Below, one piece after another: positions 1-64,000 of a stretch of 64,000 nt of DNA. Below the pieces are notes generated by a model, which was not told the origin of the DNA, did not search any database, and worked only from the letters and a program-made list of their open reading frames with translations. The DNA lies in NCBI GenBank assembly GCA_951406725.2, contig OX597815.1:120032001-120096000 (forward strand). The letters are read 5' to 3'. Position 1 is the stretch's first letter. Each line of letters opens with the position of its first letter. This DNA comes from Octopus vulgaris (Eukaryota). A program made the translations under genes and the position numbers.

Positions 1-1289
1 GTTGAGTTATATTGCTTCATGTGAGGTTCTTTATTAATGTTGTGGAATGAGAGAGGTCGTTGTATCCATAATTAATATTTGGTATATAATTAATTGTTGC
101 TAAGGTCATTTAATTTATTTTACATTATTTTTCTTTTTTAAATTTTCATGGTATGTGATAGTGAAAGTAAAGATAAATAGAAAATTTTAATTCTCAACAA
201 AAATAAATAAAACATAAATAGAATTTAATGCACCAGAAAATTTAGATTTAAAGAAGTAAAGTTAATTTTTAAAATTTTGCTATCAAAATAATCATGACTA
301 ATAGAGTGAAGATATAAATTTCTAGTAAAACGGAAATATTAAAAAATGTTGAAGTAACTATTTCTTTAACATGACAGAAGACTATATTTGACTGACATAT
401 TTCAAGACATGTCTTCAGTTCTGCTTTATAAAGCATCTCTAAACAATATTGGAATCTTAAGACATTAAATCCGAGTAAAATGTTTTTGAAATATTCAAAG
501 ATGGAAAGTATTTATTTAATTATTATTATTATTATTTTTTTTTTTTGCTTTCTATAGATTTTTCTTGGACAACATTTAAAAGCAATACAATACTAAAAGA
601 ATTCCAGAAGAATGATTTTATAGACATTAGTGAAATATTTGCAATGATAGGGTCCCTGCTGTATATGAATGACAGGCACTTAGCTTTGTACCGTATTTCA
701 AATATGAACATCTCTAGCTATCTACCTAACGATCTATCCATCCACTTACTTACTAAATGATACACATACACATGCATGTTTAGTTAAATATTTACTTGGA
801 CTGGTTGTCCCATTGTGTCTTTGAGCAGAGCACGTCGTTTTCCATTGCTGTGGGCTACTCCACAGAAAATACATTCAAGCATAGTGTTGGTCTACTATAA
901 GGTCCTGTTTTTGTTGCAGTGTAATGGGATATGTGCCTCAATGACACTGGGAGCTTTGCTAGCAGAACACAAGCTCCTAATAGGGCCTCTTATGTTGGAT
1001 AGGCCAAAGGATAGAAACCAGACTAATATGGATGACTTCTAATAAGTAAAAGTGGGTTTTCATAGAGCCAACATCCCAACCTAGAAGTAAAACAAGTCAG
1101 AAGCATTGATGACAATCCAAAATCAAAAATATGTGGGAGAGGATAGTCTTCACTCAGAACAGCAAAATTCAAAAGGAAAAGGGATACTGTGTTAGAACTG
1201 AAAAAGCAGGAATCCAACTGGAGAAAAACAGAAGAGAAAGCTCTTGTCAAACCATCAAACCCATGCCAGCATGGAAAACAGGTATTAGA

Positions 1290-2330
1290 GGCTGATTTTA
1301 CGCAATGTGGAGGGAACCAGGCTGCTGGAGTTCTGCAATGCAAATGATCTTATGGTTTGTAATACTAACTTCAGGAAACCTGCCAGTCACCTATTCAATG
1401 CGGAAACTAGGGATAGATGAGTGGTTAGTGATAGCTGTACAAGCTATGTACAGGGATGCTGTCAGGAAGGTGAGGGTTGGCAATGAGTATAGTGAAGAAT
1501 TCTGGGTAGGGATAGGGGTTCACCAAAGATCAGGCAGACAAACCACAAATCCTTTCAGGTAGATGGTCCTGCTCAATCTGTAAAAAAGGTATAGGTAGAA
1601 ACTCCATAAGATGTAGCCAGTGTAAGCTATGGACACATAAGAGGTGCAGCAATATCAAAGGAAGGCTAACCGGGAACATAGTTTTTTGTGTGGCAAATGT
1701 TTAGGAGCAATAAACACTGAAAATGTGCAGAAAACAGCTTCCGTCACATGCCAGGAGGAAAACTAGAAATAGTTGATAGCTTCTGTTGCCTAGGTGACCA
1801 AGTCAGTTGTTGGGGTGGATGCTCTGAGAGTGTAGCTGCAAGAATAAGAATAGCCTGGGCTAAGTTCAGAGAGCTCCTACCTCTGCTGGTGACAAAGAGC
1901 CTCTCTCTCAGAGTAAAAGGTAGACGCATGTGTGCAAACAGCCATGCTACATGGCAGTGAAACATGGGCCATGATTACTGAGGACATGCGTAAGCTTGCA
2001 AGGAATGAAGCTAGCATATTCTGCTAAATGTGTAATATCAGTGTGCATACACGACAGTGTGTAACCACCCTGAAAGAAAAGTTGGCCATAAGAACTATCA
2101 GATGTGGTGTGCAAGAGAGATGACAGTGCTGGTATGGTCATGTGTTGCATATGAATTAGGACAGCTGTGTGAAAAAGGGTCACACCCTAACAGTTGAGGG
2201 AACCTGTGGAAGAGCTGGACCCAGAAATACCTGGGATGAGGTGGTGACAATACCTGGGATGAGGTGGTGCAACATACCCTGCCTAATTAAGAGTACCCTT
2301 CAATCTTTGGGCAATAAACTTTGCTTGCAA
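1290..2330 (+). mobile_element. RTE-clade non-LTR retrotransposon remnant (endonuclease end, RT, C-terminus; internally deleted, frameshifted)
   Basis: Translations RNVEGTRLLEFCNANDLMVCNTNFRKP (APE C-terminal), MRKLGIDEWLVIAVQAMY (RT), CKLWTHKRC, ARIRIAWAKFRELLPLL, GRAGPRNTWDEVV; homologous to the copies at 5330-7065 and 15840-16600. Confidence 0.9.
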
Positions 2331-2712
2331 AGACCTGTTGAGTCAAGTGGAGTCATTGCCATGGTTGATACCAGTACCGCCTGACTGACACCTGTGCCAG
2401 TGGCATGTAAAAAGCATTCGAATGTGATCAATGCCAGTGCTGCCTGACAGGTCCCATGCTGGTGGCATGTAAAAAGCACCATTCAAGCATGGTCGTTGCC
2501 AGTACCGCCTGACTGGCCCTCGTGCAGGTGGCACATAAAAATCACCCAATACACGCTCGGAGTGGTTAGTGTTAGGAAGCTGTAGAAGCCTTGCCAGATC
2601 AGATTGGAGCCTGGTACAGCCTTCTGGCTTGCCAGTCCTCAGTAAAATCGTCCAACCCATGCCAGCATGGAAAGCAGACATTAAATGACAACGATGATGA
2701 TGATGATGATGA
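2330..2712 (+). repeat. RTE 3'-UTR / RTE-tail repeat with tandem GGTGGCACGTAAAAAGCACC units and (GAT)n tail
   Basis: Three to four units, then GTTAGGAAG...TGTAGAA, CCAACCCATGCCAGCATGGAAAG and a (GAT)n tail; the same module recurs at least 8 times in the window. Confidence 0.8.
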
Positions 2713-2906
2713 TATATATATCATCATCATCATCGACTATAATAAAACTTTTGTGTTTTCTCCGTCACAACATACGAATGAGAAAGGAAGGAGTAATGGC
2801 AAACCTGGTAGTGGAATGATGAAAGTTCTACGGTGAAAAAATAATCAAACAGCATTTCAGCTTTGCGTGAGTATATATGTGTGTATGTGAAAAGGAGTCA
2901 TTTGAA

Positions 2907-2947
<41 letters not shown>

Positions 2948-3793
2948 GCGTGTGTGTATGTGTGTGTGCAATGGAAGTGGGATGGTGAACATTCAATGCT
3001 GAAAATAAAAATCAAACAGCATTTCAACTCTGTGTGAATGTATGCATGTGTGTGTGTCCATGTACAAGGGAAGTATGTGAATGTTTGTATCTGTGATTAT
3101 TTTGTGCCTTTATATATAAAATAATAAAATTAGCCTTCATTATTGATGGCACAGGGCCAGCTACTTTAATGATGATGATGATGATGTAGTGGGAATACAC
3201 TATATCATTGACCACATTCGAATGCTTTTTACATGCCACTGGCACAGGTGTCAGTCAGGTAGTACTGGTATCAGCCATGGCAATGACTTCACTTGACTCA
3301 ACAGATCTTCGCAAGGTGTTGATGTGGCTGTGTGTATGTTATTACAAGTGTCCATATAGAGATGAAAGAATGAATTCAAGATCTATACATTTACTACATA
3401 AAAATATATTTTATTTACTGATTGATGATGACACATAGAATCAAAATGTAGAATCTAGTTGAATGAAGTAATCTATGCAAGAAAGTTCAGAGATAGAAAA
3501 TGTAGAAATAACAGCTAAGTGGTGGTTCTCAGTCATGTGGCACAGAGAAATAGATGGACATAGCAATGACATGAATGGCTCTAAGTCTAACTGACTAGGA
3601 AGCGAAAAGCTGGGTTAGCAAGCTGTTTTCAATAATGGAATGCTAGACATTCTAGAAACTTCCAAGGGAAACGCTAACCTTCTAGAATAATTAAGAATCA
3701 TGTCTCATGACACAGATGCTTCAAGAAACTTAGAAAAGGTTATTCTATAATCTTTCTTGCAAGGGAGATCATTCAACTATTTTGCTACCTACA

Positions 3794-3833
<40 letters not shown>

Positions 3834-3896
3834 TCATCATCATTTTCATCATGCTGGCATGGGTTGGACAATGGGTGTTAAATGATGATGATGACA

Positions 3897-3929
<33 letters not shown>

Positions 3930-3933
<4 letters not shown>

Positions 3934-4170
3934 TTTTATTCTTTTACTTGTTTCAGTCATTTGACTTAGGCCATGCTGGAGCACCGCCTTTAGTCAAGCA
4001 AACTGACCCAAGGACTTATTCTTTTAAGCTTAGTGCTTATCCTATCAGTCTCTTTTGCCAAACCACTAAGTTATGGGGACATAAACACAGCAGCATCAGT
4101 TGTCAAGTGATGTTGGAGAGGGACAAATGCAGCCACACAAATATATACACGCATACACACATATATATAT
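3930..4170 (-). mobile_element. tRNA-derived SINE family 1 (octopus OK-like), 3' half
   Basis: Matches the 3' half of the full copies at 13850-14258 and 25157-25560. Confidence 0.85.
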
Positions 4171-4402
4171 GTATGTGTGTATATATACATTTCAATTATC
4201 CCTGGAATTTCTACCTTTATAAGTAGTCTGTAATATCTTTGGTGCTTATGGGAATTTTTGCTTCCCTGGTAACTATTTTTTTTTTTTTCCTTGATATATG
4301 TACACATTGAAAAAATATACAAATATTTATATATATATACACACACACACATGTTAGCATGGAAGGCAGAAATTAAACAATGACAATGATGAAGATGACG
4401 AT

Positions 4403-4439
<37 letters not shown>

Positions 4440-4832
4440 GGTAAACAGTAAAAATAATTACAGACATGGACAAGAACATGAAACGCCACAGAGACGACAC
4501 AAGAACCACAGGACGGGACATTCGAAGCCCTCAGTCATCAGTCAAGAACCAGATCATCTTAGCAATTTCAGCTGATTAATCTTGAGATTGCTCCGATATG
4601 GGCAGCCCGCCACGGGAAATCTAAGCCAAGTGCATTAGATCCCCTGGAAGAAAGCTTCGAATGTATACAACACGAGGACGGAAAACGAACGAAGTACACG
4701 AACAAAAATACAGAATACGTGACAACAATAAGAATACAAAAACGTAAAAACAATAACGGTAAAAATAAAGTATAAAAAATAAACAACAAAACAAAACCAG
4801 GACGTAGGACAAGGGTCTTTCGACAGGACGAA
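4440..4832 (-). mobile_element. Short non-coding retroelement fragment between (TA)n tracts; same family as 48950-49855
   Basis: About 250 nt aligns by eye with 49600-49850 (GCTTTCTTCCA..GAGCAATCTCAAGA..TGGTTCTTGACTGA.GA..CTTCGAATG); both copies end at (TA)n. Confidence 0.75.
4531..4592 (-). ncRNA. Candidate non-circularly permuted (rearranged) hammerhead ribozyme
   Basis: Minus strand AGCAA-TC-TCAAGA-ttaa-TCAG-ct-GAAA-TTGCT-n13-TCTTGA-CTGATGA-CTGA: stem III AGCAA/TTGCT, AUC site, stem I TCAAGA/TCTTGA, core CUGAUGA and GAAA, stem II CTGA/TCAG. Confidence 0.6.
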
Positions 4833-5329
4833 TATATATATATATATGTTTGTATGTATATGTGTGTGTGTGTGTATACATGCCATCAGTAAATCATAAA
4901 TCTTTAAGTTATAGAGCAGTAAAGTAATTAGATAAAGATAGCTATAAACCAGCCAAAGATGGCATAGACTGGCCATAGCCATCTTTATTCAATTAATCAT
5001 CATCATCATTGTTTAATGTCAGCCTTCCATACTGGCATGGGTGGGACGGTTCGACAGGAGCCAGCCAGAAACCTGCACCAGACTTCTGTTTTTGCAGGGA
5101 TTTTACAGCTGGATGCTCTTCTTAACACCAACCACCCAGCATATATTTATATATATATATCATCATTGTTTAACGCTCATTTTCCATGCTAGCATGGGTT
5201 GTATAGGGGCCAGAGGAGGCTGGCAAATGACCACGATCGGTTGGTGCTTTTTATGTGTCACCGACACGGATGCTGATCAGGCGGCACTGGCATCAGCCAC
5301 CGTTCTGATGGTGCTTTTTACGTGCTACA

Positions 5330-7065
5330 ATTTCTATTTGATTTTTATTTTGATATTGATGTTGACATACTTGACTCAATAGGTCTTCTCAAGCACAGTG
5401 GGTCACTCTACAACCCAAGGTTAGCACAGCAGGCCATTCTGTGAGCCATGAACTCACTTCACTTGTCGGATCTTCACAGTCACAGCATATCTCAGAGGTC
5501 TCGGCCTTTCGTCATTTCCTCTGTGATGCCCAACATGCCACCGGCATGGGTATCACAACTATAATATCCATTTGATTTTTATTTTGATGTTGATGTACTT
5601 GACTCAATAGGTCTTCTCAAGCACTGCAGGTTGCCCAACAATCCAAGGTAAGCACAGCAGGCCATCCTGTGAGCCATGAACTCACTTCATTTGTTGGGTC
5701 TTCGCAGTTACAGCATATCTCCAGAGGTCTTGGTCTTTCGTTATTACTTCTGTGAGGCTTAATGTTCGAAGGTCTTGCTTGACCACCTCATCCCATGTCT
5801 TCCTGGGTCTACCTCTACCCCAGATTCCTTCAACTGTTTGGGAGTGGCACTTCTTCACTTATCTCTCCTCATCCATCCGTAGTACATGACCATACCAACG
5901 CAAACATCTCTCCTGCATGCCACATCCAATGCTTCTTATATCCAACATTTCTCTCAGGGTGCTTACACTCTGTCGTGCATGCACACTGACATTACACATT
6001 TAGCAGATCATGCTACCTTCATTTCTTTTGAGCCTACGCATGTCCTCCACAGTCATGGCCCATGTTTTACTACCGTGAAGCATGTCAGTTCACACACATG
6101 CGTCATACAATCTACCTTTCACTCTTAGCGAGAGACCCTTTGTCACCAGTAGGGGAAGAAGCTTTCTAAACTTTGCCCAGGCTATTCTTATTCTAGTGGA
6201 AACACTCTCTGAGTATCCACCCTCACTACTAACTTGGTCACCTAGGTAGTGGAAACTATCAACTACTTCTAGTTTCTTCCTCTGGAGTGTAATGAAATCT
6301 GTTTTCTGAGTATCTGTGGTGCCTATTACCTCTGTGCATCTGCTGCATGCAAAAGCTATCTTCTTGGTTAATTTTCCTTTGATGTTGCTGCACCTCTTAT
6401 GTGTCCATAGCTTACATTGGGTACATCTTATGGAGTTTCTACCTACACCTTTTCTACAGATCGAGCAGGGCCACCTACCTATGGTGAGTTCGCCTTCCTA
6501 CTTACTAGAACTGTGGTCTTTGCTACATTGACTCTAAGATCTATTGATTCTAAACCTAGCTTCCACACACGAAATTTCTTTTCTAGTTCCAGTAGTGATT
6601 CTGCTATGAGGGCCAGGTCATCAGCATAGAGGAGCATCCAGGGGCAACCTGTCTTGAATTCCTCTGTTATTGCCTGGAGGATTGTGATGAATAAAAGGGG
6701 ACAGAGGGCTGAACCTTGGTGGACACCTACTTCTACCTGGAATTCCTCACTATACTCATTGCCAATCCTAACCTTACTAACAACCTCTCTGTAACGGGCC
6801 TGTACAGCCCTTACTAACCATTCGTCAATCTCCAGTTTCCGCATCGACCACCAGATAAGGGATCAGGGGACCCTGTCAAAGGTTTTCTTCAAGTCCACAA
6901 AAGCTAAGTATAGGGGTTTATCTTGAGCTAGGTATTTCTCTTGCAGTTGTCAAACCAGGAATATGGCATCAATTGTGTTTCTACCTGGCACAAAACCAAA
7001 CTGCATCTCATCTAAGTAGACTCTCTCTCCCTGATGAGAGGGGCTATGACCCTCTCCATGACCAT
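5330..7065 (-). mobile_element. RTE-clade LINE, 5'-truncated, decayed RT plus 3' region with an approx. 230-bp tandem duplication
   Basis: QFGFVPGRNTIDAIF, GVHQGSALCPLLF, LLYADDLAL (RT catalytic YADD), FHYLGDQ; 5330-5540 is duplicated at 5560-5760. Confidence 0.92.
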
Positions 7066-8144
7066 ATATATACACACACACGCACACACACGCACACATA
7101 CACAAACACACACACACACATACAAACTGGATCTTATAGTTTTTGTCTGCCAAATTCACTCACAAAGGCCTTAATTTGGCTTGAGGATACATTAGAAAAT
7201 ATTGGCCAAAATACTACAGAGTGAGACTGAACCTGGAACCATGGTGTTGCAAAGCAATCTTCTTAACTACACAGCCTTGTTTGTGCCCATATACATGTGT
7301 TTATTTTGATCAACTATTTTCCAAAAAAATCTCATTGGAGACTTTGCCAATTGACTTTCCAGTACATTTTTATATAAAAAAAAATATCAAAAAAAGAAAC
7401 AACTTATTTTCATGCTTGTTATTTTGCACACCTGGAATTGCTGTAGCCCTTTCCTATTTGATTCAGACTTCATTCTTTCAAACTAATCTTTTAAGATCTT
7501 TCTTTTGCGAGGACTTTTCTGTCAAAAGCAGCATTCAAATTTAATAGTGTTTGTGTTTTCTCTGAATTGTTGATCTCCTGAGGACTTCTAAGGCTGTTTG
7601 GCTAATTTGTTTCCTTTTCACATGAACAATTTTAGTCCATTTTGGTTTCTTGTCATTGGCTGCTTTCATTTTGTATACAAGAGCTCTAGCTTCTTATCTT
7701 CATAATTCTCTAGACAAGGAATTATTCAAGTCTACCTCTTACAAAGTTTTCTTCATTGATTTTCACATCCGCAAACTTTTAAATCAATTTCTATAAGAGA
7801 GAGATATGCTTTGTAGTTATGTTGTGTGTAGAAATAGAGTTGCTTTTGATTATAGCTAGACTTCTCCCACCTTTGAGGAAATTTCCAAATACTTGTTAAG
7901 AATTGTCTCTATGTTGACAGGAACAGCATCTTGGAGAAGAATTTTCAGCATTGTTTAACTCTATTTCTTCTGCTTCCACACATAAATTCATAGTAAATTC
8001 ATTAAACCTATGCAAATCTCTTTCTCTGAACAAGAATTCACATGTTTCATTTAAACAAGAATCCACATATTGTATTATGGCTTCATGTACAGCAAAACTA
8101 ACAAGACAGAATTTAAGGCAGAGATCAGTGTGAGTGTGTGTGTT

Positions 8145-8199
<55 letters not shown>

Positions 8200-8863
8200 A
8201 TGTATGTGTGTGTGTGCATGTACACGTGTATGTATGTATGTATGTATGTATGTATGTATGTATGTATGTATTATGAATATATTATGCAAGTCATCTATTA
8301 AGTTCAGAGGTTATGTACATACATGAACACACACACATACACATATACATGAAGTAAATCAAAATTTCTTTATCCTATTCATACTTGAGATAATGTGACC
8401 TGTATTCTGTGAGTTCCTGTATGATTAATCTGGACAACATAGAGTTAGGAAACCAAATTAATGCATTAAATTGTCTCTGTATTTGAAAATCATTGAAATC
8501 ACCTTGTAAATGCCTAAATTACTGAATTTTCAGAGAGTGCAGTTATATAAACTTTCAGAGTGTCAGTCACTTGTTTTTTGAAGATGTGTAACCCTGGTTT
8601 GTCCCCATAAAGCAAACATGGAACATATTAATATTTGGTTAAATGACTAGATGCAATCCACAGATCTAGTGCTTCAGATATGCCTTGGCTTTGCATTGTT
8701 GCGTATTCTCTGACATACAATTGTTTATTATATGTATTGATGTGAGATAAACTGGGCATCTCTTATTTTCTTCTCTGTCAAGCATGGTTCTGCATAATGA
8801 TGTTTTGCTCTGATAGAGCAGATCTATGATCAAAGGAGTTCCAGCCAGGACCAAGCGATATTT

Positions 8864-9068
8864 TCAACCCTTTAACATTTAAACTGAGCATATCTGACTC
8901 AAATATTCTGCCAGATCTGGCTTTTCACACCTACCAAACAATGTCATTCTAAAAATAGACAACACATCATCAAGATCTCCAAGCCACCAGATAATGCAAG
9001 ATTAATTCAAGACAATCTGAATAAACAAGCATTAATTTGACAGAGTAATCTGAATGCTAAAAGGTTAA
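8864..9068. mobile_element. piggyBac-type MITE
   Basis: (TCAA)CCCTTTAACATT ... AATGCTAAAAGG(TTAA): CCC/GG ends with a TTAA-like TSD. Confidence 0.6.
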
Positions 9069-9424
9069 GGTTATCTAGGAATGTAATCCAACGTGCATTT
9101 CTGTTTTTTCGTAATGGTAGGATGTAATTTGAAGGAGAGTCAACTGTTATATGGTGAGATACCATATAGGGCATCGTTGATAGCAGAGTAAGCAGTGCAT
9201 TGGTTTAATAATCAAACTTGTATTCCTTTGTTCTCCAGTTATATCTACAGTTGTGGATGAAGTGAATTTTACCAGAGTATAACAGTTTCTGTTTTGCATC
9301 ACAAATCTGAAGGTACACGTTCTAACCAATAAAGACGCCTGTATGCAATTGTTTGACTTTCTAGAATTAGCAGCTAAAAAAAATCTCTCAAGCTACTACT
9401 TTAAAAATGAAGGAAAAATAAATG

Positions 9425-9585
9425 TAGGCGTAGCTGTGTAATTAGTTTGCTTCCCAACCACATGGATCCAGGTTCAGTCCCACTGCATGGTATCTTGGAC
9501 AAGTATCTTTTACTATAGCCTCAAGCCAACCAAAGCCTTGTGAGTGGATTTGGTAGATGGAAAATGGAAAGTGAAAGATGCCTGT

Positions 9586-9590
<5 letters not shown>
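9425..9590 (+). mobile_element. SINE family 1, 5' half
   Basis: GGTTCAGTCCCACTGC B-box region and CCAAAGCCTTGTGAGTGGATTTGGTAGA. Confidence 0.8.
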
Positions 9591-9640
<50 letters not shown>

Positions 9641-9745
9641 ACAGTGTGCAATGGGTAAATTGTTGCCTTTGTATATTTTTAATTTTACACATGCACATTG
9701 TTTGTTTTTGATTTTGTCGGCTACACAGTATAGTAAGGTTAGATG

Positions 9746-10154
9746 CAGAGCCAGATTAAGACCCATGGAGGCCCTAAGCACTTTAAAGGTTTTGGTGCCT
9801 TCAAGTAAATGTAAATGGTTCAAAATGTAAATGATAATAAACCATAAAATAAATCATTATTTTTCAAAATGAAACAAAACTAACAGTAAAATGGAAAATA
9901 ATGTTTATTTTTGAACGCTTCCATTTTATTTATATTTGAAAAGTTTTCTCCTTGTTTTTTTTTTATTAATTGCAAAGTGTTTATTGACATTGTTAAAATC
10001 AATTTTATGTAAGAGATAAGGCATTACGAATATTATTTTAGCAAGTTTAAAGTGATTTCTTTCATGCCATAAACCATTTTCGTTTCTATGGTGTCCCTGT
10101 CCTTTGATGCCCTAAGCACATGCTTATTTTGCTTAATGGGTTAATCCAGCACTG
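9746..10154. mobile_element. hAT-type MITE with 8-bp TSD
   Basis: TIRs CAGAGCCAGATTAA / TTAATCCAGCACTG; perfect 8-bp duplication GTTAGATG at 9738-9745 and 10155-10162; internal GCCCTAAGCAC repeats. Confidence 0.85.
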
Positions 10155-10169
10155 GTTAGATGGGCACCG

Positions 10170-10830
10170 TCTGTGAGAAAAACAGCAACATGATGCAATT
10201 CACTCTACCAGAAATTTGGAAACAACATGCTGTACTACTTGGCATTCATGCAGGAAGCACCATTTTGAACATTTCAGAGTGTTTGAGTGTCAATCTGAGG
10301 ACAATGCAATCTGAAGACATGTACCAAGAGTGATAAAAATCAAACATCCAGTCAACATCATGGCAATGTTATACCTCCATTCCTCTTCCCACACAGCCAC
10401 AGACTCAACACGGAAGTCTACATCAAGTACTTGGAGGAGGTAGTGCTGTTCTGGGTCAAGAGGGTGGCTGCTGGAAGATCCTATGTCTAGCAACAGGACT
10501 CTGCACCATGCCACACAAGCGGGAGAACCCAGTTATGGCTGTCAGACAATTTCTGCGACCACATCACCCCTAACATCTGGCCACCTAACTCCTCAGACTA
10601 CAACCCTCTTGATTATTATGTGTGGGGCACAGTTGGGTGAACGACCAACAAAACTCCTTGTAACACCAAAGATGAACTGAATGCAAGGATTATGGCAGCA
10701 TTCAACAAAAACAAGGAGACTGTCCAGAAGAGTTGCAGGAGATTCCAAAGTTGTCTCGAGGTATTTCAAGATATTTTAATGTAATTTTGGTTAATATATC
10801 TGTTAAAATGAAATGTATTATTTTCCTTTT
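10170..10830 (+). mobile_element. Tc1/mariner superfamily (maT/DD37D-like) transposase remnant
   Basis: QQDSAPCHT...WLSDNFCDHITPNIWPPNSSDYNPLDYYVWG, with frameshifts and a deletion. Confidence 0.8.
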
Positions 10831-10848
10831 TGTGTAATTTAGACCTCT

Positions 10849-10903
<55 letters not shown>

Positions 10904-13663
10904 TTTATATCTTCATAGCCTAGTGGTTCAATAAAAAGAGATTAATAGAATAAGTACCAGGCTTTTAAAAAAAGTACTGGGTTTGACTCGTTTGACTAAA
11001 CCCTTGAAGGTGGTGCCCCAGGATGGCCTCAGTTTAACGACTGAAACAAGTAAAAGATAAAAGATATCAACTGTATAACGATGTAGAGGAAGAGGAAATA
11101 GGTTTCCAGTAGCAAAATTGTTATTGACAAACTAAGACAACTGCTGAGAGGGACTTTCATAATTTCAATAAATATAGCAGATTTGATGACTAAATAGTTA
11201 CGATGGTGACCTAGTTGTTTCAAATTATGAGGTCAACTGCTGTACCTGACATTGAACTATATTTTAAGAGAACATACTTAATTTCATTCCTGTAAATCAA
11301 TATTAAGTGCTACATTGATTTCACAGTTGAATGATTTGTGTAAGAAAGATCTATTAAATCTTACATGGGAAAATATGAAATTGTGTTACTTTGCTAATAT
11401 AAAGAAATTAGTTGTGAAATTATTAATAAAAATAATTATTTAGGGTTTTCAAAATTGACTAAATTTGGGTGGGGGGTCAGTGAGTGGCAGGTTGGTTAGT
11501 TTTTGGAGCTTTTGCAACTGATAAGACTAAAATGTTACTAAATAATGCTCCATCTTTGTAAAGATGGAGTTTGAAAAGTCAAGCATCGCATCTTTTGGAT
11601 AAGTAATTAATGCTTAGTACATTGCCACTGATATCTTTCCATGCATCAGCAAAAAATCAATCCTGCATCAGGTCAAGTGAAAGAAGTAATTCTAAGATAT
11701 CCTCCTCCTCATCATCATCATCATCATCATCACCACCACCACCATCATTCTCCACCTCCCATTATCATAATTGTTATCATCATCATCATCATCATCACCA
11801 TTTTAATGCCCTATTTTCCATGCTTGCATAGACCAGATGGAATTCATTAAGGCAAATTTTCTACAGCCAGATTCCTGTGTGTCTGCTTTCCTTTCTTACA
11901 TGGTTTGCTCAGGTTGTCATGATCTAGGTCAGTTATTATTCAGAGTTACTGGCCTTTTAGACAGGTTAGAGAATCCTGTCTTGCTTGCATATTTCCTTTT
12001 TGGCATATTGTCTATGGCTAGATGCCATTTCTGTCACCGACCACTTTACAGAGTGTACTGACTGCATATTATCATGGCACCAACATGAGTGAGGTTGTCA
12101 AGTCCTCAACAAGACTAAAAAGTCTTCTCAGTCATATTTAGTCTTATTTTATATTTGTTTTTATCTTTTAGTTTGGAAGGAAGGCAGTGTCCATAATACC
12201 CTGCAGAGTCTCTGAGTCTGATAGAAGGAAGGAAGGTATCCTCAAACTAGTGACCTTGCCTGAATGCTTTCAACATAATGGACTCTACTAAAGGCAACCA
12301 AGGACCAGGTGGTGTTGAACCAGGTGACAGGTTGGTCTACCTCCTTAGTAGACCATAGTGGAATTTGAACTCAGAAGGCAAAGAGCTGGAACGAATACCA
12401 CAGGGCATCTACACTGATGTTTCTTTAATGTTTCAGCCTGTATTGATACATTTTTTTTTTATCAAAAAGATAAAAGCAAAGCTGACCTTGGTGGAATTTC
12501 AACTCAGACTGCAGACAGTTGGAACAAATATTGTAAAGCATTCTGTCTGATACTCTAATTTACCAATCACTTCATGGTTTGTTTTGAGTGCATTTTATCT
12601 TGGCACCAACACTAATGAGGTTGCCTCATACACTTTAAGAGTCTTTTTTTTATCTATGATGTGTGTGTTCACTCAAAGTTTAAAAATTGTAATTTCACAG
12701 AAGCATTGCAAAAGTTGTTAGTTTGGTTTTGATTATTTTCCTAACTAACAAATCTTTGAAGATAAAATGGTAAAGAGAGTGGAATACACTTATAAAGGAT
12801 TTTAAATCTCATTTTGTTAAATTAGAAAAAAATGTTATTGTCAACAAGAGTAGTCACAGATATTCTTGTGTGGTTCAGAAATTTGTTTCTCAATCACATG
12901 GTTTGGATTCAGCTCCACTGTGTGGCACATTGTGCAAGTGTCTTCTGGTATAGCTCAAGACCAATAAATATATATATAGAAAAAAGTGAAAGGGGTACAG
13001 TGAACTTGCCCATGAGGAGTGGAATATCCAACGTTTTGAATTTAGTCCTTTGTCAGGGAAGAAAAAAGAAGAAAAAGAGTAAAAAGTCAAACAGAGTTTA
13101 CATCCTCTCAGCTTGAAAAACTGGCTGCAACTGATAACATACATATAAGTGATATATACCTACATACACACACACATGCACACACACACACATAAGATTT
13201 AAAATAAAAACTCAAAATTAGGCAAGCAACTTTTTTTTACATGCTCATACACAGTTATAAATTCGACTTAAAATGTGTATCTATATATTATATATTAATA
13301 CATTTTGACATATATGAATATTTAAAAAAATATAAATATATATAAATATACATAAAAACACATGTAAATAGAACCTATGTGGAATATATATGGAAGAAAA
13401 AGTGTCAGGAAAAGAGAACTGGTAAAATTTTTTTTTTTGTATACTAAGATTAAGAGTGGTTAAGAGTTCAAATTAACAGATCCATAAAATTCAATCTTTT
13501 TTTTTTAATATATAAATGGTATATAATACAATTCAAGTAAGTCCACTTTCTACAGCCATTTCTAGAGTTTATGTCCTGGTAGAAAAATTATAGAAATTTT
13601 ACAAACCATGCTGACAATGTCTCACCAAAAATTGTCAAGAATGTGATTTTATAATGGGGATAC

Positions 13664-13755
13664 CTTTCCTGATGAAGGGGACATTGTCAGCATGGTTTGT
13701 AAAATTTCTATAATTTTTCTACCAGAACATAAACTCTAGAAATGGCTGTAGAAAG
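13664..13755 (+). ncRNA. Type I hammerhead ribozyme motif
   Basis: CTTTC-CTGATGA-AGGGG...CTCTA-GAAA-TGGCTG-TA-GAAAG; stem I CTTTC/GAAAG; stem III TGGCTG is consistent with CpG decay of the palindrome CGGCCG. Confidence 0.75.
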
Positions 13756-13849
13756 TAGACTTACTCAAACTGTATCATACACCATTTATATATTTTTAAA
13801 AAATGGATTGAATTTTATGAATCTCTTAACTGGAACTGACGTATTTCTC

Positions 13850-14258
13850 TTCTCTTTTTTTTTCTCTTTTACTTGTTTCACTCATTTGACTGTGGCCATG
13901 CTGGAGCACCGCCTTTAATCGAGCAACTCGACCCCGGGACTTATTCTTTGTATGCCCAGTACTTATTCTATCGGTCTCTTTTTTGCCGAACCGCTAAGTG
14001 ACGGGACGTAAACACACCAGCATCGGTTGTCAAGCGATGCTAAGGGGACAAACACAGACACACAAACACACACATATATATATATACATATATACGACAG
14101 GCTTCTTTCAGTTTCCGTCTACCAAATCCACTCACAAGGCATTGGTCGGCCCGGGGCTATAGCAGAAGACACTTGCCCAAGATGCCACGCAGTGGGACTG
14201 AACCCGGAACCATGTGGTTGGTTAGCAAGCTACTTACCACACAGCCACTCCTGCACCT
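13850..14258 (-). mobile_element. SINE family 1 (OK-like), full-length, CpG-intact
   Basis: GGTGCAGGAGTGGCTGTGTGG head with A/B boxes, CORE-like CTTGGGCAAGTGTC, internal (TA/CA)n, AAAAGAG tail. Confidence 0.9.
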
Positions 14259-15302
14259 ATATTTATATTTTTTTAAATATTCATATATGTCAATATGTAT
14301 TAATATATATATATATACAAATTTCTAGTCGAATTTATGACTGTGTATGAGTATGTAAAAAAAGTTGATTGCCTAATTTGAGTTTATATCTTAATTCTTA
14401 TCTTTTGTCTTGGGTTCGACCCGAACACTTCTTAAGCAGCTCTATATATTTCGTAATGTGTGTGTGTGTGTGTGAGTGTATCTTTGACATGATATTGACA
14501 TAATATTGCAACCAGTGTCCTTTAATCCCAATCTTCTGTAAAAACATGTCTGGCTATAAGGAAATATCACCTTACTTGGAAACAGACAAACAGGGCATCT
14601 GATCATAGAAATGTGCCCCAATAAACTTTCTCTGACCAATGCCAGCATGGAAAGTAAGCATTAAAAAAAATGTGCCTATTTTTGACAAAATTTGATAAAT
14701 TTATTTTTTCTTCAACAAAATGAGATTTAAAATCCTTTGTAAATGTGTTAAACTCTTTTTACCATTTTATCCTTAAAGATTTTTGGCATCTAGCAGTAAA
14801 ACCTAAGACATTAAATAAGGCAAAACTTTATAGCCATTATCTCTCCTTTAATAACAAGTGACTAAAGCAAAAAGTGAAAAATTATGTCATCTTTTATACC
14901 AGATGTTGTATTAGATCAATGTGTTAAATCATTGAGAATTTCTTGCACCTCCTCTCATTTATGTTTAGTTTAAATCTGTCACAGCTTCTGTTACTTTCAC
15001 GAGAATATATGAATTGTAACATGAGACTTATTAACAATTGTACAAATTCTCTGAAAGAAAGCTCATATTTTAAATTACTTGAAATACCAGTAATAATGAT
15101 ATTATTCTATAAGGATTGTTGAATAATGTCAATGGTAGAAACAGTACTTCGAATCTAAATTATTCATAGATAATTAAAAATTCACAGGCTATTGAAAATT
15201 AACACAGAAATAGTTTAGTATTTAGTCTGTAGAGATTAATAAAAAAAATAGCAAATGAAATGAGATGCAAATTGGTGCTTTTAGCACTAGGTTAACTCTG
15301 AT

Positions 15303-15597
15303 TCAAAAGATACTTGATTTATGACCATCCTGCATTTTTATCAATTGAGGATTGCCTTGTTCAATATTGCATTCTTTAAGATAATAATTATGATTTAATA
15401 CAGATTTTCCTGGATGAGTGACCATATTATGGTTGTTCATATACTTGGGATATATGTTAAAAGTTGATAAGGCACTGGGGCTAAATGCCTCAGCATATGC
15501 AATTTCAGTTCCTTGTATTGTGAGTTCCACATTTATCAGAGTTGACTTTGTTTCTATGTTTTTTGCCTCTCCAAAACAGATTAGTGCCAGAAATATC
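15303..15597 (-). CDS. Possible coding exon of an unidentified gene
   Basis: Non-repetitive stop-free frame of about 130 codons (15692 to 15303); pyrimidine tract plus TAG acceptor at 15598; IFLALICFGEAKNIETKSTLINVELTIQG...SSIF*; no recognised domain. Confidence 0.25.
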
Positions 15598-15786
15598 CTA
15601 TGCAGAAGAATTAAGTAAGAGAAACTGAAGAAATAAAATAATCTTCGATTCTCGAATATTCTGGAATACTTGTTGATATCTGCCAGTTTAAGTTAGGTAA
15701 TGTGTATGTTTACTATAAAAATATTAACTTTCTTTACATAATCATAAACATACATACATACATACATACATACATACATACATACA

Positions 15787-15822
<36 letters not shown>

Positions 15823-15839
15823 TGTGTGCGTGTGTGTGT

Positions 15840-17075
15840 GTGGCAGATACTCAGGAGCAATAAACACTGAAAATGTGCAGAGAACAACTTCCGCCACATT
15901 CCAGGGAGAAAAACTAGTAGTTGATGGCTTCAGTTACCTAGGTGACCAAATCAGTAGCTGGGGAGGGTGTGCCAAAAGTGTAGCTGCTAGAATAAGAAAA
16001 GCCTGGGCAAAGTTCAGAGAGCTCTTACCTCTGCTGGTGACAAAGGGCTTCTCGCTCAGAGTAAAAGGTAGACTGTATGATGCATGTGTACAAACAGCCA
16101 TGCTACATGGCAGTGAAACATGGGCTGTGACTGCTGAGGACATGCGTAAGCTCATAAGGAATGAAGCCAGTATGCTTCGATGGATGTGTAATGTCAGTGT
16201 GCATACTCAACAGAGTGTAAGTACCTTGAGAGAAAAGTTGGACCTAAGAAGCATCAGATGTGGTGTGCAAGAGAGACGACTGCACTGGTATGGTCATGTT
16301 GTGAGAATGGATGAGGATAGCTGTGTGAAAAAGTGCTACACCCTAGCCGTTGAGGGAACCTGTGGAAGAGGTAGACCCAGGAAGACCTGAGATGAAGTGG
16401 TGAAGCAAGACCTTCAAACATTAGGCCTCACCGAGGCAATGACTAGTTACCGAGACCTTTGGAAATATGCTGTGCTTGGGAAGACCTGGCAAGCCAAATG
16501 AGACCATAACCTCATGGCCTATACCAGGGTGTAACCTGCCCACAAATGTGTATCTTTCCTTCATTGGACGCTAAACTCTGCTTGCAAAGACCTGTTGAGG
16601 CAAGTGAAATCGAAATCGAAATCAAATTCGATGACTGGCATCCGTGCTAGTGGAGCACTAAGAGCACCATCCGAGCGTGATCGTTGCCAGAGCGGCTAAC
16701 TGGTTTCCATGCCGGTGGCATGTAAAAAGCACCATTCATGCATGATCATTACCAGCGTTGCCTTACTGGCACGTGAAAAAACATTCAAGCAAGGTCATTG
16801 CCAGTGCCACTGAAATGGCTCCTGTGCAGGTGGCATGTAAAAACACCATATGAGTGTGGCCGTTGCCAGTACTGCCTGACTGGCCCTCATGCTGGTGGCA
16901 TGTAAAAGCACCCACTACACTATTGGAGTTGTTGCCATTAGGAAGGGCATCCAGCTGTAGAAACTCTGCCAGATCAAGACTGGAGCCTAGTGCAGCCATC
17001 TGGTTCACCAGTCCTCAGTCAACTCGTCCAACCCATGCTAGCATGGAAAGCAGACATTAAATGATGATGATGATG
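15840..17075 (+). mobile_element. RTE-clade LINE 3' end (ORF end, 3' UTR with tandem units, (GAT)n tail)
   Basis: ORF 15824-16390: FSYLGDQ, LHGSETW, ERRLHWYGHVVRM, RGRPRKT; followed by repeated GGTGGCATGTAAAAAGCACC units and (GAT)n. Confidence 0.92.
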
Positions 17076-17210
17076 GTGCTTTTTACATGCCACTGGCACG
17101 AGGCCAGTCGGGGCGGCGCTGGCAACGGCCACGTTCGGATGGTTCTCTTACGTGCCACCGGCACTTATTATCTCAGCTGCAATTTCCATTGATCGATTTC
17201 GATAAACATA

Positions 17211-17359
<149 letters not shown>

Positions 17360-17419
17360 GAATAGATAAGTAGGTATATGTACAATATATATACATTATA
17401 TAATACACACATACAATAT

Positions 17420-17832
17420 TCTTTTATTCTTTCTTTTCTTCTTTTACCTGTTTCAGTCATTTGACTGTAGCCATGCTGTAGCACCGCCTTTAATTGAGCA
17501 AATTGACCCCAGGACTTATTCTTTGTAAGCTTAGTACTTATTCTATTGGTCTCTGCTAATGTTATGGGAATGTAAACACACCAGCATCGGTTGTCAACCG
17601 ATGTTGGAGAGACAAACACAGATACACAAAAATATACACACATACATACATATATATATATATATACACGACAGGTTTCTTTCAGTTTCTGTCTACCAAA
17701 TCCACTCACAAGGATTTGGTCGGCCTGAACCTATAGTAGAAGACACTTGCCCAAAGTGCCATGCGGTGAGACTGAACTCAGAACCATGTGGTTGGTAAGC
17801 AAGCTACTTATCACATAGCCACTCCTACACCT
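17420..17832 (-). mobile_element. SINE family 1, full-length
   Basis: Same head, body and tail as 13850-14258. Confidence 0.88.
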
Positions 17833-17861
17833 ATATTATATAATAAATACATCATACATAT

Positions 17862-17917
<56 letters not shown>

Positions 17918-17947
17918 AAGTGAGAGAGAGTGAGAGAGAGAGAGAGA

Positions 17948-18485
17948 GAATATGAGGAGCTTAGTTCACTGGTGATCTAAATGAATAGGTACACTGAGTA
18001 AGTGCTACGATTGGTCATCTTTTAGGTTCCAGGTTTACAGGTGACGCTGGAACTGGGGATCACGTTAGCAGGTATATATTAGAGGAAAAATACAGCAAAA
18101 ACCAAGGCAGGACAAATATTTCAAGTCATTTATAATTTAGGGTGAGGTGAATTTGAAGTCTTACAACTGTTTTTGGGATATCCCAAATGATAGGCTAGCA
18201 TGTCCATACACTGGGTATTCTGTTATCAGAGACAAGGTGAGTATGTAAGAATGTTATAGAAAGTTCTATCTTATTTCTTATAAACTGTAAATTTCTCTGT
18301 CTAGAACTTTCATACATACTCATCTTGTCTCTGATGGCACTACCTAGTGTATGGACATGCTAGCCTATCACTTGGGATATCCCAGGAACAACTGTAAGAC
18401 TTCAAATTCACCTTGCCCTATTTAAATTATTCTAAATGATTTCAGATACTCATCTTACCTTGGTTTTTGTTGGCCTTTTTCCTCC
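17948..18485 (-). mobile_element. Palindromic HHR element, family A (decayed copy)
   Basis: Arms about 18080-18268 and 18300-18485 are inverted; tail 17948-18075 is the reverse complement of 24850-24995; degenerate HHRs at 18158-18233 (-) and 18327-18400 (+). Confidence 0.8.
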
Positions 18486-18489
18486 TTTC

Positions 18490-18697
18490 ATCTCATGATG
18501 CAACCACAAGTAAATCGTTGGCGATTTTCTTCCTCTGTCTTCCCTTCTATTGGACTTTCTTCTGTTTCTGAAGAAGAGTATCTGCTCGAAACGTTAAACC
18601 ATCTTTCTTTCCTTTCCTGAGTGTCTGCTAATACTTTACATGTATCATGTTCTCAGGTTGTTGTTTTTTTGTGTTTGTTCTCCTTTTTTGGATTTAC

Positions 18698-18700
<3 letters not shown>
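18490..18700 (+). mobile_element. Short element with a minimal hammerhead (family B), ending at (TA)n
   Basis: Related to 40853-41020 (-) and to the truncated 46905-46960 (-); HHR at 18564-18599. Confidence 0.7.
18564..18599 (+). ncRNA. Minimal type I hammerhead motif
   Basis: GTTT-CTGAAGA-A-GAGTA-tc-TGCTC-GAAA-CG-TT-AAAC; stem I GTTT/AAAC; stem III reduced to CG. Confidence 0.7.
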
Positions 18701-18733
<33 letters not shown>

Positions 18734-19378
18734 TATTCATTTTATATTGAGTTATAATAAAAACAATTTGACATTAAACTAAAGAAGTATTCTATACTTT
18801 TTTGCAGGGGACATGTTTATAATACTTTCACAAGAAGAGGGATGACTGTGATTTAAAAGCTTCAGGCAGATAGCTTTTGAAGACACTGTCACCCATCTTC
18901 TTGTAAAAATGTAATACACACACATGCACACACTCAAACACACACCCACAAACACATACAAGCACACACACATACACCTATATGTGCATTTGTGTGTATA
19001 TGTGTGTATACGTACATGTGTGTGTGTGTGTGTGTGTGTCCGTGTCCTTCCAGCTGAAGTGGTTATTGTCTTGTAAGTTACTCAGTGATCATGTTAGTGC
19101 TGGTGCCATGCAAAAGCACCTGTGTAGGTGTCATGTAAAAAACACCCAGTACACTTTGTAAAGTGGATGGGATCAGGAAAAACATGCAACCATAGAAACC
19201 ATGCCAAAACAGACAACTGGAACCTGGTGCAGTCTTCCAGCTTGTCAGCTCTTACCAAATCATCCAGCTCATGTCAGTATGGAAAACAGAAGTTAAATGA
19301 CAATGATGATGTTAATGACAATGTATATATCTATCTATCAATCTCTCATCCCTCTCTGTCTGTCTGGATGTCTCTGTA

Positions 19379-19445
<67 letters not shown>

Positions 19446-19990
19446 ATGCCTGTGTATGTCTATATATATATATATATATATATGATTCATCCAAACTTTA
19501 ATGCTGTCATTTCCTTCCTGTAAAATTGCAGTATCTGAAGTGACAAGAATGATTAACTATGTGTTTTATTTGGTTAATTGACTATAAGCTTGCTTTTGAA
19601 AATTTTATCATGAGTCTTGTCAAAAGAAATCAGTATCCAGTTGTATATCAACGGACCTTTGCACCCAAGGGCAAAGATGCATTTGGCACCATCTCTCCTT
19701 AATTAACTGGCAAGAGGAAATTTTGAGGGAAGTGGATATTTTGCGACCCTTTCACACCTGCTCTCAAGAACAACTGCCTCGCTTTCCAGTTTTACATAGA
19801 GAGAATCAATACTTATAGGAACAATCATGGTTTTGTGGCTAAAAAGCTCAATTTGTAACCATATGGTTTTGATTTCAGTCCTGCTGCACACTACCTTGGG
19901 TAAGGGCGTTCTACTATAGCTCTGAGCCAACCAGTACCTTGTGAGTGAATTTCATTGATGAAAACTGTGCGGAAGCCTATCACATGTATA

Positions 19991-20024
<34 letters not shown>

Positions 20025-20025
<1 letters not shown>

Positions 20026-20115
20026 TGATCAAAATAAAAACATGATGCGAAGGATTCAGCGGTACATATGTTTCGGGCCTTTATTAGACAGATTTATAAC
20101 AATGCATAATGTATG

Positions 20116-20120
<5 letters not shown>
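20025..20120 (-). mobile_element. 5'-truncated copy of HHR family C inside (TA)n
   Basis: Reverse complement of 30128-30220; retains GGCCC-GAAA-CATATG-TA-CCGC. Confidence 0.8.
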
Positions 20121-20164
<44 letters not shown>

Positions 20165-20182
20165 TATATACATACATATATA

Positions 20183-20892
20183 TACAAAATTTAGAGGACT
20201 GACCACTAAAAGTGGATGGCCTTTATGCTAGATATAGACGTCAAAATAGCTATATTTTCCACAAAGAATGTGTTCTCAAGAAAAACTCAGCAAAAAACCA
20301 AAGTGTAAAAATAAGCAAGACAAATGAAATTATACGAAATAAAAGACAATTACCTTTGTACTAATTAGTTTCCCTTGTTAATATTTACGTATATGGACAC
20401 GTAAGCATCTGCAAGATCATCAGCATAGTCTGTCATTTACAAAACACAATTTCCAGAACTAGATACAGAACGCTCAACCGAAATCCAGCATGTAGAGAGT
20501 TCCACAAATTATATTTACATGTATCTTTCAAATGCCTTCACCTTGGCGTGCTGAGCTTGGAAATTACTCTGCAGTTAATAAACTACAGCAGTCAATTTAC
20601 TGGTTAGAGAACATTTTTTATTTAAAATTAAATAAGGGGAGAAATTGATATTAATCAATTAAAACCAGTGGCCTAGCATATTTAAAAAAATTCTGAAGAA
20701 TAAAATTTTTTTTACATACAAAATTTAGAGGACTGACCACTAAACGTGGACAGCCTATATGCTAGATATAGACGTCAAAATCACTATTTTCCACAAAGAA
20801 TGTGTTCTCAAGACATAAAGTGTAAAATTAAGCAAGACAAATGAAAATATACGAAATAAAAAACGATTACCTATGTACTAATTAGTTTCACT
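20183..20892 (-). mobile_element. Retrozyme-like element: about 1.3 tandem units with HHR-bearing direct repeats
   Basis: 20183-20372 is directly repeated at 20717-20889; complete HHR at 20354-20428 and HHR 3' half at 20871-20889; flanked by (TA)n on both sides; no ORF. Confidence 0.75.
20354..20428 (-). ncRNA. Type I hammerhead ribozyme motif
   Basis: CTATG-CTGATGA-TCTTG..TTACGT..ACGTAA..CAAGG-GAAA-CTAATTAG-TA-CAAAG (CATAG in the second repeat gives a perfect stem I); palindromic stem III. Confidence 0.85.
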
Positions 20893-20929
20893 TTATATAT
20901 ATACATACATACATACATATATATATGCA

Positions 20930-21058
20930 TAGAATATCCAGTGCATGGACATGCTAACCTACCACTTAGGTTATCCCAGAAACGTCTGTAAGACTTCAAA
21001 TTAAATTATTATAAATTATTTGAGATACTCGTTCTGCTTTGGTTTTGATTTTGCCTAT
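20930..21058 (+). mobile_element. 5'-truncated family A HHR element inside (TA)n
   Basis: Matches 24693-24838; retains GGTTATCCCA-GAAA-CGTCTG-TA-AGAC and lacks CTGATGA. Confidence 0.8.
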
Positions 21059-21067
21059 AATATATAT

Positions 21068-21111
<44 letters not shown>

Positions 21112-21139
21112 ACATCAATGGAAATTTGATCAACATCAA

Positions 21140-21545
21140 TGGAAATTGTAGCTGTGATACCAGTGCCGGTGGCACGTAAGCAAATCACCTGAACGTGGCC
21201 GTTACCAGCGCCACCCCGACGGGCCTCCGTGCTGGTGGCACGTAAAAAGCATCATCTGATCATGGCTGTTGCCAGCCTCGCCTGGCCCCCGTGCCAGTGG
21301 CATGTAAAAAGCACCATCTGACTGTGGCCGTTTGCCAGCCCCATCTGGCAACTGTGCCGGTGGCACGTAAAAAGCACCCACTACACTCACGGAGTGGGTG
21401 GCGTTAGGAAGGGCATCCAGCCGTAGAAACATTGCCAGATCAGACTGGGCCTGGTGCAGCGTTCTGGCTTCCCAGACCCCAGTTGAACCGTCTAACCCAT
21501 GCTAGCATGGAAAGCGGACGCTAAATGATGATGATGATGATGATG
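21140..21545 (+). mobile_element. RTE-tail repeat (young, CpG-rich) with four tandem GGTGGCACGTAAAAAGCA units and (GAT)n tail
   Basis: Same module as the RTE 3' UTR at 16650-17075 but without coding sequence. Confidence 0.8.
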
Positions 21546-21914
21546 TATTTATGTATGTATGTATGTATGTATGTATGTATATATATATATATATATGCAC
21601 ATACTTATATTTATGTATGTATACATGTATGTGCATGACTTTGTGTTTGTCCCCCACCACTACTTGACAGCCAGTGCTGGTTGCTTACATTTCCAGGACT
21701 TAACAGTTTAGCAAAACTGACTGATAGAATAAGTACCAAATTTAAAAATAAGTCCTAGGGTTGACTAAAACAAGTAAAAGAAAAGATAGAATATACTACA
21801 TAGTAACTAGACTCATTGCAGTATATTGCTGGTACTTGTATCAGTTCTGAAAATAATGCAAGAGGAAGTGGACATTGAAGAGGTTTGCATTTCAAAAATG
21901 TGAGACATTAATTT

Positions 21915-22540
21915 ATGCGAGAATGAGTGCACTGCTCAATCTTCTGTCTCCTGCCATGCCAGACCATCATCATTGCACAGCACTGTGAGTTTGTCTTCCA
22001 ACAACAACAATGACGGCTGCCCACCTGAAGTGCAGCAGACATGTAATGGTGGAAAGGGGCAGCTATGACACAGGCCAAAGTGGGTGGTAAGCTCCATCCA
22101 AGGCTAAATACAGGTATGAGTCTTAAAGCTGACAAGTACCGCAAGGGAAAGGTGAAAAGAAGTTTGGAGGGAGAAGTCAAGAGACTGTGAAACCACCCAG
22201 GGGTAAATGGGTAGGACCACTCACAGTGATCGTGAAGGGATTCAGTTTGCTGCTTCCCACCGAGGCACTGTTATCACCAACAACTGTGCCACTTGTTCCA
22301 CAGGTAGTTGTCTGCCACCTCATCAGCACTCAATTTCCAGGGCACCTGCATTGGATGCACTTCCCTTCTAATCCGTTGTTGCAACCAGTTCCTGTTGGGT
22401 TGGAAGGTATGCTGTGGTTTCAGGTCACAGGGCAGCACCCCACCACTGATTGCTTCGGTCAACCGGCAATGGGACCCCCACACTTCTCTTGACTGGGCCT
22501 GTCACTCCTCAAATGCAGGCATGGCTAAACAATGAGGACA
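21915..22540 (+). pseudogene. Dispersed, decayed 28S rRNA fragment (5' domain, D1-D2)
   Basis: GGTGGTAAGCTCCATCCAAGGCTAAATA...ACAAGTACCGCAAGGGAAAGGTGAAAAGAAGTTTG...GTGAAACC matches the conserved LSU core; strong CpG-to-TpG decay. Confidence 0.88.
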
Positions 22541-23140
22541 GGCTAACAAGCCTTGCCCTCAACAAACACAATGCAAACCTAGATCCAGAATTTTTTACAA
22601 ACAGGTTTGACTTTAATCAATTTTGATATGAGTACAAAAGTGTAATAGAAATTATTATCATTATGATATTTGTGCATCAACTAAAATCAGATAAATCTAA
22701 TAATGGAAAAGTAATGTTTCAAATCAGTCCAAAAATATTTCTATGCTTGTTTGGTTTGGAGATGAAGTTTTCCAGCAAGGATGTTCAAAGCATTCTCATT
22801 GCCCTCCTACAAATTTTAGCGGGTGCATTTGCACTATCTGTACCCACAGTTCCTGAGCCTAAGTTAATCTTTCCACTGTTTGTTCTGGGTTCAAATCTTG
22901 CCAAAGTCAGTTTTGCCTTTTATCCTTCTGGGGTTGATAAATAAAGAACCAATCAAGGGTGGTGGGCCGGTAGAAATATTAACGTAGGAGTAGCTGTGTG
23001 GTAAGTAGCTTGCTTACGAAGCACATGGCTCCGGGTTTAGTCCCACAGCGTGGCATCTTGGGCAAGTGTCTTCTACTATAGCCTCGGGCCGACCAAAGCC
23101 TTGTGAGTGGATTTAGTAGACGGAAACTGAAAGAAGTCCG

Positions 23141-23171
<31 letters not shown>

Positions 23172-23173
<2 letters not shown>

Positions 23174-23579
23174 CTTTTACTTGTTTCAGTCATTTGACTG
23201 TGGCCATGCTGAAGCACCGCCTCTAGTCGAGCAAATCGACCCCAGGACTTATTCTTTGTAAGCCTAGTACTTATTCTATTGGTTTCTTTTGCTGAACCGC
23301 TAAGTTATGGGAACATAAACACACCAGCATCGGTTGTCAAGCGATGTTGGGGGAGGGGGACAAGCACAGACACTGAAACATATACACACAAATACATATA
23401 TATATATACATATATACAACAGGCTTCTTTCAGTTTCCGTCTACCAAATCCACTCACAAGGCTTTGGTCGGCCCGAGGCTACAGTAGAAGACACTTGCCC
23501 AAAGTGCCACACAGTAGGACTGAACCCTGAACCATGAGGTTGGTAAACAAGCTACATACCACACAGCCACTCCTGCGCC
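23172..23579 (-). mobile_element. SINE family 1, full-length, fused to the 18S fragment
   Basis: Starts GGCGCAGGAGTGGCTG at 23579; tail at 23172. Confidence 0.9.
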
Positions 23580-23580
23580 T

Positions 23581-23989
23581 TAATATTTGCGCCGTGACCA
23601 ATGTGGAAGGCCAATCGTATTTTCGCAACCGGAAGGGGCGAGTGTGGGTACACCGCCCTGTACCGGCTGAGCGGACACCGGCGGCGAATGGTGGCGACGC
23701 CGCGAGGACACGGCGAATGGTGGCGACGTCGCGAGGACATGGCGGCTGCCAAACGCCGTTTTCGAGCCCGTCGCTCAGGTGCAACCTGTGATCATGGCTT
23801 TGGTTGCATGTATTAGCTCTAGAATTGCCACAGTTACCCACTCTCCTTGCGGTGAGGAATAAGGTCCCGAGGATTAGGTCCGGTTCCTGAGTCATTTGTG
23901 GTTTTACCATTCGTTTACGGCATGAACTTACACTTGCATGGCTTAAGCTTTGAGACAAGCATATGACTACTGGCAGGATCAACCAGGTT
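23581..23989 (-). pseudogene. 18S rRNA 5'-terminal fragment (about nt 1-410)
   Basis: Starts AACCTGGTTGATCCTGCCAGTAGTCATATGCTTGTCTCAAAG (mature 18S 5' end); contains TAACTGTGGCAATTCTAGAGCTAATACATGC; GC-rich V2 expansion; ends GGCGCAAATATTA. Confidence 0.93.
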
Positions 23990-24011
23990 GATCAACATAT
24001 ATATATATACA

Positions 24012-24058
<47 letters not shown>

Positions 24059-24319
24059 CTGTGTTTGTCCCCCTAACATCACTTGACAACCGATGCTTGT
24101 GTGTTTACATCCCCGTAACTTAACAGTTTGCCAAAAGAGACCGATAGAATAAGTACTAGGCTTACAAAGAATAAGTCCTGGGGTCAATTTGCTCGATTGA
24201 AACAAGTAAAAGAGTAAAAGAGAGAATAAAGAGTAAACAGAAAATTCGTAATTATATTTCTTATCAGTCAACATCAAAACATTCTTACAGTTTTGTACTT
24301 TTAATGACATATATATATA

Positions 24320-24992
24320 TCATAAGAGGAAAAATCAAACCCAAGGCAGAACAAGTATCTCAAAGTCATTTAGAACAATTTAGAGTAAAGCTGTTTCTGG
24401 GATAACCCAAGTGGTTGGTTAACATATCTGTGCCCTGGATATTCCATCATCTGAGACAAGGTATGGATATTTTATTCGGAGAAAATTTACAGTTTACAAG
24501 GAATAAAAGTCACTGTTTATAAGGAATAAACTAGAAGAATGAGTATTAAAATATTCTTCTAACTACTTTTACTCTTTATTCTTCCATTTTACTATTTTAT
24601 TTTTTTATTCTATTCCTTATAAACTTTGAATTTTATTCCTTGTAAAATATAAATTTTCCCCATCTAAAATATTCATACCTTGTCTCTGATGATGGAATAC
24701 CCACTGCATGGATATACTAATCGACCACTTGGGTTATCTCAGAAACAGCTGTAAGACTTCAAATTCACCTTAGCCTAATTAAATTATTCTAAGTGACTTG
24801 AGATACTCGTTCTGCCTTGGTTTTGATTTTTTCTCTAATATGATATATACACGCTATAACGGAATCCTAACACAGATCCCTAGATCCAGCCTTAGCTGTT
24901 ATCTTGGAACCTAATGGTTGACCAACTATAATATAGCACTTACCCAGCATACCTATTCATTTAGATCACAAGTGAGTTAAACTCCTCAGATT

Positions 24993-24995
<3 letters not shown>
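24320..24995 (+). mobile_element. Palindromic HHR element, family A (best copy)
   Basis: 24320-24530 is inverted at 24610-24842; a ~150-nt tail to 24995 ends at (TA)n. Confidence 0.82.
24682..24757 (+). ncRNA. Type I hammerhead ribozyme motif
   Basis: GTCT-CTGATGA-TGGAATACCCA...TGGGTTATCTCA-GAAA-CAGCTG-TA-AGAC; intact core, palindromic stem III, predicted cut after 24753. Confidence 0.88.
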
Positions 24996-25043
<48 letters not shown>

Positions 25044-25156
25044 TACATACATGCATACATACATCCATATATATACATATATACATACATGCATACATAC
25101 ATCCATACATATATACATATATACATACATGCATACATACATCCATACATATACAT

Positions 25157-25560
25157 AGGCACAGGAGTGGCTATGTGGTAAGTAGCTTGCTTACCAACCA
25201 CATGGTTCCGGGTTCATTCCCAGTACGTGGCACTTTGGGCAAGTGTTATCTACTGTAGCCTCGAGCTGACCAAAGCCTTGTGAGTGGATTTGGTAGACAG
25301 AAACTGAAAGAAGCACGTAGTATATATGTACATGTATATGTATATGTTTGTGTGTCTGTGTTCGTCCCCCCGCCAACATCGCTTGACAACTGATGGTGGT
25401 GTGCTTACGTCCCCTTAACTAAGCAGTTCAGCAAAAGTGACCATTAGAATAAGTACTAGGCTTACAAAGAATAAGTCCTGGGGTCGATTTGCTCAACTAA
25501 AGGCAGTGCTCCAGCATGGCCGCAGTCAAATGACTGAAACAAGTAAAAGAGTAAAAGAGA
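25157..25560 (+). mobile_element. SINE family 1, full-length
   Basis: GGCACAGGAGTGGCTATGTGG head through the AAAAGAGT tail. Confidence 0.9.
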
Positions 25561-25565
25561 GAGAG

Positions 25566-25616
<51 letters not shown>

Positions 25617-25879
25617 TGAGAGAGAGAGATTTATATGCATGTACATATGAATGCATCATCATGATTGTTAGATGATGATGATAATGATGATGATGGTTCA
25701 TTTTGTGGAGAGGACAAAGTTAATTATTCTTGGACTAGAATGTGGCTGCTATTTATTTTGCCAATCCCAGAAAGATAAAGAGCAAGTTGAAGAAGAAGAA
25801 GAAGAAGAAGAAGAAAATGGGGTGGAGGAGGAGAAGGAGGAGGGGGGAACGAATGAGTGAATGAATGAAATTGGATTTC

Positions 25880-26650
25880 AATGGTTTGGAATAAATCTGT
25901 ATCGTCTTTTCATTTCCCTGATACGAAAAAATAAAATCTTTTCGATAATTTCGTTTGATATATCTATTGTTATATCTTTCCACTCCTCACATTCTATAGA
26001 GTTAACATACAGCTGAGAACTTTACTACAGAGTTCATGTGTACTTCAACAATCGATAAGAATTTATTCTACCTCCCAAGAGGAATAATAGCTGAAGTAAT
26101 GAAATTTTACGACAAACCTATAAAGGGAAACAACCCCTGCCTTCTTATTTAGCTGTAATAATAACGTTAACCCATTCATAGCGAATAATAACCATCTTTT
26201 AGTAGCGATGTATGCAGGTTTTAGGTTTTTAAACTAAGATTTTATACATTTTTCGTGTTAGATAGGAAGTGCCTTCTCAATAGTTCACCGTCTTCATGAG
26301 ACTGTAGTAAATTATGATTTCTTATTCAGCTAAAAGGAAGAAACGACCTCTAAGCTGCACTAAAGTAAAATAAATTCATGTGCGGTTTTGATGGTAGTTG
26401 TGGATTTTGTTTTGTATATTTTGCTGATGTTTCCGAATTTACCAAATCGACGTTATGGAAGGCTAACAAAAGTACAAATGAAATGAGTATGTACATATGT
26501 GTATGAATGTATGTGTACGCTCGCGCGCACACACACACACACATAGAAGATGTTCGTGGATTTAGGAAATACATTTTTAGTTCTTCTTAGAGAAGTATAT
26601 TAAATCGCTTTGCGAGCGCTCAACGTTTCAATAGGTAGTTGGTACTATGG
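25880..26650 (+). promoter_or_regulatory. CpG-retaining unique region, possible promoter and 5' exons
   Basis: Many CpGs in non-repetitive AT-rich DNA; candidate donor GTATGT at 26487 and small exon 26591-26634 (ttcttcttag / gtagtt). Confidence 0.3.
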
Positions 26651-26748
26651 CATGTTCTATGTGAATTAAGATGGACCTCAAATAGAGTGCATAAAAATAT
26701 GGAATATTTAGCACAATGTACGTATGCGTATGTATTTATATTTTTATG

Positions 26749-27283
26749 TACCTTAAATCTTTGAGTATAGTCCGCCCTTGAGTATAATACGCAGGGGATT
26801 TTTAGGGCGGGGTGTACCTCTGAAACACTTAAACTTTGTGTATAATACGCACTCCTTCTCTAACTTCAGTCGTGCGTAATTAAGCCAGCAGCACCCAGTC
26901 GAACAAACACTTCTGCGCATGCATAATACAATAATGGTGATGTTCTCAACTGTTATATGGGAATGTGAGAATGTAAATATGTTTGCAAATTGTTTTTGTT
27001 ACATGTTATTCTGTGTTCTGAATACTTTTACTTTTATAAATGTTGCTTACTGCAAGTTATGGATGATTCTTTTATGACTTCATTGCTATCAGGCTTAGCT
27101 TAAGGTATTTTCGCGCCCGACATCACAAAATGCGTCTGAATAAACATTGCCGGACAGCAAATACAGTCTCGGACATTGCTTACAAAATATTTTAAATTTT
27201 TAACCTCATATATAGTACGCACTAGGGATTTTGACCTTTAAATTTTGGTGGGAAATGCGGATTATACTCGAGGATTTACGGTA
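26749..27283. mobile_element. pogo/Tc2-type MITE
   Basis: TIRs TACCTTAAATCTTTGAGTATAGTCCGC / GCGGATTATACTCGAGGATTTACGGTA with TA ends; subterminal TATAATACGCA repeats. Confidence 0.78.
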
Positions 27284-27289
27284 TATATG

Positions 27290-27550
27290 TAGTTTGATCA
27301 ATAAATACCCAGACTGTTGCCATAGTAACGAAGTTAAGGCACGCCGAGTAAAGTCGCTTGACACAGATTGACCTTGAAATTTGCTGTGCATGTGCACTAA
27401 GTTTTAACGTTTTGGCTTACTTCTGCTGTTTACAGCAGTGCTTGGAAGGAACATGTGTAGCATGTGATTGTTGTATTGACCATGATAGAGAAAGTTGAGC
27501 AGAGAATCTGCATCCAATTTTGCCAAAAGCTTGGTGATACTTGCTCAGGG
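27290..27550 (+). mobile_element. mariner 5' fragment
   Basis: MIEKVEQRICIQFCQKLGDTCS resembles a mariner transposase N-terminus. Confidence 0.6.
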
Positions 27551-28146
27551 GCCTATCTCTGAGATATTTAGAAATTTTATATATGTATATATATTGTTTC
27601 AAATTTGCGTGAATATGTATAGAATAATATATCGGTTGAATAAAGTTATGACATGGCCTGGTTTTCATGTTTTTTATAAAGGTATTTTAACTCTAAAAAA
27701 TATTTTGTAATGCTCGTAAAGTTAAATTAGCACTTTCATACATAGTATAATCATCAGATTTCAAATGTGTTTAACTGAAAAGAGGTACTAAAGTTCTCGA
27801 CAACTTTAGTACTTCTTAGAATGCTCCAACAAGCTGAATTTTTAGAATACCTTTTTGACCAATTTGCATGCCTCTTAAACATCACTGTTTTCCAGGTGTA
27901 CTGATATTCTGTAACTTGCTTGTATTTATATGCTAGAGGTAATTCTTTAATCCACATCATTAACTGGTTGTTATATTATTGCTATTATTTCCATTCAGAA
28001 CAGGTATGAACATTTTGATAAATCGTTTTTCTTTTATCTTTCTTCCAACACCACATGTGTCATGTAGTTTGTGGAAAAGAAAATGTGAAAACCAGACCAT
28101 GTGTTAACTTTATGCAACTGATATACATATATATATATATATATAT

Positions 28147-28373
28147 TTCTTTACTACCCACAAGGGGCTAAACACAGAGGGGACAAACAAGGACAGACAA
28201 AGGGATTAAGTCAATTACATCGACCCCAGTGAGTAACTGGTACTTAATTTATCGACCCCGAAAGGATGAAAGGCAAAGTCGACCTCGGCGGAATTTGAAC
28301 TCGGAACGTAACGACAGATGAAATACAGCTACGAATTTCGCCCGGCGTGCTAACGTTTTTACCAGCTCGCCAC
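28147..28373 (-). mobile_element. tRNA-derived SINE family 2 (octopus OR-like), full-length, young
   Basis: GGTGGCGAGCTGG head, GAGTTCAAATTCC B box, GAGGTCGACTTTGCCTTTCATCCTTTCGGGGTCGATAAATTAAGTACC central domain. Confidence 0.88.
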
Positions 28374-29657
28374 CTATATATATATATGTATGTATAGAGT
28401 GTTTGAAGTGGTGTACAGATACTGTATATTGAGAAAAAGGAGGTAGTTAGAATTTTGGATAATTCTTTATTAGTACTTTTGTTCATTGTCAAACTTGTCA
28501 AGACAAAATCAAAATCAAATTGGTAAGAACAGACGAAATACTGCTAAGCATTTTGCCAGGCATGCTAATGTTTCTGCCAACTCACTGCCCTATATATTCA
28601 CTCAAAAGGCATTGGCTAGCCCAGGGCTATAGTAGAAAACAAGATGCCTCGCAGAGGTACTGAATCCAAATGCATGTCGCTGCCAAGCAGGCTTGTTAAC
28701 CACACAGCCATGATGCTGCCTTTTAAGAACAACTTTATGTCGGCCATATTCAAACTGTCCAGTTTCACACTTGACTAGTCACTGACCTTTATTTACGTTA
28801 TTTAATTTAGTTCCATCTTTATATTCTTTTTATAAATTTATTTATATCTATTTATATATTTAATTAATTAAAGTGTTTCATCATTTTTTAAAGCATTTTC
28901 ATATATATTTTTCTGTCTTTACATTGTGACCTCCCTTCCCCAACCTACCTTACCACTTCTAATTCTGAATTTCTTTTCTGACCTTTGGACTAACTTATCA
29001 GATTTTTGCTAGCAGAAAAATAAAAATTTCTTTAATTGGAAATTTTAGGAAAATTGTGGTTCACACCTGAACACCACTCCTATTTAATGAAGCTTTCTGC
29101 CAGTTTTCTTATATAAACACTAAAATGAAATCTCTTCAATGGTTGAATAAGCCAGAAGGTAAAATTTAAAGTATCAGTAGTCCTCATTGGTAAATGTTTT
29201 GTAGTTATTCTTAAACTTGCTTTAAAATCATAACCTTAATCCATCCAGCCATCCATCTATACATCTATCCATCCAACTATCCATCCATAAATACATAATG
29301 TACCAACAAATTAACACAAAAACCCATCAATACTTGATTCCACGAAGAAAGAGCAAAAGAAACTGACGTGGATTCTTCAAATCCAATTTATTAGTGGCAT
29401 AGTGAAGATTTGTAAGACGTTCCAAAAATTTTCCTCTGAGATTCTTTAGGTGAATCAATACACACACATGAGTGTATGCATTCACAGTTCAACCAATACA
29501 CCTACTCAACCATATATTTACAAACACTAGGAACTCTCTCGACTCAAAAGTCTTGTCACTTTGTTGGCAAATAGTTTGAACTCTGTCAAGAAAAACTTAA
29601 ATAAAACTCAAAGAAAAACATATATACATATATACATAGTAACATACATGCATGCAG

Positions 29658-29712
<55 letters not shown>

Positions 29713-29737
29713 ACACATACACTCACACATATACATA

Positions 29738-29952
29738 TGAGGAGGTGCTGAAAAGTTCCTGGCTTTAAGGGTACCATGAAAGACCTGGTTGGAGGCACAA
29801 CTTTCCACGTTCTTTTACAGGGCTTAGAAAAACTGAAGGACTGCTGCAATAAAGGTGTGAATTTGGGAGGAGAATATGCTGAAGAAAATAATTGACTAAT
29901 CCTCCTGTATTTTCTTTTACCCAAAGCCAGAAATATTTTCAGGCACCCCTCA
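29738..29952 (+). mobile_element. Internally deleted mariner (MITE)
   Basis: TIRs GAGGAGGTGCTGAAAAGTTCCTGGCTTT / AAAGCCAGAAATATTTTCAGGCACCCCTC; internal remnant of the transposase C-terminus (GLEKL...GGEYAEE). Confidence 0.75.
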
Positions 29953-29967
29953 TGTATATATATATAT

Positions 29968-30222
29968 GTAGAATTCTACATCGAGTGAAAGACGGGATGG
30001 ACGCTTCGATTTTGTGTTGGTGCCCCACTCTGTCTTACGCGACTACGAGGATTTGCATCCCCAACGTAAAACTTATAATGTTAAACATGTCCTTGAAGTA
30101 GTAATTGTACGCAGCTGAAGAAGGCTATAGACACACATTATGCATTGTTATGAAACTGTCTAATAAAGGCCCGAAACATATGTACCGCTAAATCCTTGGC
30201 ATCATGTTTTTATTTTGATTTA
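29968..30222 (+). mobile_element. Short HHR element, family C, between (TA)n tracts
   Basis: Second copy at 20025-20120; HHR at 30111-30188. Confidence 0.75.
30111..30188 (+). ncRNA. Type I hammerhead ribozyme motif
   Basis: GCAG-CTGAAGA-A-GG..TAGACA...TGTCTA..CC-GAAA-CATATG-TA-CCGC; palindromic stem III; stem I fits a CpG-decayed GCGG/CCGC. Confidence 0.8.
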
Positions 30223-30859
30223 TATATATATATATACACATATACATATATTCCTTATGCAGAGACTGACCACCTCTTGTACCTACACCTTAGATCCATC
30301 AAGGCACCTGATGTAGCTTTTTAAACCAGACAATGCATTGAAAAGAGACCCATATAAATTGCATATCTGCACCAAGAGCTGAAGTTTTTGAGACCTCCGT
30401 TAGATTTGCAGCCCTTATGGCATACACAGCATTGGAAGGTGTACACAGATATATAGGCAGGATAGTTGGCGGAGGTTCGTTTTTCATGGGTCTGTAAATG
30501 TGATTTGGGCCCAGCAAAAGAATCTGGTGTTGGGTTTGCTCTCAATTCATATATATATATACATACAGAGAGAGAGAGAGTTACATGAGTTGAAATGTTT
30601 TGCCTGAAAACTCAATACACCAGTCAGCCCAGGAATTGAAACCGTGATCTCAGAATCATGAGTACAATGCCCTAACCACTAGGCCATATACATATACATA
30701 TGTATTTACATGTGTATTTATGCATGAATTTATGTATGCAACATGTATATGTATATACATAATTATATATACATATGCATATATGTGTGTGTGTGCGTGC
30801 ATGTGTATATATATATATCATCGTTCGTTTAACGTCCGCTTTCCATGCTAGCATGGGTT

Positions 30860-30901
<42 letters not shown>

Positions 30902-30905
<4 letters not shown>

Positions 30906-31575
30906 GGGTTGAACAAAATAATGGAAATAGCTAGCATCATACCATCATAATTTTGAATTATCTATAAAACTGTCAAAAGTTTGTTTATTTTTATGTTTTT
31001 TGATTCATTATTAGTGTTGTTTAATATGTTTTGCTAAAATTATTGTTTCTTTTCAGATATCATCAGAAAAAGGTAATTAAAATTCATTAAAATGACAGAT
31101 CTGTTGGACTTTCAAAGAGGCCAAATTGTTGGTGTTCATATGGCAGGCGCTAGCGTAAGCAAAACAGTTGAAATGTTTGGTGTATCAAGAAGTACTGTCT
31201 TGAAATCAATTTGATAAAGAGGGAGAAACCTCCTCGTCAAAACAAAACTCTGGAAGAAAACCAAAACTTTCAGATAGGGACCGTTTGACTCTTACACAAA
31301 TTGTTAGAAAGGATCACAAAATTTACTGCTCCCAAAATTATTGCAGAGCTTAATGGCCACCTTGAGAACCCAGTTTCCACAAAAACTGTTTGCAGGGAGC
31401 TGCACAAAGCCAAATTTCATCAGAGGGCTGCATTCAGAAAGCTACTACTTTCAAAAACAAACGTTGCAAATCGTTTAGAGTGGTGTATACATATGGAGAC
31501 AGCCAAAAGAAGCATTTGACCCACACTGTCTTCTTCCAACTGTTAAACATGGAGGAGGAACTGTGATGATCTGTA
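30902..31575 (+). mobile_element. Tc1-like transposon, left end plus deleted transposase
   Basis: TA-GAGGGGTTGAACAAAATAATGG end; MTDLLDFQRGQIVGVHMAGASVSKTVEMFGVSRSTV, SGRKPKLSDRD, PTVKHGGGTVMI. Confidence 0.85.
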
Positions 31576-31804
31576 ATCCAAGTGCAGGAGATAACTACCT
31601 CGTGAACAAATGGGACTACAAAGCCCTTAAAATCCTAAAATGCAATAAGGGAAGAAGTTGAGCTATAATTTGTTTCTTTCATGTAATTTTATATAAAGAT
31701 TAATTTCTAAGACTCTGATTTACTTCATGTTTTTTATTTCTATTTTTGGTTTTCTGTCAATACCTTTCAACTGGTTCCAATGTCAATATTCTTTGCAGAA
31801 GTAA

Positions 31805-32110
31805 GGAAGTGAGCTGGAAGAATTGTTAGCACTATGGAATAAATACTTCGAGCTATTTGTCCCAGTTCTTTACATTCTGAGTTCAAATTGGGTCAAGGTC
31901 AACTTTGCCTTTTAAGGCAGTGAACTGGCAGAATCATTAACATGCCAGGCAAAATGCTTAGTGGCATTTCATCATGTTCTGAGTTCAAATTCTGCTGAAA
32001 TTGACTTTTCGGGGTCAATAAAATAAGAACCAGTAAAGCACTGGGGTCAATGTAATTGACTTACCCACAACCCATGATGTTACTGGTCTTTTGCCAAAAT
32101 GTGAAATTAA
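31805..32110 (+). mobile_element. Two tandem decayed SINE family 2 copies
   Basis: GAGCTGG..GTTAGCA and TTCTGAGTTCAAATT occur twice. Confidence 0.7.
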
Positions 32111-32189
32111 TTTTCTTGGCAGAAGAGTGCAGTGTGGTGTTGATGGATTTTACCTCAGTTAATTTATAACATTTACCATATCACATGAT

Positions 32190-32490
32190 TATGTGGTTAA
32201 GAAGCTGCATTAGCAACCATGTGATTTGGGGTGCAATTCCACTGAATGGTACATTGGGCAAGTGTCTACTACCATAGCCCAGGGCCAACCTAGTCAGTGA
32301 ATTTGGTAGACAGAATCTAAGTAGAACTCCATCATGTGTGTGTGTGTGTGTATTTGTTTTCCCACCAACACCACCACTAGACAACCAGTGTTGGTTTGTT
32401 CATGTCCCTGTAACTTAGAAGTTTGGCAAGAGGAAACTTTCCTAAGCAGTGCTCCAGCATGGCTGTATTCCAATGTCTGAAACATGATAA
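32190..32490 (+). mobile_element. SINE family 1, decayed
   Basis: Head, TTGGGCAAGTGTC and GCTCCAGCATGGCTG motifs. Confidence 0.7.
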
Positions 32491-32864
32491 AAAATTCTTG
32501 GATGCTAAGGAGATTCGACTTTGGTGGGTTTTGAACTGGGAATAATCATACATGTCATGCAGCTTTCTACATTTTTTGCTGTTGTCTTTCTTGAAATTTA
32601 ATATTGATTTCTTTATGCAGACTGGACATAAGACTCCAGATTCAAAAGTGTTGGAAAGAAATAGCTCCCTGTCTAAATGTATACAGGGAGGTAGTTCTCC
32701 CTTTTCCTTTTCTTTCTTCTAAATTGAAGTTTTAGGCTAGAACAATCCTCCTCCTCCTCCTCCACCATCTCCTCCTCCTCCACCACCTCCTCTTCACCAC
32801 CACCACCACCACCACCACCATCATCATTACTACTGTTTAACATCTGTATTCTGGATGAATGCTA

Positions 32865-33188
32865 TCTGCCACTGCATGGCACCTTGGGCAAGTGTCTGCT
32901 ACTATAGCCTCAGGTTGATCAAAGCCTTGTGAGTGGATTTGGTAGACAGAAACTGAAAGAAGCCCGTCGTATATATGTGTATGTGTGTGTGTGTGTTCCC
33001 CACAACATTGCTTGACAACTGATGCTGGTGTTTTTACGTCCCTGTAATTTAGCAGTTCGGCAAAAGAGACTGATAGAATAAGTGCTAGGCTTACAAAGAA
33101 TAAGTCCTGCAGTTACTTTGCTCAGCTAAAGGCGGTGCTCTAGCCTGGCCGCAGTCAAATGACTGAAACAAGTAAAAGAATAAAAGAA
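32865..33188 (+). mobile_element. SINE family 1, 5'-truncated
   Basis: Body and tail match 25157-25560. Confidence 0.85.
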
Positions 33189-33217
33189 TATACATATGTA
33201 TGTATATATATATATAA

Positions 33218-34185
33218 TATGGTAACTGAAAGAAAGATGGAAAACATGAGAATTTTTATGAATCACAACAATTGTTTCGACACATCTAGTATTGATCCAT
33301 CATGGGCAGGATACTTAACAACTGGATTAGGAGCATCTGACTGTACAGATGTGTCTCTTCAGAAGATAAATCGATATAACTTGTTAAAATAACAGTTCCG
33401 CAATGTATCTTATCATTTCATGTAAAGAAAAGCTGCAAATTAAAGGCTATAGCTTCATTTATATAGAAGATCAATAATAAAATAACGGATGCAAAACAGA
33501 AATGAACACGTAATATAGCAAGAAATGTATAAAAAATAACTATTAATGGATATGGATGTATAAACACCCTTGTGAAAGTTGTATGGCACATGTACACTCA
33601 CTCATACAAGCATCCATGAAGATGTAAGCACATGCACATGTGTGGTTTGGTGCACATACATTCACATAGTGAGTTAAATAGCTACTTGGTGTTTATAAGA
33701 ATGGGGAGGTTAAAGCCAAACATAGTTCATCCATACCTTAAAGTAAATTATGTTAACAGTTATGATAATTCATTCCCACTGAATTGCGTGAAAGTACATT
33801 TATATGCATGTAGGCATTGGAAATTCTATTGATGATCTTGTTGGTCCACAGAATAGACAGGGATTCCTTGGAGCAAGGTTGGCATCTCCTGGAAATGATA
33901 TTATATGGTTTTATGGTGCCTTACTATGGACCAAGTTATGTTATACTTAATTTTTATCTTCCTTCAGTTGCCACAAAATTGGCAAAAGATGTTGAATGTC
34001 TCTTATTGATTTTCTTGAAGCTGGCAACATGGTTGCGATTATGATTCTTGAATGAATCAGCAGTTTGCCCAATGTAAACATACAGCCCTCACCTTGTGTG
34101 CATGGTACATTTATATACAAAATTTGTACTCATACACAGGGTCATTAATGGGCATTTTGATTTTTCTCTGCATAAGCATTTATTA
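33218..34185 (-). mobile_element. Penelope-like element 3' end: GIY-YIG endonuclease remnant plus HHR-containing 3' region
   Basis: CLCREKSKCPL..C...FVYKC, YVYIGQTADSFK...HVASFK...HST, WQLK..YNITWSI, CQPC, CLH; stops and frameshifts; HHR downstream; ends at (TA)n. Confidence 0.85.
33262..33367 (-). ncRNA. Type I hammerhead ribozyme motif in the PLE 3' region
   Basis: ATCTT-CTGAAGA-GACACATCT...AGATGTGTC-GAAA-CAATTG-TT-GTGAT; 9-bp stem II base, palindromic stem III. Confidence 0.8.
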
Positions 34186-34509
34186 TATTTATTTGTATAT
34201 GTGTGTGTGTCTGTGTGTATAGATATAGATATATATATACACACACATGTGTGTGTGTGTGTATGTATGTATATATATTGAAAAAAGAAAACACATACAA
34301 TACTCATTTATTTTTATCAAGAAAATTAAAAGTTACGATAAAAATATTATAGTTATGATAAATGTATTGCTATGATTAATGACACTGAAAATATCAAAAA
34401 TGAGGCTAACTAATTTAATGTGCTAAAAATTTTAATGAATTAAGTATTATAACATTGATGTGATACTTACTGCATACCTTCCATTGTACCTCACTGTGTG
34501 TGTATATAT

Positions 34510-34917
34510 ACTCTTTACTCTTTCACTCTTTTACTTGTTTCAGTCATTTGACTGCGGCCATGCTGGAGCACTGCCTTTAGTCGAGCAAATCGACCCCGGG
34601 ACTTATTCTTTTGTAAGCCCAGTACTTATTCTATCGGTCTCTTTTGCCGAACCGCTAAGTGACAGGGATGTAAACACACCAGCATCGGTTGTCAAGCAAT
34701 GCTAGGGAGACAAACACAGACACACAAACATATACACACACACTTATATATATATACATATATACGACAGGCTTCTTTCAGTTTCCGTCTACCAAATCCA
34801 CTCACAAGGCTTTGGTCAGCTCGAGGCTATAGCAGAAGACACTTGCCCAAGATGCCACGCAGTGGGACTGAACCCAGAACCATGTGGTTGGTTAGCAAGC
34901 TACTTACCACACAGCCA
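34510..34917 (-). mobile_element. SINE family 1, near full-length
   Basis: Matches 13850-14258. Confidence 0.9.
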
Positions 34918-34922
34918 ATATG

Positions 34923-34953
<31 letters not shown>

Positions 34954-35505
34954 GTATATGTACACATACACATGAAGGCATGTATCTGTGTGTGTGTGTG
35001 ATAAAAAGAAATCCAGACAATTTTTTGAAAAGTAACATTTTGATCCCCCTGGAGTGACCAGCTGGATTTGCCATTTCTAAAAGTCCAAGAAACATTTACT
35101 ATTGAAAGACTGACCAGCTGATAAGATGTCAACACATTTTTCTTCTTTCTCTCCTCCTTCTTCCTTTGATTCTCTTTTCCATTGACACTTCTTTCAGATA
35201 CAAAAGTGCATGCACACATACACACACACATGCACTCTCTCTCACTTTCTCGCCATTTTTCACCCTCTTGTACTATCTTATATCTCTCTCCACCCCAACA
35301 AACTCAATAATACTATAAAAAGAGACAAAATTCCTGAAAAAGTTCAATCTGACGTCTCCACTAGAATAGACGCAAGTGCTAATATACTTTTTAAAAAAAG
35401 CATGTGACATATTAACAAATATCTGTAAATGTAAAACTATCCAGATTTCTGAGTACCTAATTTCTTCTAATATATAATACCTGTACATCATCTCGAAACC
35501 TTCTA

Positions 35506-35591
<86 letters not shown>

Positions 35592-35608
35592 ATATATACT
35601 CATATATA

Positions 35609-36885
35609 TCAGGTCATCCCATAAGTTCTTTCCAAATTTTGAATAAAGAAAACAAGTGATCAAATGTCATATTTAATTGAAATTTAATCATCAATGTACT
35701 TTCCTTGATTATCTATGACTTCCTTCTGTCTATTTACAAGCTTTTTAATCCCATCAACGTAAAACTCTTTTGGTTTCAAAGCGAAGAACTCTGAAATGTC
35801 AGTTTCAACCTCCTCCTGGCTTGCGAATGTTATGTCCCCGAAATGATTCTGTAAACTACAAAACAAATGGTAGTCTAAAGGAGCAAGATCGGGAGAATAA
35901 GGTGGATGAGGAGTTTTTTTCCCAACCAAGCTCTTCGATCTTCTGTGGTGTGATTTTGCAGTGTGGAGTCATGCATTGTTCTGATGAAACATCACTTCTT
36001 TTTGATTCTCTAAAGTGGGTCTTTTTTTCTTCAAAGCTTGGTTCAAACACTAATAGACTTGAGCATTGATTGTTGCATTAGGTGGTAACAATTCAAAGTG
36101 AATTACTCCTTTGCAATCCCACCAGATAGAGAGAAGAACCTTTTTCTCGTGAAGTTCTCTTCTCGGTTGTGGTTGAGCTTTTTCCCTTTTACCAAGTCAC
36201 TGTTTAAGACGTTTAACATTTCGAGAGAAGATCCATTTTACATCACCAGTCAGAAGTCTATCCAAAAAGGGTGAAATGAGTTCACGAGAATGGGGAGAAG
36301 AGCAGATGTCAACTCAGGATTTGCGGTTGCTTTTGGACAATTCATGAAGCACCCATTTTCCAAGTTTAGGAACCTTTCCAAGTTGTTGAAGATGACGATG
36401 AACAGTTGTATGGTTTGAACTAAGCTTTATTGCCAATTCTTCAACTAATAATGCAGTATTTTCTTCAAGTAATGCCTCAAAGAGCTTATCATCAAACCCA
36501 ACTGGACGTCCTGTTCAATTTTCCTCTTCAAGGCTGAAATCTCCACTTCTGAATTTTGCAAACCATCTTCTGCAAGTTCTTTTATTCAAGCATTCTTTCC
36601 CATAAACTAAGTGTATGTTTCGAGTCACTTCAGCAGCAGAGTTTCCTTTTTTGTATTTATAAAGCATTATGTGCCTCAAATGCTCTTTGGATATTTCCAT
36701 GTTAGAAAAAGTTTTAATCAAAGAAATTTTAATTCTATTATTCTGTAAAATAATATTTGATTAGTTTAAATATACACAAATGCATAAAAAATAATTTTTA
36801 ATTCCATTAGACATACTAAAATACTATTAAATTTCATTCAATTTTAAAAAAGGCAAAATCGAACAGAACTTATGGGATAACCTGA
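35609..36885 (-). mobile_element. Full-length mariner (DD34D) transposon with a pseudogenised transposase
   Basis: TIRs TCAGGTCATCCCATAAGTTCT / AGAACTTATGGGATAACCTGA flanked by TA; about 1.28 kb; MEISKEHLRH, WFAKFRSGDFSL, KWVLHEL, TGDVKW, HPPYSPDLAPLDYHLF; stops and frameshifts. Confidence 0.95.
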
Positions 36886-37829
36886 TATATGAGTGTACGT
36901 ATATATGTTTATGTGTGTGTATAGGCCCAGAACAAGTTGAAACGTGTTGTACCCAATAACGTTTATTACACATTCCATCACCTGTTTTATTATTACTGTA
37001 ACCCCAACCACCACTACAAAGTCCCTGCAGTAATCTACGGATAACAACAGGTAATCAAAACTGTGGCGGTGCTTTACTCATCATCCATTTATACATTTTG
37101 TACACTTTCTCCATTATATATATATATATATCTTTATATATATATATACACATACATGTGTATTTATGTGTGTGTGTATGTGTGTGCATATGTGTGTTTT
37201 TGTGTTTGTGTGTGTGCATGTGTATGTGTGTGCGTGTGTGTCTGCATGTGTATGTGTGTGTGTGTGTGCTTGTGTGTGTGTATGTAATATCAAGTAACCC
37301 CAAATATTTCCAAATCATTTCTGAGATTATAGAATTAGAGCATCACGTCGTCATCATCATCATCATTGTTATTGTCATTGCCATCCTTATCATCATCATT
37401 ATAATCATCATTGTTATCATCATCATCATCGCTGTCATTGTTATCATCATCATCATTGCTGTTATTGTTATCATCATCATCACCATTATTGACATTATCA
37501 TCATCACACTTTTGACATCATTTTCTTCATGCTAGCATGAAATTGTTGAGAAATTTTTGAGACAATGTTTTACAGCTGGATGCCCACCTTCATGCTAACC
37601 CATTCAGTTGCCTTTTCTGACACAAAGTTATCAGCTGGAGGACCTCTGCTAAACAACCGGATATGAAGATTCAGTACAATGAATATTCATTTATTGACTT
37701 TGCTGCTCATCCATAAAAAACATAAAGTCAAAAGTGAAATGCCATAAAATTTAATCATTTGTCTATCATAATTCTCAAATCATCATCATTTAAAGTCTGT
37801 ATGCATTGGGTGATATGATATGCGTGAGA

Positions 37830-38207
37830 AGACCTGTTTAGTCAAGTAAAACCAAAATTGTAGCTGTGGCCAGTGCCCCCTGACTGGCTCCTATGCCGGT
37901 GGTAAGTAAAAGACACCATCTGAATGTGGCTGATGCCTGTGGTCCCTGACTGGCTCCCATGCCAATGACACGTAAAAGTCACTAACCTAACGTGATTGAT
38001 GCCAGGCCCCTGTGCTGGTGGCACATAAAAAGCACCCACTACACTCTCGAAGAGGATGGCATCAGGAAATGCATCCAGCTGTAGAAACATTGCCAGATCA
38101 GATTGGAGGCTGGTGTAGCCTTCTGGCTTGCCAGTCCTCAGTCAAACTATCCAACCCATTCCAGCATGGAAAGTGGGCATTAAACGATGATGATGATAAT
38201 GATGATG
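37830..38207 (+). mobile_element. RTE-tail repeat
   Basis: Tandem GGTGG/CACGTAAAAG units, GCATCCAGCTGTAGAAAC, (GAT)n tail. Confidence 0.8.
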
Positions 38208-39244
38208 TTCCATTGTGGCATGAGTTTGATAATTCAACAGGATCCAATGAGTCTGAGCACTATATCATGCTTCATTGTCTGCTTTGGTATCTTTTCTGTG
38301 GTTGGATGTCCTTCGTAATGCCAACCACTTTGTGTGTACTAGGTGCATATTTTTTGTACCATCAGCACTACTGAGGTTGTCATACAGCTCACAGAACTGT
38401 GGGAATTAGTTTTTTATTAGGGGGACAATATGGTTAAAGTATGAGAGAAAGGTAGAGAGTATTGAATAATTAGGGATTCATCATGTCTTACCTGAGTTTT
38501 CCAAAGAAGATATAGGTAAAAATTTCACCAGCATGTTAGCTTTAGAAACAAAAATATAAGAATGGATATAAGTGAACCAATGTTACAATTAGATTTGTTG
38601 TAGAGATCTGATAAATTACAATTACAATACTCATACATAGCGTTCTGTTTGATTTTGTTTAATTTTGTGACAGAGATGTTAGTTTGGCTGAGAAAATGCT
38701 TTGCAATATTTGTTACAGTACTTTAAGCTCTGAGTTCAAATCTTGTTATGGTCAGTCATGTAAATCTATGACCTGGGGCCAAATGTGTAATTTTAACCAA
38801 AATGGTTTGCAATTTCCAGTCATTTCCTTGTGATGCTGGTTAAATAACTGGGATGTTAAACTACTGAATAACCAACAGAGAGAGTGGATTGGGATAATCA
38901 TATTGTGTCATTAGTATTGCATTATGTTTATGATCAAGGCATTTAACTTTTAAATGATCTAGCTCAACTAATTGGAAACAGGCACTGCAGGTTAGGAGCA
39001 TCTTGACAATGTAAGTAGCAACAAGTATTTTAATTACTATAAAAATAACAAATGGTGTTCAGCTCCTAATGTAGCTCTGCAGAAACAACTCCACTGCTCA
39101 GACCAGAAATGGTCAGTTGTCTCAGACTTACTTTGGAAACTTTGCTAAAGTGTTAAAATCCTCATGCAAAAACATCTCATAACTATATGGAATATGGAAA
39201 TCTTTCTTGATTTATTTACTACCATCAGTTCATTGTTCATTTAT

Positions 39245-39570
39245 AAACATAAATTCCAGAGATGTACTTGCATAGCAAGTGACCTGATCTGAGATCGTGT
39301 GCTTGAACGAAAACAGCATGGAAGGTGTTTATAAGCCATTTACAAACATACAAAAACTATCAGATTCACTCCAGCATTTAAATTTAATTTGCCAAAATAT
39401 TTTCACTGCTTTGAGACCACAATCTGTTCACTGACAAAAACCCTGTGCTGCATTTTGTCAGTGAACAGGTTGCGGTCTCAAAGAGACGAAAATATTTTGG
39501 CAAATTAAATTTAAATGTTGAAGTGAATCTAATGGCTTATAAACATCTTCCATGTTGCAAACATAAATTC
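39245..39570. mobile_element. Asymmetric palindromic insertion with a 12-bp TSD
   Basis: AAACATAAATTC at 39245-39256 and 39559-39570; 39315-39439 is inverted at 39453-39557. Confidence 0.8.
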
Positions 39571-39899
39571 ATTTTTTATATAAGGCACTGGTTCATTGCT
39601 TACTTCTGAAATTGTTTACTGTATTTTCTTAGCATAGTATATAGCATAAACATATAGTAAACGTTCAAACATTATTATTGTCTTTCCAAATCCGGATACA
39701 TTTCACATGGAATTTTTTGTCCTCCAAGCTTATCTTGGTATATAAGTCAACTTAACTTTGCGTTTGGCTGTAAATTTTTGTCAGAAAAATTTGACTTTTA
39801 TGCCAGAAAATACTATATTTACTCTCATTGATTTGTTGTTCATTTAAAAACATAAGTTATTTGTTCATTTGTGGCACTGTTTACTTCTTGCATTCATTC

Positions 39900-40230
39900 A
39901 TTGCTTATTTACTCCAACTTCTTCATTGTTCGTTTATCAACATGAGTTCATCGTTTATATATATAGTATTGGTTCACTGGTTATTTTTATAGATAGTTGA
40001 GCATTTATCTTACCATTGATTCAATGTTTATTGATTCCACTCTGATGATATTTCTTATTTATACCATTGGTTCATTGTTTATTCATATGATTAGTTCATT
40101 CTTTATTTATAATATTGATTCAATATCTATTTACTTTATTGTTTCACATTTATTTACACAATTCATTTATTATTTACATAAACGGTTCATTGCTTATTTA
40201 TGCCATTAGTTCAATATTTATCTACGAGTT
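39900..40230 (+). repeat. Degenerate short-period tandem repeat (GGTTCATTGTTTATTT-like, about 24-nt unit)
   Basis: Recurring (G)TTCA(T/A)TG(T/C)TTATT motifs at regular spacing. Confidence 0.5.
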
Positions 40231-40708
40231 GCTTTTGTGTATTCTCTTCCCTCACTGCTCCATTACTAATTTATTTCAATTTTTTATTCAATCAATTAAT
40301 TATATATATTTTCTTTTAAAAAATCAATTTCTTTCATTATTGCTTGCTTTATTATACACCTTATTGATTTTTATCATTCGCTATATTTCTTTTTCATGTT
40401 TGTATTGATAATTTTATTGCTTATTTTTAATAATAGTTTTATTGGTTTATCTTAATCATATATGATTTATAGCTTACCTCATTAGTTGTTTTATGGGTAA
40501 TTTTATGTGAAAATTATTTAACTAATTTATAATTTATTGCTTACTTTATGCGGTTTATTCCATTTATTTACTCTCCTCTTTAGTATTCACCTGATATGAT
40601 TTTTTTTTGCTTATTTGTTATTTTATCCAACATTTTTCAACACATGCCACTTTTAATTCACTTGATATCTCAACTTTTTACCACAATACACATACACACA
40701 TACATTCA

Positions 40709-40809
<101 letters not shown>

Positions 40810-40852
40810 CTCCTTCTCTCTCTCCCTCTCTTTATATTTATATATATATATA

Positions 40853-41020
40853 GGGAGAATTCACAAAAACAAAACAAAAGACAAAGACAGGTGGTGTAGA
40901 CAACAAACAGATGTATTAGTATAATGCTCAGGAAGTGAAAAAGTCTTTTATACGTTTCGAGCCTATGCTCTTCCACAGAAAGGAACATTGAAAGAAATGA
41001 GAGAAAATAAAGAATGTGCA
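40853..41020 (-). mobile_element. Family B short element with a minimal HHR (40945-40982, core mutated)
   Basis: CTTT-CTGTGGA-A-GAGC-atag-GCTC-GAAA-CG-TA-TAAAAG; embedded in (TA)n. Confidence 0.65.
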
Positions 41021-41053
<33 letters not shown>

Positions 41054-42092
41054 ACTTGCCATCTAGGTAGGCAGTACCTACCTTGAATAAAATAAATCGA
41101 TAGCAACATTTTCCTTTTATGGCAAAATATTCACCTAATTCAATAAAATTATGAAGGTTACTCCGATTATTATGCATAAAATGCAAAATGTTATATTTTT
41201 TGTAGATTTGGGAGGCAAAATTCACCCCTCCTTTCAATCTCAGTGTTAAAGCTACACATAGAACTGCTGTAATACACATGCTGCATACATTCCTACAACA
41301 ACGTTTTCTTTATGTGCTATAAAGGCAGAAGTAAATCTGTCTTCAACTCAGTCATGCAGTCGTGCTTCACTTATTTTTTGTGTGTTTTACTACATAAATG
41401 TCACCAACTGCCTACCCTGAGTAATTAATGATGGCATGTGCCTGACGTGTAGTGTAATATATGGAACCATAGAGTCCTGTGACTATTGCAGAAAGCTGCT
41501 CTAGTGAACTCGGCTAGCAGACCACATAGTAATCTAATATAGAGAGTTCTCTGTAGCTGAAATCCAGGAGATTCAATCAATGAAATTATTTCCTGAGGAA
41601 TATATAAACCATAAAAAGTCAGGAGGTATGAGAGGTGAATGTATTTATTTAACCACTTACCATCCTTGAGAAGACGGCTGTTTTACAGCCTTTATCATAT
41701 AATAATAATTTCAGTATACAAGGTACATTCCAAAAAAGTATCCATCTTTATTTTTTCCCTCCAAAATTAATTGTGTGGGCAAAATCCTTTTCATAGGAGG
41801 TAATGCCACTCTTTCTGCCCATGCATGAAAATTTTCATACCGGTAGGCTGCATCAGTTCTTGGCTGTTATGCCTAGAGTACATGATTAGCTTTTCATTTG
41901 GTGTTTCAATGAGCAAAACTCAAAGGAATAACATATCTTACCTGAAAAAAAAGTAAGGGCTGCCATCAGGAAAGGGACATTCAGCTGTGGAATAGTATTT
42001 TAAGTGTCCTCCAACCATATAAGGGTGGAAAAGCTGGTCATAAAAAGAAAGATGATTATGATGGTGAAAATGATGATGATACTGATGATGAC

Positions 42093-42128
<36 letters not shown>

Positions 42129-42174
42129 GATGATGACAGTAATGATGACGATGACGATGACGATGATGATATTC

Positions 42175-42380
42175 TTTTCTACTCTAGGTACAAGGCCCAA
42201 ATTTTTGGGGGAGGGGGCCAGTTAATTAGATTGACACCAGTATGCAACTGGTACTTAATTTATTGACCCTGAAAGGATGACAGGCAAAGTCAACGTCAGC
42301 AGAATTTGAACTTAGAACGTAAAGACAGACAAAATACTGCTGAGCATTTCTCTCAGAGTGCTAACGTTTCTGCCAGACAG
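42175..42380 (-). mobile_element. SINE family 2
   Basis: Central domain and head as in 28147-28373. Confidence 0.8.
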
Positions 42381-43404
42381 CGATGATAATGATGATGACA
42401 ATAATGATGATGATAATAATGAAAACAATGATGATGATGATGATGTTGATGATGATGATGACGATGATGAGAAGGATGGTAATGATGAGGAGGATGGCAA
42501 TGATGAGGAGGATGGCAATGATAAGGAGGATGGCAATGATGACAATGATGATGACGATGCAAAAATCCTGAAAAAAATAATAACTAATTTATTACACATT
42601 TAAAAATGCTCGTTTCATACATTTATTTTCATTATTATACTCAACATTGTAATGTATTCCTTCCCTCCACACACACACACACACATATACACTCACACAT
42701 ATGCACACACACTGTCGTAAATTATCATATTCAAACATTTTAATATTTTCCTGTGCAAATTTATGGTGGTTTGAAGGATTCAGTTATTTATATCTGTACA
42801 TATATAACACTTTTGTTTTTGTCAGTTTATGCCAGGTATTCCAACAGATTTGGCTCCTAGGTTATAATGATTCACCAACCAGAAACATGAAATTGATGTG
42901 ATGCTGAAGAGAAGAATAAAAGCAAAAAAGTGAAAAAAGAGAAGAAAAAAAAAGCAAATATTAGTATAACCAAACACAGTAGTTCCTGCTCTTGAGATCT
43001 TTGCTAGTAAAAATGATAGTGATGATTAGCATTCTATGAAATGGATTAACAATACACGCTACACTTAGAAATCTTCAATAACTTTCTTATTGTACATATA
43101 TAGAAATATCAGCTTGCTACTTCATCAGATGACTAAATAATATTTTGTTTCTTTTACTCAGTGATATTTTGAAATTACAAATATCAATAGTAGTATTGAT
43201 GTTTATTTGGATATTTAAAAAAAAAAAAATCAATCGTTATTGTAGATGCAAAATTGTGTAGTGGTAGTCATAGAAAGTAGATATGGAAAACAATGTGTGT
43301 TAACATTGTAAATTAAGTGGATTTAAATAACATCTTATAAAATAACTGTAAGTACAAAACCATAGGAGTACAAAGTACACTTGCGAGAGAATATGACTTG
43401 CTAG

Positions 43405-43597
43405 TACTCTTTTATTCATTTGATTGCGGCCATGGTGGAGTACCACCTTTAGTTGAGCATATCAACCCCAGGAGTTATTCTTTGTAAGCCTAGTACTTAT
43501 TCTATCAGTCTCTTTTGCCGAACCGCTAGATTATGGGAACGTAAACACACCAGCATAAGTTATCAAGCAATGTTGGAGGGACAACACACAAACACAT

Positions 43598-43636
<39 letters not shown>

Positions 43637-43662
43637 TAATGTGATCAAGTGACCAACCAGAC

Positions 43663-43693
<31 letters not shown>

Positions 43694-43850
43694 GGCTTCT
43701 TTCAGTTTCCGTCTACCAAATCCACTTATAAGGCTTTGGTCGGCCTGAGGCTATAGCAGAAGACACTTGCCCAAGGTGTTACACAGTGGGACTGAACCTG
43801 GAACGATGTTGTTGGGGAGCAAGCTTCTTACTACATAGCTACTCCTGTGA
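43405..43850 (-). mobile_element. SINE family 1
   Basis: Head, body and expanded internal (TA)n. Confidence 0.85.
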
Positions 43851-43989
43851 TATTAATAAAGTACATTCTTTCTATGCTGCACCCCTGAAATACCATCTTG
43901 TACACCCTGCTTGGGACCTCTGAGTGAGAAGAATAGCATACATTTTATTAGGGTTTTTTTTAATGTTGCCAAATCTGAAATAAGCATGA

Positions 43990-44520
43990 ATGAATTGAAG
44001 GATCTTCAAACGTTGGGCCTCACTGAGGAGATGACAAAGGACCAAGACTTCTAGTAATTTGCTGTGCTTGAGAAGACATGTTATACTCAGTAAAATCACA
44101 ACCATCCACACTTACAGGCATGCCTTTTGCGTCCATGCCCTCCACTCCTTCTCTCAGCTGAGGGTCCTTGTCTTGAGAACTTGGGGTGCTGGTACCATGT
44201 AAAAAGCACCTGTTTTGATGTCATGTGAAAAGCACTCATGCAGGGGCCATATAAAAGCACCGATGCTGATGCCAAGTATGAAGAATGTTTGCCAGTGCTG
44301 TATATAAAGCACCTGTGTTGGTGGTGTGTAATAGCACTGGTGCTGGTGCTACATGAAAAGCACCTATGTAAAGTTGTTGGTGTTACAAAGGGCATCCAGC
44401 CATAGAAACCATGACAAGACAAACAATTGGATCCTGGTGCAGCTTTCTGACTAGCCAGCTCCTGTCAAATCATCCAACTATGCCAGCACAGAAAAAAGGC
44501 GTTAAATGTTGATGATGATT
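43990..44520 (+). mobile_element. RTE 3' end / tail repeat, decayed
   Basis: GATCTTCAAACGTTGGGCCTCACTGAGG (ORF end), AAAAGCACC units, GGGCATCCAGCC. Confidence 0.7.
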
Positions 44521-44569
44521 TTATTTCTGACTTTATAATTCCTAATAATAATAATAATAATAATAATAA

Positions 44570-44885
44570 TCCTTTCTATTATAGGCACAAGGCCTGAAAT
44601 TTTGAGGGGAGGGGACTGGTCGATTTCATTGAACCCAGTGTTTCACTGGTACTTAATTAATTGACCCTGAAAAGATGAAAGGCAAAGTCGACCTTGGCAG
44701 AACTTGAACTCAGAACATACCGATGGGTGAAATACCACTAAGCATTTTATCCGGCGTGCTAACAATTCTACCTGTTCACCACCTTAAAGGAAAAAGTCAA
44801 CTTGAATTCAGAAAGTAAAGACAGACGAAATGCCGCTAAGCATTTGGCCCCACATGCTAATGATCTTGCCAGCTCACCACCTTAT
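44570..44885 (-). mobile_element. SINE family 2 copy plus a second head, (TAA)n tail
   Basis: GAAAGGCAAAGTCGACC domain and two heads. Confidence 0.8.
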
Positions 44886-45948
44886 AATTATGATAATAAA
44901 AATGTTATAGCAGCTATTTACATGCAGTATTTTTAAAATAAGTTTGATTAATGCTGTTAAATAGATAAATCAAATATTTGATTGGTGTATTTTTATGTTA
45001 TTTTTACCAGACATTAATTCTGATCATCTAATTTCTATCAATAATAAAGCAGTTACTGCGACTATTTAGAGTGTTTTTAAATAAGTTTGATATTAATGCC
45101 ATTACATAGATAAATCAAATAATTGATTGGTAATATTATAAACTACATTAACCTATTATAATGTCCTCACATCAATCCATCATATTAATTATTAATACGT
45201 CAAACGACTATTGCAGTTAAGGTATGATGATATCATACTGAATAGTGATATTGTTATTACATGAATTACACTGTTGTTGCTGAGAATAATGATACTGCCA
45301 TTGCATAAAAATAAATTATTTTATTTAATTTATCATACAGAGATGTCATGATATGTATTTCATCTACTGTTCTGTTCTTGCTTCTTTAAGTTAAGCTTCT
45401 TAGGCTGTTACATCTTTACCTAGGATTTCCGAGAAAGGTACAGCCTGCTGTCAACTCTTGGGAACGTGATTTATTTAAAATAAATACTACTGAAGCTTAT
45501 GCTGTTCCATTTTAGTTTTCTGTTACAGCATCATACAGAGGTGCAGGTATGGCTAAGTGGTCGGAAAGTTCACTTTGAAATCACATGGTTTCGGATTTGG
45601 TTCCAATCTGTGGCACTGAAGAAAAGTGTCGCATACTATTGTTCAGTACTGTAGAAGAGAACGGGTGCCTTATACAACATAAGTTTGGTCATTTCATATC
45701 ATGATGTTCATATGCCTATCATTTCAAGTAATTAAAGATTGTACTTCCACTGTACGATTAATGTCAGCTCATTTTTCTGTTTCAAGTGCTTTGGTTTGCC
45801 GCCAGGTTCAGTTCCACTAAGTGATACCTTGAGCAAGTCTTTTCTACTATAGCCTCAGATTGACCAATAATCTTGTGAGTGAATTTCACTAATTGTCAAG
45901 TAGTGGTGGGGGACAAGAAACAGACACAAAGCTATAGCCATACATACA

Positions 45949-45983
<35 letters not shown>

Positions 45984-46041
45984 CATCATCCTCATCGTTT
46001 GACGTCTGTTTTCCATGCTAGCATGGGTTGGACATATATAT

Positions 46042-46445
46042 ACAACTTATAAACAAGGGCAAAAGAAAAAAATTCTAATGCCAAATATGCCGAAAATAGA
46101 CTTAAATCGTCAATAACCATATAAATCATCACTATAAGCACACATCTTGAAGTAAGCCGACAGAAATTTCTAAAAAAAATACCATTATTATCGTATCGGC
46201 CCCGATTTCAGAGTTAATTTTTTTAGAAATTTCTGTCGGCTTACTTTGAGACGCGTGCTTATAGTGATAAATTATATGGTTATTGACAATTTAAGTCTAT
46301 TTTCAGCATATTTGGCATTAGAAATTTTTCTTTTGCCCTTGTTTATAAGTTGTTTATAAATTTAACCTGTAAAGGTATTTTTTAATATGATGGCCATTGA
46401 TAGAATTTTTTTCGAAAAATTTTATCCTATATTAGATGTAAATAT
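46042..46445. repeat. Long inverted repeat (arms about 138 bp, spacer about 35 bp) with an extended right arm
   Basis: 46042-46180 is inverted at 46215-46353. Confidence 0.85.
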
Positions 46446-46665
46446 CTCTTTTTACTCTTTACGCTTTTACTTGTTTCAGTCATTTGACTGCAGCCATGCT
46501 GGAGCACCACCTTTAGTCGAGCAAATCGACCCCGGGACTTATTCTTTGTAAGCCCAGTACTTATTCTATCGGTCTCTTTTGCCGAACCGCTAAGTGACGG
46601 GGATGTAAACACACCAGCATCGGTTTCAAGCAATGCTAGGGGGACAAACACAGACACACAAACAC

Positions 46666-46698
<33 letters not shown>

Positions 46699-46867
46699 CA
46701 TATATACAACAGGCTTCTTTCAGTTTCCGTCTACCAAATCCACTCAAAAGGCATTAGTCGGCCCGGGGCTATAGCAGAAGACACTTGCCCAAGATGCCAC
46801 GCAGTGGGACTGAACCCAGAACCATGTGGTTAGTTAGCAAGCTATTTACCACACAACCACTCCTGCG

Positions 46868-46870
<3 letters not shown>
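46446..46870 (-). mobile_element. SINE family 1, full-length
   Basis: Matches 13850-14258. Confidence 0.9.
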
Positions 46871-46909
<39 letters not shown>

Positions 46910-47245
46910 ATCCAAGCATGAACAAAGAGAAAACACAACAACGCGAGGACGTGGAACAAGTATATATATATATATATATATATGACAGACTTCTTTCAGC
47001 CCAGTTGATAGACCTTGTGGGTTGGTATCTCTTGTCTCAAATCAAGAAAAGCTTTCCAAACGTTTCCGGTGGGCCCTATACACTCTTGGTAGTAAATGGT
47101 TTATCTAAACCAGAGACTGGGCAAATTAAGTCATAAGAAAATTTCCTTTGAATTTCTTTAATCTCAATATTGTATTTGAAACAGAAACAAAAATTGCCAA
47201 CTTTTTAGATGTCATACTTAATTTAAACACTAAGTTATATTACCC

Positions 47246-47850
47246 GGATCTTTTCCTTTTGAATGACAGTTTGTAACAATTTCTAGGTAACTAAAAAATT
47301 TTAAACTTCGTATGCTGGTAGAATGTGTTTATAAAACATCATTTTCTTTTGGCTTTATTGAGAAAATTCTATAGGTTGTAACATATTTCATCTAAAATTT
47401 CTTGCATTTTGGCAATTTTAACCAATCAATTACCTCCATTGACGTAAATAACATTCTGTGCATAATGAATATGTCCCTCGTTCAAGAAAAAGATTGGGTT
47501 TATTTACATTTGTGAAGAAAAAAGATACCCTTCCCCCACCCCTAACCTTAACCCTAACCCTAACTAACCCTAAATCTAACCCTAAATCTAAAATAGACTG
47601 AAATGCAATAGATCGATACTAGGGTTATAATTATGGGTGACAATTTCATATGACATCGCTATAAAAAACTTAGCGGTGTCGTGTGAAATTGTCACCCATA
47701 ATTATGACCCTAGTATCGATCTATTGCATTTCAATCTATTTTAGATTTAGGGTTAGTTAGGGTTAGGGTTAGGGTTAGGGGTGGGGAAGGGTATCTTTTT
47801 TTCTTCACAAATGTAAATAAACCCAATCTGTTTCTTAAACGAGGGACATA
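47246..47850. mobile_element. Non-autonomous element with telomere-type (CCCTAA)n blocks and a ~190-bp inverted duplication
   Basis: 47470-47661 is inverted at 47671-47850 around a 9-nt spacer; CCCTAA units at 47540-47590 and TTAGGG units at 47745-47782. Confidence 0.8.
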
Positions 47851-48200
47851 TATAAACGTCTCGTCTAATCATTTGAAATTAACCATTGATAGTATTATCA
47901 TGGCTATCTCCATTAGCATATCCAACTTATCAGAAAACAAGGAGATTTTTAACACACAAGCACCAATTTATAAATCATGCCCTAAAATTACACGGCTTTC
48001 ATGACCATATTTTTTACATCCCTGTCACTAAACTCAAAACTAAATTAGCTAATTTAATGCCTCACAGTAATTCTGATATGACTAAAATGATTCCCTCCTC
48101 AACAGGAAAACCTGTTGTTAACCATATTAAATTTTATAATCACAATGCCAGTAATATAAAGCATCAAATTATCTTATACCTGGTAATATAAACACTTTTT

Positions 48201-48286
48201 TCTCTGATGATGAGGGCATTCTATGGAAATGAATCGTAAGATTCATATGTAATTTGCACGAATGTATTCCTGAAACGATCGTTGGA
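48201..48286 (+). ncRNA. Type I hammerhead ribozyme motif in the PLE 3' region
   Basis: TCT-CTGATGA-..GGGCATTC...GAATGTATTCC-T-GAAA-CGATCG-TT-GGA; palindromic stem III; inner ATGAATC/GATTCAT hairpin. Confidence 0.7.
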
Positions 48287-48913
48287 ACACCTTATTTTCC
48301 TCTAACATATTACCCAAAACTCTTTTTAATGCCTATTACTTTCACAATATTATATTTTGAATTTTTAAAAACGTCTTTTTTCTATATTTCATTATTTTTA
48401 TCTATATTCTATTATTATTATGTTTACATATCTATATATCTATATGTCCATGTATATCTTTAATAGTCTATATTTCTATATTTTTATATTTCTTATACAT
48501 CAATATATGTTTCAGATTGGACAATTCTCATTTTATCCTTATGTGTTAATTGTATTCTGCCTGATTTGAACCTTTCTATTGTATCTATTATACATACATA
48601 CATATATATATATATGCATGTGTGTGTATGTGCGTGCGTGTGTGTGTGTGTATTTTAAAAAACTAGTGAGAGATGGCTTTTGGGAGGATAATTTTTATTT
48701 TAATGATATTGTTTCCAGTTACTCTAATGAGTTTCGAGTCTTTCAATAGCCATTTTCAAACTGAAATTGTGTGTAGTTAAGAAGTTTGATTATATAGCAA
48801 CAGACTTTTTCATACAAGTATACAAATAAAAAATAAAAATAGGAGGTAAAAGACAGAAAAAATAAAAAATAAGAAATAAGAATAAAAAATTATTTTTTAT
48901 TTTTTTATTATTC

Positions 48914-48949
<36 letters not shown>

Positions 48950-49851
48950 CTGGTTTAACAACCTTCCATGTTTGTTTTCGTTCAGTTTTCTTGTATGTCT
49001 CCACTGTCCTGTTTTTGTTCCCAACTTTGACCCTCCATAAATCTAAAATTTTATTTTGCAATTTATGGGAGCATCTGTCTTCAAAGACTCATATTGTCAT
49101 TGGATGCTTGAGATGAGAAGTAGATAGACAGCTGACAACTAATGAAGAGTCGTTCTCTGTGTTACTTGTCCTGTTTTCCATTTTTCTCTTGTTGTTTGCG
49201 CATTTAACTTGTTTGTTTTCATACATCATGTTGTTTACACAGTTGGCAATGTCCTGTACCCATATATGCATATATATATCCCATATATCTATATATATGT
49301 CCCTGTCATCTTTTCTCACCCTATTTAATTCTTCGTCCCTCTACTTCTACTTCTCTCTCTTCTCTTCCCACGTGACCAATCGGCCAGCCTGCTCTTTCTT
49401 TCTTGGTCTGACTGTGATCCGTGCAACATCGATATTCTTCCCAGTGTTTGTGAAATTTTTGTATCTCTGTCGTAAGGTTTCATTTCCACATGCGGCAGCT
49501 TAATTCAATTCGTCTTTAGTCAAAAGACACCTGTTATTATTTTTATTGTATTTTTTATTGTATTTATATTTGTGTAACATTGTCCGCTTTTTCCGTCCTT
49601 GTTTTTGTATACATTTGCTGCTTTCTTCCAAGGAATCTTAGCTTAGTTTTTCCCGGGTGGCCAGATTAGAGCAATCTCAAGAATAATCAGCTGAAATTGC
49701 GAGGATAATCTGGTTCTTGACTGAAGATAGAAAACTTCGAATGACCTGCCCTTGTTTTCTTTGTATCGTTTATCTGGATGTTATGTTGTCCTTTTTTGTT
49801 TCACCTAGTTGTCCGGATGTTTTGCATTCTTGTCCCATTTTGTATTTTATA

Positions 49852-49855
<4 letters not shown>
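48950..49855 (+). mobile_element. T-rich non-coding element between (TA)n tracts; same family as 4440-4832
   Basis: The 3' ~250 nt aligns with the reverse complement of 4440-4690. Confidence 0.7.
49670..49730 (+). ncRNA. Second candidate rearranged hammerhead ribozyme
   Basis: AGCAA-TC-TCAAGA-ataa-TCAGCT-GAAA-TTGC-n14-TCTTGA-CTGAAGA-TAG; stems I and III conserved, stem II weak. Confidence 0.5.
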
Positions 49856-49886
<31 letters not shown>

Positions 49887-49901
49887 CATATATATATATT
49901 A

Positions 49902-49944
<43 letters not shown>

Positions 49945-50972
49945 TATATTATTAATATTATATATATATATAAATGTAGGTTATGTGTATTTCTTATTAT
50001 TTTCTATAAATTCTTCTTATTTTTTCTTATTTTGATATCCTTACCTTTTAACCTTTTATCCCTTATAAATTGTTACTTTTCTTGTTTTTAAATAGATATT
50101 TTTCAGTTACTTAAGTCTATGCGAGATGGTTATACTTTTTCCATATAAACGTATAAATATTTGTGTATGTGTGCACATTTATAAATGTGTGTTTCTGATT
50201 CATGGCTTAAAATTAATATAGAGATTAGCATGTTTATCTTTCCAGTTATTCCATAAGTAAATGCCCTGAGCAGTCTTTATAGAAACCAATTAATAAGTAA
50301 TTAATTAAGTACATGAATGAATATTAAACTGATTCTATGTAATCATTCGTTTTTAATGTGTGTAATTGATATATACACACATTTTACCTATTTTTGTTAT
50401 GATATCATTTTTGAAAATCTTAAATTTTATATTTTTTTATATAACATAACAATATTGTTTATAAACAATCACCCACAGTGCCCCAAAATAAAATTTCCTC
50501 TGTATCAACATCTTAGTTTTTTAGTGTCTTGCCCCTTTAATTGGTAATTAACATCATCATTTAAAGTCTTCCCCTATACAGCCTCTTTTTATAGACAGTT
50601 ACTTTATATTCAATTGACTTCTCCTAATGTCTTCTTTCTTCCTTGAGGAAAAGGGATACATATGATAAAATTTATGACCATACCTAGCCATGAGCTGTCA
50701 ACTCATTCTTACCCTTTATTCAAAATAAACACAGTCTTCTAATCTTAGATTTAGTAGTTGATAAAGACATAAATGGATTAGAAATGAATTACAATCCTTT
50801 ACAACACTGTAACCTGACCCCAATAGGCTTCATGCAATTCTTGGAAGTGCAGTCTATTCTTAGCTACAATAGCGACAACATGAATTTCTTTCATCTTCTT
50901 GGTCTGTTAAAATATTTGAGAAAAATTATATTAATGTGTCCGGCTGGTTAAAATTCTATTTATTTATTTGTA

Positions 50973-51054
50973 CAGCTGAAGATGGCACCGCATTTAAATT
51001 GATGTTATGATTGCATTGTTCAATTAAATGGAGCCACTTGAAACAGTCGTACTG
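50973..51054 (+). ncRNA. Type I hammerhead ribozyme motif (related to family C)
   Basis: CAG-CTGAAGA-TGGC..CATTTAA.TTGA...TCAA.TTAAATG..GCCA-ctt-GAAA-CAGTCG-TA-CTG; shares the TGCATTGTT loop and downstream TATTTTGATT with 30111; (TA)n begins about 120 nt downstream. Confidence 0.7.
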
Positions 51055-51171
51055 CATCACTACTTGATATCCTGCTGCTTATTTTGATTTTATTCACCTT
51101 ACTTTGAGCTGTACGGATAATACCAGACTGACTCAGTGCTTCAACTTAAGTACCTAATTCAACTGAATCTC

Positions 51172-51214
<43 letters not shown>

Positions 51215-51479
51215 AAGGATATAAATATGGTAAATTGGTTTAAACTTTTAATTGCTGTTTAGGTGGGAAACTTGAAATTTTAAATATATATGAGGTAATA
51301 TCTAGCCTTCAGCTAAGTAAATATTTGTAAGGATTTGAAGGATTATGATTTGAGTTATTTGCTTACTACATGACCAATATTCAGATAATTGAGGAAGTAG
51401 TAATAACACACTATGTCATCAATATTTAGCTGGCCCTTTAAATTCTTGGTGATGGAACTGCTTGTCTGATATTGTTTGT

Positions 51480-51776
51480 CCCTTCTCAAGCCATGCCTGG
51501 CTCATAAGAGCCATTTTCCTTGTTTCCTTGGTGTATAGGTTCCCCATCTAGACAGGACACTGGTCCGTTGCAGGTGAGCTGCAAGATGCAGGAGGAAAGA
51601 GTGAGAGAAAGTTGTGGTGAAAGAGTCAGCAAAAGTTCGCCATTATCTTCTGCCAGAGCTGCATGGTGCTTAGGTGTTTTGCTCATAATCACACACATCA
51701 CCCGGTCTGAGATTCGAAACCGTGATCCCTCGACCGCGAGTCCACTGCTCTAACCACTAGGTCATATGCCTCCACT
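51480..51776 (-). mobile_element. tRNA-derived SINE family 3 (V-domain-like)
   Basis: Head GGAGGCATATGACCTAGTGGTTAGAGCA...GGTTTCGAATCTC; CCTGCAACGGACCAGTGTCCTGTCTAG resembles the V-SINE central domain. Confidence 0.65.
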
Positions 51777-52637
51777 CATAAAAATATTAGTTAAATTAAT
51801 TTCAATCGTGTTTGTTTTGTTTTGGAGAAATTTATATAAAGCCTTAACTGTCATTATAGTAGTATCTATGGAAGACTGGTGGGATTATTATTTGTATGGA
51901 CTTAAAGATTGGTTGCAATTTGGCATATAATTTAGTTATTGCAGTTTACTATTAATACCGATACAATGTACATTGGCTTATGTGCTTCTTTGTTGTAGCT
52001 TTATTACAGTGAGTGTATAATCTTGCCTATATATTGATTGATTGAAATAATGTGGCTATTAAGCTTTTACTTTTATATTATACTATGAAAGATGGCAGGG
52101 ATCATAATTTCTGTATGACTCAATAGATTTGTCACTATTTAGTTACATATTTAGGAGTGGTTGTAATTTACTTATTGAATTTATTTATTGATATGGTTGT
52201 ACATAGTGTAAATGTGTTTGAAAGTTGTGGTTTCTTTGGTTTGTTTGTTCCCAAACAACACTTATTTTAGTGCTGTTGACACTGCCAGATTGAATGGTAC
52301 TGCCAACGGTGCTAAAACAATGGAGTATTGACGCTGATGATTGCTGTAGGTATATTTTTTACCTTTAGCTTGAAATGAGATCTTATATGCAATTAACCAA
52401 AAGGTTAATTTATTATCTTTCTTTTGCTCGACTACAACCTGTGTTTTGGGAGTTTTAAAGGTGATTTTAGTGCTATTTGGTGTCTATTTTCAGTGCATAG
52501 TGAGGCATATTGCCAATCCCTTGTTATAATCATGTATATAATTTTTATATAATATTTGAAAAATTTACCTATAAAGTTTTATTTTCGTGGCTGACCTCCT
52601 GATGAAATCATGAATGATTTTACCCTTCGTTATATAC

Positions 52638-52675
<38 letters not shown>

Positions 52676-52909
52676 TACAAGCACATATAATCTGTACACC
52701 CAAAACATATTAACTGAATATTAAATATCAAGATTCTGTGCAGGGGTGTTTGAACTTGATATTCCTGCCATGTGTGCAGACAATTCAACCCAGCTAAGTG
52801 AAGATATCGACTTTTGGTAACTCAGACATGTACTTTTATAAAGGTACTTTCTATAGTATTTCCAAAGTGCAGATTCCAAGTTAGGTGGATAAAATATAAA
52901 TAAGTAACA

Positions 52910-53095
52910 TTTTGGGGGAGGGGGCCAGTTGATTAGATTGACTCCTGTATGCAACTGGTACTTAATTTATTGACCCTGACAGGATGAAAGACAAAGTCAA
53001 CCTTGGCGGAATTTGAACTCAGAATAAAAAGACAGATGAAATACCCCTAAGCATTTCACCTAGCATGCAAACATTTCTGCTAGCTTGCTGCCTTA
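52910..53095 (-). mobile_element. SINE family 2
   Basis: Same domain as 42175-42380. Confidence 0.8.
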
Positions 53096-53764
53096 GACAT
53101 CTGTGTATATTATCACTTCATTGTATGTAATTTAGTTTTTCTTGAAATAAATAAAGCCACTTGAAGTAAATAAAGCCAAATAGTTGTAGTATAGGTATTA
53201 ACGATATATCACACTATGTTTAATTGATATTGCTTCTTTCATTACTGAAAAATTAAAACAAAATAAAATAAAATTGTCCTTGTGCATAGATAAAACAAAA
53301 AAGTTCTTATTACTATTAGACAGAGCTATTGTCATCTGATGAAATAACCAGATTACAAATCAGTATTGATACCCTCATATTATAATTAATATTCAAACAC
53401 ACTTCTGTAAACTAAGCAACTGTTTCCACCAATGGACCTTGAAGAACTCTGATACAACTGACATTAGATAATATATAGAGTGGGGGTGAGGAGACATGAA
53501 GGCTGATGGTTTCAGGTGCTGGAATATTGGCACAAAGGTATATTACACTATTTGCTCTAGTCAAGCTTGCTGATAATAGATAAAACTTCTATTTCATGGT
53601 TGGACGCTTAATATTATGAAGGACATTGCTGAAATAATACATGCTTCAACAACTCATGCAAATATCGAAATTATCAGCTCTACTCCACCCCAAACTGGAA
53701 AATTGAGACAAAATTGAGTAATCAAAAATGGATATATTGTGCAGTATAATCAATATTCAATCAT

Positions 53765-54000
53765 TTTTCTTTTACTTGTTTCAGTCATGAGACTGTGGCC
53801 ATACTGGAGAACTGCCTTGAAGAGTTTAGTTGATCAAATTGACTGCAGAACTTTTTTTTTTAAGTCTGGTATTTATTCTAGGGGTCTCTTTTGCTGAACT
53901 TATTTTGCAAATAAGTTATAGGTGCATAAATAAACCAACCTTGGTTGTCAAGTGGTGGTGGACAAACACAAACACAGACACAAAGGCAGGCACACATGCA
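53765..54000 (-). mobile_element. SINE family 1, 3' half, decayed
   Basis: TTTTACTTGTTTCAGTCAT tail and body motifs. Confidence 0.7.
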
Positions 54001-54132
54001 TACATATATACATACATACATATGCACACACACACATGCATCTATGTTAAGTTGGATATAAAGATTGTCTTTTGGTTTTAATATTGCTTCTTTTGCTAAT
54101 AACCATCAGTTATTAATATTTTGTAAGTACTT

Positions 54133-54350
54133 AGGGTGGCGAGCTGGCAGAATCGTTAGCATGCTGGTGAAAATGCTTAGTGGTTTTTTGTCCATCTTTA
54201 TATTCTGAGTTTAAATTCTGCCAAGGTCGACTTTACCTTTCATCCATTCAGGGTTGATAAAATAAATACCAATTGAGCACTGGGGTTGATGTAATTGACC
54301 TACTCCCTCTCTTGAACTTGGTGACCTCATGCCAAAATTTGAAACCAATA
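54133..54350 (+). mobile_element. SINE family 2
   Basis: GGTGGCGAGCTGGCAGAATCGTTAGC head and central domain. Confidence 0.85.
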
Positions 54351-54492
54351 TTTTGAAAGTCCTCAAATGCTGCCATTTATTAACTTCATCTTTTCTCCTT
54401 CCAGCATCTATGAGATAATTGAGTTCCACCTCCCATCAAAATTGCTGGCCTTGTACTAAAATTAGAAAGAATATTTTGAAAGTTCTCTACTA

Positions 54493-54695
54493 TTAACCCT
54501 TTTGATACCATATTTATTTTGAGATGCTCTGTGTTTCTTTCAATTAATTTTAAATATAACAAAGAATTTAGTAAAATAACTTAGAGTTAGGAACAAAAAT
54601 TGTGACTAAGATTTTTATTCAAAACTTCTGAAAACAAAACATTTGTAGTACAGAGCCAGAGGTGGTTTCAGCAGGGTTGGTATCGAAAGGGTTAA
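54493..54695. mobile_element. piggyBac-type MITE
   Basis: TTAA-CCCTTTTGATACCA ... TGGTATCGAAAGGG-TTAA. Confidence 0.8.
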
Positions 54696-55599
54696 TAGCG
54701 TCCCAGACAGTTATTTAGACCAGTTAAAAAAATATATAACTGTCAATAGCAAGCAAGTATGATTGGGTAGCATGTATTCAGCTTTCACCAATTGTTTTAG
54801 GTGTGTCTGTATTTGTGAGCAGACCTAGACACACAGACATCAGCCCCTGTACTCTTTGATTCAGTGGAATATCAGAGATGTTTCAGCTGTATAAAACTCC
54901 TTTGGTACAAGGATGCTTTGCGGGTTTATGGCTTATTATTGGTTGGATTTCATAACCAACCAATGACTACACTCAGAAACTGGGATGTGCTGAATACTGT
55001 ATTATTCATCTTGAGAGAGCCTCTCATATGGACACACGGTGCATGAAAACACACGTATTTCTATCACTGGTAGACAAGAATCATTTGTTACTGATGCCAG
55101 ACTTGTCAGATCATGTGATTTTGATGTGCCCTGTCTCTTCAGTGGCAGACGTCCAGTAGCCACATCATTGCTATCCTCATCATCCATCATTTACCACTTT
55201 CCACTATGACATGGAAATCTCTGAGGTCATTTGACCTGCTTGAAATAGCAATAAATTACTCTCAAATCATACTTTGTAATCTTGAAAGAGGAAGGAGACA
55301 CTAGACAATGTAATTCAGATATACAACAAGATGAAAGGGTTAAATCTGGAATCCTTTTTATTGCATATCAGTTTGGTCAGGGTTACACAACAAGGAGTAG
55401 CAATTAATGGCATTTCTCTAATGCAGCATGCATCATAATACCTTTGTATTATATTCTTATTGTCCTTTAATGTTTAACAGCTGTTTCAGATTACTTGTGC
55501 TTAAGAAACTCATTTAAGTTAACAGTGCACACATTCAACAGATCTCATTCAACAGATCTCATTCAACTTATTACTCTCTTCTCACTGCAGACGCTTTGC

Positions 55600-55780
55600 A
55601 TTAACCACATACAGATGCATGCATGACTGTGGTCAAGACGCTTGGTTCCCAACTACATGACTCAGTTTCAGTCCCACTGTGTAGCACATCTGGCAAGTGT
55701 CTTCTACAATAACCCCAGGCTGACCAAAGCCTTGTGAGAGGATTTGGTAGACATAAACTGAAAGAAGCCTATCACATACA
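55600..55780 (+). mobile_element. SINE family 1, 5' half
   Basis: TTCAGTCCCACTG and CCAAAGCCTTGTGAG motifs. Confidence 0.7.
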
Positions 55781-56729
55781 TATGCGAGAGTGTGTGTGTA
55801 TGTGTGTGTGTGTGTGTGTATGTGTATGTGCATGTGCATGAACAAGTATGTATGTGAACACATGTGTGTGTATGTTTGTGTATATCCTTGTCTTGACATC
55901 ATATAATTGTTGTAAACAAGTACCATCACTGTACAAGTGATGTTGTTCATTTCCTGTCTTCCAATGATAAGATGTTTGGCTATAGGAAATATTACTCTTG
56001 ATTAGAAAAAAGGTGAGGGTTGGTGACAGGAAAGAGATCCAGCCGTAGAAAATCTACCTCGACCAATCTTGTCTGACCCATGCAAGCATGGAAAAGTGGA
56101 CATTGAAATGATGATGATGATGAGGAGGAGAAGGAGGAGGTGGAGCAGCAGCAGCGGGAGTAGGATGATGATGTTGAAGAGGAGGGGGAGCAGCAGCAGC
56201 AGCAGGTGCAGGATGATGATGATGAAGAGGAAGGGGCAGCAACAGCAACAACTGGAGGAGGAGGCAGAGGAGGAAGAGGTGGAGGAGCAGGATGTTGATG
56301 ATGATGATGAGGGAGAGGAGGTAGAGAAGAGGAGGAAGAGAAGGGAGGAGGAGGTTTCAATTTTTTCCTCATATTTTGCTTGCTGTATGGTGCTAAAGTT
56401 GTTTGTCACTAAGAGAGATAACACCTAAATAAGTTTTCAATTTGAAGTAACAGCTGCAACAGAATACATGATATAAATAGATGTAGATTTTTCAGGCTGA
56501 TGAATGATAATGGTTATGGATTAATTCTAACATCAAGGGTAAATATGACTGCCATTAAAAGAACCCTGTAACATGTATACTGGAAAGTTGTTGCTGTTGT
56601 CATTCCTGATTGAATGGAACTGTTATCAAAGATACACCAGTCTTGATCCTCTTGGCTTTTTCTATATCTAAGTCTGGGTTGTCCAAATATCCATTCTTTT
56701 TAAATATAGTAGTATGGTGCTGGCGTCAC

Positions 56730-57210
56730 ATAGTGCCACCTGTCTGGCTCCTGTGCCAGTGACACATAAAAAACACCATCCAAATGTGGTCAATACCATC
56801 CCCCTTTGCGCTGTCTGGCTCCTTTGCTGGTGGCATGTAAAAAGCACCCACTACACTCTTGGAGTGGTTGGCATTAGGATGAGCATCCAGCTGTAGAAAC
56901 ATTGCCAGATCAGATTGGAGCCTAATGCAGCCTCCTGGCTTGCCAGACCCCAGTCAAACTTTCCAACCCATGCCAGCATGGAAAGGGACAATAAACGATG
57001 ATGATGATGATGATGATGATGATGCTTGTGCTACATTGAAAGCATTGGTACTGGTGTCATATAAAAGGTACCCAATGCAGTCTGTAGAGTGACTGGAGTT
57101 AGGAAGAGCATCCAGCCATAGAAACCATGCCAGAACAGAAAATGGACCCTGGTGTAGCTCCTGGCCTCAACAGCTCCAGTCAAACCGTCCAGCATGGAAA
57201 GCAGATGTTG
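56730..57210 (+). mobile_element. Two adjacent RTE-tail repeats
   Basis: AAAAGCACCC units and GAGCATCCAGC occur twice; (GAT)n tail at 56997-57023. Confidence 0.75.
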
Positions 57211-57219
57211 AATGTGTAT

Positions 57220-57402
57220 CAGGACAATTACCCCCACCGAGGACAATTACACCCCCTCCTTTGGTTAATTAACCTCCCCCCCCGGTTAATTATCCCCTCT
57301 TCAATACATTAAAAAGTTTTAAATTGTTATCTGTTGTCTTCAGAGGTAATTGTCCTTGGGTAGGGGTTATTGTCCATGGGGGGGGGGGTAAATGTCCTAG
57401 AC
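57220..57402. mobile_element. Small element with multiple inverted GGACAATTACCCC motifs
   Basis: AGGACAATTAC x2 on the left; GGTAATTGTCC, GGTTATTGTCC and GGTAAATGTCC on the right. Confidence 0.55.
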
Positions 57403-57789
57403 TAGTTCAATGATGATGATGATGTGATTTGAGGAAGGTTTCGGTGTTGTTTCTAGAAGTTTCAGAACTAGATAGGAGCTCTCTCCCCCCCTCTCTCTCT
57501 CCCTCTCTGTCACTCTTTTTCTCTCCCTCTCACTCTCTCATTCTCTTTCTCTCACTATCTTTATCTATCTGTAGATATATGTGTGTGTACACACACATGC
57601 ACACACACACACACACACATACATACATACATACATACAAACATACATACACACATACATACATACATACATATTTAACTTTCTTTCTCTCTCTTACTCT
57701 CCCTTCTCTCATTGATTTGTTGTTAGCAAAGTTGTGCCTTCAGCTGGAATTTACAGGGAAAACTCACATTGGTGGAAAATGGTATCAGG

Positions 57790-58250
57790 CTGGCATGGCC
57801 GTGTGATTAAGAAAAATCGCTTTTCATCTGCATGGTTTTCGATTCAGACCCCCGTTTTGAATATATTCGTATGTTTCTGTGTTTGTACCCCCACCATTGC
57901 TTGACAACAGATGTTGGTGTGTTTACATCCCCGTAACTTAGTGGTTTGGCAAAAGAGACTGATAGAATAAGTACTAGGCTTACAAAGAACAAATAACAAA
58001 GACAGTGCTCCAGCATGGCTACAGTCAAATGATTGAAACAAGTAACAGAGTAAAAGAGTAAACCAGGCAAAATGTTTAGTGCCATTTTTACTTTCTTTAT
58101 GTTCTGAGTTCAAATTCCACTGATGTAAACTTTACTATTCATCTTCATAGGGTTGATAGAATAAGTACCAGCTGAGTACTGGGTTCGAAGTAATCAACTT
58201 ACCCACTCACCTAAAGTTGCCGACCTTGTGTCAAAATTTGAAACCAAAAA
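57790..58250 (+). mobile_element. Deleted SINE family 1 copy followed by a SINE family 2 copy
   Basis: Family 1 body and tail to 58060, then family 2 B box and central domain. Confidence 0.75.
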
Positions 58251-58849
58251 AAAAAACAGCAAAATAACAAACATCAATTCCATATTATGAATATCTTACA
58301 CTTAATGTATGTGTGTTGTTAAATGTTACAAAGCTGTAGTGTTTTGCTTCAGGGAAATCCCTTTAAAGATGTATAGTGTTAAAAAACTCAGCATCGATCT
58401 GCTTCTTACACAGAATTCGAGCATCCTCAATAGATAGAACAGTTGTACAAGGACAACTACACAAACCAAGATACAGTAAAATTTTACCCATTCATCTTTT
58501 TGCTGAATTGAAATAGTATAGAATTATTATACTATGAGTGTACTGAAGACAGATCCTTGCTCTGTTAAGAAGTATAACAAGAGCCATAATTCTTGAACTT
58601 CTGGATGTTTCTATCTAATGTCTTCATTATTTCTAATTATATTTGGTTCGTCTTTTCTTTTGCACTTTTTCTTGATTCTTTATTTGTCATAACTTCCTTC
58701 CCTTCCTTTCTCTCTCATTGCTTCACTCTCTACCCTCTCTCTCTATCTCTCACGCTTTCTCTCTCTGTTAACATATTTCTTTTTCATCTCTGTTCATACA
58801 AATCTTTGTCTATATTTTTGTTGCCCACATGTACCAACTTTATATTTTT

Positions 58850-59184
58850 TTCCACATATGTATGTATGTATGCATGCATGTATGTATTTATCTGTTTTTC
58901 TGTCTATCTATCGATATACATATATATGTTGATGATGATATACATACATACATTCATTCATACTTACATACATACATACATACGTACGTATGTATGTATG
59001 TATGTATGTATGTATGTATGTATGTATGTATGTATGTATGTATGTATGTGTATATATGTATGTATGTATGTATATGTATGTATGTATATGTATGTATATA
59101 TATATATATATATATGTAGGTATGTATGTGTGTATATATGTATGTATCTATTTATCTGTCTCTCTGTCTGTCTATCTATTTATC

Positions 59185-59218
<34 letters not shown>

Positions 59219-59287
59219 GTGTGTGTGTGTTTGTCTCTCTCTGTCTTTCTGCCTATCTCAGTCTTTCTCTCTTTCTCTCTCTTCCTC

Positions 59288-59330
<43 letters not shown>

Positions 59331-59823
59331 GTCCATAGTGTACTTCTCCCCAAGTTTCTCTATTCTCAATTCTCCTTTGTCTAAATTTCTTCCCCTCACC
59401 CTTTTTTTACCTTCTCTATGAAACTTTATCCATATTTTCGTTTTCTATACCTACCTCTTTTCCTTATTCCCACATTTTCTCGCCACAAAACTCCTTCTTC
59501 ATTCCTTCTCCATTCATTTCTTTCATTCAATGAATGACATCTCTCATTGTCCTCTTCCTATTTCAGCTTTCCTTTTTCTCTCCTCTTCATCATCCTTTTC
59601 TCTTCTTCTCAGCTTTGCTAATCAAATAACAACCTTACCAAGTACCTGTTTGAAGTGCATGAGGTGGTGGTGGTGGTGCTGGTGCTGGTGTGGGGGAGAA
59701 CTGAAGAAGAAAGAAGGAAGGAGAGACTGAGAAAGGAGACGCAATGATGATGATGATGATGATGATAGTGGTGGTGGTGGTGGTGGTGATGATGATGATG
59801 ACAATAATGACAGTAGTAGTAGC

Positions 59824-59854
<31 letters not shown>

Positions 59855-61273
59855 ACAACAAGGAGAAGAAGAAAACAAAAGAAGGAAATAATGAGAAAGA
59901 GAAAGAAGGAGGTTAAAGGTGGAGGGAGGAGGAGGAGGAGGTGAAGGAGAAGTAGAGGAAGAAGAACTAAATAAAACTGACAGGCTTGGTGAACGAGGAC
60001 AAATTTATTGATTATATTCTCTTGGTGAAGAAGGAGAAGGAAAAGGAAAAAAAAAAACCAAAACCCATCACATTAACATTGGAAGCAAAGCAGTTGCACA
60101 TCACGAATACGAACGTATACTTCATCTACAGCAGTGTTCAGCTGCAAATACACAGCACATACAAACACACACACATGCAAGCATGCACACACACACACAC
60201 ATGCGAACAAACACAGACACACACACAAACACACATACAAATACACTCATACACACACATACATGCACACATATACACATACATACACACATATGCATAC
60301 ACACACACACATACAAACACATGCGCACACGCACACATTCAAACACACACATGCAAGTGCACATGCACATACACACCCACACATATACACACAAACACAC
60401 ATACAAACACATACACACACAAACATACACACACAAACATATACACACAAACACATGCACACATACATACACATATACAAACATATGCACACTCACACAC
60501 ACAGACACACACATACACCTATACAAACTTATTATCACACACACATTCACATACACATATACATACATTCATGTAAACACACACACATACACATACATTT
60601 TCAGTCTTATATTCGTACATACACTACAGCAGTGTTCAGCAACAGATACACAGCACACACACACACCTATACCCACACATAAATACACACACAAATGTAT
60701 TCATGTAAACACACACACACACACACATTTTCAGTCTTATATTCATATATACACATATACATAGTTGTGTGAATAATCTCTTAGAATTTGTTTGTGATTC
60801 TGTTAGCTTGAATGTATGTGTGCAAGCGTGTATGTGTGTGTGTGCGCATGTGCATATGTGTCTTTGTGTATTTGTGAATGTATGTGCGTGTTTGTGTATG
60901 TGCGTGGTTATGCATGTGCATATGTGTGTGTGTATATGCTAACTCATATATATGTTTGTATATGCTCATATACACACACACGCACACACACATATTCACA
61001 CACAGATTCACATACACACACACACACATATTCACACACACATTCACATACACACACACATTTACGCACATGCACAGAGCACATGTAGACGTAGTGTTAG
61101 CTTATGCTGTGTGTTACATATACACATACAATGTATAGTGCCACCATAGTTAGATGAAGAATGTGCATAATTGTATATTTACATGTAAGTTGGGTATATA
61201 CACAATTATATACAACTGCACAGATGTTAAACGATGCTGCTGCTGCTGTTGATGCTGATGTTGATTACAATGA

Positions 61274-61335
<62 letters not shown>

Positions 61336-61496
61336 GTACATATGTATACATACATATATATATACATATATATATGTATATATATATGTATGTATATATA
61401 TATACATATATATATATATGTTTGTATGTATATATATATATGTATATATATATATATACATATACATACAAATATATACATATATATATGTACATA

Positions 61497-61538
<42 letters not shown>

Positions 61539-61710
61539 TACATATGTACATATATATAGATACATATATATATATATACATATGTACATATGTATATATA
61601 TATACATATATATATATATATGTATCTATATATATGTACATATGTATGTATGTATATACATATATACATATATATATACATATATATATATGTATATATA
61701 TATGTATGTA

Positions 61711-61752
<42 letters not shown>

Positions 61753-61771
61753 ATATATATATATATCATAC

Positions 61772-61857
<86 letters not shown>

Positions 61858-61896
61858 TTATATATATATACACACACATATATATATGCATGCATG

Positions 61897-61933
<37 letters not shown>

Positions 61934-61980
61934 ACACACACACATACATACATACATACATACATACATACATACATACA

Positions 61981-62016
<36 letters not shown>

Positions 62017-62640
62017 TATATAGTGATATATACTGAAGATTCTATGCATGCATACACTCATGCACATATGCAATTTCTGTGTCAGTTATTTATACACAGA
62101 AATACTTTGCAACAAGAGAGAGAAGGGAGAACAAGAACGAGAGAAAGAGAGAGAGAGAGCGAGTGTGTGTATGTGTGTATGTCAATGTGTATATTCGTCT
62201 CAACTCTACATTCTCAAATGCACGCACTTCCATTCACATATGTACCTTCCCAATCAGTTGCACACACTGTAACATACACATACACACACATGCACACACA
62301 TGTATGTATGTATGTATATAAATACATGATGTCATACACAAACAGAATCATCCTCATGTAGTCACACACATATAACAACCAGCATATCATTACATAGAAT
62401 TTCAAAGATGCATATGTAATACTACAATCATACACATCAGTGAGTGTATGTGTATGTGTGTGTGTGTGTGTGCTTGTGTGAGTGTATGTGTATGTACGTA
62501 TGAGTGTACAATATATACACACAGAGTCAAATTTACATTCACATACTTCATACAGCTATACTGTTATTTACACCGTTCTTTGACCCATGTACAATCTTTT
62601 ACACACACACACGCACACACACACACACACACACACTCAC
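58850..62640. repeat. Extended compound microsatellite / low-complexity field (TA, CA, TATG, TATC, GAT, GTA)
   Basis: Direct inspection; source of all the long YIYI/HTHT ORFs. Confidence 0.95.
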
Positions 62641-62647
62641 ACACACA

Positions 62648-62870
62648 CAAGCAATCACCAATCTACACATATACTCATACAAGCAAATGCTCACACACAC
62701 ACACAAGCAAACACCAATCTACACATATACACATACAAGCAAATGCTCACATACACACACAAGCAAACACCAATCTACATATATACACATACAAGCAAAT
62801 GCTCACATACACACACAAGCAAACACCAATCTACATATATACTCATACAAGCAAATGCTCACACACACAC
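62648..62870 (+). repeat. 56-bp minisatellite, 4 copies
   Basis: CAAGCAAACACCAATCTACA...CAAGCAAATGCTCACA units start at 62648, 62704, 62760 and 62816. Confidence 0.9.
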
Positions 62871-63407
62871 ATACACACACACACACACACATGCACGCTT
62901 ACACACATCCATACCATTTTCACACTGACTTCTCTATCTTCAAACTTGATAGCAGACAAACAGGATGTAACTACAAAAGTTAATTGACAATGATTGGATG
63001 AGATGAACTGATCAGATTGTTGGAGGTCTTTTGAGCAGAACAACAGTACAAATCCCTTGGCAGATCAGTTGCAGCAACTATTTCTAGAGAAACACCAATG
63101 AAATGTTAAGACAAGCAGTAGCTAGCTGTGTCTAAAACATTCATTGCTTAATACATTGTCAACCAAACTATTCTGAATTAAACTAGCACACTGAGAAAGC
63201 TGCTGAAGATATTTATGGCTTTTCTGTTGAAAATGGTTAGTAGTATTCTTAACCATAATAGCATAGCCGATAATATTGGTCAGTTGCTTTGTGCAGCTGT
63301 TGTTGCAGTGAAACTAATTGCATATTCTTTGTACTGAAATGGAGTGGTGTTCTGGACATTACAATAACTCGTAAGCTAGACCTTGTTTTATAAAATATAC
63401 CTACATA

Positions 63408-63720
63408 GGTGCAGGAGTGGCTGTGTGGTAAGTAGGTTGCTTACCAACCACATGGTTCAGGGTTCAGTCCCACTGCATGGCACCTTGGGCAAGTGTCTTC
63501 TACTATAGCATCGGGCCGACCAAAGCCTTGTGAGTGGATTTGGTAGATGGAAACTGAAAGAAGCCCGTCGCATATATGTATATGTATGTTTGTGTATATG
63601 ATTATGTGTCTGTTTGTCCCCCCAACATCATTTGACAACCGATGCTGGTGTGTTTACATACCCGTAACTTAGCAGTTTGGCAAAAGAGACCAATAGAATA
63701 AGTACTAGGCTTCCAAAGAA
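63408..63720 (+). mobile_element. SINE family 1, 3'-truncated, joined to an RTE-tail fragment (63722-63792)
   Basis: GGTGCAGGAGTGGCTGTGTGG head and body. Confidence 0.88.
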
Positions 63721-64000
63721 CAAGCATGACCATTGCCAGGGCCTCTGACTGGCTTCTGTGCTGGTGGCATGTAAAAAGCACCATTCGAGCATGTATATGA
63801 TTTTTAAGCATGTTTTTCTGCTCCTCTAAACTTTTTCTTTTATTTACAATTGGTAGACAAAATAATTGTTGAAACCAGTTTGGTATTTTGATAAATTTGC
63901 TACAAAATTTTAAAATTGCAATTTTTTTAACACTAAGGCGTATTTTTAACCCCACCTAAACCAGCTCCCCGATATTCTTTCTTGCACAGGAATGCAATTC

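What the first reader, a model, noticed from the sequence alone, without database searches (positions are those of the whole stretch)
20183..20892. Retrozyme-like 1.3-mer predicting a 517-nt self-excising, possibly circular RNA
Seen: a ~175-190 bp direct repeat (20183-20372 / 20717-20889) with equivalent GUA sites at 20876 and 20359, 517 nt apart. The downstream HHR is complete. The upstream one is truncated after GAAA but has the perfect stem I partner CATAG. There is no ORF and both ends lie in (TA)n. Established: retrozymes are tandem HHR-flanked non-coding units that yield monomeric linear and circular RNAs. Inference: the more-than-unit-length copy reflects reverse transcription around a circle or along a multimeric transcript.
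Basis: partly seen in the sequence, partly recalled or inferred. Interest (0 to 1): 0.72.

Follow-up and report, generated by a model that had tools for sequence, protein, structure and literature searches.

The report
Old Penelope-copied hammerhead retrozyme insertion
This is one old, mutated copy of a protein-less jumping repeat found at many places in this animal genome; its 534-letter unit carries a predicted self-cutting RNA, and the shape of its insertions suggests that a borrowed Penelope-type enzyme copied it, likely from a small RNA circle, which is a known idea not yet proven.

Summary
It is not a one-off. The own-genome search gave 3191 first-look candidates, and I examined 170 places. 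The type I hammerhead shows compensatory changes across copies. The copies carry the Penelope-like (PLE) footprint: 3' ends at two fixed points in (TA)n, 5' truncation, partial tandems (70 places), and head-to-head arms, one per end type (55 of 58). No copy examined joins a coding PLE, and none reaches two full units. Copies read cleanly through the cut site, and both repeats of an insertion share subfamily variants. This favours a circular monomer template; an uncut linear precursor remains possible. This locus is decayed: the upstream ribozyme lacks its catalytic half and the downstream one has a stem I mismatch. CATAG is simply the family's usual sequence. No RNA evidence for a discrete or circular species was obtained, and no autonomous partner was found. 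It is a variant of known animal retrozymes / non-autonomous PLEs. This scan has already reported sister families with the same footprint elsewhere in this genome.

The parts
20183..20892 (-). Whole insertion: 5'-truncated partial tandem (1.33 units), no tail, no inverted arm
20183..20716 (-). One full 534-nt unit (U1 = 20716, U534 = 20183)
   Evidence: other copies align over U1-534 at 77-91%
20717..20892 (-). Upstream partial unit (pseudo-LTR-like repeat), begins just before GAAA; 15-nt and 2-nt deletions
20345..20437 (-). Type I hammerhead with extended stem I, long stem II and short palindromic stem III; stem I mismatch at 20356; predicted cut after 20359
20871..20892 (-). 3' half of the upstream hammerhead (GAAA, stem III palindrome, GUA, CAUAG); predicted cut after 20876 only by long-range pairing
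20359..20875 (-). Cut-to-cut monomer, 517 nt, predicted well folded (z -4.2; 0 of 100 shuffles as good)
20183..20184 (-). Main fixed 3' end of the family (U534, ends in UA); inferred first reverse-transcription start
   Evidence: 121 of 256 arms end at U528-534
20619..20716 (-). U1-98: the stretch that other copies carry as an optional 3' tail; U98 (20619) is the inferred second start
   Evidence: 99 of 256 arms end at U86-104, 63 exactly at U98
20120..20182 (.). (TA)n at the 3' end, inferred target
   Evidence: family: 145 of 183 ends followed by (TA)3 within 16 nt against 8% of random flank positions
20893..20930 (.). TA/TACA microsatellite at the 5' junction

Best explanation
This is an old, decayed, 5'-truncated insertion of a dispersed protein-less repeat with a predicted type I hammerhead, likely inserted by a borrowed Penelope-type reverse transcriptase/endonuclease and likely copied from a circular RNA monomer. 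Shown: unit, partial tandems, two fixed 3' ends, TA targets, one-of-each head-to-head arms, covarying ribozyme stems. Inferred cycle: a source copy holding two cut sites is transcribed; the hammerheads release a ~534-nt monomer, which closes into a circle; the enzyme nicks (TA)n and primes at a UA inside a folded domain (U534, or U98 for the tailed arm); it runs back through the closed cut site and usually falls off within one turn, sometimes after 1.3-1.85 turns. The two arms of head-to-head copies would come from the two start sites used in one event. This locus is a product of that cycle and probably no longer a source.
For: (1) Family: 3191, 3809, 4101 and 3450 first-look candidates for four long queries; 239 loci fetched = 170 places. 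(2) PLE footprint: 220 of 256 arms end at U528-534 or U86-104; 91 of 170 places have both orientations; 55 of 58 head-to-head pairs with two recognisable ends have one U534 and one U98 arm, none has two tails (32 further pairs had an arm with another end and were set aside). These features match descriptions in PMC8557442 and PMC3846280 (passages) and the two internal starts in PMC11167929. (3) Ribozyme under selection in source copies: on 70 of 112 segments, 91.5% of cells paired, 70 cells with changes on both sides, 0 of 500 shuffles as high; stem I UA/CG 50/10, stem III UA/CG 33/26, distal stem II UA/CG 52/12. The core is intact in 116 of 150 segments. (4) The template runs past the DNA end: a helix spanning the U534 junction covaries (pair 486-44: CG 79, UA 26 of 118). 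(5) Not a cut linear monomer: 171 segments cross the cut site, 3 with an indel there, and only 3 of 234 5' ends lie within U356-362. (6) Both repeats of an insertion come from one unit: within-insertion identity 0.914 against 0.843 between insertions, higher in 54 of 56; at 20 polymorphic sites the repeats agree in 715 of 768 comparisons, with no upstream/downstream bias (26 vs 27). Several subfamilies show this, so the repeats must have been regenerated from a monomer more than once (inference). (7) Cut-to-cut stretches fold well: z at or below -3 in 12 of 15, and lower than the antisense strand in 13 of 15 (12 shuffles each, rough).
Against: In the one PLE studied in vitro, ribozyme mutants inserted normally and unprocessed RNA was the main substrate (PMC11167929). 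No arm of 170 places holds two full units (longest 987 nt); a rough survival estimate (0.7% at 710 nt) makes this compatible with low processivity, but it also fits a finite linear template. Shared variants between repeats could also come from gene conversion or template jumps. Rare variants shared by both repeats were only 12 against a control of 5.7, and 7 of 21 tandems formed pairs in the tree: modest. The helix predicted to close the U98 site (U440-446 with U104-110) is conserved but shows no compensatory change, and a 7-bp match is easy by chance. Covariation counts are of related sequences, not independent events, and RNAalifold's own consensus recovered only distal stem II of the hammerhead. 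5' ends are denser just 3' of the cut (21 at U370-390 against 8 at U328-348), which may mean some templates were cut. Samples are the top 40 per query and are biased to long or two-armed copies. No autonomous partner was found. Only 1 of 9 Xenopus retrozyme dimers cleaved in vitro (10.64898/2026.07.22.740005).
Confidence: 0.6

Rival explanations
1. Same element and enzyme, but the template is an uncut linear transcript longer than one unit (a partial-tandem source read through), with internal starts at U534 and U98; repeats are regenerated now and then by template jumps or conversion, and the ribozyme acts at another step.
For: PMC11167929: internal initiation at two sites explains the tail, and cleavage was not needed for insertion in vitro. 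No two-unit arm in 170 places. A clean cut-site junction is expected here too.
Against: No systematic difference between upstream and downstream repeats. Every subfamily change is present in both repeats. 5' truncation would shorten the lineage each round unless something regenerates it. Ribozyme stems covary, so cleavage was likely selected.
Confidence: 0.3
2. The unit is only the orphan 3' end (pseudo-LTR) of a coding PLE, with no RNA life of its own.
For: Hammerheads lie in PLE pseudo-LTRs (PMC4209133), and vertebrate retrozymes resemble them. PLE coding remnants lie within 1.5 kb at 9 of 146 places.
Against: All 70 places that extend 5' of U1 do so into another copy of the unit. Of the 9 remnants I read four: in L206 the element interrupts a coding remnant, and in L214, L216 and L005/L038 microsatellite or other sequence lies between; the other five were judged from coordinates only. 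The unit shows no convincing DNA match to 40 PLE loci. That sample is small: 150 of 6136 candidates were scored.
Confidence: 0.07
3. A one-off local duplication, or DNA-level tandem expansion, of a dispersed monomer.
For: Satellite-type amplification has been proposed for retrozyme arrays.
Against: 70 independent places show the same junction, the same fixed 3' end and variable 5' ends.
Confidence: 0.03

Closest known systems
Animal non-LTR retrozymes (Cervera and de la Pena 2020, PMC7229834; parts 2-4 of 6 read)
   Same: Non-coding, low GC (0.30-0.33), type I hammerhead with short palindromic stem III, a U.U mismatch at the base of stem II in most copies as in axolotl HHR_Amex2, structured monomer, PLEs present in the genome.
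   Different: Unit 534 nt against 150-450; long stem II (about 45 nt); dispersed partial tandems under two units instead of dimers to 62-mers; no RNA shown here.
Retrozymes as non-autonomous PLEs (Li, Clavereau, Pollet 2026, bioRxiv 10.64898/2026.07.22.740005; parts 1-3 of 5 read, supplements closed)
   Same: Unit size within their 51-972 range; PLE-derived reading.
   Different: Their link is by co-occurrence and pseudo-LTR similarity in vertebrates; here it is by insertion footprint, and no similar pseudo-LTR was found. This locus fails their 'active' rule of two complete hammerheads.
EN+ Penelope-like elements and their non-autonomous forms such as MRC1 (PMC8557442, PMC3846280: passages; PMC11167929: parts 1-2 of 4; PMC4209133: parts 1-2 of 4)
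   Same: 5' truncation, partial tandems, head-to-head inverted copies, optional tail on one arm, AT-rich or (TA)n targets, two start sites. The circular-template explanation of more-than-unit copies was proposed in PMC4209133.
   Different: No reading frame; tail 98 nt against 30-40; no autonomous family with a matching 3' end found.

Membership tests
Non-LTR retrozyme | Type I hammerhead in each unit | tested here: met
   Core intact in 116 of 150 segments; covariation in stems I, II, III; no Rfam hit
Non-LTR retrozyme | Non-coding, low GC | tested here: met
   No frame of 60 codons on the element strand; GC 0.30-0.33
Non-LTR retrozyme | Tandem array with at least two complete hammerhead units | tested here: not met
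   This locus has one complete motif. Family: 0 arms with two full units, 19 arms with two cut sites at 170 places; six arms show two whole motifs and a seventh one with a deletion
Non-LTR retrozyme | Self-cleavage, and linear and circular monomer RNA in cells | not testable with these tools
   Only contigs of runs guessed to be RNA were offered
Non-LTR retrozyme | No LTR, primer-binding site or polypurine tract | not tested
   No such search was run; the repeat is a partial tandem, not a terminal repeat around a unique interior
Non-autonomous EN+ Penelope-like element | Fixed 3' end, 5' truncation, partial tandems | tested here: met
Non-autonomous EN+ Penelope-like element | Head-to-head inverted copies with an optional tail on one arm | tested here: met
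   55 of 58 pairs; tail 98 nt, longer than the 30-40 nt described
Non-autonomous EN+ Penelope-like element | AT-rich or (TA)n targets | tested here: met
   145 of 183 ends against 8% background
Non-autonomous EN+ Penelope-like element | 3' sequence shared with an autonomous family | tested here: inconclusive
   None in 40 PLE loci; only 150 of 6136 GIY-YIG candidates scored
Non-autonomous EN+ Penelope-like element | Target-site duplication | not tested
   Ends lie in microsatellite, where a duplication cannot be told; no count was made
Autonomous Penelope-like element | RT + GIY-YIG reading frame joined to the repeat | tested here: not met

The most novel reading that the evidence does not exclude
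This family is a fossil record of target-primed reverse transcription around a ribozyme-closed RNA circle: one event uses two fixed internal start sites, one per DNA end, and passes through the sealed cut site, so that each insertion rebuilds its repeats from one monomer. It would be genomic support for the circle model of Penelope-type partial tandems, proposed in 2014; my six paper searches showed no demonstration of it.
Probability: 0.45. Interest if true: 0.6.

Novelty: new variant of a known kind. Interest (0 to 1): 0.36.

Why it matters
How Penelope-like elements make their more-than-unit copies, and which enzyme moves animal retrozymes, are open questions. This family joins the two: a retrozyme-type unit with the complete Penelope insertion footprint, and a nearly strict one-tailed, one-untailed rule for two-armed insertions. 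That gives exact start sites and template designs for a bench test of circle against linear precursor. The value is limited: the model is published, this family is old (copies 77-94% alike), and the scan's notes (unchecked) describe younger sister families in this genome that would serve the test better.

Tried and rejected
Rfam: no hammerhead match in the window. RNA: no RNA holder listed. Contigs of five runs guessed to be RNA cover the unit at family level, some cross the cut site, and they do not cover the unique flanks that run X18 covers. Contigs show no ends, strand, level or circle, so this is no evidence either way. One joint that goes back 533 nt (X12) is what any partial tandem gives. 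Autonomous partner: a GIY-YIG search and 10 longer stretches found several PLE families with RT and GIY-YIG, none with this unit; a 63-nt 71% antisense match in L129 is AT-rich and was rejected. Shared flanks gave 27 pairs, mostly not in register at both boundaries and not followed one by one; a longer parent element is not formally excluded. Long arrays: four long queries from three subfamilies returned overlapping top sets and none of two units. Pile-up of 5' ends at the cut: not seen. The termination-rate profile is distorted by how the search picks candidates and was not used as proof. Two apparent upstream/downstream differences at U464-465 lie at a 2-nt indel of the reference and were rejected as alignment artefacts; U430-469 was left out of the site count for that reason. 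The scan's index held no look-alike of this unit or of a second subfamily and nothing near this place. PMC13282606 (passages) has no mention of ribozymes or non-autonomous elements; its repeat library and supplements were not seen and may hold this family. Repbase and Dfam could not be searched.

Full report
Observation. The feature is real and lies on the minus strand, 20892 to 20183. The two repeats align at 172 of 187 positions, with 15-nt and 2-nt deletions in the upstream copy. The full unit is 534 nt (U1 = 20716, U534 = 20183), so the insertion is 1.33 units. The predicted cuts follow 20876 and 20359, 517 nt apart. The downstream type I hammerhead has every core part but an A.A mismatch in stem I; the upstream one has only its 3' half. 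There is no frame of 60 codons on the element strand, and TA microsatellite flanks both ends. Rfam has no match.

Family. Searches of the own genome with four long and four short queries gave 779 to 4101 first-look candidates, of which 40 were scored each time. The 239 loci fetched collapse to 170 places. Of 256 arms of 60 nt or more, 121 end at U528-534 and 99 at U86-104 of the next unit (63 exactly at U98); 36 end elsewhere. 5' ends vary. 70 places are partial tandems, 91 have both orientations, and 19 arms hold two cut sites. None holds two full units; the longest is 987 nt. Among head-to-head pairs with two recognisable ends, 55 of 58 have one U534 arm and one U98 arm, 3 have two U534 arms, none has two tails; 32 pairs with another end were set aside. 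In the first 135 places, 145 of 183 ends were followed by (TA)3 within 16 nt, against 8% of random flank positions. These samples favour long and two-armed copies, so the shares are not genome-wide frequencies.

This is the Penelope-like footprint. Passages of PMC8557442 and PMC3846280 describe 5' truncation, partial tandems, inverted 5' copies, an optional 30-40-nt tail on one arm and (TA)n targets. PMC11167929 shows in vitro that the tail is the stretch between two internal reverse-transcription starts, and that both DNA strands are cut and extended. The genome holds PLEs with RT and GIY-YIG domains; a CxxxxCxxC linker places them in the Neptune type by the description in PMC8557442. None of 40 such loci shares DNA with the unit. 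Coding remnants lie near 9 of 146 places; the four I read are neighbours or targets, not parents. The partner is therefore inferred, not found.

Ribozyme. I aligned 70 of 112 hammerhead-spanning segments, leaving out most from the hammerhead query itself and those with indels. The named structure has 91.5% of cells paired and 70 cells changed on both sides, above all 500 shuffles, and far above the slid controls. Stem I, distal stem II and stem III each have a UA/CG swap, and stem III stays near-palindromic across variants, as in motifs thought to work as dimers (PMC4209133). The sequences are related, so these are a few events, and the number of pairs with a double change (10) was reached by 60 of 500 shuffles. 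CATAG is the usual strand after the cut (94 of 150; CGTAG 25), so this locus's downstream CAAAG is a rare departure (3 of 150).

Template. A cut linear monomer would give at most 176 or 274 nt of cDNA, and its copies would begin at the cut. Instead 171 segments cross the cut, only 3 with an indel there, and 3 of 234 5' ends lie within U356-362. A helix that spans the U534 end covaries, so the RNA continued past the DNA end and the start was internal. The two repeats of one insertion are more alike than repeats of different insertions (0.914 against 0.843; 54 of 56), and agree at subfamily sites in 715 of 768 comparisons with no upstream or downstream bias. Each subfamily change therefore passed through a single unit and was then doubled. 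A circle does this in every round; PMC4209133 and PMC7229834 propose exactly that. An uncut linear precursor with occasional jumps or conversion can also do it, and PMC11167929 found cleavage dispensable in vitro. Rare shared variants (12 against 5.7) and tree pairs (7 of 21) lean to the single-molecule reading only modestly. I put the circle at about 0.6 and the linear precursor at 0.3.

This locus. Its repeats differ by about 8%, as is typical of the family, so it is old. A transcript could in principle be cut twice with the one catalytic half, but the folds cost 7.3 and 12.3 kcal/mol over the best fold. The 517-nt stretch still folds well (z -4.2), as do 12 of 15 natural cut-to-cut stretches. 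Nothing shows that it is transcribed.

Verdict. It works like an animal non-LTR retrozyme and inserts like a non-autonomous Penelope-like element. It fails the tandem-array test of retrozymes and differs in unit size, long stem II and 98-nt tail, so I file it as a variant. Six paper searches gave no description of this family. The scan's notes, seen after my own counts, report sister families of 359-535 nt with the same footprint in this genome; they are unchecked leads, and sequence look-ups did not link them to this unit. Interest 0.36.

Noticed in passing
window 33362 (-): A second hammerhead-like motif with a long stem II and a palindromic stem III, different in sequence from this family.
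   Followed up: no
window 21931-22146 (+): Fragment matching eukaryotic large-subunit rRNA, E 7e-6 but below the gathering score.
   Followed up: partly
window about 23900-24320: Frame translations recall the 5' end of small-subunit rRNA read backwards; recalled only, and Rfam did not confirm it.
   Followed up: partly
window 18138-18467 and 20931-21046: An 80-nt inverted repeat (90%) and a further copy of the same repeat next to this element's 5' flank; possibly another two-armed repeat family.
   Followed up: no
window 21214-21545: Very abundant repeat with 63-nt subunits, also at 19116-19317; SINE-like by recall.
   Followed up: no
window 15728-16390 (+): 220-codon frame that recalls the end of an RTE-type LINE; no Pfam hit.
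   Followed up: partly
L120-L123: Young PLE family with many intact 781-codon RT + GIY-YIG frames, a second 327-378-codon frame upstream in three copies, and by eye a hammerhead-like motif with the U3-A8 core variant near its 3' end.
   Followed up: partly
L124 4721 (+), L129 about 4305-4350: Another PLE family with a minimal hammerhead-like motif in its 3' end.
   Followed up: no
L121 4730 (-), L124 3034 (-), L125 1421 (+), L126 5026 (-): Further small repeats with type I hammerhead-like motifs and long stem II, unrelated in sequence to this unit.
   Followed up: no
family, U370-470: 5' breakpoints are denser here in both the terminal and the upstream unit; cut templates or microhomology in U-rich tracts could explain it. 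Many head-to-head pairs break at nearly the same position on both arms.
   Followed up: partly
L083, L087, L089: Subfamily with the canonical G-C pair at the base of stem II where most copies have U.U.
   Followed up: partly
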